Assembly: GCA_016872895.1 (NCBI GenBank)
Contig: VGYT01000003.1
Location: 1 to 50,013 of the forward strand
Origin: Planctomycetota bacterium
Lineage (GTDB): Bacteria > Planctomycetota > Phycisphaerae > FEN-1346
Direction: 5' to 3'
Length of the DNA: 50,013 nt
Shown here: positions 1 to 50,013 of the stretch, piece after piece
Layout of the letters: the number at the start of each line of letters is the position of its first letter
Position numbering within the stretch: the first letter of the stretch is position 1
Position numbers and translations under genes: made by a program
The notes under the pieces: model-generated
Database searches by the model: none
The model's input: only the letters and a program-made list of their open reading frames with translations
Told to the model about the DNA's origin: nothing

Positions 1-282
1 CGGGCCGAGAAGTACCCGTGCTCGAGCGCCGCGGCGCATTGCGGGCGTCGGAAGGACCCGCTTCCGGCCGGGGACCTGGAAACGCGCGGCGTGGTGAGCG
101 ACTGGTCGGCCTGGCTGCGCGTCGCGGACGACAGGGAGGTGCTGAAGGTGCTGCGCATGACGACGCGGACGGGCCGGCCGGCGGGGGATGCGGCGTTCGT
201 CGCGCGGCTGGAGGAACTGAGCGGCCGATTCCTGTCGCCGCGCAAAAGCGGCCGGCCGAGGAAACGGGCAAAACCTGGGTAG
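1..282 (+). mobile_element. C-terminal part of a REP-associated (RAYT / IS200-like Y1) tyrosine transposase; 5' end lies outside the window
   Basis: Frame +1 from base 1 reads RAEKYPCSSAAAHCG...DWSAWL...RTGRPAGD..FV..LE..SGR.LSPRKSGRPRK. This matches the YxWSS and 'TGRPLG..F...LE...GR.L.P.K.GRP' tail typical of these transposases (W appears as C here). A palindromic repeat follows. Confidence 0.7.
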
Positions 283-404
283 CGTCCCCAGGTTTTCCCA
301 GGTTTTCCCAGGTTTTCCGGAGGAACTGAGCGGCCGATTCCTGTCGCCGCGCAAAGGCGGCCGGCCGAGGAAACGGGCAAAACCTGGGTAGCGTCCCCAG
401 GTTT
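210..404. repeat. 86-bp direct duplication of the transposase 3' end plus hairpin (210-295 and 319-404), with three tandem CCAGGTTTTC units (288-317) at the junction
   Basis: The two copies differ at one base (aaaag/aaagg). Each ends in the hairpin AAACCTGGG-tagcgtc-CCCAGGTTT. Confidence 0.9.
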
Positions 405-668
405 CTTGCTCGAGCAGTTGCACGGACGGACCGGCAGTACCGGCCCGTGTCGCCCGTGATGCGGACCGGACGTGGCGCGGCGAATGCCCCGTCTGCGTCT
501 TCCTGAAGTCCTTTCACTCTCGTGACGTAGGGGCACGGCCGGTTTCGGTCCCTCTTGGCACCACGATAGAGGCAACGCCCCGGGCTGACGCCCCCACTCC
601 TCAGTCGCCCTGCTGGTACGTCGCCAGCGCTCGGGCTCCCCCCGCGGTCCTTCCTTCGTCGTAACTTT

Positions 669-715
669 GGCATGGTTCAAAGCCCCCGGCACCGCCGGGG
701 GCTTTGAACCATGCC
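669..715. mobile_element. MITE derivative: two right ends fused head-to-head (perfect 22-bp inverted repeat, 3-nt loop)
   Basis: GGCATGGTTCAAAGCCCCCGGC-acc-GCCGGGGGCTTTGAACCATGCC. The first 33 nt are the reverse complement of the right end of the 48201-48291 element. Flanks are not duplicated. Confidence 0.85.
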
Positions 716-1601
716 GGCCTTCTCATCGCCGGTTGACCCGCATTCGCGGGCCGACTTCTTCGTGCACATCCATGAGCACGACGGCGAGTGGCACGCCGGC
801 CTGTGCGAGGGGTACCTCACGCTTCTGACCCTTCCCCATGATCTCCAGGCGCGGATCGGCAAGTTTCGCTCCGCCTTCGGCAAGGCCAACCAGTTGCACA
901 CGCACAACATGCCCTGGGTGGACCGGCCCAACGTCATCACCAACTTCTTCGGCGAGGAAGGCCTGAACGAGGAAGGAGCGGAACTCTCGTGGCTCATCCC
1001 GAACCCGTGGAAGAAGTACATCGAGTGGACGCTCAACGTCCAGAACAACGAGAACCCGCAGAGTTTCGCCGGCGGGGAGTCCGACGACGTCATGTTCGTC
1101 AATCACCTGAAGTACTTTGAGAACCTCTCCGAGGCATCGACGCTGGAACTCGGAGCAAGTCACGCCACCGGCCCGAACGACGCCGGCCACGGCGGCAGCC
1201 GCACCCACGTCGGGGGCCTCGACATCACCTACAAGTGGCGGCCGCCGCGAGAAGGGCTCTACAAGTCGCTCACGTGGCAGACGGAAGCCCTCTTCTGCCG
1301 GAAGGACCAGCCGGACGGCTCGGCCGAGAACTCCTGGGGCGCCTACTCGTCGCTCGAGTACCAGTTCGCCCGCCAGTGGAGCGCCTTTACGCGCTGGGAC
1401 TACTCCCAGTTCCCCGACGACGCCGGCTCGCACGAGCACGCCGGCAGCGTCGGCCTGACGTACGCCCAGAGCGAATACTGCTTCTGGCGGCTTTCGTACA
1501 AGTTCACCGACGCCTCCGGCCCCCTGGCCGCGAGAGACCGAAGCGAGGTCTGGCTTCAGTTGAACATCGGGCTCGGCCCGCACCGGGCACACAAATACTA
1601 A
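711..1601 (+). pseudogene. Outer-membrane beta-barrel protein of Zn-uptake loci, 5'-truncated (no signal peptide; ATG lies inside the MITE terminal repeat)
   Basis: Motifs AFSSPVDP..RADFF, GKFRSAFGK.NQLHTH, C-terminal GPHRAHKY and alternating aromatic beta-strands. It lies directly upstream of a metal ABC operon and begins mid-domain. Confidence 0.65.
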
Positions 1602-1628
1602 CCTACATCTGAGCGAAAGGAACATACC

Positions 1629-2693
1629 ATGAATCGCACCGCAATAGCCGTCATGGGCGCGGCAGCCTGGGCGGCCACGGCACTCCCGGCATCGCCATGT
1701 AACGCGCCGTCGGGCCCGCTGGCGGTGGTTACAACGACCACGGACCTGAAGTCCCTCGTGGAAGCCGTCGGCGGCGACCGCGTCCGCGCCACGAGCATCG
1801 CGTGCGGCTACGAGGACCCGCACTTCGTCCAGGCCAAGCCCAGTTACATGATGACCGCCCGGGAGGCGGACCTGTGGGTCCGCATCGGCATGGAACTGGA
1901 GATCGGCTGGGAGGAACTCCTGCTGGACGGGTCCCGGAACCCGCGCATTCGCATCAGCACCCCGGGCCACCTGGACGCCTCCGAGGGCGTCCTGCGCCTG
2001 GAGGCGCCCTCCGTGCGGGTCACGCGCGAGTTGGGCGACATCCATCCCCTCGGCAACCCGCACTATTGGCTCGACCCGCTGAACGGGCGCATCGTCGCCA
2101 AGGCCATCGCCGACAGGCTCGCGCAACTCAGGGCCCCCGACGCCGACACGTTCAGAAAGAACCTGGCGGCGTTCACAGCGGCCCTGGACACCCGCATGTT
2201 CGGCCCGGAACTGGTCCGCACTGCCGGCGGCGACAGCCTGTGGGCGATGGCCGTCAAGGGCAACCTCGGGGATTTTCTCAACCAGCACAACCTGACCGGC
2301 AAACTGGGCGGCTGGGCCGGCCGTATGCGACCGTGGCGCGGCACGCGGATCGTAACGTATCACCGCAGTTGGTCTTACTTGGCTAACCGCTTCGGCCTGA
2401 CCGTGGCGGCGGAGTTGGAGCCCAAGCCCGGCGTTCCGCCCAGCCCGGCGCACTTGGCCACCGTCGTGGAGCGCATGAAGGCCGACGGAATCAAGGTTGT
2501 TCTGATGGAGCCCTTCTACAGCCGCAAGAGCGCCGACTTCGTGGCGGCCAAGACAGGAGCAACCGTCCTGGTCTGCCCAAACTCCGTCGGCGGCGAGAAG
2601 GAAGCGGCCGACTACCTGGCCCTCATCGACCTGATCGTGGACCGGCTGGACCAGGCGCTCCGCGGCCAGGCCCCGGCCCAGGGAAAGGGGTGA
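1629..2693 (+). CDS. znuA: Zn/Mn ABC transporter substrate-binding protein (ZnuA/TroA family)
   Basis: Signal peptide, EDPH, GDIHPLGNPHYWLDP, TYHRSWSY; RBS AAGGA upstream. Confidence 0.85.
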   Translation: MNRTAIAVMGAAAWAATALPASPCNAPSGPLAVVTTTTDLKSLVEAVGGDRVRATSIACGYEDPHFVQAKPSYMMTAREADLWVRIGMELEIGWEELLLDGSRNPRIRISTPGHLDASEGVLRLEAPSVRVTRELGDIHPLGNPHYWLDPLNGRIVAKAIADRLAQLRAPDADTFRKNLAAFTAALDTRMFGPELVRTAGGDSLWAMAVKGNLGDFLNQHNLTGKLGGWAGRMRPWRGTRIVTYHRSWSYLANRFGLTVAAELEPKPGVPPSPAHLATVVERMKADGIKVVLMEPFYSRKSADFVAAKTGATVLVCPNSVGGEKEAADYLALIDLIVDRLDQALRGQAPAQGKG

Positions 2694-3445
2694 GGCCCAT
2701 GCCCGTGGCGGCACTTCGCGCCGAACCGATCATCGTGTGCGAGCATGTCAGCGTCGCCTACGGTCTCCAAGAGGTCCTGCACGACGTATCGCTGGAGATT
2801 CCTGGCGGCGCCTTCGTGCCTTTCATCGGCCCTAACGGTGCGGGCAAGACCACCCTTCTGCGGGCCATCCTGGGGTTGCTGAAGCCGCGGCGGGGCCGCA
2901 TCCTGGCCCCCTTTGGCCGCGCCCCGCCCGGCTATGTCCCGCAGCAGAAGTCCATCGACCCGCTGTACCCGGTCTCGCTGCGCCAGATCGTGGTGATGGG
3001 GCTGTACCCCCAGTTGGGCTGGTGGCGGCGCCCCGCCGGGAAGCAGCGGGCCGCCGTGGAAGCGGCGCTGGAGCGGCTGGGCCTCGCCGACCATGCGTAC
3101 AAGCGGTATTCGGAACTCTCCGGCGGCATGAAGCAAAAGGTTCTTGTCGCCCGAGCGCTGGTAAACGGTCCGGAGGTGATCGTCATGGACGAGCCGACAA
3201 GCGAGTTGGACCAGGCGTCGGAACGAGACGTCCTTTCGCACCTCTTGCGCCTCAGCCGCGAGGATGGCAAGACGGTCCTCCTTGCACATCACGGTCTCGA
3301 TGCCATCGCCGGGACGGCCGACAGGATATGCCTGGTGGACCGCGGCCGGGTACGTGTGACCAGCGCGAAGGATTTGGCCTGCCCAGGCGCTCGCCCCCGG
3401 AGCGGAGAACCATCGGGGCGGGCGGCCGGAGGGAACAAACCATGA
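2690..3445 (+). CDS. znuC: Metal ABC transporter ATP-binding protein
   Basis: Walker A GPNGAGKT, GYVPQ, signature LSGGMKQ, Walker B IVMDEP; GTGA overlap with the znuA stop. Confidence 0.9.
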   Translation: MRPMPVAALRAEPIIVCEHVSVAYGLQEVLHDVSLEIPGGAFVPFIGPNGAGKTTLLRAILGLLKPRRGRILAPFGRAPPGYVPQQKSIDPLYPVSLRQIVVMGLYPQLGWWRRPAGKQRAAVEAALERLGLADHAYKRYSELSGGMKQKVLVARALVNGPEVIVMDEPTSELDQASERDVLSHLLRLSREDGKTVLLAHHGLDAIAGTADRICLVDRGRVRVTSAKDLACPGARPRSGEPSGRAAGGNKP

Positions 3446-4311
3446 TCGAGAACCTGCGAACGCTCGTCGAGATGTTTCCGCAGGCCATCCTGGGCGGCCT
3501 GCTCATTGCCTGCGTGTGCGCCCTGCTGGGCGTCTTTGTTATCCTGAAGCGCGTTGTCTTCATCGGCATTGCGCTATCGGAGGTGGCGGCGTGCGGCGTC
3601 GCGGCGGCCTTGCTGCTCGGGGTTCATCCCGTTCTCGGTGCCAGTATCCTGACGCTCAGCACCGTGGCGCTGCTGGCGTATCCGTTCGAACAGGAGCGGA
3701 TTCCCCGCGACGCCATCCTGGGGGTTGTTTTTGTCCTGGCGGCGGCCTTGAGCATCCTCCTGGTTGCTAAGAGCGGCTTCGGCCTTCAGGACGTCAAGGC
3801 CCTTCTGTACGGCGACCTCATCCTGACGAGCGACGGCGACCTGGCTGTTCTGGCCGCCACGCTCTTGCCCCCGCTGGCCTACGTGCTTCTCTTTCTGCGG
3901 CCGACGCTCTATACTTTCCTGGACCGTGACGCGGCCAAGGTCTTGGGGATTCGCGCGGCGTTGTGGGAGTTGCTCTACTTCCTCGCGCTGGGGCTGGCGG
4001 TGTCGGCCGCCTCGAAGATCGCCGGGGCGCTTCTGGTCTTCTGCTACCTTGTGGTGGCGCCTGCGGCAGCGCTGCTCCTCGCGAAACGGCTCGGCTTGTG
4101 TCTGCTGGCAGCCGCGGGCATCGCCGCCCTGTGCACTGTGGCGGGGCTTTACTTATCGGTGAGCCGCGACCTCCCCACGAACCAGACGATTGCCGTGGTG
4201 AGTTGCGGTTGTTTCGGCATCGCTCTGGCGTGGCACGGCCTGCGCCGACTTCTCTTCGGGCGCCGCGGGTTTCGCATCGTGGACGGAGGGAGTGCGACGG
4301 GTCGTGGCTGA
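3442..4311 (+). CDS. znuB: Metal ABC transporter permease (ZnuB/ABC-3 family)
   Basis: ATGA overlap at 3442-3445; hydrophobic; LGVFVILKRVVFIGIALSE, LLYGDLI, GALLVFCYLVVAP. Confidence 0.85.
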   Translation: MIENLRTLVEMFPQAILGGLLIACVCALLGVFVILKRVVFIGIALSEVAACGVAAALLLGVHPVLGASILTLSTVALLAYPFEQERIPRDAILGVVFVLAAALSILLVAKSGFGLQDVKALLYGDLILTSDGDLAVLAATLLPPLAYVLLFLRPTLYTFLDRDAAKVLGIRAALWELLYFLALGLAVSAASKIAGALLVFCYLVVAPAAALLLAKRLGLCLLAAAGIAALCTVAGLYLSVSRDLPTNQTIAVVSCGCFGIALAWHGLRRLLFGRRGFRIVDGGSATGRG

Positions 4312-4410
4312 TGTGCGACATGGAGGGCGGTCCGGCTCGACCTGGCTCAAGACCCTGTTTTCGGGAATCGCTATCATGTGATGGTCGCGGGCAGACGGCA
4401 GGAGACGTGA

Positions 4411-4570
4411 ATGATACGCAAGAACCGTCCCGCCGACGTGGCGCCCAAGGCCACCGAGGCCATACTCGAAAGCATCTCCGACGGCGTGTTCACGGTGGAC
4501 CACGAGTGGCGGATCACGTCGTTCAACCGGGCCGCCGAGGAAATCACCGGCGTGCCGCGCGGAGAAGCCG
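4411..4570 (+). pseudogene. N-terminal PAS-domain fragment of an OrpR-like sigma54-dependent activator, truncated
   Basis: TEAILESISDGVFTVDHEWRITSFNRAAEEITGVPRGEAV is a typical PAS start. Similarity stops where the opposite-strand IS91 fragment begins. Confidence 0.7.
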
Positions 4571-4704
4571 TAGCGGGCCGCAAACCGCTCGTCGTAGACC
4601 TGCTGGAAGGTCTCGAAATGCTGATCCAGCAGCCGCCACGGGTCGGAGGCCTGCGGATCGCGAGGGCGGTACAGCGGCAGAGGCTCGACGCACGCGACAG
4701 CCAT
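4562..4704 (-). mobile_element. N-terminal fragment of an IS91-family transposase (zinc-binding-domain type)
   Basis: MAVACVEPLPLYRPRDPQASDPWRLLDQHFETFQQVYDERFAARYGF matches the YRPR.P..S...RLL..HF..F...YDERF...YGF N-terminus; truncated after YGF. Confidence 0.7.
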
Positions 4705-4811
4705 GATAGGGAAGGCACGCGGCCAGAGATGGTATACACACCATCACTGGAACGCATGTACACTTCCCGTCAAGCAGACGCCCGCCCCCCGCGCCAGAAC
4801 TGCTCAAGGGG

Positions 4812-5266
4812 CGCCACATCCTTGGCGTCGCGGTCGCGCCAAGCCGTCACCCAGCAGACCTCCTTACCTCCCAGGCCTTCCGGGTCGTCCTTTTCCGGGT
4901 CAACGATGATGCGCAACTGCAGGCGTCGCCTTGGAATCCGTGATCACCAGCTATCGATCCGGCGTGGTTCAGCGGCGTATCGTCAGCAAAGCGGGCCAGC
5001 ACGTAGAGGTTGTCGGCGTCGTACATGGCGTGGATCCAGACCGCGATCTTGTCGCGGAGATTCTCCACGTCGCCGCAGACGAACACGCCGCCGGAGAGGT
5101 CCCAGTCGGCGGCCTTCCCGTCAATGACCATCTTGCCCGGCGTGGGCAGGATACGGATGTTGAGGTTCTCGGTCTCGGTGGCCTGCGCTTGCGCGCAGAA
5201 AGCCATTATGAACGCGGTCGCCAGTGTGGTGAGATGGCGGTAGGTGCTTGATGGGTTAGATGTCAT
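4812..5266 (-). pseudogene. N-terminus of a large secreted PVC-type protein (CBM9-like sugar-binding domain), frameshifted and truncated
   Basis: RBS AAGGAG plus ATG at 5266; signal peptide; IDGKAADWDLSGG and HAMYDADNLYVLARF. A 1-nt loss near 4923 hides the continuation [C]LQLRIIVD...CWVTAWRDRDAKDV, which ends near 4812. Confidence 0.65.
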
Positions 5267-5320
5267 GTTCCGAGCTCCTTCTTTTGGTCTACTTTGTTTA
5301 CGCATCCAGATCGACGCCTA

Positions 5321-8300
5321 CTAAGGCGTCTCGACCCCGTAGCGTTTGAGCATCAGCCGGGCGGTGCTGGCGTCGGCGGTATTCGGATATTTTGTCAGCA
5401 AAACACCTGCGGCCTTGCGCATGGCCGCCAGCGGCTCGGCATTGATCTGGTGGAAATCCTCCGCAAATTTCCCCAAAGCCGGGCGTTTCTGCAGCTGCAT
5501 CTCGGCAAACCACATTTGTTTGAGCTGTTCGCGCGCGCTGGCCCGGGTCATGAGATCGGGATCTTTCAGTCGTTGAGCAGCCTGCTGCGCAAACTTCGTA
5601 TCTGCGAATGTGGCGTAGGCGGCAGCGGCGGCGCTGGCATCGGTTGCCTCCAGCCGCTGCGCCTGCTCGAAACGTTCCTGCAGCGTCATGCCCTGCGGCT
5701 CCAGCGGCTCGGACCACCGGGGCAGCCTGCCCGTCATGCAGAACTCCTGGACCTTGCGGGCGTATCCTTCGGTCGGATACCAGGAGGCCAGCCCCTTGTC
5801 CCCCGGATAATCGGCAAAAGGCGCAATCTCAAGTTTCCGTTTGACATCAGTCGGCTGTTCCCAGTCCCCCTTAACATCCCGCGAAGGTCTGACTCGGACA
5901 CCGTCAATGGTTTGCCCCAGCCAGCCCTGCGGTTCCTTCAACTGGACCAGGGGTACCGGCCCCTTCCTCGGGTCGGCGTCGGCAGGCACCCTCACATTGA
6001 AAGCGACCTTCATGAATGCCATCATCATCTCATACGAACCGGGTTTTTTCTCCCCATGCCCGGCGTCCGGTTCAACAATCATGTGCATCAGTGTGCGATG
6101 CTGGTGACGCAGCCGGCGCACGGTAAAAAGCTGACCGCTGAAATAGTCGCCATCGTGCTCGCCGGAAATCACCATTCCTGGAATGGTGTATGCCGGCGGA
6201 AGAGAAATATATCCAAAGCCACCGGCCGACCTGAACGCAATCCATCCGATGGTACGTTCCGGCTCACCAACGGTAAACCCGGCGGAAAACCTAGTGGCGT
6301 TCGAGTGACCGAATGTGAAAATGGGCGCATGGGCGACCTCGGGATGACCGCAGGTCGCCGCCAGGTCCTTCAATGCGTCCAGGAGGACGCTGGTGGGGAC
6401 GTCCTCATCACCAGGATAACCGTAATATTTGTCAAAGCCCACAATCCCGCAGCCCAGTTCGGCGGCCAGCGCCCGCATGTCGGGATACTCGGCAAAATCC
6501 CGACCGCAGCCATGGAAGACAAAGGCGAACAGCCCGCGAATAACAGGCGCATTTTTCGCCTTCCACAGGTGAAAATGCTTGTCCTTGCTGGAATACGGCC
6601 ACAGCGCGGCGTCAACCTCCACCGTATATTCAGGCCTGGTTTTGATCTCAGGCTGCGTCGTGGCGGCCGCGGCCGACGCAGGGCGAGATGCGGGCGAGGC
6701 CCTGGCGGCTTTCGGCTGGCCGGCCGGTACGGCGTCCTTGGCGCAGGACGGCAGGGGTTCCTCGGGGAACCATCGGCTCTCGCGGCGTTTGGCGTCGACG
6801 GCTGTCACGAAGTAGACCTGCCCGGCCTTGCCGGATGCGTCGGTGTAGCTCGTGCCTTCCACCAGCGTACCGGGCGGCTGCACGTAGGGCGAGTTGAGCA
6901 GGATCCAGGGGCCGCCCATCTGGTTGGCTCGATAGACCCGATAGCCGGCGATGCTCTCGCCAGCGGCGGCCTGCCAGCGGATGGTGTTGCCGCTATCGCC
7001 CTTGTCCACGCGGACGCCGTCGGGCAGCGCCGGGGCGGGTTCGGGCGCGTATTGACGCAGCCCCTTGTTCAGGGCCCACACGGATGTGACCAGTGCAGCG
7101 GAGTCGAAGGCTTTGTATGGGTTTCCCTGATTCAACACGTGACGGGCGAAGTAGTGCGCCTCCGTTAGACCGATCTGTCCGCCATCCCTGGCGTGCGCCA
7201 GGAGGCCCAGAAACGGCTCGGACTGCCAGCGCTCCCAACGGTGGTCGTGGCCCTGGATGCGGAACAGGTTTGCTCGCGGCGAGGTCAGATTGCCTCGCGC
7301 GGGGCTCTCGGGGTCGCGATGGTACAGATCGGCGTTGACGTCGATGCAGTCGTAGTAGCGGCCGTAGACCGCCGGGTGCAGCCAGAGGTCATCGTTCGCG
7401 CAGATCTCGGCCGCCCGAAGGCGGATGTCGCTGTTGCCCATGTAGAGCACGTCGCTGTTGCCGCCCCCGCCATAGATGTTTCCAGTGTACGCCCGCTGCC
7501 CGTGACCGTAGATGTCCAGCATGCCCGGCGAGCGGGCCAGGTCGCGGCAATACTGGACCAGATCCCAGTCCTGTGCCTTCTTGGCGGCGGCCAGACCGAC
7601 CAGGGTCGTGCCGACCTGCATGTTGGCCGCCGAGTAGAAGCAGTCGATGTAGGGGAAGGCCTGGGGGTTGACGCGGCCGTTGAACTCGCGTTCCGCACGG
7701 GCCAAGGTCAGACAAAGTTGGTCCAGGCGCGGGTGGGGGCCGGCAAACGTGGCGATCGCCGGGATGCCGTAGTATTGATAGGAGATCTGGTAGGGATCGA
7801 GTACGCCCGAGGCCGAGTTTTTTTCGTGCTCCAGCAGGGGGCGGCCCAGCCTGGCCAGTCGTGCGGCCATCGTCTTGCGAGCCGAGGCCACCCAGGTCTC
7901 AACGACCAGGTCCTGCTGCCGCGGTTGCGTCTCCAGCAAACGGGCGAGGTCGTCCGTCCGTCCGGCGGCGTAGAGCATCGCCGCCTTACCGGCCCAGCCC
8001 CAGTCATTGTGCGTCAGTGCAACCAACTCGTCGGTGAACATCTCGGTGGTCAGCCCGGGCTCGTCGACGATGGCAGTCGGCGGCTGGAAGCACCGGCGAC
8101 CGAGCTTCCACAGACCCTCGTCATCGGTGGTGGAGGTAAAGACCAGGCGCACCTGGCCCCAGAAGGCCCGCAGCGTCTGGCTTTTGGCGTCGGTCGTGCG
8201 ATGGAAGTTGTCCGTGCCCAGCAGCGCGAAGTTCCCATCCGCTCCGGCCACGATGCCCTTCACGCCGGTCTGCAGCAGGGGAACCGGAAACAGGGCCAGG

Positions 8301-9364
8301 CCGGCTTTGCGGTTGACCAGGGCGTCGTTGGACATGCCATGACTCGACCGCGTCAGGCGGCGCAGACCCGCGGGGATCTTCACGATCTGCTGGTCGGCGG
8401 GGCTTTGGCCGAGGATCAGTCTGCCGGTCAGGAGGTCGTTGTCGGCCGCCCCGACGGTTTCGATGCCCTGCGGATCGCCCGGGAACAGCCGCTGCGACTG
8501 GATGAGTTCGGCGCCGTTACGGGGCAGCAGGTAGGTGAACTCGACGTTGTCGTCGATGCCCTTGGGACCGACGCGGACCACGAGTTTCGCCAGCAGGGGT
8601 CCGCTTCCGTATCGCAGGTCGCGGACCTCCCAGTTGCCGCCGGGCCCGGGGGCGACATCGGTCGATCGAACGAGCTCGATGGGCTTGCCGGGCGTCTCCT
8701 TCTGCCGCAGGAGCTTGAGCCGCGGTGCCAGCAGTCCGTCGGGAATCGAAACGGTCCCCAACGGCGTTGCAATGGCGGCGATGGCACCGGCCTTGTCGCC
8801 GCCGGTCCAGAACGTCACAGCCAGGTCGTCGCCGGCAAGCGTCACCTGGTCGCCCTTGCTCGTCACGGCAAGATCGCTCATGCCAGCCGACGCGTTCGTC
8901 CCTCGGATCAGGCAGAACTGCTTTCGCTGCCAGGGATCGAGGTCCGTCTGGAAGTACAGGTGCATGCGGGCGACGCGCCCGGAGGCGTCGCGGCGGATGT
9001 CGTCGGCCTGATAGGGAATGGGGCGCAGCCTCTTGCCGTCGGCGGCGTCGTAGATCGCGAAGCTGTTGGGGTCCGTGCATTCGCCGTCGTGCAGGAACAG
9101 GGGCACGCGGACCAGTTCATTCTTCCGGGCCTCGCCCACGCGTTCCTCGACGGTAAGGATGCGCAGCGGGCGGTCGCGGTCGCCGCTGCGAACTCCCGCC
9201 CGGATGCGCCAGTAGGCTTCGGCTGGGGAACCGTCGAATACGCTCCGCGGCTCGGCCGCCGTCTTGGGGTCGGGTGCCGGCTCGGCGGCGAACGCGGCGC
9301 AGCCGGCCACGAATAGGGCCGCCGTGCATAAGGCCATCCTTCGAGATGTGTTCACACTGTTCAT
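5321..9364 (-). CDS. Large secreted multidomain protein (1347 aa): putative glycan-active N-terminal region, FN3-like domain, Ala/Pro linker, C-terminal alpha/beta-hydrolase domain
   Basis: RBS AAGGAG before ATG 9364; signal peptide; IRWQAA...IAGYRVYRA...TSYTD (FN3-like); IFTFGHSNA nucleophile elbow, SGEHD and AGH (possible Ser-Asp-His triad). Confidence 0.7.
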   Translation of the reverse strand: MNSVNTSRRMALCTAALFVAGCAAFAAEPAPDPKTAAEPRSVFDGSPAEAYWRIRAGVRSGDRDRPLRILTVEERVGEARKNELVRVPLFLHDGECTDPNSFAIYDAADGKRLRPIPYQADDIRRDASGRVARMHLYFQTDLDPWQRKQFCLIRGTNASAGMSDLAVTSKGDQVTLAGDDLAVTFWTGGDKAGAIAAIATPLGTVSIPDGLLAPRLKLLRQKETPGKPIELVRSTDVAPGPGGNWEVRDLRYGSGPLLAKLVVRVGPKGIDDNVEFTYLLPRNGAELIQSQRLFPGDPQGIETVGAADNDLLTGRLILGQSPADQQIVKIPAGLRRLTRSSHGMSNDALVNRKAGLALFPVPLLQTGVKGIVAGADGNFALLGTDNFHRTTDAKSQTLRAFWGQVRLVFTSTTDDEGLWKLGRRCFQPPTAIVDEPGLTTEMFTDELVALTHNDWGWAGKAAMLYAAGRTDDLARLLETQPRQQDLVVETWVASARKTMAARLARLGRPLLEHEKNSASGVLDPYQISYQYYGIPAIATFAGPHPRLDQLCLTLARAEREFNGRVNPQAFPYIDCFYSAANMQVGTTLVGLAAAKKAQDWDLVQYCRDLARSPGMLDIYGHGQRAYTGNIYGGGGNSDVLYMGNSDIRLRAAEICANDDLWLHPAVYGRYYDCIDVNADLYHRDPESPARGNLTSPRANLFRIQGHDHRWERWQSEPFLGLLAHARDGGQIGLTEAHYFARHVLNQGNPYKAFDSAALVTSVWALNKGLRQYAPEPAPALPDGVRVDKGDSGNTIRWQAAAGESIAGYRVYRANQMGGPWILLNSPYVQPPGTLVEGTSYTDASGKAGQVYFVTAVDAKRRESRWFPEEPLPSCAKDAVPAGQPKAARASPASRPASAAAATTQPEIKTRPEYTVEVDAALWPYSSKDKHFHLWKAKNAPVIRGLFAFVFHGCGRDFAEYPDMRALAAELGCGIVGFDKYYGYPGDEDVPTSVLLDALKDLAATCGHPEVAHAPIFTFGHSNATRFSAGFTVGEPERTIGWIAFRSAGGFGYISLPPAYTIPGMVISGEHDGDYFSGQLFTVRRLRHQHRTLMHMIVEPDAGHGEKKPGSYEMMMAFMKVAFNVRVPADADPRKGPVPLVQLKEPQGWLGQTIDGVRVRPSRDVKGDWEQPTDVKRKLEIAPFADYPGDKGLASWYPTEGYARKVQEFCMTGRLPRWSEPLEPQGMTLQERFEQAQRLEATDASAAAAAYATFADTKFAQQAAQRLKDPDLMTRASAREQLKQMWFAEMQLQKRPALGKFAEDFHQINAEPLAAMRKAAGVLLTKYPNTADASTARLMLKRYGVETP

Positions 9365-9594
9365 GGATTTCTCCTTCGTTATTCGGCCCGCAACCGGTGC
9401 GGACCTGGGTTTCGTGAGTAGCTGATAGGCTCGTAGCCGTTCAACCCCTGGCGCGCGCCAAGGAGTCAAGTCGAACGGTACGACCACAATCATGATCTGC
9501 CCCTGCGGAAAAGTAAATCACCCAGCGAGAATCTCCAAGTTGGTGATGAAGCTACTCGGGATGGGTGCTAGCTATATCATTGAGGGGGATGTCG

Positions 9595-9853
9595 CTATCC
9601 GTCCGGCACGGGAATCACGCGGTCCAGCAACGACGGGCGGCCGTCATCGGAAAGCCCGCGCCCGGTCAGCCCGAGTTTCTCCGCCCAGCGGGCGAAACAA
9701 CTGCGGCCGGTCACGGCCCAACGCTGGATTTCCTCGATCACGCTCGATAGCGTAAAGCTGGAAAGGTGTTGACGGAGCGACTCCAAAACGCTCACGATGA
9801 CCGTCTGACGCCGTGCGCCTGCCGCTGTCTTGTTGGTGCGGCCCGTGTCCCGG
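9595..9853 (-). mobile_element. C-terminal fragment of an IS66-family transposase
   Basis: ARDTGRTNKTAAGARRQTVIVSVLESLRQ resembles the IS66 TnpC C-terminal 'R...G..S..GA.....L.SV..T' motif. Its 5' part is replaced by the MITE copy. Confidence 0.6.
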
Positions 9854-9927
9854 GCCCCACGCACCGCGTGGGGATGGATGGTGCGGGCCGTTTATCCCCC
9901 GGCGGCGCCGGGGGCTTTGAACCATGC
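9854..9927 (+). mobile_element. MITE copy lacking the left terminal repeat
   Basis: GCCCCACGCACCGCGTGGGGATGGATGGTGCGGGCCG..ATCCCCCGGCGG.GCCGGGGGCTTTGAACCATGC, nearly identical to the 48201-48291 element. Confidence 0.9.
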
Positions 9928-10080
9928 GCCAACTGCGGGCCGAAGGCGTTCCGCGTCCTGGCGGCGGCCGGCATCAAGGTCTTCCTCGGGGCGACGGGGA
10001 CGGTTGGCGAGGCCGTGGCGGCATTCAAGGAAGGGCGGCTCGCCGAGGCCGCCGAAGCCAACGTCGAAGGGCATTGGTAG
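9928..10080 (+). pseudogene. C-terminal half of a NifB/NifX (dinitrogenase FeMo-cofactor / Orp) family protein
   Basis: ANCGPKAFRVLAAAGIKVF...TVGEAVAAFKEGRL.EA.EANVEGHW*; begins immediately after the MITE end. Confidence 0.75.
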
Positions 10081-10108
10081 CGGGGCAAACGAGCACCAAC
10101 ATGGAGAA

Positions 10109-10653
10109 ATGATGGACACCGAACACAGCCACCGCGGGGGAACGTGCGAGGCCGATCCGCGCAAGGAAACCGAGCGCCGCCGCAATGAGAACCTGCGGCG
10201 CATCCGCCGCGTCATCGCCGTCATGAGCGGCAAGGGCGGCGTCGGCAAGAGCACCATCGCCGCCTCGCTGGCCATCGGGCTGGCGCGGCAGGGCCTGAGG
10301 ACGGGCCTGCTGGACGTGGATTTCCACGGTCCCAGTGTTCCGACGCTCCTGGGCCTGGTCGGCCGGCGGGCCGTGTCCGATGGCGAGACGCTCCAGCCGT
10401 TTGAGGTTGCGCCCGGCTTGCGCGTCATGAGCCTGGGCCTCCTGCTGGGCGGCGGCGACGAGGCCGTCATCTGGCGCGGGCCGATGAAGATCGGCGTCAT
10501 CGATCAACTCCTGGGCGAGGTCGCCTGGCCGACTTCCTGGCTTCCGACGGCCCTGCGGCCCGGCGCTTGCTGGACCTCGCCGGGCAGATCGCCGGAGGCG
10601 CAACCTCACAGAAAGCGCCGGAGCAAACCGCTTCGGCAAACAAGAACCAATGA
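10109..10653 (+). pseudogene. mrp: Mrp/NBP35 Fe-S carrier ATPase with an internal deletion and frameshift
   Basis: IAVMSGKGGVGKST, LLDVDFHGPSVP, VIWRGPMK...EVAW. The sequence then jumps (~10528) to a C-terminal-like segment GPAARRLLDLAGQI in another frame; the DxPPGTGD region is missing. Confidence 0.8.
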
Positions 10654-10662
10654 GACCCCCGC

Positions 10663-10995
10663 ATGCGTTATGCACTGCCCACCGCCGATGGCCTTCTCGC
10701 CGCGCACTTCGGCCATGCCGACCAGTTCACGTTCGTGGACGTGAAGGACGGCGCGATCCAGAACATCCAGGCGGTCAAACCGCCGCCGCATGCGCCCGGC
10801 GTCCTGCCGGCATGGTGCAAGGAGCACGGCGTGGACATCGTCATCGCCGGCGGCATGGGGTCCCGGGCCCAGTCGCTCTTCGCCGAACAGGGCATCCAGA
10901 CAATCGTCGGCGCGCCGTCGGAGCCGGCGGACGAACTCGTCCGCAAGCACCTGGCCGGCACGCTGGCAACCAGCGATAACGTATGCGACCACTGA
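10663..10995 (+). CDS. NifB/NifX family Mo-Fe cluster-binding domain protein (probably the former C-terminal domain of an Mrp-NifX fusion)
   Basis: HFGHADQF, PPPHAPGVLP, IAGGMGSRA, NVCDH; in frame with the Mrp C-terminal remnant across a single TGA (10651-10653). Confidence 0.8.
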   Translation: MRYALPTADGLLAAHFGHADQFTFVDVKDGAIQNIQAVKPPPHAPGVLPAWCKEHGVDIVIAGGMGSRAQSLFAEQGIQTIVGAPSEPADELVRKHLAGTLATSDNVCDH

Positions 10996-11082
10996 TCAAG
11001 AAGCGCCTGGCATGATGGGATGCGATTTCGGTATGAGGCGTAAGGAACTCGCATCAGGGGAAACGGAAGACCATACCGACCT

Positions 11083-11275
11083 ATGAGTACGAATGCACGG
11101 TATGCAGCCACCGGTTCGAGGCCCGCCAGGCGATGACGAGGCGGCGCGGCTCGAACAACAAGACATCCTGGACGCCCTGGGCGGCCTGCCGGAAGGGGCC
11201 CGGCATTGCGCGCTTCTGGCCGCCAACGCGCTTAAGGCCGCCATCGAGAGTTTCAAAAACCGGCGGGCGGAGTGA
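11083..11275 (+). pseudogene. NifU/IscU-like scaffold remnant (C-terminal part only)
   Basis: EAARLEQQDILDALGGLPEGARHCALLAANALKAAI is the classic NifU-N C-terminal motif; the N-terminal Cys motifs are absent. Confidence 0.7.
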
Positions 11276-11352
11276 TGGCGAGGGCCGTGCGGCAAGTGGG
11301 GGGCGCGGCCCAGCGGTTGGCGCCGGGCCGGGCATCGCGTGAGGGTAACGAC

Positions 11353-11410
11353 ATGCCTCTTGACGAAGTCGAGATCGCCAGGGCGATTCTGGACCGGTAT
11401 CACGAGGTCG
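11353..11410 (+). pseudogene. Possible N-terminal remnant of a Thi4-type thiazole synthase
   Basis: MPLDEVEIARAILDRYHE resembles the Thi4 N-terminus (LDE..I.RAI..RY); only about 18 residues. Confidence 0.3.
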
Positions 11411-11527
11411 TCCCTGGGGCATCAGGAACTGGGGCGCCAACGGCTGGCGGGCACCCTCAAGCCGGGCGCTGGCGTCTGTGACCGCTGACGGCCCGACAAG
11501 GCGCCGTGGTGGCTTCGGAGAAGGGGG

Positions 11528-11582
11528 TTGACCGGCGGAGCCAGAATGCGTATTACTATCAGGTAGTAGTAAGTCCTATTAT
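11528..11582 (+). promoter_or_regulatory. Sigma70-like promoter overlapped by an AT-rich Fur/PerR-type operator region
   Basis: TTGACC-17 nt-TATTAC(TAT), followed by GTAGTAAGTCCTATTAT; an AT-rich island directly upstream of a Fur-family gene. Confidence 0.55.
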
Positions 11583-11593
11583 GGAGCGCGTCC

Positions 11594-12070
11594 ATGACGG
11601 TCTCGCGGGCGGAGACCCGGCGACGTGTGAGCCGATTCACCGAAACATGCCGCCGCAGGGGGCTGAAGGTGACGCACCAGCGCATGGAAGTCTTCCGCGA
11701 ACTGGCGGCCAGCGACGAACACCCCGACGCGGAGACTATCTATGAGCGGGTGCGCGCGCGGCTGCCCACGGTCTCTCGCGATACCGTGTACCGCACACTC
11801 TCGGCCCTGGAGGCGCAGGGCCTAGTAAGCCGCACGGACGTGCTCGGCGGTCCGGCCCGGTACGACGCCAACACGGCCCCCCACCACCACTTCGTCTGCA
11901 CGGCGTGCGGCAGGATCAGCGACTTCCGCAGCGAGGCGCTGGACGCTCTGCCGATCCCCCGGTCCGTTGAGTCCCTGGGCCGCATCGAGTCCGCCCATGT
12001 CCAGGTTCGCGGAGTCTGTTCCACCTGCGCGGCCCGGAAACGCAGGGCCGGACGCCGCCGGAGACGATGA
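11594..12070 (+). CDS. perR: Fur-family peroxide-responsive repressor (PerR-like)
   Basis: GLKVTHQR, HPDAETIY, TVYRTL, RYDAN..PHHHFVCTACG, GVCSTC; directly upstream of catalase. Confidence 0.8.
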   Translation: MTVSRAETRRRVSRFTETCRRRGLKVTHQRMEVFRELAASDEHPDAETIYERVRARLPTVSRDTVYRTLSALEAQGLVSRTDVLGGPARYDANTAPHHHFVCTACGRISDFRSEALDALPIPRSVESLGRIESAHVQVRGVCSTCAARKRRAGRRRRR

Positions 12071-12139
12071 CGGGCCGGGTGTGCCCGTGAAGCGTGAAAA
12101 CCCGAGAAACAGGAACCTTCAGACGCAAAGGAGCAACCC

Positions 12140-13648
12140 ATGGCAGAAGACAAGAGATTGACCACCGCCTCTGGAATGCCCGTTGACGACGATCAGAACA
12201 CGGTGACCGCCGGGCCGCGCGGGCCGGCCCTCATGCAGGACGTGCACCTGATGGAGAAACTCGCCCATTTCAACCGCGAGCGCATCCCCGAACGCGTGGT
12301 GCACGCCAAAGGGGCGGGGGCCCACGGGGTCTTCGAGTGCACGGCCGACATGTCGAAGTACACCCGGGCCAAGTTCCTTTCCAAGGCGGGGAAGAAGACC
12401 GAGGTGTTCGTGCGGTTCTCGACCGTCGGCGGCGAGAAGGGCTCGGCCGATGCCGCGCGCGACCCTCGCGGCTTCGCCGTGAAGTTCTATACCGAGGAGG
12501 GCAACTACGACATGACCGGCAACAACACGCCGGTCTTCTTCATCCGCGACCCGCTGAAGTTCCCCGACTTCATCCACACGCAGAAGCGCGACCCGGCCAC
12601 CAACGCCCCCAACCCCGACATGTTCTGGGACTTCCTCTCGCTTACGCCGGAGTCGATCCACCAGGTCACGATCCTCTTCTCCGACCGCGGTACGCCCAAA
12701 AGTTACCGCCACATGAACGGCCACAGCAGCCACACCTTCAAGTGGTACAACGCCAAGGGCGAGTACTGCTGGGTGAAGTACCATTTCAAGACCGGGCAGG
12801 GCATCCAGAACCTCACGCGGGAAGAGGCCACCCGCATGGCCGGCGAGAACCCGGACCACGCCACGCGCGACCTGCACGACGCGATTGAGCGACGCCAGTA
12901 CCCCGCCTGGCGGGTCTGCGTCCAGATCATGCCGCCCCAGGCCGCCAAGACCTACCGCTGGAACATCTTCGACATCACGAAGGTCTGGCCGCACGCCGAC
13001 TACCCTCTCATCGAGATCGGGCGGATGGTTCTCAACCGCAACCCCGCCAACTACTTCGCCGAGGTGGAGCAGTCGGCCTTCAGCCCGGGCAACTTCGTGC
13101 CGGGAATCGCCTCCTCCCCCGACAAGATGCTTCAGGCCCGGATCGTCTCCTACCACGACGCCCACCTGTACCGTCTGGGCCCCAACTACCAACTCCTGCC
13201 CATCAATGCGCCAAGAGCCTGCAAGGCCGGCAACTACCAGCGGGACGGCTACATGCGGCTGGACGATAACGGCGGCGGAGGGCCGAACTACTGGCCCAAC
13301 TCCATGGGCGGCCCCGCACCCGATCCGGCCGTGGCGGAGCCGCCTATCGACCTGGAGGGCCACGCCGCGCGGCACCCGCAGGAACTCACCGACGACGACT
13401 TCTTCCAAGCCGGGGAGTTGTACCGCCGCGTCATGACCGACACCGACCGTGAACACCTGGTTGGCAACATCGTTGCCCATCTGGGCAACGCCCAGAAGCG
13501 AATCCAACTTCGCCAGACCGCGCTGTTCTTCAAGGCCGATGCGGATTACGGGCGTAGGGTGGCTGCCGGCCTGGGCCTGGATGTCAAGGAGGTGCAGCGC
13601 CTGGCGGCGATGTCGCAGGCGGAGCGAGTCAAGGCGACCTCGGCCTGA
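12140..13648 (+). CDS. katA: Monofunctional heme catalase (small subunit)
   Basis: [15 protein letters not shown] active-site motif, [23 protein letters not shown], proximal heme motif RIVSYHDAH. Confidence 0.95.
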
Positions 13649-13662
13649 TGGGTTGCCGAGCC

Positions 13663-14622
13663 CTAACGAGGCTGTTTTGATTTCGACGGCTTCTTCGCGG
13701 GCGTCGCCGGTCCTCGGGGTTTTTTCATGGCCTTCTTGCGGGAGGCTTTCCCGGCCGCCGCCTTTCGCAGGGCAGGACGCTGGGGGGCGGAGCCCTCTCG
13801 CCCGCCCGTCTTGCGGGGGGCCACGGTTTTCCGGGCGGCGCCCGCCCCGGCGGCCGGTGCTTGAGGCGCGGGTTTCCGCGCCGGGCTTGCCGCGGCGTCG
13901 CCCTGGCAAGCCGGGCCGATCTCAATGCCGAAGACGTCGGCCACGTCGTCCTCATCGAGGGTCCGTGCGCCGGCCGACCGCCTGGCCGCCACCTCCTGGG
14001 CGGCCTCCTCGCACACGAGTTCGGCGTGGTCCACGCCGCGCAGTTGGAACAGCAGTTCCGGCCGCTCGTCCAGCCGCGCGCCCACGCCGTACAGCACGGC
14101 CGCCACGTGCTTGCACATGTGTGCCCAGTCGGGGCAGGAGCACTCGAAGTCCATTTCCTTCGGCAGGGGGAAGAGGCCCCCCTGCCTGTCGGTGACGATT
14201 CCCATGACGTGGTCGGAAAGGCGGCCCTGAAGGAGTTCCAGCAGCGAGCCGACCTGCCCGCCGCAGCGGCTCTTGAGGTTGTTCCACCTGGCCGTTGGCA
14301 GCGTCTTGATGGAGACGCGGACGCTGTAGATCTCGGACCCGCTGACGACGGCCGCGACCTCGCCCCTGCCTATGGCCAGGTGGCAGACGGAGCCGTTGCG
14401 GACGTAGGTGCGTCCGCGCGGCAGGCGGTTGGCGAAGTCGCTGAAGGCCTCCAGGTGGTTGCACCAGGCCTCGCCCCAGAAGGTGGAGGCGATCTCGCGG
14501 CCGGCGATCTCGACCGGCTGCACGGCGACGCCCTTGCGGCGGAGTTTCTCCAGGTGCTTCCGCGCCTGGGCGCGGCGCTCGGCCATCGACACGTACGGTC
14601 TCCAGCCCCAGTCCCAACCCAT
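13663..14622 (-). CDS. SWIM zinc-finger protein with a Lys/Ala/Pro-rich C-terminal tail
   Basis: NRLPRGRTYVRNGSV; SWIM motif CSCPDWAHMCKHVAAVLY; downstream of the SNF2 gene. Confidence 0.9.
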   Translation of the reverse strand: MGWDWGWRPYVSMAERRAQARKHLEKLRRKGVAVQPVEIAGREIASTFWGEAWCNHLEAFSDFANRLPRGRTYVRNGSVCHLAIGRGEVAAVVSGSEIYSVRVSIKTLPTARWNNLKSRCGGQVGSLLELLQGRLSDHVMGIVTDRQGGLFPLPKEMDFECSCPDWAHMCKHVAAVLYGVGARLDERPELLFQLRGVDHAELVCEEAAQEVAARRSAGARTLDEDDVADVFGIEIGPACQGDAAASPARKPAPQAPAAGAGAARKTVAPRKTGGREGSAPQRPALRKAAAGKASRKKAMKKPRGPATPAKKPSKSKQPR

Positions 14623-14635
14623 GTTCTCTTCTCCT

Positions 14636-17338
14636 TTACTCTTCCTGAACGCGATGAACGTCGAGCCGCACGAGATTCAGTATCTCGCGGTCGCTCAGTT
14701 CTGTCAGCACGGCGGCGCCGCCGCCTTCGAGGAGGTCGGCGGCCAGTTGGACCTTGCTGCGGATAAGTTCATCGATGTGTTGCTCCACCGTGCCCTGGCA
14801 AACGAACTTGTGCACCAGGACGTTGCGGCGCTGGCCAATGCGGAACGCCCGGTCGGTGGCCTGGTTCTCGACGGCGGGGTTCCACCAGCGGTCGAAATGG
14901 ATGACGTGGCTGGCGGCCGTCAGGTTCAGGCCCGTGCCGCCGGCCTTCAGCGAAAGGACGAAGAACGGCGGGCCGTCCTCCCGCTGAAACGCCTCCACCA
15001 GGGCCTGGCGCCGGCGCACGGGCGTGCCGCCGTGAAGTACCGCGCCCGGCCGGCCGAAGGTCCCGCCCAGGAAACCGGCCAGCGGCTCGGTCATCTCGCG
15101 GAACTGGGTGAACACGAGGGCCTTTTCCTGGCGCGAGGCGATCTCCTCGGCAACCTCCCGCAAGCGGGCGAACTTGCCGCTCGCCGCCGGGTCGTACGTC
15201 CCGCCCCCCGACCACTGGTCCGGATGGTTGCAGATCTGTTTGAATCGCATCAGGAAGGCCAGGACCGCCCCGCGGCGCTCGATGCCGGCGACTGTCTCCA
15301 GGACCCGCGCCAACTCCCGCACCGACTGCTCGTAGAGGGCCGCCTGCTTTTTCGTCAGCGCGCAGTAAGCGTACACCTCGGTCTTCTCCGGCAGGTCGGC
15401 GATGACCGACCGGTCGGTCTTGAGGCGCCGCAGAATGTAGGGCGCCACCAGCCGCCGCAGCGGCCCGTACCGTCCGGCCGCGCGGTCCTCAAGGCGCTTG
15501 ACGAACTGCTTGAACGCGGCGGCGGAGCCCAACAGGCCCGGGCACAGAAAATCGAAGATCGACCACAGGTCCGACAGGCGGTTTTCGACCGGCGTGCCCG
15601 TCAGGACCACGCGGGCCTTGGCCCGGAGTTTCTTGACGGCCCGCGTCTGCCGTGCGGCAGGGTTCTTGACGGCCTGGGCTTCGTCGAGAACGGCCAGCAT
15701 CCAGGCCGTTTCGGTCAGCCACGGCTGGCGCAGCAACATGCCGTAGGTGGCGACGACAATGTCGGCGCCCCGGACAAATCGGGCGGGGTCGCTCGCGGCG
15801 GCCTGGAGTTCGTCGCCGTCGGTCTGCGACGGGTGCGCGAACCGCACGACCAGCGACGGCGCGAACCGCTCCAGTTCCGCCTTCCAGTTGGCCAAGAGCG
15901 ACGCCGGGGCCACCACCAGCGAGGGCGCGCCGGCGCCCTGCCGCTTCAAGAGGAGCATGAGCGCGATGATCTGGATGGTCTTGCCGAGGCCCATGTCGTC
16001 GGCCAGGCAGGCGCCGAGCCCGAGTTCCGTTAGAAGGCGGAGCCACTTGACCCCGGTCTGCTGGTAAGGCCGAAGCATCGCGCACAGTTCCGGCCCGGGC
16101 AGGTCGGCGGCGCCAGCCTCGGGTTGCCTCAGGGCCCGCAGCCGCTGCTCCAGCCACGGCCCGGCCTTCACCTCGGCCCAGGCGGCCGTCGCGTCGCTGT
16201 CCAACAGGGCCGCCTCGCCGGCCTCGATGGGCGCTCCTGCGAGCAAGCGCATGCCTTCCAGGAAAGAGACGCCGTCGCCGGCCTGCCGCTGGATGCGCTT
16301 GAAGTGCTCAAGGGCGTCCTGAAGTTTCCGGCGGTCGACCTCGACCCACCGACCCTTGAGGAACACCAGGCCGTCGTCACCGTTCAGGAGGTCGCGCCAC
16401 TCGCTTTCGGAGAGCGTTTCTCCGTCGAGCGCCACATCGACGCGGAAATCCAGGAGGGCATCGGCGCCCAGCGCCGTCTTCGGGCGGCCGCCCACCGAGA
16501 CGCTCACCCTGACGCGCGACGGCCTCTTGGCCCACCAGTCCGGCACGCGGACCAGAAGGCCGCTTTCTTCGAGCGCGGCCGCATCGCTGAGGAACCGCCA
16601 CGCCTCGCGCGGAGTCCACCGCAAGGGGTGGAACACGTCGCCGGAGTCCGCCAGCGCCTTCACCCAGTCGCACCGCTCGGCGGCCCGCTGGACGGGCGCC
16701 AGTAGGCGGACCAGCGCAGGCCGGTTCCTGGCGCCCGCATATTCCTCCAGTGCCCGCCCCAGCGGCTGGTACTGGACGCGGCGTCCGTCCAGAAGGCGGG
16801 GGGCGTATGTCGCGAGGAATGCGAAGGGGCACTCCGGGTCCCGCTTGTTCTCCGCCAAGTGGAAGCAGACCCGCCCCACGCGATGCCAGAGCGGACTTTG
16901 CTGCTTGAGCCATGCGGACAGGCCGCCTTCGGTGACGCTCACCTGCGCGCGGACTGCGCCGCCCAAGTCAGTCCAGAGCCGCCGAAGCGCTTCGGCCGAC
17001 AGGTACTCGCCCCCGCGCATCGGCGGGGCGCTGTCGGCAAGAGTCGCCAGGTCGTCCGGCGGCGACAGCGGTTCGAGGGCCGCCGCCTCGGAGGTTTCCG
17101 GGACGTGGCACAGGGCAGTCAGGTATCGTCCGGCGAAATCCCGCCAGTAGGCCGCCGCCGCACCCAAGGTTGCGGCTTCGCCCTGGGCGAGGCGAAGCAG
17201 ACCTTCCGGCGTCCCTTTCTGGAACGCCTCGCGCAGCCGGATCGCCTGTGCGTCCTCATGCGGCGCCGCTTGACCGCTCTCAACAGAAACGTCGACTGGC
17301 GCCAGGCGGCCGCCGGGAGTCAAGCCAAGATCGAACAC
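14636..17338 (-). CDS. SNF2-family (SWI2/SNF2) helicase/ATPase
   Basis: LRPYQ, LADDMGLGKT, LDEAQ, LTGTPVENR, LSLKAGGTGLNL, WWNPAVENQATDRAFRIGQ. Confidence 0.95.
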   Translation of the reverse strand: MFDLGLTPGGRLAPVDVSVESGQAAPHEDAQAIRLREAFQKGTPEGLLRLAQGEAATLGAAAAYWRDFAGRYLTALCHVPETSEAAALEPLSPPDDLATLADSAPPMRGGEYLSAEALRRLWTDLGGAVRAQVSVTEGGLSAWLKQQSPLWHRVGRVCFHLAENKRDPECPFAFLATYAPRLLDGRRVQYQPLGRALEEYAGARNRPALVRLLAPVQRAAERCDWVKALADSGDVFHPLRWTPREAWRFLSDAAALEESGLLVRVPDWWAKRPSRVRVSVSVGGRPKTALGADALLDFRVDVALDGETLSESEWRDLLNGDDGLVFLKGRWVEVDRRKLQDALEHFKRIQRQAGDGVSFLEGMRLLAGAPIEAGEAALLDSDATAAWAEVKAGPWLEQRLRALRQPEAGAADLPGPELCAMLRPYQQTGVKWLRLLTELGLGACLADDMGLGKTIQIIALMLLLKRQGAGAPSLVVAPASLLANWKAELERFAPSLVVRFAHPSQTDGDELQAAASDPARFVRGADIVVATYGMLLRQPWLTETAWMLAVLDEAQAVKNPAARQTRAVKKLRAKARVVLTGTPVENRLSDLWSIFDFLCPGLLGSAAAFKQFVKRLEDRAAGRYGPLRRLVAPYILRRLKTDRSVIADLPEKTEVYAYCALTKKQAALYEQSVRELARVLETVAGIERRGAVLAFLMRFKQICNHPDQWSGGGTYDPAASGKFARLREVAEEIASRQEKALVFTQFREMTEPLAGFLGGTFGRPGAVLHGGTPVRRRQALVEAFQREDGPPFFVLSLKAGGTGLNLTAASHVIHFDRWWNPAVENQATDRAFRIGQRRNVLVHKFVCQGTVEQHIDELIRSKVQLAADLLEGGGAAVLTELSDREILNLVRLDVHRVQEE

Positions 17339-17657
17339 GCCGATCTTCCTTCCTCATGCCGCGGCATCGTACCTGGCTCTTGGCCAGCCGGCAATAGCGC
17401 ACAAGAGGCCCCGCCTGGGTCGCGTCCGTGGACTGACCCGTTGACTGCGCACACCTGTGGGAGTGGTCCGCAGGCCACTACCCCCAGGGCATGTACGAAC
17501 TCACCGCGACAAGATGGACGTCGAGATCGAGAAGGCGGATGGCCGGGAATTGCTGTCCCGCCGGGTGACCGGATAATGCTGACACTTGGCCACTCACGGT
17601 TGAACCATCGACGACCAGTCCCTTGAGCGTGATGTAGGAATGGTCGGCGTCCACGAT

Positions 17658-18992
17658 CTAGAGCGTCCAGGCGCTGCGGTACTCGCGGCGAACGAATTGC
17701 TGCGCCTCCGGACAGTTGGTCACTTTCAGGTTGGGGCCGTCCCAGTCCAGTTTCTTCCCCGCCCGGAACGCAACGTTGCCCAGGAGGACCGTCTCCGTCA
17801 TCGGGCCGGAATAGCCAAAGTGGCACCCCGTGGGGCTGCCCGTCCTGCACGCCGCGACCCATTCGGCCCAGTGGCCGATCGAATCGGGAATGCTCTTCTC
17901 GGGCGGCTTGTAGTCCGCGAACTTGTCCTCGGGGAGCAGCACGAACTTCTGGGGGCTTACGGCCATTAGCCCCTTGTCGCCCACGAACAGGTAGCAGAGG
18001 GGCCATTCCTCCACCTTTTGGCCCTTGATGCGCGGCGACGACCGCCCCCAGTACCACGTGAACTTCAGCGGCGGTAATTCGCCGCGGGCGGCAAACTCGT
18101 ACTTGATGGTCATCCTGGCCGGCGTGCGCTCCGGATTCAGAAGGTCGCCTTCCGCCTCGACCGCCGTCGGGTTACGCAAGTCCAGGGCCCAGAATGGCAT
18201 GTCCAGGTAGTGGCAGCCGACGTTGCCCAATTCGCCGCCGCCGAAGTCCCACCAGAAATGCCATTCCCGGGGGAGGTAGCAGGGATGATAGGGGCGCATC
18301 GGCGCCGGGCCGATCCAGAGGTCCCAGTTCAGCGTCGGCGGCACCGGCGGCGTGTCGGCGGGCCGGCCTTTCCCAACTTTGGTCGAGTAGGGCGTGGGCG
18401 CTTCGCCATGTGTGGCGCCCCCCGCGGCCCACATGTCCAACTCCCGAGCCGTGCCGATCGCGCCTGAGCGGAGAACCTCGATCGCGCGGCGGTAGTTGCC
18501 GCTGGCGTGCATCTGCGTGCCCATCTGCGTCGCCACCTTCTTCTCGGCGGCCAGTTGCGCGAGCACGCGCGACTCATAGACCGAATGGGTCAGCGGCTTC
18601 TCGCAGTACACGTGCTTGCCCATGCGCATGGCCATCGCGCTGGCCGGCGCATGGATGTGGTTCGGGGCGCTCACGACCACCGCGTCGATTTCCTTGTTCA
18701 TCTCATCGAGCATCTTGCGGTAGTCCTGGAACTTGCGGACGTCGGGGTACTTCTCGAAGGTGGCGGCGGCGCGCACCTGGTCCACGTCGCACAGCGCCGC
18801 GACGTTCTCGTCTTTCAACTGGGCGATGTTGGCCGCGCCCCGGCCGCCGGACCCGACATACGCAATATTCAACTTCTCGTTTGGGGATTTCTTTTCGGCT
18901 CCATACAAGCCGCGCGACGAGAGGATCACCGCGCCTGCGCCGGCCAAGGCCGTATCATGCAACATCTTGCGGCGGGTCATACGGTTCGTCAT
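17658..18992 (-). CDS. Tat-exported Gfo/Idh/MocA oxidoreductase
   Basis: TRRKML twin-Arg, VGSGGRG, HVYCEKPL, TQMGTQ, WDLWIGPAP; RBS AAGGAG. Confidence 0.9.
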   Translation of the reverse strand: MTNRMTRRKMLHDTALAGAGAVILSSRGLYGAEKKSPNEKLNIAYVGSGGRGAANIAQLKDENVAALCDVDQVRAAATFEKYPDVRKFQDYRKMLDEMNKEIDAVVVSAPNHIHAPASAMAMRMGKHVYCEKPLTHSVYESRVLAQLAAEKKVATQMGTQMHASGNYRRAIEVLRSGAIGTARELDMWAAGGATHGEAPTPYSTKVGKGRPADTPPVPPTLNWDLWIGPAPMRPYHPCYLPREWHFWWDFGGGELGNVGCHYLDMPFWALDLRNPTAVEAEGDLLNPERTPARMTIKYEFAARGELPPLKFTWYWGRSSPRIKGQKVEEWPLCYLFVGDKGLMAVSPQKFVLLPEDKFADYKPPEKSIPDSIGHWAEWVAACRTGSPTGCHFGYSGPMTETVLLGNVAFRAGKKLDWDGPNLKVTNCPEAQQFVRREYRSAWTL

Positions 18993-19092
18993 GACTTGTC
19001 TCCTTAGTGTTCTCACTGGGCCCTCCTTCTTCCTCTTTCCCCCGTGAATACACGGCGGGCTGTATCTGAACCCTGAAATTTCATGTCTGAGA

Positions 19093-21834
19093 TTATTCGC
19101 CCTTGAACTCGTACGCCCCGATGTCGGTGGCTTTGCCCTGCGGGCGCACCGTGCCGTCCTTGTCGGCGGCGACCTCCTTCAGTGCGGCGCCGGCGTTGAT
19201 GGCCGGGCTGCCGGGCCGCAGGCGGGCATCGCCCGGCCCAATCAGGCCCGGATCAACGTATCTCGAATGGGCCTCGCCGGCAGCCTTCTGATACTCCGCA
19301 AACGTCGTGTACTCCTTGCCGGCGTGCTGCCACTTCGCCGATCCGCTCGTGCTCCAGTAGATGTTGTAGTCCAGCGCCTTCTGGGGCATTGCTTCCGCCG
19401 GCCAGTCGATGGACTGTTCGCAGTCCACGAAGATATTGTTGCGAACGTCGTTGTCCTTACTTTGCGGGCCGAAGCCGACGGCGACCGGGCAGCCGACCAG
19501 CGTGTTGTGGAAAACGAGGTTGGCGGACTGGGGCATGCTGATGGCCCGCTTCTTCCCCTCGCCGTAGAAGACGTTGTTGTACACCCAGTTCTCGTCCCGG
19601 GCCCAGAGGATCAGGTTGCTTTCGTATCTCTTTCGCGGGGTGTTGTCCCAGAACGGCACGGGCTTGCGGAAGGTGTTTCCGTAGATGCGGAAGCCGTCCT
19701 TGCCGGCGCTGCCGCCACCGGCGTACTGGTGGACAGCCGCCCCGCTGATCTCCTCGAACACATTGTGGCGCACCACCACTCCCGGCAGGCTCCCGTACAT
19801 GGCGTGGTTGAACTTGGTCGAGCCGATCTTCTGGAATGTGTTGCTTTCGATCACGCAGTTCTCGGGTATGGGAAGGATGCCCTGGCTGGCGATCGAGCGG
19901 ATGACACAATTGCGGATGGTGATATCGTGGGTCGGGCGATGCAAATGGAACCCGCGAAAGCCGTACTCAAGCGTCAGGCCGTCGAAGATGGTGTGATGGC
20001 AGGAGATCAGTCCGATGATGTTCACCGACGCGGTCCGCATGTCGGAGTTCTTGGGATCGGAGCCGTCCGCCAGCCAGACGTACACGGTCGAGGCGTCCTT
20101 ATCCTCGTAAAATGAGTTCGGATACATCTGATCGGCCGACGGCACGGGGTGATTCGGCCCGTGGCCAACCAACGGCAGTCCGTTGCAGAAGACGTTCAGG
20201 ACACCGGCCTTCGGGTCATAGGGCATGGAGTAGATGGCGCCCTTGACATGTTTCCAACTCGCGGGAGGGACGACCTCGCCGGCCGTCAACACCACCTCGC
20301 CGTCGCCGTACGCCTTGTAAGTGATGGGGGCCTCCTTGGTGCCGGCCTTGCTGAAGGTGAAGGCCGACTGGCTGGGGCCGGTCCTCGAATACACGCCGGC
20401 CCTGATGCGGACCGTGTCGCCCCGCTCGACGGAGTCGGCCGCCTTCTTGAGCGTTGCCCAGGGGCGATCTTCGGTTCCGGGATTGTCGTCATTTCCGTTG
20501 GGCGCGACGAAGTAGGTGACCGGATCGCGCGGCGGCAACGGCTGTTCTATTTCCGTCGGGTCGTTGGCAACGAAGGCCCCGACCTGGAATTCCGGCCGCC
20601 GCGCCCAGGACTCGGGGGCGCGGGGACGCGCTACGCCGTCCTTGCCCGCCTCCATCACGGCGCCGACGCCGGCCGGAACGGGGCTGCCGTCCTTCAGACG
20701 GAAGTCGCCCTTCTCCGGATCGACGAACATCGGATCGCCCTCGGTGAAGTTGTTGGATACGACCGGATCAGTGTTGGTTGCGGCGCGAGCCCCGCCTCGT
20801 CCGCCCGTCGCGCCGCCTCGTCCGGTCGGCTGGCCACCCCTTTCGGTGCTCTTGTCTCCCTGTTCGGGTTTCCTATCCCCGAACTCTGCAATCCCGCTGT
20901 TTCCGCCGACAATGATGTTGTTCTTGATCTCGGCGTTTGCAGTGTACTGGACATCGAGCCCCAACTTATTGTTGTGGAGGGTGTTGTTGTAGAACTTGGT
21001 GCCCGCGCCGCGGACCCAGCAGCCGATGGGATTGTCGGTAAAGACGTTATTGTAAGCCACGTTGCGGTTCCCGGTGCCGATGATTCCTCCCGCGGTCTCG
21101 TTGTGGTGCGAGTAATTGTTGCGGATGATGCTGTTGTCGGCGCGCTTGGGAGCCGTTGCGTAGATGTGGATGCCGAACCCCTTATTGTAGGAGAACTCGC
21201 AGCCGTCGATGACGTTGTTGTCCGTGCCGGTGTAAATGCCGTGGTGCAGGCGGGTCGTGCCGTTGTGGTGGACCTTCAGGTTGATGAACTCGCACTGATT
21301 GCCCGACGACAGGACGCCGGAACAGTAGCCGTTCGTCATCGTGCAATTCTCGACGCGGATGTGGTGCGGCACCGGGTCGCTGCCCCAGATCACCAGCGTG
21401 TGCTGGTGGATCTTGGCGTCGCCGTTGTGCCCGTCGAGGATCAGCCCCCGCAGCGTGATGTAACATTTCCCCTTGATGCTGACGACGCTGTCCTGACTCG
21501 TACCCGATTGCGGGGCGGGCCGGATGGTAACAACCTCATCCTTATAGTTCGACACCGTGACGCGGGCCTCGGGCGCGCCCGAGGGGATGGTGTCTTTGGG
21601 ATATTCGGCGTAGGCGCCGCCGCGGATGTAAAGCGTGTCGCCGGGCTTCAGTTGCTGCGTGGCATGGATGAGCGTCAGCCACGGCGAATCGATCGTCCCC
21701 TTGTTGGCGTCGTTTCCGCCATCGGCCAGACCATCGCCGCCCTTGTCATCGACATAGTAGTCGGCGGCAGGCGCCGGCGCGGCAAGGCAGAACATCAGCG
21801 ACAGCGCGGTTAAGGCAATCGCTCTCACGTACAT
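19093..21834 (-). CDS. Secreted protein with two DUF1565/right-handed beta-helix modules (pectate-lyase-like fold)
   Basis: Signal peptide; two 'Y.V...G.D.N.GT...PW.T' starts; Asn-rich beta-helix repeats; DIGAYE end. Confidence 0.85.
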   Translation of the reverse strand: MYVRAIALTALSLMFCLAAPAPAADYYVDDKGGDGLADGGNDANKGTIDSPWLTLIHATQQLKPGDTLYIRGGAYAEYPKDTIPSGAPEARVTVSNYKDEVVTIRPAPQSGTSQDSVVSIKGKCYITLRGLILDGHNGDAKIHQHTLVIWGSDPVPHHIRVENCTMTNGYCSGVLSSGNQCEFINLKVHHNGTTRLHHGIYTGTDNNVIDGCEFSYNKGFGIHIYATAPKRADNSIIRNNYSHHNETAGGIIGTGNRNVAYNNVFTDNPIGCWVRGAGTKFYNNTLHNNKLGLDVQYTANAEIKNNIIVGGNSGIAEFGDRKPEQGDKSTERGGQPTGRGGATGGRGGARAATNTDPVVSNNFTEGDPMFVDPEKGDFRLKDGSPVPAGVGAVMEAGKDGVARPRAPESWARRPEFQVGAFVANDPTEIEQPLPPRDPVTYFVAPNGNDDNPGTEDRPWATLKKAADSVERGDTVRIRAGVYSRTGPSQSAFTFSKAGTKEAPITYKAYGDGEVVLTAGEVVPPASWKHVKGAIYSMPYDPKAGVLNVFCNGLPLVGHGPNHPVPSADQMYPNSFYEDKDASTVYVWLADGSDPKNSDMRTASVNIIGLISCHHTIFDGLTLEYGFRGFHLHRPTHDITIRNCVIRSIASQGILPIPENCVIESNTFQKIGSTKFNHAMYGSLPGVVVRHNVFEEISGAAVHQYAGGGSAGKDGFRIYGNTFRKPVPFWDNTPRKRYESNLILWARDENWVYNNVFYGEGKKRAISMPQSANLVFHNTLVGCPVAVGFGPQSKDNDVRNNIFVDCEQSIDWPAEAMPQKALDYNIYWSTSGSAKWQHAGKEYTTFAEYQKAAGEAHSRYVDPGLIGPGDARLRPGSPAINAGAALKEVAADKDGTVRPQGKATDIGAYEFKGE

Positions 21835-21857
21835 GGCACTGCGCTCCTAAACAGGGT

Positions 21858-21971
21858 TCATTCGGGGGCGACAGGCACGCGCAGGGATTTCACAACGCCC
21901 TCGTCCGCATCGCTCCAAGCCTGCGGAACGAAGTTCGGTGCCGAATAGCGCGGCACAGAGAGTCTGGGCAT
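21858..21971 (-). other. 37-aa small ORF or deletion remnant inside the operon
   Basis: Strong RBS GGAGGAG precedes ATG 21971; MPRLSVPRYSAPNFVPQAWSDADEGVVKSLRVPVAPE*. Confidence 0.35.
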
Positions 21972-22058
21972 GGCACGGAGCTCCTCCATCGTAAACTCCG
22001 CGACGACCGGAGTCGGGCCTTCCCATCGACCAGCGAGAGAAGTCGTTTGACGGAGAAC

Positions 22059-23087
22059 TCATTCTTTTGATCCCGCGGGCGACGTTTTCGTGGCGCTCTT
22101 GCCTCTGATTCTGATAGGCTCCGCGTAGGTCGATGCAGGCGGCTTCCGCACTTCCTCAAGCGTCACTTCCGCCCCGCTGCGCTCTCTGCTGAACTGGGCG
22201 GCAACCATGAACTCGATGATCTCGACGGCCACCTCCGGCTCGACGGGCGGCTTGCCGGTGTGGAAGAACTCCGCAGTCGCCCGTATCAGGGCGTCGTAGA
22301 CGCCGCCGCTGTCAACGTAGTCGGCCTTGCCGTCCGTGCCGACGACCTGGATTCTCGGGGCCTTATCCCCCATTTTCGTGGCGCCGACGATGCCAAGCCG
22401 CCCGTCCTTCCACTTGCCGACGTAACCTTCTTCCGTCTTCGTCACGCTGATGCACCCCGTCCCCATCACCGTGAACAGCATCTCATTCTCGTGGATGCCG
22501 TAAGCGCCGTTCATCAGGCCGGGCCCGCCGCGAGGCATCTGGACCTTCAGGACCTTTCCCACGCCCGGATTGTCGCGCAGTTGCGCCAGGTTGCCGCGGA
22601 ACCGCATCGTCGAGGAACTGAAGTACGGCGTTCCCGTCTGTTTCGACAGTTCCATGATGGCATGGGCGTCGGCCACGGTGGCGGCCAGGGGCTTGTCGAT
22701 GAACAATCGCTTGCCGGCCTTGAAGACCGGCGTTGCCTGCGCGAGGTGCGGCCGGCCGTCAACGCTATGTAGATGAACCACATCCACCCTTTTGAGCAGT
22801 TCCTCGATGGAATCGACGAACTCGACGCCGTTTTCCCGCACCTTCGCGGAAATCCCCTCTATGCGGTCGGCGCTGAAAGGCATATCGGGGCTGCCGCCCT
22901 TGTAGGCCACTACGGTCTTGATTCGCCACTCCGGATGGCCCTTGAACGCGCCCGAGAATGCCACCGCGTGGCCGTTGTCCGTGCCGATGATGCCCGCTCG
23001 AAGGTCCTTGGTCGCCCACGAGGGCGACTCGGCCGCACACGCTGCCGAAGCGGCGAGCAGGGCCCACACAAGCGCACAGATTCTCAC
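22059..23087 (-). CDS. Secreted Gfo/Idh/MocA oxidoreductase
   Basis: Signal peptide, GIIGTDNGHA, SVDGRPH, FIDKPLA, YGIH; RBS AAGGAG. Confidence 0.85.
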   Translation of the reverse strand: MRICALVWALLAASAACAAESPSWATKDLRAGIIGTDNGHAVAFSGAFKGHPEWRIKTVVAYKGGSPDMPFSADRIEGISAKVRENGVEFVDSIEELLKRVDVVHLHSVDGRPHLAQATPVFKAGKRLFIDKPLAATVADAHAIMELSKQTGTPYFSSSTMRFRGNLAQLRDNPGVGKVLKVQMPRGGPGLMNGAYGIHENEMLFTVMGTGCISVTKTEEGYVGKWKDGRLGIVGATKMGDKAPRIQVVGTDGKADYVDSGGVYDALIRATAEFFHTGKPPVEPEVAVEIIEFMVAAQFSRERSGAEVTLEEVRKPPASTYAEPIRIRGKSATKTSPAGSKE

Positions 23088-23135
23088 GGTTCTCTCCTTT
23101 CACAAGAAACCGTCAAACCCTGTCTTATCCGGCTT

Positions 23136-24632
23136 CTACTTCGCATTCGCTCGGTATTCATACGCCCCGATGTCGCAGGCGGCGCCCTGCGGCCGGGCGG
23201 CGCCGTCCTTGTCGGCGGCGACCTCTTTCAGCGCGACGCCGGCGTCGATGGCCGGGCTGCCCGCCTTCAGGTGCGCATCGGCTGGACCCGCAAGGAGGGG
23301 ATCAACGCAGCGCGAATGAGTCTCGCCGGCGGCCTTCTGATACTCGTCGAACGTCAGATACGCGGCCCCGTCGCGCTCCCACCTGGGCGCCCCGGAGGCG
23401 TTGTAGTAAAGGTTGTAGTCCAGCGTCTGAGGCATCGCGTTGGCGGGCCAGATCAGGAAAGACCTCGGAGCATCCTGAACGATGTTGTTCAGCACACGGT
23501 TCCCCGCCTTGCCATTGTGGAATGAGACGGCACTCCTGGAACCTATGAAGGTGTTGTGGGTGACAAGGTTGTTGACCGAATTCAGGCTGATGCCGGCGCG
23601 CTTCCCCTCGCCGTAGAAGACGTTGTTGAAGATCCTGTTGCCGCCTTCGCCCCACGCGATGATGTCAACGTAGTAGGCGCCGCCGGAAGGACTGGATCGC
23701 TGGGTCATGCGTCGGGGCTTGCGGAAGACGTTGCCCGAGAACTCGCAGCCCCCGCCCGCCGGCGGTTCGCCCTGGTGGAACTGATGGATGCCCGCCCCCG
23801 CGATCTCCTCAAACACGTTGTTGCGGATGATGGTCCCCGGCCGCGAGCCGTAGATGCCGTGCTCGTACTTATTGGAGCCGATCATCTGGAACAGGTTGTT
23901 CTCGATGACGCAGTCCCCGGCCACCGGCTGTATGCCCTGGGAGGCGATGGAACGGATGATGCATCTTCTAATGGTGATATGGTGGGTCGTTTTGCCCTGG
24001 TCCTTGATCCCGTTGAAGCCGTACTCCACGGCCAGGCCGTCGAAGACGCTGTAGTGGCATTCGCGCAGGCTGATCACGTGCCCCGGCGCGACCCGCATCC
24101 GGGAGTTTTTCGGGTCCGAGCCGTCCTCGAGCCACACGTAAAGCGTCTGGCCCGACACGTAGAAAGAGTTTGGAATCATATCATCAACCGAGAATATTGT
24201 GGCCCGGTCGCCCGGCGCGTGCAGCGGCGCGGCGTTGCGGAACGCGGCCACGGCCCCCCGGCTGATGGGGGTGGAGTAGATACTGCCCTTCACGTGCGTC
24301 CAGCCGTCGGCCGGGAGCGCCGACGAATTGGTGATTCGCACCTCGCCGTCGCCGTACGCCTGGTAGGTGATGGGCTTCTCCGCCGTGCCGGCCTGCCTGA
24401 CGGTCAGCGTCGGCCCGACGAAGTACTCGCCCGCCTTGATCCGCACCGTGTCGCCCTCTTGAACGGACGCCACAGCCTTCTGGAGCGTTTTCCACGGCGC
24501 CGCCTCCGTGCCGGGGTTGGAGTCGTTGCCCCCCGGCGCCACGACGTAGGTGGCGGCAATGGCCGCGTGGCCCGAAGCCAGCAGGAAGAGAATCACGGGC
24601 AGTACTGTGCAAACTGGGGTTCTTTTCAGCAT
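23136..24632 (-). CDS. Secreted DUF1565/right-handed beta-helix protein, paralogous to the C-terminal half of 19093-21834
   Basis: YVVAPGGNDSNPGTEAAPWKT, CIIRSIASQGI, KEVAADKDG..RPQG..CDIGAYE. Confidence 0.85.
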   Translation of the reverse strand: MLKRTPVCTVLPVILFLLASGHAAIAATYVVAPGGNDSNPGTEAAPWKTLQKAVASVQEGDTVRIKAGEYFVGPTLTVRQAGTAEKPITYQAYGDGEVRITNSSALPADGWTHVKGSIYSTPISRGAVAAFRNAAPLHAPGDRATIFSVDDMIPNSFYVSGQTLYVWLEDGSDPKNSRMRVAPGHVISLRECHYSVFDGLAVEYGFNGIKDQGKTTHHITIRRCIIRSIASQGIQPVAGDCVIENNLFQMIGSNKYEHGIYGSRPGTIIRNNVFEEIAGAGIHQFHQGEPPAGGGCEFSGNVFRKPRRMTQRSSPSGGAYYVDIIAWGEGGNRIFNNVFYGEGKRAGISLNSVNNLVTHNTFIGSRSAVSFHNGKAGNRVLNNIVQDAPRSFLIWPANAMPQTLDYNLYYNASGAPRWERDGAAYLTFDEYQKAAGETHSRCVDPLLAGPADAHLKAGSPAIDAGVALKEVAADKDGAARPQGAACDIGAYEYRANAK

Positions 24633-24732
24633 GGCACGTCCTCCTTACCCGGCTTCGTCCCACTGCCGCCGCCATCGGCAGGAGAATCCAGGGTCGCCTG
24701 GTTGTCTCCCTGCGCAGGGTCAAGCAGGGTCT

Positions 24733-25471
24733 TCATTCGTTTTCCTTCCCGGCGCGTATGGCCACCCGATGGCGGCCGACGCCCGGTGGAATTGCGATGG
24801 TCGCGGCCTGCCGCCGGATGAATTCCAGGGCGGCCTCCGTGACAATCTCGCAAGGCTCTCCTTGGAAGGTCTGCGGGGGGCCGCCGCTACGGCTGAGCGG
24901 CGGGTCGAGATCAAACCAGTTGTCATGCGAGAGGCTCTCGTCTAATCCCAAGGCCCCCGGACAGAGGGGCGACTCGGCCTTGACCGGGCCGACGTGCCAC
25001 TTGCCGAAATGGCCCGTGGCGTAACCGGCGGTCTTAAGGACCTTCCCGATCGTGACCTCTTCGGGCCGGATCGACATATTGGCCTGGAAGCATCCGTAGC
25101 GGTTGGGGTGCCGGCCCGTGAGCACGCTTCCGCGCGTGGGCGAGCACTGCGGATGGGCCGCGTAGAAGCGGTTGAAGCGCAGCCCCGACGCCGCCATCGC
25201 GTCCAATTCGGGCGTCTTGAGGACCTTGCGTCCGTTGTAACTGGTGTCGCCCCAGCCCTGGTCGTCGCTCATGCAAAGGACGATGTTGGGGCGCCCTTGC
25301 AGCAGATCGGCGGTGGCCGCAACAGCAGGCGAAGCGGATGCTCCCAAGGCGAAAGCCCCGGAAACCGAGAAGGGGACAATCGCAGGCGCGGAGCATAGGG
25401 CCGCTGCTCCGCATGCAGCCCGCTTGAGAAACTCCCGACGAGTCGCCGCTGCCCGCCCACTTTGGGTGCAT
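24733..25471 (-). pseudogene. Tat sulfatase pseudogene (frameshift near the start, truncated near 24800)
   Basis: ATG 25471 is one base out of frame with TRREFLK. PNIVLCMSDDQGWGD, CSPTR and GKWH are present; the C-terminal half is missing. Confidence 0.85.
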
Positions 25472-25534
25472 ATAGTTATCTCTTTTCCTCCGATCCAAGG
25501 TTGGCGATGGATTGCCGTTTATCGCGCGGCGGGT

Positions 25535-25728
25535 CTGCAAACGCCGGCACGTGGGAGGCGTCGGCGCCGATGACGCCCGCGCGAAGGTCTTTGGCCGCCC
25601 ACGAAGGCAGCGCCGGCGGGCGCGGACTCGGAGGCCGATGAGCACCGGCAGGCCCCGATGCCTGCGGCGCCGAGCGCGAGCGCGCCGGGCAGGAACTCCC
25701 GGCGCGCGGGCGGGTCCGGAAGGGCCAT
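25535..25728 (-). pseudogene. Remnant of a Tat Gfo/Idh/MocA gene paralogous to 22059-23087
   Basis: ARREFL signal, then a frameshift to PSWAAKDLRAGVIGADASHVPAFA (compare PSWATKDLRAGIIGTDNGHAVAFS). Confidence 0.65.
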
Positions 25729-25735
25729 TGTGTGC

Positions 25736-26989
25736 CTATCCTTCGCGGATTTCGCGTTTCGCGGCGTCGTATACCTGCCTGCGGCCGGTGTCGGACGCCT
25801 TCACCGCCATGATGCAGGCCACGGAGTGCTGGTATCCGGCATCGATCGGGGCGAGGCCGGCCTTGCGGCTGCGGATGCACTGGAGCCATTCCTGGAAGTG
25901 GTTGGTCATCTCCACAGGATTCACGGGGTTGCGGCCGCGGATGACGCCCTTGTTCCTGCTGCCGCCCTCGGCCGTCAGGTAAGCCTCGCTGCTCCAACTG
26001 GGTATGTCAAGCGTGCCCTGGTCGCCGAAGAACTTGAAACTCCGGCCGGCGCTGTTCGAGAGATTCTGGGAGTAGTTGACCATGAAGCCTTCGGGGTAAA
26101 TCCACGAGGCCTCGACCTGGTCAGGGCACGTGAACTTGTGCTCATCTTTCCACACGAAGACACCGCCCTGGCAGACGGCGCTCGTCGGGAACTTGGCGCC
26201 CGTGATGTAGTGCACCAGGTCGATGTAGTGGACGCCCTGCTGCGGCACGGGGCCGTCGCAGAACTCGCGGTATCCGTACCAGCCGGTCAGCAGTTCGGCG
26301 CTGAACGGCCGCATGGGCAGGTCCGCCAGGAACTCGGGCCAGTCAACGTCCTTCTCCTGGGCATCCTTCAGGTAGTGGTACCACCAGGGCTGCCCGGCGT
26401 TGCGGGCCTGCTCGACGCGGTGGACCTTGCCCAGGATGCCGGTCTTGTAGAGTTCGCGGCAACCGGCCAGAATCGGAACAGCCCTCAGTTGCGTGCCGAC
26501 CTGGCAGACGACGCCGGCGGCCTTGACGGCGTCGCAGGCCGACTTCAGTTTCTCCATGTCCCTTCCGACGGGCTTCTCGACGTAGACGTCCTTGCCGGCC
26601 TTGGCGGCGGCCTCAAGTTGCGTCGTGTGCACGTGGTCGGGCGAGGCGATCATGACCGCGTCCACGTCCTTGAGGGCCAGGACATCGCGGTACGAGGTGA
26701 ACTGGCGGGCTTCGCGGCCGTACCATTCCTTGACCAGGGCGGCCGCGTTTTCGCGCGCCACGCGCCACGGATCGCACACGGCCGTGAACTCCACCTTCTC
26801 CTCTTTGTCGAACTTGTGGACCTCCGCCATGTGCGTGCCCACGCCGCGGACGCCGCAGCCGATGAGGCCGAGCGAGATCCTCTCGTTCGCTCCGACTATG
26901 CGGCCGTAACTGGCTGCCGACATGGCGAGCGTCGCGGCGGTCGCCGTGGCGCCTTTCAGGAAACGGCGGCGGGAGCAGGTATCCGGCAC
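25736..26989 (-). CDS. Tat-exported Gfo/Idh/MocA oxidoreductase
   Basis: RBS GGAGG plus GTG 26989; SRRRFLK, IGCGVRG, DVYVEKP, QVGTQ. Confidence 0.9.
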   Translation of the reverse strand: MPDTCSRRRFLKGATATAATLAMSAASYGRIVGANERISLGLIGCGVRGVGTHMAEVHKFDKEEKVEFTAVCDPWRVARENAAALVKEWYGREARQFTSYRDVLALKDVDAVMIASPDHVHTTQLEAAAKAGKDVYVEKPVGRDMEKLKSACDAVKAAGVVCQVGTQLRAVPILAGCRELYKTGILGKVHRVEQARNAGQPWWYHYLKDAQEKDVDWPEFLADLPMRPFSAELLTGWYGYREFCDGPVPQQGVHYIDLVHYITGAKFPTSAVCQGGVFVWKDEHKFTCPDQVEASWIYPEGFMVNYSQNLSNSAGRSFKFFGDQGTLDIPSWSSEAYLTAEGGSRNKGVIRGRNPVNPVEMTNHFQEWLQCIRSRKAGLAPIDAGYQHSVACIMAVKASDTGRRQVYDAAKREIREG

Positions 26990-27269
26990 GGCGAATCCTC
27001 CTCTCCAAGATTGCATGGCACGGCGCAACGGGCAATCATGCTTGCCTGATTGCAGGGACAAGTCAAGGTGAAAACGCGGGAGTGCGAAAACGCGGGACGA
27101 CCGCCTCCGACCGTGCCGGCGAGGTGCCGCCGTCCCCGGCGTCCGGCCGCGCAGCGTGGCGCCGCAGGACTACTTGCACATCGTCTTCATCGCTTCGGCG
27201 CAGCCGTAGCCGATGGCCTCCCTGATGCTACCGTCAAGAGGGCCGAGAGTCCATAACCGGGTCCACCGG

Positions 27270-27690
27270 CAACCGGGCGCCAAGTGGTTCATCCGCTCTC
27301 CATCTGTATCGCCTGAGCAGCGAGGGCGAGTTCATGGACATGGCCGACCGCCGTGCGGCCAAGCCTGTGGCGGACACCTCGATGCCTTGTCGGCGCGCCA
27401 GCGGCTCGGCACCACGGTCAAAGAACTCCGCCGCAACCTGGCACCGCGTTAGAGTGGAGAGACGCACGCGGAGCCAGGTCAGGTCCATCGCAAGACCCGA
27501 TGGAAGCCCGGAGGGTTCCACGCCGCTTGAAAACCATTTCATCGGACCGGATGGCCGGAAGTAAGTCATCTCCATGGGACCGACGACGAGCATGCAACTG
27601 GTGCGCGGCGTCTTCAACGAATGTATCCAGGCCGGCGAGATTCTCAGCCTCGACGAGGCGTTCCGCGCGAAGGTCGCGGCCGCCGGAGGT
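27270..27690 (+). pseudogene. Degenerate GH95 (alpha-L-fucosidase-like) fragments
   Basis: SPSVSPEQ, and STPLENHFIGPDGRK*VISMGPTTSMQLVRGVFNECIQAGEILSLDEAFRAKV, resemble the GH95 'PSTSPEN..SMGPTMD.QI.R.LF..CI.AA.IL..D..F' segment. Confidence 0.5.
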
Positions 27691-27736
27691 GGCGCGCCAC
27701 CAAACGCCGAGTCAAGACAAGAGTGACCGCTGGCCG

Positions 27737-28000
27737 GGCGACGGCGTAGAGCCGGTCGATGCCGCCCAGGTCAATGACCTTCCGTAGTTTGCGCATGGCC
27801 GGTCGGCCGAGGGTTGCAGCGGAGCAGCCTTCGTCGTCGAACCGCTGGCCGGTCCAACGAAGGTTCGCCTCGCCCGTGGCCCGAGCATGGTCGCGGCAGG
27901 TGATGAACTAGACTTCGCACGAACCGAGGTCGTCGATCTTCTCGACCGACTGGCGGGTGTAGATGGCGTAGCGGATCACATTGTTGGCGCGCCCCGGCAT
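27737..28000 (-). pseudogene. Serine recombinase (resolvase-domain) pseudogene, absent from the ORF track
   Basis: MPGRANNVIRYAIYTRQSVEK...SCEV*F...RFDDEGCSAATLGRPAMRKL...GGIDRL; catalytic YxRxS motif; internal TAG at 27908-27910; truncated. Confidence 0.8.
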
Positions 28001-28221
28001 GGACTGTATGCTCCTGCGGCAATCATAGGTATCGGCTGGTGCCGCGTGCCGCTTGATTCTGTTGGACTTGGCGCCACAGTTGGGCCCGGGCGGATGTGAT
28101 GCGCGGAGAGAGGTCAGCCCCTATACCAGTCTGGTGCAGCGGATTCTGCTTGACAGGGCCAAGGCTGTAAGGTATGTGTTAGGTATCCGTTGCCCAGGAC
28201 ATCGGAGACGGGAGTCGGCCA

Positions 28222-29364
28222 GTGAGAGACTTGTTCTCCGCCTCGGACGATGCCGGTTACACGCCACTGCCCGCCCCAGGATTCAGACCAGAGCGGATAG
28301 TTCTCGCGCGCGGCAGCCGGACCACGCCCGCCCGACGCATGTTGGCCGAGCGGATACGCCAAGCCTACCCGGAGGCAGAAGTCGTTGACCAAGCCGAAGT
28401 TCCGCACAACCGCGTCGACCTGGGCGAGGCCGATGCGGCTGCCGCCCTGCGGCGGGGAAAGCGGACCCTTGTGCTCGGCGAACATCGCAGTGCCGTCCGC
28501 CAGAGCCGCGAAGAGGGAAACACCTGCCCCAACTACTGGCATTTCTCACCTTACGGTTTCTGCCCTTATGGGTGCCAATACTGTTACCTGGCCGGGACGC
28601 CGGGCGTCCGTTTCTCGCCGACGGTTAAGGTCTTCCTTAACCTGCCCGAGATCCTCGCCGGAATTGACCGCATGGCGACGCGTCTGGCCGAGCCAACGGC
28701 ATTCTACCTCGGAAAACTCCAGGACGGCCTTGCCCTGGACCCGCTGACCGGCTACTCGCGGACGCTGGTTCCCTTCTTTGCGGCCCACCGCTATGCCCGG
28801 ATGGTGCTGCTGACGAAGTCCGCCAGCGTCGGGAACCTGTTGGACCTCGATCACGGGGGACACACCATCTTGTCCTGGTCGCTCAATCCGGCCGAAACAA
28901 TCACGGTCTTCGAGGCAGGCACGCCGCCCCTCGCCGAACGTATCGAGGCGATGAAGCGGTGCGCCGAAGCCGGTTACCCCGTCCGCGCGGTCGTCATGCC
29001 CATCATACCGCTACCGGGCTGGGAGGAGGCCTATAAGAGGTTTCTTGGGGAGATTCTGGCCGAAGTCCCGTTGGACCGTATCACCCTTGGCGGCATCTGC
29101 TCCTACCGGGCGGCACGGGGTCTCATGGAACACCGCCTCGGGCGGTCAAACGCCATTTCGGATGCGTTCGACCCGACCGGCCCCTCATCGGACGGCCGGT
29201 TGCGTTACCCCGCACACCTTCGGGTCAAACTGTACCGGCGTCTGATCGCGATCATCCGCAGCCGCACGCCGAACCTAAACGTCAGCCTGTGCCTCGAAGA
29301 GGCGAGCGTCTTTCAGGCGCTCGGCCTGGCAGAGGCCATCGGCCGATGCAACTGCATTTTGTGA
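28222..29364 (+). CDS. Spore-photoproduct-lyase-like radical SAM protein
   Basis: CPYGCQYCYL (CxxxCxxC), DGLALDP, LLTKS, WSLNP, ERIEAMK..AEAGYPV, LCLE. Confidence 0.8.
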   Translation: MRDLFSASDDAGYTPLPAPGFRPERIVLARGSRTTPARRMLAERIRQAYPEAEVVDQAEVPHNRVDLGEADAAAALRRGKRTLVLGEHRSAVRQSREEGNTCPNYWHFSPYGFCPYGCQYCYLAGTPGVRFSPTVKVFLNLPEILAGIDRMATRLAEPTAFYLGKLQDGLALDPLTGYSRTLVPFFAAHRYARMVLLTKSASVGNLLDLDHGGHTILSWSLNPAETITVFEAGTPPLAERIEAMKRCAEAGYPVRAVVMPIIPLPGWEEAYKRFLGEILAEVPLDRITLGGICSYRAARGLMEHRLGRSNAISDAFDPTGPSSDGRLRYPAHLRVKLYRRLIAIIRSRTPNLNVSLCLEEASVFQALGLAEAIGRCNCIL

Positions 29365-29396
29365 CTGTGGTTTATTTCAAAGCGAGGAGGTCGGCT

Positions 29397-29927
29397 TTGG
29401 CACCAGAGAATCGCGATACGGGAGAACCGCTATCGGTCCCTACGGATGACCGGCTCTTCACGCTGGAGGTCTGCATCATCGGCGGTCCCATGACCGAGAA
29501 GTTCATCAAGCAGAACAGGGTCATCTGCCGGACGATCCAGATTCGCGGCGACCAGACGCTCAAAGACCTGCACTACGCCATCTTCGACGCCTTCGGGCGC
29601 GAGGACCAGCACATGTACGAGTTCCAGGTCGGCGGCAAGGGGCCGATGGACTCGAAGGCGCAAAGGTACGTGTTGTCCGGCGAGTTCGAGAACCCGATCC
29701 CCGGAAGGCGGAGGGCCGCGGGCGACGTGACGCGCACGTCCATCGGCTCGCTTGGCCTGAAGAAGGGCGACGCCTTCGGCTACTGGTTTGATTTCGGCGA
29801 CGACTGGTGGCACCAGATCAACGTTACGGACATCAAGGAGAAGGCTGGGGCCGGCAAGTACCCGAAGGTCACCAAGCGCGTGGGCAAGAGTCCGCCTCAG
29901 TACGTGGACCGGGACGAGGAAGGATAG
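29397..29927 (+). CDS. Plasmid pRiA4b ORF-3 family protein
   Basis: RBS AGGAGG plus TTG; RTIQIRGDQTLKDLHYAIFDAF..EDQHMYEF; YWFDFGDDWWH; G.SPPQY. Confidence 0.85.
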   Translation: MAPENRDTGEPLSVPTDDRLFTLEVCIIGGPMTEKFIKQNRVICRTIQIRGDQTLKDLHYAIFDAFGREDQHMYEFQVGGKGPMDSKAQRYVLSGEFENPIPGRRRAAGDVTRTSIGSLGLKKGDAFGYWFDFGDDWWHQINVTDIKEKAGAGKYPKVTKRVGKSPPQYVDRDEEG

Positions 29928-29992
29928 AACGCCTGCGATGGCCGATACGGCAGGTCGCGACGGCCACTTCGCGGCATGGAAGGGAGCCACCT

Positions 29993-31798
29993 ATGTCAGC
30001 ACGACCCTGGATGGTGTCTCTGGCGGCCTGGGCGGCCGTCCTCGTGGGCGCGGCCGCGGCTTCCGCGCGGGAAATCCACGTCGCCAAGACGGGAGACGAT
30101 GCCGCCGCCGGCGACCAGACCCGACCCTACCTCACCATCAGCAAGGCGGCGGCCGCCGCCCAGCCCGGAGACACGGTGACGGTCCACGCCGGAACGTACC
30201 GCGAATGGGTGAAGCCCGCCCGCGGCGGCACGAGCGAGCAGAGCCGCATCACCTACCGGGCGGCTGCGGGCCAGGAGGTCCTGATCAAGGGGTCCGAGCG
30301 CATCACGTCGTGGGCGCCGGAAGGCGGCGGCGCTTGGAAGGCGGAGTTGCCCAACGCCTTCTTCGGCGATTACAACCCCTACGCGCTGACCCTCTCGGGC
30401 GGCTGGCTCGAATACGGGCAGTGGCACCGCCGGGGCGACGTGTACCTGAACGGCGAGGCGCTGGCCGAGCAACAGGCTCCGGAGGCGGTCAAACAGCGGG
30501 AAGGCACGTGGCATTGTCAAGTGGTGCAGCAGACGACCATCATCCGGGCCAACTTCGGCCGGGCGAACCCCAACCGCGAACTCGCGGAAATCAACGTCCG
30601 CGAGAGCGTGTTCATGCCGACGGAGAGCGGCCTCAAGTATATTACCGTCGAGGGGTTTCACCTGATGCACTCGGCGGAGAACTGGCAGCCGCCGGGCCTG
30701 GCGGTCCAGATGGGGACCATCGGCCCGCGGATGGGCAAGCACTGGATCATCCAGAACTGCCGGGTCACCAACGCCCGCTGCGTGGGGATCGTGCTCGGGC
30801 ACGCCCCGGGCGTGGACTACGACGACATCGACGCCTTCGGCGACCACGTCGTCCGCCGCAACTGGATTCGGCGGTGCGGCGAGGCGGGCATCGCCGGCCA
30901 GAAGGGCGCGACGCGGTGCCTGATCGCCGGGAACCTCATCGAAGACACCAACTACCGCAAGGAGTTCGGCGGATGGGAGACCGCCGCCATCAAGTTCCAC
31001 GAGTCCGTGGACACGGTCATTGCCGGGAACCTGATCCGGCGCGTCGATCACCAGTCGCACGGCGCGTTCGGCATCTGGATGGACTGGGGCAACCAGGGCA
31101 CGCGCATTACGGGCAACATCATCTACGACACGAAGGCGGCCGCCGTCTTCCTGGAAATGGACCACGGGCCCATCCTGGCGGACAACAACGTGCTCGTCGG
31201 CCAGGGGGTCCGCAGCAACTCCGAGGGGACGGTCTTCGCCCATAACCTCTTCGCCGACTGCGCGTTCGAGATGGTCTCGGACACCCGGCGGCGGTCGCAG
31301 TACTACCGGCCGCACACCCGGACGACCGTTGACCGCAAGGTCGGCATCCCGCAGGATGACAAGTGGTACAACAACATCTTCATCCGTCGGGGGCTGGAGA
31401 AGGTGAAGGAGGCATCAGGGTACGCCTCGGACGGCAACCTCTTCCTGGAAGGCGCCGGCAAGAGCACCTTCGGTGATGGCCGCAACGTGGTGGACCCCTT
31501 CAAGACGGACCTCCGCCGCGAGGAGACCCCGTTGGGCGTCACGTTCACCTTCGCGGTGGGCAAGGCGGCGGGGCTGCGCGGCCCGCGCGTCGACGCCGCC
31601 CTGGTAGGGGTGCTGCCCACCGTCGGGCAGACCATCGAGGACCGCTACGGCAAGGCCATTTCCGTGGATACGGACATCCACGGGCTGAATCGTCAGGAGC
31701 GCGTCCCGGGTCCCCTGGCCGGCCTGAAGCCGGAGCGGAACACCATCACGTGGTCGCTGGAACCCGCGCGGCCCGATGAGGGGAAACCGGCCCCGTAG
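29993..31798 (+). CDS. Secreted GH120 beta-xylosidase-like beta-helix protein
   Basis: Signal peptide; VHAGTYREWVKP, IKGSE, FFGDYNPY, GDVYLNG, EINVR, IWMDW..QG and FLEMDHGP, corresponding to the XylC-type catalytic Asp and Glu segments. Confidence 0.75.
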   Translation: MSARPWMVSLAAWAAVLVGAAAASAREIHVAKTGDDAAAGDQTRPYLTISKAAAAAQPGDTVTVHAGTYREWVKPARGGTSEQSRITYRAAAGQEVLIKGSERITSWAPEGGGAWKAELPNAFFGDYNPYALTLSGGWLEYGQWHRRGDVYLNGEALAEQQAPEAVKQREGTWHCQVVQQTTIIRANFGRANPNRELAEINVRESVFMPTESGLKYITVEGFHLMHSAENWQPPGLAVQMGTIGPRMGKHWIIQNCRVTNARCVGIVLGHAPGVDYDDIDAFGDHVVRRNWIRRCGEAGIAGQKGATRCLIAGNLIEDTNYRKEFGGWETAAIKFHESVDTVIAGNLIRRVDHQSHGAFGIWMDWGNQGTRITGNIIYDTKAAAVFLEMDHGPILADNNVLVGQGVRSNSEGTVFAHNLFADCAFEMVSDTRRRSQYYRPHTRTTVDRKVGIPQDDKWYNNIFIRRGLEKVKEASGYASDGNLFLEGAGKSTFGDGRNVVDPFKTDLRREETPLGVTFTFAVGKAAGLRGPRVDAALVGVLPTVGQTIEDRYGKAISVDTDIHGLNRQERVPGPLAGLKPERNTITWSLEPARPDEGKPAP

Positions 31799-31982
31799 CG
31801 GCGCCTTGCCAATTCCCCCGCGCCCTCGGGAAACGCAAGATGACGCCCTGACCACATTGTCCGGAACATTCCTTTTCCCAGCCGCCCCCGTTGGTTGACG
31901 CAAGCGCGTTACCCGCCGTTCAGCGGGGCCGCCGCCCGCAGGCGGCTGAACATGCAGGGGTCCTGGCCGCCGCGAGAAAAGC

Positions 31983-32035
31983 AAGGAGAATGTTGAATAT
32001 TGAATATTCAATATTTCACATTCAACATTCTCCTT
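31983..32035. repeat. AT-rich palindromic element, copy 1 (16-bp outer IR, internal 20-bp palindrome); possible bidirectional terminator
   Basis: AAGGAGAATGTTGAAT...ATTCAACATTCTCCTT with AATATTGAATATTCAATATT (31996-32015). It lies between convergent genes and contains the sulfatase stop codon. Confidence 0.85.
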
Positions 32036-33615
32036 CTCTTTTCCCCCTGCACGCCGGGGCCGTAAGCGGGGTTGGGCTTCGGGAGGACCGCACCGGAGTC
32101 CTTCAGGAATCCTTCGATGAGGGCATCGAGTTCCTTCACCCGGTCGGGCATCTCGTCGGCGAGGTTGGCGGTCTCGCCGACGTCGGTCTTGAGGTTGTAC
32201 AACTCGTAACGGTGGGCGAAGTTCGGGCCGTCGTGGAAGATGCGGATGAGTTTCCAGTCGCCCTTGCGCACATAGACCGACGGCAGCGCCCCCGTGGCGG
32301 GCGTTGAGTGGGGGAAGAAGCAGAAGATAGCCTCGCGCGGCAGGCGGTCCGCCCCGCGCAGCACGGGCACTATGCTCGTGCCGTCGAACTTCAGCCCTTC
32401 CCTGGCCTTAAGGTCGAGCATGTCGAGGATCGTCGGGTAGAAGTCGATGCTCTGGATAACGGCGTCGCTCTTTGCGCCGGGCTTCACCTGGCCGGGCCAG
32501 ATGACGATGCACGGCACGCGTGTGCCGCCCTCGTAGATCGTGGCCTTCCCGCCGCGGAGGGGGGCGTTGCTCGTGATCGGGATGCGCGTGAGTTCGTCTT
32601 CGTTGCCCGTGCCCTTGTGCCCGGTCCAATGGACGCCGCCGTTATCGGAGAAGAAGACGACGATGGTGCTCTCGGCCAGGCCGAGTTCGTCGAGCGCGTC
32701 GAGGAGGCGCCCGACGGCGTCGTCCATGCTCCGGACCATGGCAGCATAAAGCGCGTTGCGCTGGGGGTTCTTCGGGTCGGCCTTAGTGCGATATTTCTCG
32801 ATATACTCCTTCTTGGCGTCGAACGGCGAGTGGACCGAGAAGCACCAGTAGGTCATGAAGAACCGGCGGTCCTTGTTCTCCTTGAGGAACTTCACGGCCT
32901 CGGCGGCCATGCGGTCTTCGATGTGCTCGCCCGGCGGGCCCGTGAAGTTCAACCTGGCCGGGAACTTCCACGGCGCGATGTAACTTCCGGCGGGGCCGGG
33001 GCCGCCCCAGTGCGGCACGTCCGCGTCGTAACCCTGGTGGAGCGGGTCGTACGGCTCCTGCCCCAGGTGCCACTTGCCGAAGTGGCCCGTGCGGTAGCCG
33101 GCATCGTGCAGGGCCTCGGCCAGGGTGCAGTACTCGTGCTTCAGGCGCGTGGCGCTCGCGCAACTGAGGACCTTCACCTCGGGCGAGCCGCGCTCGCCGA
33201 CGGTTTCCTCGAACTTCTCCTCCGGCAGATGGCAGGCCGGCGCGGTGATGCCGATGCGGGCGGGCCAAAGGCCCGTCTGGATGCTCGCCCGGGTGGGCGA
33301 ACAGAGCGGGTTGGCCGCATAGGCGTTGGTGAACATCATGCCGCGCTTGGCCATGCGCTCGACGTTCGGCGTTTCGTAGAACGTGCTGCCGTAGAGCGAC
33401 GTGTCGCGCCAGCCGAGGTCGTCGGCAAGGATGAAGAGAAGGTTCGGCCTGCTCGCGGGCGGCGCGGCGGCCGCGTCGCCGGGGGGTGCTGTGCTTTCGC
33501 TTGCGAAAGCATGGGCCCGGCGCCCGGCGACCATGCTTTCGCGAAGGCGCGAAAGCATGGCCCCCGCGGCGGCCGCCGCTGCGCCCGCCGCGATGAGAAA
33601 TTCGCGTCGGTCCAC
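32008..33615 (-). CDS. Tat-exported Cys-type sulfatase
   Basis: RBS GGAGG plus GTG 33615; [34 protein letters not shown]. Confidence 0.9.
33485..33564 (-). repeat. 80-bp REPIN-like double hairpin inserted in frame in the sulfatase signal region
   Basis: Ungapped 69/80 match (hand count) to the intergenic 38694-38773 element; translated as [27 protein letters not shown]. Confidence 0.85.
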
Positions 33616-33616
33616 G

Positions 33617-35071
33617 TTACGGATTGCCTCCGCCCTTTTTCTGTTTCGCCTTGGCCGCCTTGGGCTTTTCACCTTGCGGCTGCCTGGAGAAAAAGTCCAG
33701 GTTCACTTCCGCCGGCCTCGGATTGGCAACTTCCAGCGGCAGCGTGTCGCCGAACCGCTTCTGCTCGGCGGCCATGAGCGCCATCAGTTCTTTCACCTTC
33801 TCGGCGTGGGCCGGGGCGCCGGCGAGGTCCTTGATCTCGCGCGGGTCGGCCTGGAGGTCGAAAAGTTGGGTCTTGTTGACCTGGGGGTACCGGATGAGTT
33901 TCCACTGCCCGCGACGGACGGCGCGCTGGAACTCCTTGTACCCGAGGAGGACCGCGTCGCGGACGCCCTCGGCCTTGCCCTGCATGACGGCAAGGAGGCT
34001 CTTGCCGTCGATCTGGGCGGGGGCCTTTGCGCCGGTGAGTTCGCAAATCGTCGGGTAGATGTCGAAATGGTACGCGAGGGCGTCGGACGCCTTCCCCTGC
34101 GGCACGCCCGGTCCCGCGAAGATGACGGGCACTTTCATCGAGTCCTCGTAAAGGTTCTGCTTGCCCATGAGGCCGTGGCTGCCGATGGCCACACCCTGGT
34201 CGCCGGTGAAAACGAAGATGGTGTTGTCGAACTCTCCGACGTCCTTAAGGGCCTGGAAGATGCGGCCGATCTGGGCGTCGAGGCAGGTGATGTCGGCGTA
34301 GTAGTCGCGGAGTTCGCGGCGGACGGCATCCTCGGTGCGCGGCCAGGGCAGGAGCCTCTCGTCGCGGACGAGAAGTTCGCCGTTATCGAAGGGGTGGAAC
34401 GGCAGATAGTTCGGCGGCAGGGGCATCTTCGCCACATCGTACCTGTCGAGGAACTCCTTCGGGGCGACCCGCGGGTCGTGCGGATGAGGCGGCGCAAGGT
34501 GCATGAAGAACGGCTGCGCTGCGCCGGCGTCCCGCTGCTTCTTCCACTCCTGGAGGTAGGCGATGACGCCGTCGGCCATCTCCTTGCCGGGAACAACGCC
34601 CTCCCCCTTGCGGTTGTCGAAGTTCTCCGACTCGAAGACCTTCAGGACCGGCGTATCGTTGTTGCCGGCCTTGCCGAGGAAGAACGTGGCGTAGCCGGCC
34701 TCGTTCATCGTCTTCGGGAAGTTCTGCTCCTGCCACTGCTCCCTGAATCGCGGCGCAAGCCAGGAGCGGCCCCTGAGGATCATCTGCCGCGCGGGCAGGC
34801 ACACCGCCCCGCTGTATCCGCCCTGGCAGTAGGCCTGGCGGAAGGTGAAGCCGCGGTTAACGAGGGCGTCGAGGTTCGGCGTCTGGATGTGCGGGTTGCC
34901 GAGGGCGGCGATGGTGTCGCCGCGCTGATCGTCGGTCAGCAGCACGACGACGTTCGGCCGCCGGCGCGGGCCGGCCTCCGCCCCGCGGAGCGCTCGCGGC
35001 AGCGCCATCGCCGCCGCACCCATGCCGAGGCGCTTCAGGAACTCGCGCCGCTTGACGTTCTGGATATCCAT
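33617..35071 (-). CDS. Tat-exported sulfatase (choline-sulfatase-like)
   Basis: [45 protein letters not shown]. Confidence 0.9.
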
Positions 35072-35190
35072 GCGTTCTCCCTTCTTCCAGATGACTCCGT
35101 AGCGCTGCCCATCCTCGCCGGATAGAACGGCCCGTTACGCTCCGTGTCGGCCGGGCCGACGGTTGCCGCCCTGCGGCCGCGGACGGGGCG

Positions 35191-36693
35191 TCACTGCTTT
35201 CTCTTCGCCTTGGCCTTGGCCGGCTTGTTCGCCTGGCCCTCGACCTTCTCGTCGGAGGCGTCTTCGCCGCGCCCCGACCCCTGGCGCGACTTGGCCTTGA
35301 GTTCCGTTTCCATGCCCTTGTCGCCCTGCTGCGCCATCCAGGCATCGAGTTCGCGGGCGAGGCGGGCCTTGATGTCGGCGAACTTCGGGTCCTCGGCCAG
35401 GTTCTTCATGTCGTACGGGTCGGCCTGGAGGTCGTAGAGTTCCTCGGCGGGCCGGTGCGAGAGCCACTTGACCCATTCGGCCAGCCGCGGGTCTTTCACG
35501 GCATCCTCTTCCCAGGATTTGAAAATGGCCGTGCCGTGGATTCCGGCAATCCAGTACGTGTTGCTCGGCGCAAGGTTGCGAACCAGTTTGTAGCGCCCAT
35601 CGCAGACCGAGCGCATCGGGTACGGCTCCTTGTAGCCGATGATGCCCACGGTGGTGTGCTGCGCGAAGACGTAATCGCGGAGCCTGTCGGCCTTGCCGAG
35701 CAGCACCGCCAGGAAACTGCGGCCGTCGAAGCCGCGGCTGCCGTTGGCGTCGGGGCAGCCGGTGTCGATCTTCGTCGGGTCGGCGCCGGCGGCTTCGAGG
35801 AACGTTGGCGGCACGTCAACGTACTGCATGAGCGCATCGCTGGCGGAGCCGGGCCTGATCTTGCCCGGCCATCGGGCGAATGTGGCGACCCGGATGCCGT
35901 TGTCGTAGAGCGACCACTTGCCGCCGCACGGGAACGAACTGCCTTGCTCGCTCACGAAGAGAACGAGCGTGTTATTGGCCTGGCCGGATTCCTCGACCGC
36001 CTTCAGACACGCGCCCACTTGCGTGTCGAGTTGCGTGATCTCGGCGTAATATTCCGCGAGGTTCTTGCGGGTCACGGCGTTGTCGTGCAGGTACGGCGGG
36101 ATCTTGAGGACGTCGGGCCTGTGAAGGTCCCGCGGACCGCGGGTCCAGGGCGAGTGCGGGTCGTGCGACGCCAAGACCGCCAGCCAGGGCTGCGATCTGT
36201 CGCGCGTGATGAAGGCGGCAAAGGCCTCGGCGTTGTCGGGGCTGGAGTGGATGTACTCCCACGGAAACGTGGCCGGCGGCCCGACGTGCGTCTTGCCCTG
36301 CAAGCCCACGCGGTACCCCAGCGCCTTCAGGTGCGTGAAGATGCTGGCCGTGCCGTCGTAGGCCCGCGTGTGGTTCGGGTACGCGCCGCTTCGGACGGGG
36401 AACAGGCCGGTGTAGAGCGCGTGGCGGCAAGGCGAGCAGGTGGGCGCCGGCGTGTACATGGCGCGCAGCGTCATGCCGTCGCGCGCCAGGCGGTCGATGT
36501 TCGGCGACTTGACGTCGGGGTTGCCCATGCAGCCGAGGTCGTGCAGGTTCAGGTCGTCGGCAATCAGGAGGAGAAAGTTGGGCCGCGCGCCCGTCGGCGC
36601 TGCCGCCCGGGACCACCGCGGGAGCACGAGCGCCGCCGCGCCCACGGCCGCATATCTCAGGAAGTCCCGCCGCTTGACGGTTTGGGCACCCAT
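35191..36693 (-). CDS. Tat-exported sulfatase (sulfamidase-like)
   Basis: KRRDFL, PNFLLLIADDL, CSPCR, GKTH, RPAEELYDL..DP; RBS AAGGAG. Confidence 0.9.
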   Translation of the reverse strand: MGAQTVKRRDFLRYAAVGAAALVLPRWSRAAAPTGARPNFLLLIADDLNLHDLGCMGNPDVKSPNIDRLARDGMTLRAMYTPAPTCSPCRHALYTGLFPVRSGAYPNHTRAYDGTASIFTHLKALGYRVGLQGKTHVGPPATFPWEYIHSSPDNAEAFAAFITRDRSQPWLAVLASHDPHSPWTRGPRDLHRPDVLKIPPYLHDNAVTRKNLAEYYAEITQLDTQVGACLKAVEESGQANNTLVLFVSEQGSSFPCGGKWSLYDNGIRVATFARWPGKIRPGSASDALMQYVDVPPTFLEAAGADPTKIDTGCPDANGSRGFDGRSFLAVLLGKADRLRDYVFAQHTTVGIIGYKEPYPMRSVCDGRYKLVRNLAPSNTYWIAGIHGTAIFKSWEEDAVKDPRLAEWVKWLSHRPAEELYDLQADPYDMKNLAEDPKFADIKARLARELDAWMAQQGDKGMETELKAKSRQGSGRGEDASDEKVEGQANKPAKAKAKRKQ

Positions 36694-36762
36694 GCGTTGT
36701 CGCTCCTTTAAGGCGGCTCCGCAACAGCGCCGATCCCAGTGCTCTGTCATACGTCAACTGAG

Positions 36763-36842
36763 GGGCGGCATGGTCACCCTGTTGGGTGACCATGTGGCGC
36801 CCTCGGTGCACATGGCCACGCAACAGCGTGGCCATGCCACCC
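36763..36842. repeat. 80-bp REPIN-like element (two inverted REP hairpins)
   Basis: GGGCGGCATGGTCACC-ctgttg-GGTGACCATGTG...CACATGGCCACG-caacag-CGTGGCCATGCCACCC; the two loops are reverse complements of each other. Confidence 0.85.
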
Positions 36843-36942
36843 GGCCACTCATCGTTTCACGTTTGACAGAGCACTCGCCTGGTGGAACGGCCTGCCGCGC
36901 CCGCTATTGCCCGCGCCGGCCTTGCCCGCCTTGCCGCGGCTC

Positions 36943-38598
36943 TTATTTGCCGGCTGCCGATGGCGCCGCATCGCCGGTGGCCGTGATACGGAACTCCTCC
37001 GCCGCGCGGGTCCAGCGTTCGGCCAGATCCCGGACCTTCTCGGGCTGCTTGTCGGCCAGGTTGCTGGATTCCGAGCGGTCGTAGCGCAGGTCGTAGAGTT
37101 CCCACGGCCCGGCAGCGCCGTCGGCCACGAGTTTCCAGTCGCCCACGCGGATGGCGCGATTGCCCGAGTGGCACCACCAGAGATACTCGTGCGCAACCGC
37201 CCCGTCGCTCGCCAAGGCCGGCACAAGACTTACGCCGGGCGGCGGCGGAACGGGCTTGCCTTCCCACTGCTCCGGCCGGCGGCCGCCGGCCAGTTCCAGC
37301 ATCGTCGGCGCCAGGTCGATGAAGTGGCACACGTCGCGACGCCACTCGCCGCGCGCCCGGATGCCCGCGGGCCAATGGACGATGAGCGGCGACGAAATGC
37401 CCCCCTCGTGCACCCACACCTTGTGGAGCCTGAGCGGCGTGTTGCACGCCGTGGACCAGCCCGGCCCGAGGCAGAGATACGACTTCGCCGAGCCCGGCGT
37501 CGCGGCGGGGTCGTGCCCGTCGCCCCGGATCATCTGTTCGGCGCTGGCCCCGTTGTCGGAGACGAAGAAGAGGACCGTGTTCTCGCAGGCGTTCATCGCC
37601 TTGAGTTGATCCAGGACGCGGCCGATCTCGCGGTCGACGCGGTCGATCATCGCGGCGTGGATGGCCATCTTGGTCGCCTGAAACCGCTTCTGCTCGTCCG
37701 TCAGTTGCTCCCACGGGATCGCCTTCGGGACCTCGCCCGGCCCAATCCGTTTCTGCATGTCTTCCGGCTTGAGGTTCCAGCCGGGTATGCTGTCCGGGTC
37801 GGGCTTCGACAGCGGGCAGTTGATGAGGCCCAACTCGGTCATCCGCTTCCAGCGCTTCTGGCGGATGGCATCCCATCCTTCCAGGTAGCGGTCGCGATAG
37901 CGGTCAATGTCCTCCCGGAGCGCCTGGATGGGGAAGTGCGGCTCGGTAAATGCCAGGTACTGGAAGAAAGGACGGTCCGCGTGATTCTCGGCGTGCTCCT
38001 TGAGGTAACGAATGGCGTGGTCCGCAATGGCCGTGCTCGCGTAATAGCCCTCCTCAGGCTTGATGGGTTGGAGCGGCGGGTCGATTGCCGCCATCTTCCT
38101 GGCCGGCAGAAAGTGATGGTCGCTATCGCTGTACTCAAACGCGCGGTCAAAGCCGCCCTGCTGCGGCGTGCCGTCCACATGCCACTTTCCGGAGTGATAG
38201 GTCCGGTAGCCCAGGGGCTTGAGCATCTCCGGCAACAGCCGCGCCCACGCGGGGCGCTTCCCGCCCGCGCCCCCGGCCAGGCCCGGCATCGCATCGCGGC
38301 GGACCTGCTGCGCATAGTAGCCGGTCAGGATGCAGGCCCGCGAGGGCCAGCACCGGGCCGTGGAGTAGCACTGCGTGAACCGGATGCCGCCGGCCGCAAG
38401 GCGGTCCAGATTGGGCGTGGCAATCTCGCCGCCGTAGCAGCCGGCGTCGGAGAATCCCATGTCATCCATCACGATCACGAGGAAGTTCGGCTTGCGGGAC
38501 GGGGCCGTCCCGGCCGCCGCCCGCAGCGCCCACGACGGCACCGCCACCGCGCACGCCCCAAGGCCGGCGAGTTTCAGAAAGTCGCGCCGCGTGGTCAT
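36943..38598 (-). CDS. Tat-exported arylsulfatase
   Basis: TRRDFLK, DDMGFSD.GCYGGEI.TPNLD, CWPSR, GKWH, SDNGAS. Confidence 0.92.
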   Translation of the reverse strand: MTTRRDFLKLAGLGACAVAVPSWALRAAAGTAPSRKPNFLVIVMDDMGFSDAGCYGGEIATPNLDRLAAGGIRFTQCYSTARCWPSRACILTGYYAQQVRRDAMPGLAGGAGGKRPAWARLLPEMLKPLGYRTYHSGKWHVDGTPQQGGFDRAFEYSDSDHHFLPARKMAAIDPPLQPIKPEEGYYASTAIADHAIRYLKEHAENHADRPFFQYLAFTEPHFPIQALREDIDRYRDRYLEGWDAIRQKRWKRMTELGLINCPLSKPDPDSIPGWNLKPEDMQKRIGPGEVPKAIPWEQLTDEQKRFQATKMAIHAAMIDRVDREIGRVLDQLKAMNACENTVLFFVSDNGASAEQMIRGDGHDPAATPGSAKSYLCLGPGWSTACNTPLRLHKVWVHEGGISSPLIVHWPAGIRARGEWRRDVCHFIDLAPTMLELAGGRRPEQWEGKPVPPPPGVSLVPALASDGAVAHEYLWWCHSGNRAIRVGDWKLVADGAAGPWELYDLRYDRSESSNLADKQPEKVRDLAERWTRAAEEFRITATGDAAPSAAGK

Positions 38599-38693
38599 GG
38601 TTGGATTCCCTTTTTTCGATGATCGTGCTGATTGGCCGGAACCGGCACGCTCCGTTTCGGCATGCGAATCTCGCGGCATCCGCGTCGCCGGAG

Positions 38694-38773
38694 GGTGCCA
38701 TGCTTTCGCGCCTTTGCGAAAGCATGGCCGCCGGCCGCAGGACTCATTCTTTCGCAAGCGAAAGCATGTCACC
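38694..38773 (+). repeat. 80-bp REPIN-like double hairpin (intergenic copy)
   Basis: GGTGCCATGCTTTCGCG..GCGAAAGCATGG...CTTTCGC-aa-GCGAAAGCATGTCACC. Confidence 0.85.
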
Positions 38774-38788
38774 GGCCGGGTGCAAAAA

Positions 38789-38847
38789 GGCAATGAGAAT
38801 GTTGAATATTGAATATTCAATATTTCACATTCAATATTCTCCTTGCC
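38789..38847. repeat. AT-rich palindromic element, copy 2
   Basis: GAGAATGTTGAATATTGAATATTCAATATTTCACATTCAA.ATTCTCCTT, nearly identical to 31983-32035; just downstream of the sulfatase stop at 38873. Confidence 0.85.
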
Positions 38848-38872
38848 GTTTGCCGGCCCACGGCGGCCGGGA

Positions 38873-40675
<1,803 letters not shown>

Positions 40676-40721
40676 TTCTCTTCTCCTGGCTGATGCTCGC
40701 GCGGCGATGCGGCCCCTGCCG

Positions 40722-42152
40722 TCATCCGGCCTTCTTGCGTTTCCTGGCGCCGCCTTCGCCGCCTTCTTCGCCGGCGCCCCCGGCAACGGGCTTGGGCAGC
40801 GCGAAACCGATGCCGTTCTTCTGCGGCGCGCCCGGCGTGCTGCGCCCGTTGTCGATGTACTGCTGCATGAGTTTCGCCAGGCGCTCGACCTCGTCGGGGT
40901 TCGCGGCCAGCACGTCCCTGGTCTCGCTCAGGTCGTCCTTCAGGTTGTAGAGTTCGCGTTTGCCGCTCTTGAAGAAAATGAGTTTCCACGGCCCCTGGCG
41001 GATCGCAAGGTCGCCCGCCGACGACTGGTGGACGGTGGCCTCGCGGACGGGCCCCTTCGCGGCGCCCAGGAGGTGCGGCAGGAAACTCACGCTGTCTTCT
41101 CCGGCGCCGTCGGGCAACTTCTCGCCCACGATCTCGGCGCACGTGGCCAGGAGGCCGTTCAGGCAGACCGTGTCCTCGCAAACCGTGCCCGGCCTGATCT
41201 TGCCCGGCCAGCGGGCGACAAACGGTTCGCGGTGCCCGCCCTCGTAGATGCTGCGCTTTGAGCCGCGCAGCGGGGGATACTCGCGGCCCTCGGCGCCGTT
41301 GTCGCTGGAGGCGATGATGAGAGTGTTTTCGGCGAGGCCGCTGCGCTGGAGCGCACCGAGAATCTGGCCGACTACCCAGTCGCCCTCGAAGATCCAGTCG
41401 CCGTAAACGCCCTGGCCGCTCTTGCCTTCGAACTCCTTTGCGGGCACATGCGGCACGTGCGGGATGCTCAGCGGCTGGTAGAGGAAGAACGGCTTGCGGT
41501 CCTTCGCCCGGTCGCCGATGTACTCGGCCGCCTTCCTGGCCATCAGGGGCTGGACCTCGACCGGCTCGAACGTGCCCAGGACGCGGTCATTCTCGATCAC
41601 CGTGCGGATGCTCCGCGCCTCGGTGTAGCCGCAGAAGACGTCGAACCCGCGCGTCGTCGGGCCGTCGGCCACGGGCGCGGCGGCCTTGGCGGCGGCCTCG
41701 GCCTTCACGTCCCCCCAGTTCATACCAAGATGCCACTTGCCAAAACAGGCGGTGTGATAGCCACGCGCCTTGAGCATCGAGGCCACGGTCATGCGCTGCT
41801 TCTCGATGATGGGCTTGGAATTGAAGTTCAGCACGCCGAACTGCCCGATACGGAACGGATAGCGCCCCGTGAGCACTCCGTAGCGCGTGGGCGTGCAAAC
41901 GGCCGCAGCGCAGTGGGCATCGGTGAACCTGACGCCCTCCTGGGCCAGGCGATCCAGGTTCGGCATCTTCAGCGGCGAGTCCTTGCGGAACGTCGGCGGT
42001 TCGCCGTAGCCGAGGTCGTCGAACAGGATGAAGATGATGTTCGGCTTGCCGGCCGCGACACCCTCCGCCGCCGCGAGCCATCGCGGCAGCGCCAGGGCCG
42101 CAGCCCCTGCGGCGGACCACTTCAAGAACTCGCGGCGATTGACGGCGTTCAT
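40722..42152 (-). CDS. Tat-exported arylsulfatase
   Basis: NRREFLK, DDLGYG, CTPTR, GKWHLG, SDNG, YEGGHR. Confidence 0.92.
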
Positions 42153-42330
42153 GGTTTCCCTTGACACCTTCGGCATCCGGGTTCCGCCGCCCCGCGTCAG
42201 CCGGCTTGCTGCGGCGCCGCCCCTGGCACGGCCCGCCCAAGGCGGGACGGCTGGCGAGCCGGGACCCCCTTGAACGGGTCGCCGGCTGGCGGGCTTTCGT
42301 CCGCCGCAGACGGCAGGATGGCCGACGGCG

Positions 42331-42359
42331 ATTATCCACCAACTCGACCGCTCCTGCAA
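42331..42359 (-). promoter_or_regulatory. Sigma70-type promoter for the sulfatase array
   Basis: Minus strand TTGCAG-17 nt-GATAAT, about 180 nt upstream of the first sulfatase ATG. Confidence 0.5.
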
Positions 42360-42412
42360 CCGTCCTCTGCATGGTCTTCCGCCCTTCTTTCTGCTCATTC
42401 CGGTTTTACACT

Positions 42413-44845
42413 TCAATCATCCGGCGCCGGTGCCGCAGGCGCGGGCGACCCTGGCACAGCCACCACCACCCGAAACCCGTAGATGGCGGTGCGCTTGCTC
42501 GGGGGGTCGAGAACCCGAAGCCCGCAGCGGTCCACACTCGGCGCAGTGAGCACACAACCGCCGCGCAAAACGCGATACGTTCCGGACGCCGGCCCCTGGG
42601 GGTCCGTCGCCGGGCCATCGGGATACGCGCCGTACCAATCCGCGCACCATTCGCACACGTTCCCGTGCATGTCGTAGAGGCCCCAGGCGTTCGGCTCTTT
42701 TCGGCCGACGGGATGCGTCGTGCCGCCGCTGTTGGCCTCGGTCCACGCATAGTCGCCAAGGACCTCATCGGCATCGCCGAAACAGAACCTGGTGCTGCTG
42801 CCCGCGCGGCAGGCGTATTCCCACTCGGCCTCGGTCGGCAGGCGGACGGTCCGGCGGGTTCTCACGGAGAGTTTCTTGCAGAACTCCGTGGCGTCAGTCC
42901 AGGAAACGTGCTCCACCGGATTTAACTCGCCCTGGAAGAAACTCGGATTCGTACCCATGATCGCCTGGTACTGGGCCTGGGTCACTTCCGTCGCGGCCAT
43001 GTAGAACGGTCTTGAGATGGTCACCTCGTGTTGCGGGCCTTCGTGGGGCACACGCCCCTTCTCGGAATCCGGCGACCCCATCATGAACCTGCCGGCCGGG
43101 ATGAGAACCAGTTTCATCGTGACCCCGCCGCCAAGGTCGAGTTGGTTCGGCTGCGACAGGCCCGTATCTATAACCCCCACGATACGGGTGTCCGCCTCCC
43201 CTGATGTCCGCTCCAGGCGGCCGGGTGCCCGGAGGAACAACGCCAGACTGCCGCCAATTATGGAAATTGCCGCCAGGAGCAGGACGCCGCCGACGATGAT
43301 TCCCGCCACAACAATCGCGACAATCCACGCCGTCCTTGTCTGCCGCCCTTTGCCGGCATGCTGCGCTGGGGCCTGCGGCGGCGGGGGCGCTGAAATCCCG
43401 GGCGCCGGCTTCGGCTTCGCCCGCGCGGCCGCGAACGCCCGTTGCACCTCCGGCCGGCGGAGGAGCACGAGCGCCCAGATGCCCATGACCACCCCAACCG
43501 GGAACCCCAGTGTGCACGGCAGCATCGCCAGCATACTGCTCGCCACGGCTAGACCGTACGACTTGAGGCGCAGCATCTTCGCCGCGCCCACGATCACCAG
43601 GATGCCGCTGGCCGCCATGCAGCACAGGATGATCGTTTCCGCAGGCGCCAGGAACAGATGCCCCCCACGAGCCCCTCTGCGTAACATTCCCTCTGCCGCC
43701 AATTGGAGGATGGCCCCCCCAAGGAACACCGGAAGACCCAGACACGCCAGCGCGCCCGCCACCATGAGGCCGATGGCCGGTATGCGCAGACGCTGCCGGA
43801 CGGCTTCCGCCTCGCCTAGGGCGACCGCGGCCGGCGCACCCGCGGCGGGCGCGGCGGCGGGCGCCAGCGCGGGCGGCGCCTGCGGCGCGCGGCTGATTTG
43901 CTCCACGTCGGTCTTGACCTGGCTGGCCTGCTGATAGCGGCGGGCCGGCTCCTTCTCCAGCGTCTTCAGGACCACCTCGTCCAGCCGCACGTCCACCTGG
44001 ACCTTCTGCGACGGCGCGGCAAAGCGGCCCAGCGGCAACTCGCCCGTCAGCATCTCGTAGAACACCACGCCCAGCGAGTAGATGTCGGCCCGCTGGTCCA
44101 CCTCGGCCGGATGCTCCACCTGCTCCGGGGCCATGTAGGCGGGCGTGCCCATGACCTGCTGCGGCTGAGTCAGGGCGAAGTCGGCCGGGGCCTTGGCGAG
44201 CAACTTGGCCAGGCCGAAGTCGGCGATCTTCACGCGGCCCTTCTTATCGAGCAGGATGTTCTCGGGCTTTATGTCGCGGTGGACGATCCCCTCGTCGTGG
44301 GCGTACTGGAGGGCCTCGCACACCTGGACCACGATGCCGAGGGCCTCGCGGGGCGCCAGGCGCTCCGTGCGTTCCATCTGCCGCAGGTTCACCCCGTCGA
44401 CGTATTCCATGACGAAGTAGAACAGGCCGGCGGCCTCGCCGAAATCGTACACGGCGACGATGTTCGGATGGTTCAGGCGCGCCAGCGACCGTGCCTCGCG
44501 CTTAAATCGCTCGGCGAACGCCGCATCGTAGCCGATGCCGGGCGGCAGGACCTTCAGGGCCACCAGCCGGTCCAGCCCCGGCTGTCGGGCCTTGTACACC
44601 GCCCCCATGCCGCCCTGGCCCAGGAGTTCCAGGATTTCGAGGTTCGGAAAGTGCGGTGCGAGGTCCGCGGGCGCGGGCGGCGTAAACGCAGGCGCGGAGG
44701 CGGCCTCTTGCGGCCCCGAGGCTGAATCCGCCGTCGGACGCTGGCTTTCCAGGCCGCGCTCCAGCAGGCACGCCGGGCACAGGCCTTCGGGCGTGTTGGC
44801 GGGCAGTTCGCCCCCACATTGCGGACATCGCTTCTCCTGGCTCAT
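42413..44845 (-). CDS. Hanks-type Ser/Thr kinase with membrane helices and a C-terminal FGE-sulfatase (SUMF1/EgtB/PvdO-fold) domain
   Basis: N-terminal CPQC..CPAC; [27 protein letters not shown]; hydrophobic segments; [37 protein letters not shown]. Confidence 0.92.
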
Positions 44846-44879
44846 GGCCGTCTCCTTTCACCCATGCGGCTTCCACCCT

Positions 44880-44909
44880 TTACAGAAGGAAACCGGCCGG
44901 TGGGTTACA
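44880..44909 (-). promoter_or_regulatory. Candidate ECF-sigma promoter in front of the kinase gene
   Basis: Minus strand TGTAACC...CTTCTGTA between the sigma and kinase genes; GTAAC resembles ECF -35 elements. Confidence 0.35.
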
Positions 44910-44923
44910 GGAAAACCGATCGT

Positions 44924-45676
44924 TCAGGACCGGAAGGCCCCAAAGAGATGGCGGATCTCTTCATCCACCTCCCTGGGCCCGGCCACGGTCTGAGCGATCT
45001 GGTCCCGTAAGAGCCGGCGGTATCGCCGGCGCAGGCGATGCACGGCGACCTTCGCGGCCCCCTGCGTCATCCCCAGGCGGCACGCCGCCTCGGCGTAGCG
45101 ACACGCGCCTTCGGCCTGCGTCAGGAATCCCTTGAGTTCCTCGAAGAGTCTTTGCGTTCCGGAGGCGACGTGTTCCGCCTCCAGCCCACGGAGGACTTGC
45201 CCGAGCAGCGTGAGGGCCCACTGCCGGTCGAAGTCTTTCTCCGGGGTCACCTCGTGCGAGGGTTCCAGGCGGTAGCGGGTCTCGGCCTCGCCCCGGTCGA
45301 AGGAGAGCATGGTTTGACCACCGCCGCGTTTCCTGGCCCTGGCCCGATCCCGCTCGTTGGCCAGAAAATGCCTGAGCGATGCCAGCAGGAAGGAGCGGAA
45401 CTTGCCCTTGCTGCGATCCACGGAAGCCAGGTAGTCCTTGTCCAGCAAGCGGGCGAAGAACTCCTGGGTCAGGTCCTCAGCGTCGTGGCTTTCATAACCG
45501 CAGCGCCGCACGTAGGCATAGAGGGGATACCAGTAGGTTTCGCACAGCGTCGCCAGGGCGGCCTGGGCGTCGGGCCGGCTGCCGTGGGCTGCGGCCACCA
45601 CGATGCTCCAGTGCGTCGTGGCGAACGACCGCCGGCCGTGTTGGCCGGACCCGGAGGATTGGCCGGGACATGACAT
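44924..45676 (-). CDS. ECF sigma factor of the kinase-associated PVC type
   Basis: FATTHWSIV, LCETYWYPLYAYVRR, DAEDLTQEFF, KGKFRSFL, KVAVHRLRRRY; adjacent to a Ser/Thr kinase rather than an anti-sigma gene. Confidence 0.9.
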   Translation of the reverse strand: MSCPGQSSGSGQHGRRSFATTHWSIVVAAAHGSRPDAQAALATLCETYWYPLYAYVRRCGYESHDAEDLTQEFFARLLDKDYLASVDRSKGKFRSFLLASLRHFLANERDRARARKRGGGQTMLSFDRGEAETRYRLEPSHEVTPEKDFDRQWALTLLGQVLRGLEAEHVASGTQRLFEELKGFLTQAEGACRYAEAACRLGMTQGAAKVAVHRLRRRYRRLLRDQIAQTVAGPREVDEEIRHLFGAFRS

Positions 45677-45928
45677 GCGGGTATTGTATCAGAGGCAAAC
45701 TTAATCGGCATGGTGCTTTCGCTTCAGGCGCGTACAATGCCAGTGTACGCTACGGCAGGGGCGCGGCAGTTTGTCGGGGAGATGCCGGGCCCCTCGGATA
45801 GCCGATAACAGGAGTACCAGGAAGCGGCACGCAACCGCGCGGTGGGTCTCCGCACACACCGCGCTACGCGCGGCAAGGCGCCCTTGCGCGTACGGCCGGT
45901 CTGCCGCCCACAACCGCGCGGCGAGTAC

Positions 45929-46002
45929 GGTTCAAACAAGCCCCACGCACCGCGTGGGGATGGATGGTGCGGGCCGATCATCCCCCGGCGGTGCCGGGGG
46001 CT
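45929..46002 (+). mobile_element. MITE copy with degenerate terminal repeats
   Basis: GGTTCAAACAAGCCCCACGCACCGCGTGGGGATGGATGGTGCGGGCCGATCATCCCCCGGCGGTGCCGGGGGCT, identical to the internal part of 48201-48291. Confidence 0.9.
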
Positions 46003-46016
46003 CAAGGCAACGCGAA

Positions 46017-48185
46017 ATGGGCAAGTCGGCCGTTCAATCCGCACTCCGCAATCCGCACTCCGCAATCCATGGATGGGCAGTGGCCGCGGCCGCGATCGTC
46101 CTGGCGGCCGCCACGGTCCTGGTGTTCCTGCCCGCGCGGAACTTCGACTTCGTCGGCTACGACGACAACGAGCATGTGCTGGAGAACCCGCATATCCGGG
46201 ACCTCGGCCCGGAGAACCTGGCGTGGATGTTCACGCACTTCTGGGTGACGAGTTACTACCCCGTCCGGCTGCTCTCGTTCGCCATCGACTACCGCTTCTG
46301 GGGCGCCAGCCCCGAGGGCTATCACCTGACGAACATCTTGCTGCACGTCGCCAACGTGACGCTGCTGTTCTGGCTTCTGCTGCGGCTGGCGGCGGGTGGC
46401 ATGCGACCCCACTTGGCGCCCGCCGAAGGGCTGCGGCCCGCAGACGGGGCCTGGCAGGTCGGGGCTGCGGCCGCAGCGGCGGGGCTCCTGGCGCTGCATC
46501 CGCTGGTCGTGGAGCCTGTGGTATGGATCTCGGGGCGCGAGGAACTGCTGATGCTGCTGTTCGCCCTCGGGACGGTGCATCTGCATGTTTCTGCGCGGCG
46601 TGCGGCGGAGGGGTCGGCCCCCCGGCGGCGCGTGGCCATGCTGCACGGCCTGGCCGGGGCGTCGGCCGCGATGGCGTCCATGGCCAACGTGGGGGCGGCG
46701 GCCATCCCGCTTATCGTCACGGCGTACGACCTGGCGGTGGCGCGGATGCGAAGCGTGCGGCGGATCGTGGCGGGCACGTGGTTCCTCTGGGCGCTGGCCG
46801 GCGGCGCCGTCGCGCTCAAGTTCATCTGCGCCAGCCTGGCTGCGCCCGGCCTTGTGCATACGAGCGGAGTCAGCCCGTCTGCGTGGCAGAGGGCGGCGCT
46901 GGCGCTGGAATGGTTCCCGCTGAACCTTCGGACGGTGGTGTGGCCGGCGGACCTGACGCTGCTGTACCCCTGCCTGCTGCCGGAGACGTTCTTTTCGGCG
47001 GAGTCGGCGGCAGGAATCGCGGCGCTGGCGGCAACGGGCGCCGTGCTGTGGCTTCTGCGGCGCACGCGCGCCCTGCTGTTCGGCCTGCTGTGGTTTGTGC
47101 TGGCGCTGGGCCAGACGTCGCCGCTCGTCCCGCACCCGATATACCGTGCGGACCGGTACCTGTACCTGCCGCTGGCAGGGCTGGCGGTGGCCGCAGGGGC
47201 GGCCTTGAGCACCCTGGTCCGCCGCGGCCTTGCGGGGCGCGCCGCGCTGGCGCTGGCGGCGGCCGTGGTGGCGGCCCTGGGTTTCCTCAGCACCAGGCAG
47301 GTGCCGTTCTGGCGAGACGGGATGACCCTGTTTACGCACTGCGTCAGACTCACGCCGGACAACAGCGAGGCCCGCGCGAACCTGGGCATCGCACTGATCG
47401 GGCAGGAGAACTACCCGGCGGCGGCGGCCGAATTGCGGGAGGCCCTGCGGCTGATGCCGCTGGACCCCGTCATCCATTACCACCTCGGCGTGGCGGCGTA
47501 CCAGCAGGAACAGGTGCAGGAGGCGGCCGGACACTTCGCCGAGACGGTGCGCCTGAATCCCCGGTTTGCCGAGGCCCACCACAACCTGGGCATCGCCCTT
47601 GCGCGGCTGAGAGATACCGAGGGGGCCGCACGCGAGTTCCGGGAGGCCATCCGCCTCAAACCGGAGTTGGCGGAGGCGCACGGCAACCTCGGCTGGGCAC
47701 TGCTGCGGCAGGAACGCTATGGCCCGGCCGTGGAGGAACTGCGGGAGGCCATACGGCTTAAGCCGGACTACGCCGAGGCCCGGCGGATGCTCGCCACGGC
47801 CTACGCTCTGGACGGGCGCATCGACGAATCGCTGCGAGAGTTTGCCGAAGCGGCCCGGCTGGACCCCGCTGCCGCCGCCCAGCAGGTGAACCGGGTCGCG
47901 CGGCTGCTGGCGGCGAGCGCGCTTGAACGGTTCAGGAACGGCCCGGCGGCGGTGCGCCTGGCGGCCGCGGCCTGCCGCATGGCAGGGGCGGCGCCCCCTG
48001 AGTTCCTCGACACGCTGGCGGCGGCGTACGCGGAGGCCGGGCAGTTCGAGCGTGCCGCAGAGGTCGCCCGCCAGGCGCTCGATGCCGCCGCAGCCGCCGG
48101 CCGGACCGGCCTAGCCGAGGCGATCCGCTCGCACCTGGAGGCGTTCCTGGCCGGGCGCCCCTGGCGGGAGCCGATGTCGCTCTGA
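46017..48185 (+). CDS. TMTC-like (GT-C) membrane glycosyltransferase with C-terminal TPR repeats
   Basis: FVGYDD, YYPV..LS, GYHLTNILLH, HPL.VEPV.WISGR, ADRYLYLP, W.DG.TLF, then multiple TPRs; start uncertain (46017 or 46080). Confidence 0.85.
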   Translation: MGKSAVQSALRNPHSAIHGWAVAAAAIVLAAATVLVFLPARNFDFVGYDDNEHVLENPHIRDLGPENLAWMFTHFWVTSYYPVRLLSFAIDYRFWGASPEGYHLTNILLHVANVTLLFWLLLRLAAGGMRPHLAPAEGLRPADGAWQVGAAAAAAGLLALHPLVVEPVVWISGREELLMLLFALGTVHLHVSARRAAEGSAPRRRVAMLHGLAGASAAMASMANVGAAAIPLIVTAYDLAVARMRSVRRIVAGTWFLWALAGGAVALKFICASLAAPGLVHTSGVSPSAWQRAALALEWFPLNLRTVVWPADLTLLYPCLLPETFFSAESAAGIAALAATGAVLWLLRRTRALLFGLLWFVLALGQTSPLVPHPIYRADRYLYLPLAGLAVAAGAALSTLVRRGLAGRAALALAAAVVAALGFLSTRQVPFWRDGMTLFTHCVRLTPDNSEARANLGIALIGQENYPAAAAELREALRLMPLDPVIHYHLGVAAYQQEQVQEAAGHFAETVRLNPRFAEAHHNLGIALARLRDTEGAAREFREAIRLKPELAEAHGNLGWALLRQERYGPAVEELREAIRLKPDYAEARRMLATAYALDGRIDESLREFAEAARLDPAAAAQQVNRVARLLAASALERFRNGPAAVRLAAAACRMAGAAPPEFLDTLAAAYAEAGQFERAAEVARQALDAAAAAGRTGLAEAIRSHLEAFLAGRPWREPMSL
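46035..46068 (+). repeat. Heptamer tandem repeat (AATCCGC/ACTCCGC)n
   Basis: CAATCCGCACTCCGCAATCCGCACTCCGCAATCC; translated SALRNPHSAI if ATG 46017 is used. Confidence 0.8.
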
Positions 48186-48200
48186 CAACTGACAAAAACG

Positions 48201-48291
48201 GGCATGGTTCAAACAAGCCCCACGCACCGCGTGGGGATGGATGGTGCGGGCCGATCATCCCCCGGCGGTGCCGGGGGCTTTGAACCATGCC
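48201..48291 (+). mobile_element. Complete 91-bp MITE with 13-bp TIRs and an 8-bp target-site duplication
   Basis: GGCATGGTTCAAA...TTTGAACCATGCC flanked by CAAAAACG at 48193-48200 and 48292-48299; two internal GC hairpins. Confidence 0.92.
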
Positions 48292-48302
48292 CAAAAACGA
48301 AT

Positions 48303-48418
48303 GTCACTTGCCACTTGCCACTTGCCACTTGCCACTTGTAAACTGGCCACTTGCTACTCGCCACTTGCAGTTTCTGTTGCCTTTACCAGTGGCCAGTGAC
48401 AAGTGGCCAGTGACAAGT
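48303..48418. repeat. Inverted heptamer arrays (CCACTTG)n ... (CAAGTGG/CCAGTGA)n
   Basis: About nine degenerate CCACTTG units (48303-48368) face complementary units (48386-48418), upstream of the radical SAM gene. Confidence 0.85.
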
Positions 48419-48435
48419 TGAAGGGTCGGATACCC

Positions 48436-49935
48436 ATGAGAGTAGCGCTGGTGTTCAATCCGTTTGCCTACAAACTGCACGAGGAGAATCTGAGGATCGT
48501 GCAGCGGTATTTCGGCCTGTTCCCGCCGCTGTCGCTGGCCTGGGTGGCGGCCATCGCCGAAAAGGCCGGCCACGACGTCACAATCATCGACGCAAGGACG
48601 CTGCGGCTGACGCCGGACCAGGTGCTGGCGCACCTGAGGCGGTGGAAACCCGACATCCTCGGATTCATGATGACGACGTACATGTTCCGCGAGACGCTCG
48701 ACTGGATCCGGTATCTTCGCGGCGGGCTGAAGAACACGCCCGTGATGGTCGGCGGCTATAACCTGCGGGTGTACCCGAAAGAGTCGGTCACGCCGCCGGA
48801 GATCGACTTCGGCTGCTTCAACTCCGCCTACCGCACCGTGCCGCGCCTGCTGGAGGAACTGGAAGGCGGGCGGCACTTCGACGCCGTCCCGGGCCTCATC
48901 TACAAACGCAACGGCCAGATCATCCAGACCGACTACGGCGAGGACCCGGACTTCAACCTGTATCCGAACCCCGCGCGGCACCTGCTGCCGAACGAACTCT
49001 ACGCCGAGTTCCCCACGGAGCGCAAGAACTTCACCGTGATGGTCACGAGCAAAGGTTGCCCGATGGGGTGCCTGTTCTGCGAGGCCGGACAGACGCGGTA
49101 CAACCCGCGCAGCCCGCAGGTGGTCGTGGACGAGATGCAGGAGTGCTGCGAGAAGTACGGCATCCGCGAGATCGACATCTTCGACTACGAGTTCCTCATC
49201 AACCGCAAGCGGGCCCTGGCGATCTTCCAGGAGATGAGGCGGCGCAGGCTGGACCTCACATGGGCCTGCCGCGCGAGAATCGACTCCGTGGACGACGAAC
49301 TTCTGCGCGAAATGGCCGCCGCAGGCTGCGGCCGCATATACTACGGCATCGAGTTCGGCATCCAGGAGATGCTCAACAAGGTCAACAAGCGCATCACCAT
49401 CGAGCAGGTGCGCGAGTCCATCCGCCTCACGCGCAAGCACGGCATCCGCAGCCTGGGGTTCTTCCTGGTGGGCGGCCCGGGGGAGACCCGCCAGTCCGTC
49501 GCTCAGACGCTGAAGTTCGCCAAGTCCCTCAACCTCGACTACGCGCAGTTCTCGAAGGTAACGGCCAAGCCGCTCACGCAGTTGTGGTGCGACCTGGTGC
49601 GCCAGAGCGGTTACGACTACTGGCGCGAGTATATCCTCGGAAACGCCCAGGAACAGGCCCTCCCCAGGCCCTGGACCCAACTTACCAACGACGAGATCGA
49701 CCAGATCGCCCGCAGCGCCTACATCAAGTATCACAGCCGCCCGTTCTTCCTGCTGCGGCATACGCTGAAGGTCCGCTCCTGGGCCGAGTTCAAGCGCAAG
49801 TTCTTCGCCTACCTCGAAATGGCCTTCAAGCAGGAGAAAGTGTCGAAGCCCGACCACGCCTTCAAGTGCTACGGCGAAGACAAGGGCAAACTGGAGTGGT
49901 ACAAGAAGATCTCCAAGTGGAGCACCCCGTTCTAG
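48436..49935 (+). CDS. Cobalamin-binding (class B) radical SAM enzyme
   Basis: N-terminal PPLSLAW.AA...GHDV.IID B12-binding domain; SKGCPMGCLFC; AGC..IYYGIE; GGPGET. Confidence 0.9.
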   Translation: MRVALVFNPFAYKLHEENLRIVQRYFGLFPPLSLAWVAAIAEKAGHDVTIIDARTLRLTPDQVLAHLRRWKPDILGFMMTTYMFRETLDWIRYLRGGLKNTPVMVGGYNLRVYPKESVTPPEIDFGCFNSAYRTVPRLLEELEGGRHFDAVPGLIYKRNGQIIQTDYGEDPDFNLYPNPARHLLPNELYAEFPTERKNFTVMVTSKGCPMGCLFCEAGQTRYNPRSPQVVVDEMQECCEKYGIREIDIFDYEFLINRKRALAIFQEMRRRRLDLTWACRARIDSVDDELLREMAAAGCGRIYYGIEFGIQEMLNKVNKRITIEQVRESIRLTRKHGIRSLGFFLVGGPGETRQSVAQTLKFAKSLNLDYAQFSKVTAKPLTQLWCDLVRQSGYDYWREYILGNAQEQALPRPWTQLTNDEIDQIARSAYIKYHSRPFFLLRHTLKVRSWAEFKRKFFAYLEMAFKQEKVSKPDHAFKCYGEDKGKLEWYKKISKWSTPF

Positions 49936-50013
49936 TACCCGTCGTCTTTTGATGTTGTTAGTTTGTGTGAATAGCCGATTCTCACACGGGGGTCAGGATA
50001 CCGGGGAGGATCG

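What the first reader, a model, noticed from the sequence alone, without database searches (positions are those of the whole stretch)
33485..33564. REPIN-like palindrome inserted in frame into a sulfatase Tat signal peptide
Seen: an 80-bp double hairpin, 69/80 identical by hand to intergenic 38694-38773, lies right after [16 protein letters not shown] and adds about 27 residues without a stop. Its translation includes AHAFA, a plausible signal-peptidase site. Known: in-frame palindromic insertions are described for Rickettsia palindromic elements. Inference: a selfish repeat tolerated or co-opted as the signal c-region.
Basis: partly seen in the sequence, partly recalled or inferred. Interest (0 to 1): 0.7.

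Follow-up and report, generated by a model that had tools for sequence, protein, structure and literature searches.

The report
Palindromic repeat inside a sulfatase signal peptide
A small selfish double-hairpin DNA repeat has landed inside the export signal of a sulfatase gene without breaking its reading frame, one of about ten such in-gene copies in this genome, a rare but already described kind of event.

Summary
Window 33484-33565 (minus strand) is an 82-nt double hairpin, 69 of 80 bases identical to the intergenic copy at 38694-38773. It belongs to a dispersed family of 157 loci in this 5.07-Mb genome. It lies in codons 17-44 of a sulfatase gene (32008-33615, minus). The GTG start, ribosome-binding site and twin-arginine motif lie upstream and are conserved in relatives.

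None of the 119 other listed homologs carries the repeat peptide. A metagenome contig from a relative, about 92% identical in a neighbouring contig piece, shows the empty site. There 16 nt coding ALPRWL stand where the window has 85 nt, a net gain of 23 codons. So the repeat replaced the signal's c-region rather than simply adding to it.

The consensus is open in all six frames. Nine further copies sit in frame in other genes. In four of them (TrkH, V-ATPase subunit I, RsmE-like, rhamnosidase) all or most relatives examined lack the insert.

Best reading: a tolerated selfish insertion like the Rickettsia palindromic elements. Co-option of AHAFA as a cleavage site is untested. The link to a REP-associated transposase is weak. 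This is a new member of a known kind.

The parts
33484..33565 (-). REP-like double-hairpin repeat (82 nt), codons 17-44 of the sulfatase. Hairpin A lies at about 33529-33562 and hairpin B at about 33492-33511.
   Evidence: nhmmer profile hit 33484-33564, E 3.8e-19. DNA fold z -6.1. 69/80 identical to the second copy.
33479..33563 (-). The 85 nt that stand where a relative's contig has 16 nt coding (A)LPRWL. Net gain 69 nt, or 23 codons.
   Evidence: table 5c: run X11 has a joint from 33478 to 33564 with 16 other letters between. Run X7 has joints skipping 80-84 nt at the same place (short sides of 21-25 letters).
33613..33615 (-). GTG start codon of the sulfatase. Relatives have ATG at this position.
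   Evidence: The G010 ortholog has ATG here in the same context. Contigs of X7 and X11 read T for C at 33615 on the plus strand, which gives ATG (table 3).
33627..33631 (-). GGAGG ribosome-binding site, 11 nt before the GTG. The stop codon TAA of the upstream sulfatase gene is at 33617-33619.
   Evidence: Read. The same GGCGGAGGC...TAAC context is present in G010.
33566..33612 (-). Codons 2-16/17: twin-arginine n-region (DRREFL) and Ala-rich h-region, upstream of the repeat.
   Evidence: Pfam TAT_signal matches residues 1-18 at 14.6 bits, below the cut-off of 22.7 and similar to the paralogs. The hydropathy peak is like that of P0004.
33556..33558 (-). ATG inside hairpin A (codon 20). It is the start chosen by the gene caller whose protein is on record (516 aa). 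A second in-repeat ATG is at 33532-33534.
   Evidence: P0003 begins MLSRLRES. List of start codons.
32008..33615 (-). Sulfatase gene, 535 aa plus stop. The Sulfatase domain spans residues 57-401 and the CSPTR active-site motif is present.
38693..38773 (+). Second copy of the repeat. It is intergenic, between two same-strand sulfatase genes, 95 nt upstream of the next start.
   Evidence: nhmmer E 2.4e-20.
31977..32057 (.). Unrelated AT-rich palindromic dispersed repeat. It holds the last 11 codons and the stop of the sulfatase.
   Evidence: D16, I2; 24 loci in the genome.

Best explanation
A non-autonomous palindromic repeat inserted into the part of a sulfatase gene that codes for the end of its twin-arginine signal peptide. 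The repeat consists of two hairpins with the same 11-nt stem, CATGCTTTCGC, with a consensus length of 83 nt, and the family has about 157 loci in this genome. Of the original sequence, 16 nt coding the c-region ALPRWL are gone and 85 nt stand in their place, so the frame is kept and the precursor is 23 residues longer. Because the family consensus has no stop codon in any of its six frames, a copy is read through wherever the flanking frame is kept. Copies survive only where the protein tolerates extra residues, such as signal-peptide tails and variable loops.

Shown here: the repeat family, the conserved upstream start, the in-frame read-through, the empty allele in a relative, and parallel in-frame insertions in other genes.

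Inferred: translation still starts at the conserved GTG. The intact n- and h-regions still target the enzyme to the Tat pathway. The insert is neutral or mildly harmful baggage, either removed with the signal or kept as a linker. The enzyme that moves the repeat is unknown; a Y1 (HUH) transposase is the obvious candidate but is not established.
For: Family:
- A regex census finds 191 hairpin units in 150 loci, 41 of them doublets.
- The nhmmer profile finds 157 loci.
- Hairpin B, with up to 2 mismatches, occurs in 14 of 21 genomes of the same taxonomic family and in 0 of 19 outside it. Reversed-pattern controls give 0.
- The exact 30-mer occurs at 60 loci in MAGs labelled Phycisphaerae, Planctomycetia, Planctomycetaceae and 'Anaerolineales'.

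Position in the gene:
- The G010 ortholog (84% identical) has the same upstream stop, GGAGG and start position, and reads MDRCEFLRAAGAAVAAAALRRWPALRTGGAAAAPARKPN without the insert.
- P0004-P0007 (84-90% identical; P0005 79%) begin MNRREF (MNRREFL in three of the four) and also lack it.
- Among 119 listed homologs, 0 carry a repeat peptide in the first 120 residues. In the 52 with an RR motif, the distance from RR to the ILADD motif is 21-44 residues (median 35), against 58 here.

Empty allele: run X11, shows 16 letters in place of 33479-33563.

Not an assembly error: a 798-nt contig of another run (X4) spans 33065-33862 with 1 difference.

Open frames: all six frames of the consensus are open.

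Parallels in other genes:
- Eight ORF-internal copies pass the codon-score test, and the rhamnosidase copy falls just under it.
- Pfam domains are split by or flank the copy in RsmE-like, V_ATPase_I, TrkH and rhamnosidase.
- The insert is absent from 9 of 9 TrkH relatives, 9 of 9 V-ATPase I relatives, 6 of 7 RsmE relatives and 4 of 5 rhamnosidase relatives.

Depletion from genes: of 146 loci not near contig ends, only 5 have coding sequence on the same strand on both sides, and 4 of those 5 are in phase.
Against: - The gene caller behind the public record starts the protein at the ATG inside the repeat (P0003, 516 aa). Nothing here shows which start is used.
- With the insert, 17 polar or charged residues (4 Arg, 1 Glu) separate the h-region from the candidate AFA site. 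As far as I recall, that is longer than usual c-regions, so cleavage or export may be impaired.
- The gene also lacks the roughly 125-150 aa C-terminal domain of its closest homologs and ends inside another repeat. This could mean the gene is decaying.
- The change is not a clean insertion. An 82-83-nt element does not keep the frame by itself, so a deletion of 13-16 nt must be assumed, and its timing is unknown.
- No RNA run holds the locus, so expression is untested.
Confidence: 0.72

Rival explanations
1. The insertion disabled the signal peptide. Translation now starts at the ATG supplied by the repeat (33558 or 33534), which gives a sulfatase without an h-region. The enzyme stays in the cytoplasm, or the gene is on its way to becoming a pseudogene. 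The upstream RR motif and the kept frame are leftovers of a recent event.
For: The gene caller's protein P0003 starts at the in-repeat ATG. The C-terminal domain of the nearest homologs is missing and the ORF ends in an AT-rich repeat. A kept frame is a 1-in-3 chance event, and no frame of the repeat has stops anyway. The start here is GTG where relatives have ATG.
Against: A GGAGG site sits 11 nt before the GTG at the position used by orthologs, and no comparable site is seen before the in-repeat ATG. The catalytic domain is whole, with CSPTR, and its codon score is 0.8-1.05 throughout. Homologs without the C-terminal domain exist (P0010, P0011). Other in-frame copies sit in conserved single-copy genes that must work, such as V-ATPase I, TrkH and RsmE, so read-through of this repeat is normal in this genome.
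Confidence: 0.2
2. The repeat has been co-opted. Its second hairpin, read as AHAFA|SE, now supplies the signal-peptidase site (Ala at -3 and -1) and basic c-region residues that replace the lost ALPRWL. In this way the repeat acts as a ready-made signal-peptide tail.
For: The original c-region is exactly what was replaced. GCTTTCGCA in the stem codes AFA in this frame. Cleavage after residue 38 would give a signal of ordinary Tat length (recalled, not tested). A second copy, the closest relative in the genome (95.7% over 70 nt), sits in the same orientation and frame right after the N-terminal hydrophobic segment of a 1294-aa PQQ/TPR protein, reading [26 protein letters not shown].
Against: No predictor or experiment was available. 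The AFA site lies 17 residues after the h-region. The other in-gene copies use other frames and orientations in cytoplasmic or loop positions, which fits plain tolerance. The ancestral DAAA(A) stretch after the insert is still there. Two cases are too few to show enrichment.
Confidence: 0.12
3. The copy matters as RNA. It places a stable double hairpin 50 nt into the cistron, directly behind the stop of the upstream sulfatase gene. There it protects the upstream message or damps translation of this gene, as described for REPs between genes of an operon.
For: The RNA fold of 33470-33630 gives -92.8 kcal/mol, z -3.9. The upstream gene stops 1 nt before the GTG, within a same-strand array of five sulfatase genes. 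The other window copy sits between two such genes. Di Nocera et al. 2013 report REPs mostly between same-direction or convergent ORFs (PMC3733652, passages read).
Against: No expression data. The position inside a coding sequence is the exception for this family. Translating ribosomes would unfold the hairpins.
Confidence: 0.08
4. Assembly artefact: a chimeric join of two contigs at a shared repeat.
For: The genome is a fragmented assembly of 579 contigs, and the repeat is abundant in the same metagenomes (depth peaks, table 2).
Against: Both flanks belong to one gene and are collinear with the G010 ortholog. An independent contig of run X4 spans the whole element and 400+ nt on one side and about 300 nt on the other, with 1 difference.
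Confidence: 0.02

Closest known systems
Rickettsia palindromic elements (RPE; Ogata et al. 2000, known to me through passages in PMC2229807 and PMC10969869)
   Same: Dispersed palindromic repeats with open reading frames. They are found in frame inside conserved protein genes, where they add a peptide that the host protein tolerates. Most copies of the family are still intergenic.
   Different: The sequence and host are unrelated (a Planctomycetota-like lineage, not Rickettsia). The element is shorter (about 83 nt against about 100-150 nt). Two separate hairpins share one stem. The fraction of copies inside genes is far smaller: about 10 of 157 loci here, against nearly half of the RPEs of three of the ten families in R. 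conorii as quoted in PMC10969869.
REPs and REP dimers found inside genes (Di Nocera et al. 2013, PMC3733652; abstract and passages read)
   Same: Short palindromes, singly or as dimers, mostly between genes. In several species, including Opitutus terrae of the PVC group, dimers inside ORFs encode 20-30 amino acids. That paper also warns that REPs at ORF N-termini may be extragenic because of wrong start calls.
   Different: This family shows neither the GTAG nor the CGTC end tag that defines that paper's two superfamilies (consensus). Here the N-terminal case is backed by a conserved upstream start and an empty allele.
REPIN-RAYT systems (Bertels and Rainey 2011, PMC3116915 and PMC3337134; only listing and abstract starts seen)
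   Same: Doublets of two REPs with a short spacer, hundreds of units per genome, and a distribution that follows a taxonomic family, as expected for vertical inheritance.
   Different: No consistent partner transposase was found. One RAYT-like gene (NCBIfam REP_Tyr_transpos, 65.7 bits, below the cut-off of 80) has one repeat at its stop in this genome. 0 of 11 homolog loci in relatives have one, and of 30 Y1_Tnp loci in five repeat-rich relatives 1 has a repeat, about 1.1 kb from the gene.
Yersinia YPO1552: an exported protein whose signal peptide is partly formed by a MITE (Delihas 2007, as described in PMC2229807; passage read)
   Same: A small mobile repeat contributes residues of a predicted signal peptide through an in-frame fusion.
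   Different: There the repeat supplies hydrophobic residues and seems to create a new small protein. Here it replaces only the tail (c-region) of an existing Tat signal on a conserved enzyme.

Membership tests
REP / REPIN (RAYT-mobilised) | Short imperfect palindrome, high copy number, mostly outside genes | tested here: met
   157 loci. Of 146 loci away from contig ends, 96 have no coding flank within 240 nt, 44 have one, and only 5 have same-strand coding on both sides.
REP / REPIN (RAYT-mobilised) | Two REP units close together forming a doublet with a spacer | tested here: met
   41 doublets among 150 regex loci, with a spacer of about 20 nt. 111 of 288 nhmmer hits are near full length (hits on both strands are counted).
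REP / REPIN (RAYT-mobilised) | A RAYT (Y1/HUH transposase) gene flanked by the same REPs | tested here: inconclusive
   1 of 3 own PF01797 genes (C62) has a half unit and a full hairpin A starting right after its stop, and none upstream. 0 of 11 homolog loci have a repeat within 1.5 kb. 1 of 30 Y1 loci in G001, G005, G015, G017 and G021 has one, about 1.1 kb away.
GTAG- or CGTC-tagged REP superfamilies (Di Nocera 2013) | Conserved GTAG or CGTC tetranucleotide at one end of the palindrome | tested here: not met
   The 83-nt consensus has neither word at its ends. The ends read GGGTGCC and GGCACCC.
MITE | Terminal inverted repeats plus target-site duplication | tested here: inconclusive
   The ends are inverted repeats. 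No recurrent direct repeat is seen beside the 41 aligned doublets by eye, but no formal test was run. At the one empty site known, 16 nt are lost rather than duplicated.
Rickettsia palindromic elements | Sequence family restricted to Rickettsia | tested here: not met
   The family is found in MAGs labelled Phycisphaerae or Planctomycetia, and no Rfam family matches. It works like an RPE but is not one.
Tat (twin-arginine) signal peptide | RR motif followed by a hydrophobic h-region at the N-terminus | tested here: met
   DRREFL followed by [14 protein letters not shown]. The hydropathy peak of 1.3-2.2 is like that of P0004. Pfam TAT_signal scores 14.6 bits, under the cut-off of 22.7, while paralogs in the window score 13.9-26.
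Tat (twin-arginine) signal peptide | Short c-region with an Ala-x-Ala signal-peptidase site | not testable with these tools
   The candidate AFA is at residues 36-38, 17 residues after the h-region. No SignalP or TatP is on hand.
Type I sulfatase (PF00884) | Sulfatase domain with the C-x-P-x-R formylglycine motif | tested here: met
   PF00884 at E 6.6e-58 over residues 57-401. CSPTR is present in the translation.

The most novel reading that the evidence does not exclude
In this lineage the repeat is not just tolerated but serves as a portable signal-peptide tail. In one frame its stem codes Ala-Phe-Ala and its flanks code basic residues. A copy landing behind an h-region would then supply a new signal-peptidase site and Tat-type c-region charges. 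It would have been fixed twice for that reason, in the sulfatase and in the PQQ/TPR protein on C14.
Probability: 0.1. Interest if true: 0.7.

Novelty: new member of a known kind. Interest (0 to 1): 0.42.

Why it matters
This is a clean, well-controlled example of a selfish palindromic repeat read through as protein. The controls are a conserved start, an empty allele and nine sister cases in the same genome. It comes from an uncultivated Planctomycetota-like lineage, where such elements have hardly been described.

It shows that signal-peptide tails and variable loops are the places where such insertions survive.

It has a practical side for annotation. The repeat carries ATG codons that pull gene callers to false starts; the record on file for this gene loses its export signal that way. 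In the first ORF scan, 16 more ORFs were classed as running through copies just upstream of genes.

It also adds a repeat family without the usual end tags and without a clear transposase partner, which is a small open question about how these elements move.

Tried and rejected
- **Rfam.** No family reaches its gathering score on 31800-39000. Only chance-level miRNA-like hits fall on the AT-rich palindromes, plus one weak hit over the repeat.
- **RAYT link.** Searched in this genome and in relatives. No consistent flanking was found, so 'REPIN' in the strict sense is not adopted.
- **REP plus AT-rich composite element.** I asked whether the two repeats that lie side by side at 38693-38866 form one element. 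Of the 24 AT-rich loci, only 2 lie within 200 nt of a REP and 11 have none on their contig. Rejected.
- **Remains of the missing C-terminal domain.** The ORF downstream of the sulfatase stop is not that domain. tblastn finds only a 38%-identical paralog on C229.
- **In-frame copies in relatives.** I searched with the 28-aa repeat peptide. The 5 long open frames I fetched all have non-coding codon scores or lie upstream of the real start. This adds no evidence.
- **PQQ/TPR protein N-terminus against 3 homologs.** The region is too diverged (38-41% identity) to prove an insertion.
- **Expression.** No RNA holder is listed for the locus.
- **Target-site duplication or preferred target.** Not resolved. 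The one empty site shows a replacement, and relatives of the other host genes are too distant for DNA-level comparison.

Full report
**What is there**

The window is a whole 50,013-base contig (C3) of a fragmented genome of 5.07 Mb, 579 contigs and 68.8% G+C. The finding lies in a gene on the minus strand, 32008-33615. This gene is one of five sulfatase genes in a same-strand array, each with a twin-arginine-like N-terminus.

The protein reads [67 protein letters not shown]... It continues as a complete sulfatase domain (PF00884, E 6.6e-58, residues 57-401) with the CSPTR motif.

**The observation**

The element, whose ends I place at 33484-33565 from the family profile, folds as DNA into a perfect 15-bp hairpin and an 8-bp hairpin. 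The energy is -32.8 kcal/mol, z -6.1, and 0 of 200 shuffles do as well. The stem word occurs 7 times in the window against 1.3 expected.

**The family**

- A regex for the hairpin finds 191 units in 150 loci of the genome: 41 doublets and 109 singlets.
- A profile built from the doublets finds 157 loci.
- The 83-nt consensus runs GGGTGCC, stem CATGCTTTCGCG, loop CCGTT, stem, a spacer of about 20 nt, a second copy of the stem around an AA loop, then GGCACCC.
- Hairpin B, with up to two mismatches, occurs in 14 of 21 genomes of the same taxonomic family and in 0 of 19 further relatives. Reversed-pattern controls give 0.
- An exact 30-mer occurs at 60 loci of MAGs labelled Phycisphaerae, Planctomycetia, Planctomycetaceae and 'Anaerolineales'.
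- No Rfam family fits.
- The copies avoid genes. Of 146 loci not at contig ends, 96 have no coding flank within 240 nt, 44 have one, 1 has opposite-strand coding, and 5 have same-strand coding on both sides, 4 of them in phase.

**Is the repeat inside the coding sequence?**

Three lines of evidence say yes.

1. The start. In the nearest genome-borne ortholog (G010, 84% identical) the upstream gene's TAA, a GGCGGAGGC stretch and the start codon stand in the same places, with ATG where the window has GTG. That protein begins MDRCEFLRAAGAAVAAAALRRWPALRTGGAAAAPARKPN. Contigs of relatives in two sediment runs also read ATG at 33613-33615 (table 3).
2. The homologs. P0004-P0007 (84-90% identical; P0005 79%) begin MNRREF (MNRREFL in P0004, P0006 and P0007; MNRREFC in P0005) and go on ...[25 protein letters not shown] or similar. 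Of the 119 other listed homologs, none has a repeat-type peptide in its first 120 residues. In the 52 with a recognisable RR motif, the distance from RR to the ILADD motif is 21-44 residues (median 35), against 58 in the window.
3. The empty allele. A contig of run X11, from a relative about 92% identical in a neighbouring contig piece, joins 33478 to 33564 with 16 other letters between. Read on the minus strand these code (A)LPRWL, exactly as in P0004 (table 5c). Run X7 shows joints skipping 80-84 nt at the same place, though with short sides.

The window therefore has 85 nt where the ancestor had 16, a net gain of 69 nt or 23 codons. An 82-83-nt element does not keep a frame alone, so 13-16 nt of target were lost with or after the insertion. 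What was lost is the c-region of the signal peptide.

**Not an artefact**

Both flanks are collinear with the ortholog. A 798-nt contig of another lake-water run (X4) covers 33065-33862 with one difference.

**Where does translation start?**

The in-frame start codons that keep the sulfatase domain whole are GTG 33615, ATG 33558 and ATG 33534. The next one is at codon 88, inside the domain.

The live rival is a start inside the repeat. The gene caller behind the public record chose ATG 33558 (P0003, 516 aa). I favour the GTG because of the conserved position and the GGAGG site 11 nt upstream. No tool here can decide it.

**The same thing elsewhere in the genome**

The consensus has no stop in any of its six frames. 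An ORF and codon-score screen finds eight copies inside long coding frames. A ninth, in a rhamnosidase gene, falls just under the threshold. The sulfatase copy makes ten.

| Host gene | Contig | Insert absent in relatives |
|---|---|---|
| RsmE-like methyltransferase (domain in two stretches) | C23 | 6 of 7; the seventh has a different insert at the same place |
| V-ATPase subunit I (two stretches) | C34 | 9 of 9; two have a short unrelated extension |
| TrkH (two stretches) | C188 | 9 of 9; a 28-residue insert in a variable loop |
| Alpha-L-rhamnosidase | C60 | 4 of 5; G010 has a partly similar stretch, perhaps an old shared copy |
| TPR membrane protein | C14 | not compared |
| PQQ/TPR protein | C14 | region too diverged to judge |
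| zf-HC2 protein | C97 | not compared |
| GT2 protein | C49 | not compared; weak case |
| GAF protein | C118 | not compared; weak case |

The copies use different frames and both orientations. This is the pattern described for Rickettsia palindromic elements and for intragenic REPs in other bacteria.

**How it most likely works**

Shown: a dispersed, stop-free palindromic repeat; insertion into a gene; loss of 16 nt; a kept frame; intact n- and h-regions (hydropathy as in P0004).

Inferred: the precursor is still made from the GTG and still recognised by the Tat pathway. The 28 repeat-coded residues are either removed with the signal or remain as a linker. The copy persists because signal-peptide tails tolerate almost any sequence.

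The AHAFA|SE site is a fair candidate, because GCTTTCGCA in the stem codes AFA. It lies 17 residues behind the h-region, and I could not run a predictor.

One point speaks for more than tolerance. The closest relative of this copy in the genome (95.7% over 70 nt) sits in the same frame directly behind the N-terminal hydrophobic segment of the PQQ/TPR protein. Two cases prove nothing, so I give co-option about 0.1.

**What moves it**

This is unknown. The genome has three Y1_Tnp genes. One, on C62, resembles REP-associated tyrosine transposases (65.7 bits, below the cut-off of 80). It has a half unit plus a full hairpin A beginning right after its stop codon.

That link is not repeated elsewhere. 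None of 11 homolog loci in relatives has a copy within 1.5 kb. Only 1 of 30 Y1 loci in five repeat-rich relatives has one, about 1.1 kb away. The family also lacks the GTAG or CGTC tags of the published REP superfamilies (PMC3733652, passages read). I therefore call it REP-like rather than a REPIN.

**What is known**

- In-frame palindromic insertions are textbook for Rickettsia (passages in PMC2229807 and PMC10969869).
- Di Nocera et al. 2013 (PMC3733652; abstract and passages read) list intragenic REPs in several species, including a member of the PVC group. Their dimers code 20-30 residues, and the authors warn about false N-terminal cases.
- Delihas describes a Yersinia protein whose signal peptide is partly formed by a MITE (PMC2229807, passage read).
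- My searches turned up no report of such a repeat in a Tat signal peptide or in Phycisphaerae. Three word searches of an open-access library are thin ground for a claim of absence.

**Verdict**

The finding is real and well supported, and it generalises within the genome. Its kind is known. It is a new member of a known kind and of moderate interest.

Noticed in passing
window 31977-32057 and 38786-38866: A second, unrelated dispersed repeat: an AT-rich palindrome of about 60 nt with 24 loci in the genome. The sulfatase ORF ends inside it (last 11 codons and stop). The closest homologs carry about 125-150 more C-terminal residues that are not found downstream. A copy also overlaps the stop of the RsmE-like ORF on C23.
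   Followed up: partly
window 666-701, 9836-9927, 45922-46002, 48199-48294: Other G+C-rich hairpin repeat families (GCCCCACGCACCGCGTGGGG..., CCCCCGGCGGTGCCGGGGG). Similar hairpins flank two other Y1 transposase genes of the genome (C207, C276).
   Followed up: no
window 10-267 and 210-404: A fragment similar to the C-terminal part of the Y1 transposase (42% identical over residues 135-219), next to two 86-nt direct repeats (99% identical) at the contig start.
   Followed up: no
L002 (G010:C235), ortholog N-terminus: The closest genome-borne ortholog reads MDRCEFL, with Arg-Cys instead of the twin arginine. Its genome has no copy of the repeat's hairpin B.
   Followed up: no
window 33556-33558; 16 further loci of G000 ('Nprox'): The repeat carries ATG codons (CATG at each stem end). 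The public protein record for this gene starts at one of them. In the first ORF scan, 16 more ORFs were classed as running through copies just upstream of genes, so false starts are likely in annotations of this lineage.
   Followed up: partly
L163 (G001:C283), RsmE-like gene: One relative has a different, low-complexity insert of about 35 residues at the very place where G000 carries the repeat. The site looks like a hot spot or simply a tolerant loop.
   Followed up: no
window 19109-20518 and 23158-24552: Two stretches of about 1.4 kb that are 71-76% identical, 4 kb apart. They are probably paralogous genes.
   Followed up: no
L171 (G010:C96), rhamnosidase: At the site of the G000 repeat insert, G010 has a partly similar stretch (..PFARPRAGVPRGTAAL..) although its genome has no intact hairpin B. 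This may be a decayed shared insertion.
   Followed up: no

Follow-up and report, generated by a model that had tools for sequence, protein, structure and literature searches.

The question raised by this locus is what kind of DNA lies between two identical copies of CAAAAACG at positions 48201-48291, and which enzyme could have put it there. The window, by which we mean the whole stretch of 50,013 nucleotides that was analysed, has 66% G+C, many sulfatase genes and one kinase-FGE fusion, a content that fits the Planctomycetota. A preliminary description, made from the letters alone, had proposed a 91-bp MITE with 13-bp terminal inverted repeats and a perfect 8-bp target-site duplication, and on these points the sequence is as described: the ends are perfectly inverted (13/13) and CAAAAACG is found 8/8 on both sides. 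In window coordinates, with the strand given where one is assigned, the layout is as follows.

48193-48200: left copy of the target-site duplication, CAAAAACG, 8/8 identical to 48292-48299
48201-48213 (+): left terminal inverted repeat (tip), GGCATGGTTCAAA, from the sequence itself and a 13-mer count
48214-48278: 65-nt interior between the two tips of the 91-bp element
48217-48236 (+): hairpin A, GCCCCACGC-ACC-GCGTGGGG, 8-bp stem and 3-nt loop
48237-48258 (+): central segment, with the outer GGGGATG / CATCCCC pair within the long hairpin fold
48259-48278 (+): hairpin B, CCCCCGGC-GGT-GCCGGGGG(C), which is hairpin A inverted, with two compensatory pair changes
48279-48291 (-): right terminal inverted repeat, TTTGAACCATGCC on the + strand
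48292-48299: right copy of the target-site duplication, CAAAAACG, 8/8 against the left copy

With up to two mismatches allowed, the 13-mer tip occurs six times in the window against 0.77 expected, a count reached in none of 100 shuffles; a 36-nt core of the element occurs three times against 0.00 expected, and hairpin B is found at four places. The duplication is present at one of the two window copies that have both ends. If an extra G/C pair is assigned to the repeats at the ends it can be read as 6-7 bp, and its length was set at 8 bp because related copies elsewhere have 8 bp.

Both internal hairpins noted before are real (A, CCCCACGC-ACC-GCGTGGGG; B, CCCCCGGC-GGT-GCCGGGGG; stem 8 bp and loop 3 nt in both), although the first loop had been given slightly wrongly, being ACC, and the pair proved to be inverted copies: between hairpin A, GCCCCACGC-ACC-GCGTGGGG, and the reverse complement of hairpin B, GCCCCCGGC-ACC-GCCGGGGG, there are two pair changes, compensated on both sides. 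Each end of the element consists of the 13-bp tip, a GC palindrome and then GATG, and the inverted repeat runs imperfectly inward to the centre. As one hairpin repeats the other in inverted form, the element as a whole is an imperfect palindrome, and the full 91-mer folds into one extended hairpin with 36 pairs (dG -37.2 kcal/mol, z -7.9). The idea of REP/IS200-like hairpins set inside DDE-type ends was a misreading, the hairpins being the two halves of this extended inverted repeat. The interior is formed by two inverted GC-rich palindromes directly inside the tips, and is no remnant of the transposase gene.

Three further copies lie in the window.

669-715: 47-bp short form, tip + one B-type hairpin + tip, perfectly palindromic (22-nt arms, 3-nt loop)
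9854-9927 (+): one-ended copy with both hairpins, a right tip at 12/13, no recognisable left tip and 4 internal differences
45929-46002 (+): one-ended copy with a core from GGTTCAAA to GCCGGGGGCT identical to the full copy and no right tip

Four copies had been counted before, and all four are there, but they are not equivalent, one being the 47-bp short form and two being one-ended. The short form is two 'right ends' around one common palindrome; it has no duplication, its flanks matching at 3/8 bases. By our own reading of the alignment, the left tip of the copy at 45929-46002 is degenerate, 10/13. The one-ended copies make up half of the window's four, and their cores are too alike for slow decay.

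Both the 91-bp element and the 47-bp short form are non-coding, and each of the four copies lies between genes. The full copy starts 16 bp past the stop of a TPR-repeat gene (ending at 48185) and has a B12-binding radical SAM gene on its other side; the copy at 45929 lies between a divergent sigma-factor gene and this TPR gene, that at 9854 between a 1390-aa gene and a Mrp/ParA-type ATPase gene, and the short form precedes a 296-aa gene. Terminator and promoter scans of the window gave no excess over shuffles, the terminator-like matches within the element point away from the upstream gene, and nothing in the analysis indicates a host function for the element. Beside two of the copies, at 48305-48418 and 46035-46068, just upstream of gene starts, there are heptamer arrays (CACTTGC x9, AGTGGCCAGTGACA x2.2, CAATCCGCACTCCG x2.4).

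As a kind of element this is ordinary. It resembles other bacterial MITEs, for instance Correia/NEMIS, RUP, ERIC and Nezha (PMC3733652, in excerpt), in being short, non-coding, intergenic and multi-copy, with terminal inverted repeats, a duplication, a long-hairpin fold and no transposase of its own. It is unlike them in that its interior is two inverted GC palindromes instead of a deleted IS interior, that a 47-bp tip-hairpin-tip form stands in the same window, and that its end and interior match none found in Rfam, in plasmids or in the literature search. Rfam at gathering thresholds gave 0 matches for the element, and plasmid BLAST with the 107-mer (element plus duplications) no match; the literature search for the exact 13-mer tip returned unrelated primer matches only, and in the literature on Planctomycetes MITEs, Phycisphaerae insertion sequences and IS66-linked MITEs no description of such an element was found. 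The 91-bp family thus seems undescribed.

The preliminary description had the element moved in trans by a DDE transposase with the same ends, and had suggested looking for a transposase reading frame bounded by the tip. The window holds none: tblastn and a Pfam/gene survey found no transposase of the relevant kind, and the profile of the transposase family described below had no match in the six frames of the window even at E<=10. Such elements do exist in other genomes, in a Planctomycetaceae assembly and on plasmids.

Genomes were scanned over 596 Gb with the pattern tip + 0-4 nt + GCCCC, which returned at least 80 loci, with about 90 chance matches expected by our own estimate. Among the loci listed, most are single chance matches in unrelated organisms, the window 91-mer is absent from all, and three Planctomycetota assemblies stood out. 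The tip identity of the Planctomycetaceae locus L036 and of the assembly JACPWG01 to the window is built into this pattern; only the plasmid elements, which were sought by protein or DNA homology and not by end sequence, are independent of it.

In L036 a 1793-bp element is bounded by GGCATGGTTCAAA (2001) and GGCTCGGTTCAAA (3793; inverted partner 11/13), and its gene covers all 521 residues of a transposase-like protein, full length with two frameshifts. Elements with these ends measure 1.66-1.8 kb and carry one gene, with proteins of 474-521 aa (typically about 500-520); a Pfam scan of 46 frames from Planctomycetota loci found no other transposase. The L036-type protein family had 2040 matches at E<=0.001 among 8000 scored candidates and comprises 3186 clusters (50% identity) at E<=0.001, with 528 at E<=1e-30. 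A Pfam domain is absent in 120/120 of the family matches listed, and for 76 of these 120 (hand count) the longest contig is 1.6-2.5 kb, about the size of the element itself. RefSeq, Pfam and NCBIfam leave this family of 500-520 aa as 'hypothetical protein'.

Relatives on plasmids were found in 13 records, 12 from Acaryochloris and 1 from Burkholderia latens, all annotated 'hypothetical protein'. The elements are 1663 bp (L082, L084) or about 1697 bp long (L081, L083, L088), with one of 2810 bp in which a foreign IS is nested (L086), and the homology between plasmid copies ends exactly at the element ends. Their tips agree with the window 13-mer at 9-12 of 13 positions, and in L089, found by DNA similarity to L082, the tip is identical to it (13/13). 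Because the 13-bp ends of the window element bound transposase-carrying elements elsewhere, the reading that fits best is that a DDE enzyme moved it in trans, as had been proposed.

Common to the plasmid elements, L036 and the JACPWG01 MITEs is an asymmetric two-part end, in which the tip is followed by GG(G/T)NACA(C/G), with a spacer of 3-4 nt at the end on the gene-start side and of 14 nt at the other end, on the gene-stop side. This subterminal motif is absent from the window element, which has the 13-bp tip only. In IS256-type elements a subterminal site is bound by the enzyme through its N-terminal domain. A duplication was found at 0/8 full-length autonomous copies, at 8 distinct sites and with two 100% identical copies among them; several full-length copies are pseudogenised, on IS-rich plasmids, and recombination may have scrambled the flanks of the plasmid copies.

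Two further loci of the genome scan deserve mention in their own right. In the Isosphaeraceae locus L014, an IS-sized stretch of 1785 bp (237-2021) lies between end-like sequences, with a 167-bp MITE nested at 845-1011 and no recognisable transposase inside. In L040, two gene-stop-type ends stand in the same orientation 348 bp apart (1661-2021), and the spacer of one of them forms a hairpin, GCCCCG-AAA-CGGGGG, which recalls the tip-plus-palindrome layout of the window element.

Duplications are found at short, gene-less elements with the same tip. JACPWG01, a Planctomycetota assembly, has at least 7 loci of a MITE family with the same 13-mer and a different interior. Its complete copies number four: three (94, 126 and 257 bp) are flanked by perfect 8-bp duplications (TCAATTTT, GAAAATTG and CTTTTTTT, respectively), the fourth, of 256 bp, has a duplication of 6/8, and two further copies are without a right end. 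The 167-bp copy in L014 has a duplication of 7/8 after a 1-nt shift. All four perfect duplications, that of the window and the three of JACPWG01, are AT-rich; the genomes they stand in have 66-69% G+C. The MITEs of JACPWG01 retain one end of the gene-start type and one of the gene-stop type, and are classic deletion derivatives.

The kind of transposase was assessed by conservation in 43 diverse full-length family members (alignment A2). The catalytic signature consists of D172, present in 42/43, and of D226, D247, H250 and E451, present in 43/43, with 53-55 residues from D172 to D226 and 211-229 residues from the second D to E; the motif has the form D247xxH250 (DxxH) in this family. None of the 43 members reached a curated family cut-off, and matches to profiles, given here as members matched and best E value, were all below threshold.

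NCBIfam IS256 (NF033543): 24/43, 1.2e-7, sub-threshold, all below 150 bits
NCBIfam ISL3: 10/43, 1.2e-6, sub-threshold
NCBIfam IS1249: 6/43, 0.00079, sub-threshold
NCBIfam ISH6: 6/43, 0.0031, sub-threshold
NCBIfam ISLre2: 5/43, 0.002, sub-threshold
NCBIfam IS6: 1/43, 0.00087, sub-threshold
NCBIfam IS66: 1/43, 0.0059, sub-threshold
Pfam DDE_Tnp_ISL3: 11/43, 3.9e-6, sub-threshold
Pfam MULE: 6/43, 0.0012, sub-threshold
Pfam Transposase_mut (PF00872): 2/43, 0.0014, sub-threshold

The IS1595 model was not among the best 25 of the 29 families matched by any of the 43 members. ISL3 elements make an 8-bp duplication and have a DxxH-type motif, and the sub-threshold matches to ISL3 in 10-11/43 members are a point of likeness; these matches are all below the cut-offs and fewer than for IS256. 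A profile search of solved structures had a single, weak match, ISCth4 (PDB 6xg8; E 0.039), in which three colinear stretches place D226, D247xxH250 and E451 on D241, C262xxH265 and E348 of ISCth4 (numbering as in the excerpted text of PMC7780238). As in this IS256/Mutator enzyme, D, D, C/DxxH and E follow in the same order in the linked transposases. ISCth4 itself makes 8-bp duplications and has two-part ends (PMC7780238, in excerpt), as the linked elements have two-part ends and the MITEs derived from them 8-bp duplications. The subterminal motif of the linked elements reads GG(G/T)NACA(C/G) and not TGTAAA. The linked proteins also exceed IS256 enzymes by about 100 aa, and 211-229 aa separate their second D from E; no member lies above a curated cut-off (NF033543 24/43 sub-threshold, PF00872 2/43), and full-length copies with a duplication number 0/8, the duplication being found at MITEs only. 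We conclude from these sequence comparisons that the enzyme is probably a long, divergent relative of the IS256/Mutator-ISL3 group, belonging to neither family by curated criteria.

Taken together, we read the 91-bp element as a MITE whose tips are those of a large unclassified IS family with an IS256/Mutator- and ISL3-type DDE signature, and put the probability of this reading at about 0.7. The ends and the duplication are direct observations, and so are the transposase signature and the presence of the same ends on autonomous elements of other genomes; we infer that an enzyme of this family moved the window copy, and the pathway outlined here, like any effect on the neighbouring genes, is meant in the same conditional sense. 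The element would be a passive, non-coding 91-bp passenger of a transposase encoded elsewhere. A transposase dimer would bind the tips, by analogy with the IS256-family enzyme ISCth4, and either copy the element or cut it out; insertion would take place at cuts staggered by 8 bp, the repair of which would yield the CAAAAACG duplication.

A wider reading is offered tentatively, at somewhat less than even odds: the tip would mark an uncatalogued IS family spread across Planctomycetota, Cyanobacteria and Betaproteobacteria, a deep branch of longer IS256/Mutator-ISL3 enzymes with more than 3000 clusters (50% identity), and the window element would derive from it, its subterminal binding site having given way to GC palindromes. 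If this replacement is true, nothing beyond the tip is needed for mobilisation. Little changes for the window itself, as it would hold a small mobile-DNA relic at four intergenic sites. Beyond it, a transposase family that is very common fragments metagenome assemblies, leaving contigs of about 1.8 kb, and naming the family together with its end signature would make IS and MITE copies recognisable in Planctomycetota and Cyanobacteria. The clean 8-bp duplications of the MITEs, set against full-length copies without any, are a small puzzle for transposition specialists.

The alternative that survives best, unlikely as we consider it, keeps the MITE and assigns it to a different DDE family, either IS6/IS26 or IS1595, as the preliminary description had suggested, or IS66, on account of a gene in the Planctomycetaceae locus L033. 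IS1595 makes 8-bp duplications. They are also made by IS26 (PMC6807381, in excerpt) and described for an ISBst12-group IS66 element (PMC12898284, in excerpt). IS26 has the end GGCACTGTTGCAAA, is 820 bp long and encodes a 234-aa enzyme with D78/D138/E173 (PMC8477213, in excerpt), and by a hand count the window tip agrees with this end at about 11/14 positions, G1, G2 and G7 being in common; it likewise starts with GG, has G at position 7, ends in CAAA and goes with an 8-bp duplication. This likeness is real and not diagnostic: G1, G2 and G7 are common to the ends of several IS families (PMC6807381, in excerpt), and the excerpted Tnp26 paper itself notes the likeness of IS26 and ISCth4 ends (PMC8477213). 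According to the same excerpts, TGT at positions 6-8 is conserved in IS26-family ends and needed for binding; the window tip reads GGT there. No gene of IS6 size (234 aa, 820 bp) or of IS1595 type was found beside these ends, and the linked elements are twice as long as the 820 bp of IS26, with an unrelated enzyme architecture. The suggested IS6/IS26 or IS1595 affinity was not borne out, the enzymes having about 500-520 aa, the spacing D-54-D-~220-E and a DxxH motif, with matches to IS256 in 24/43, to ISL3 in 10-11/43 and to IS6 in 1/43; an enzyme of this architecture with these ends excludes IS6.

As to IS66, the 13-mer in L033 lies 271 bp before a 553-aa gene of the IS66 family (PF03050, 7.4e-58). 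L033 matches the L036 end over its first 96-100 bp only and then diverges; because the match stops there, we read the gene as the neighbour of a remnant. As an autonomous partner of the ends it was rejected, this being a single adjacency beside a remnant of about 96 bp, with the right end beyond the stretch examined. On the Burkholderia latens plasmid, moreover, a gene of the 500-aa family is interrupted by an IS66 element whose end is the usual GTAAGCG. IS66-family elements were thus seen twice abutting a copy of the 500-aa family that is truncated or a remnant (L033, 2272-3933, Planctomycetaceae; L085, 2995-4590, Burkholderia latens plasmid), which may be coincidence or a preferred target.

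Less probable still, and in our view distinctly improbable, is that REP palindromes form a REPIN-like doublet here and were spread by a Y1 (IS200/RAYT-type) transposase whose gene ends at window position 282. Positions 1-282 encode the last 93 aa of such an enzyme of about 224 aa (PF01797 in 35/35 longer homologues), the best named relative of which comes from a Phycisphaerae assembly, a weak pointer to the taxon. About 390 bp downstream of this gene fragment, the 5' side of which falls outside the window, stands the short form at 669-715. The two inverted GC-rich palindromes fold into one long hairpin, and REPINs are likewise inverted palindrome pairs that fold into a long hairpin; one-ended and single-palindrome copies exist in the window as well. 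Y1/HUH enzymes are not known to duplicate their target or to require terminal inverted repeats, whereas the window element has such repeats and an exact 8-bp duplication, as do three related elements elsewhere in the case of the duplication. Its hairpins are without the GTAG or CGTC tag of RAYT-associated REPs as given in the excerpts of PMC3733652, and the 5' flanks of the window copies have no common target motif. A GTAG-tagged sequence, GTAGGGGCACGGC, is found at 527-539, nearer the Y1 gene (245 bp after it), and to judge from its tag and position is the more likely partner of the window's Y1 enzyme.

The same GTAGGGGCACGGC also occurs as a GTAG-tagged palindrome inside the 126- and 256-bp MITEs of JACPWG01 (L017, L022, L058, L065, L075), where it looks like a REP inserted into a MITE. 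At the Y1 gene itself, the last 86 bp are tandemly duplicated (210-295 and 319-404, 99% identical); positions 1-404 contain two occurrences of the hairpin CCTGGGTAGCGTCCCCAGG, and 3.2 repeats of CCCAGGTTTT stand at 287-318.

It is very improbable that the repeats are fixed palindromes with a structural or regulatory role, such as terminators, and that the flanking repeat arose by chance: all four copies are indeed intergenic, with the full one 16 bp past a stop codon, and hairpin A with CTTGTTTGAA after it received a terminator-like score on the minus strand, but terminator sites are no commoner than in shuffles, the only matches face away from the upstream gene, Rfam has no match for the palindromes, and an exact 8-bp match at both boundaries, for which we estimate a chance of about 1 in 65,000 (4^-8), recurs in three related elements.

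The window contains other repeats as well. An AT-rich near-palindrome, GAGAATGTTGAATATTGAATATTCAATATTTCACATTCAA..., occurs between sulfatase genes at 31977-32057 and 38786-38866 with 85% identity and may be another small repeat family. The stretches 33479-33582 and 38676-38779 form a 104-nt inverted pair, 81% complementary, which is made up of GCGAAAGCATGG / CCATGCTTTCGC palindromes and lies close to where two sulfatase genes start. Within 24733-44845, seven sulfatase paralogues, one of only 204 aa and several with twin-arginine signals, adjoin an ECF-type sigma factor and a Ser/Thr kinase with a fused FGE-sulfatase domain.
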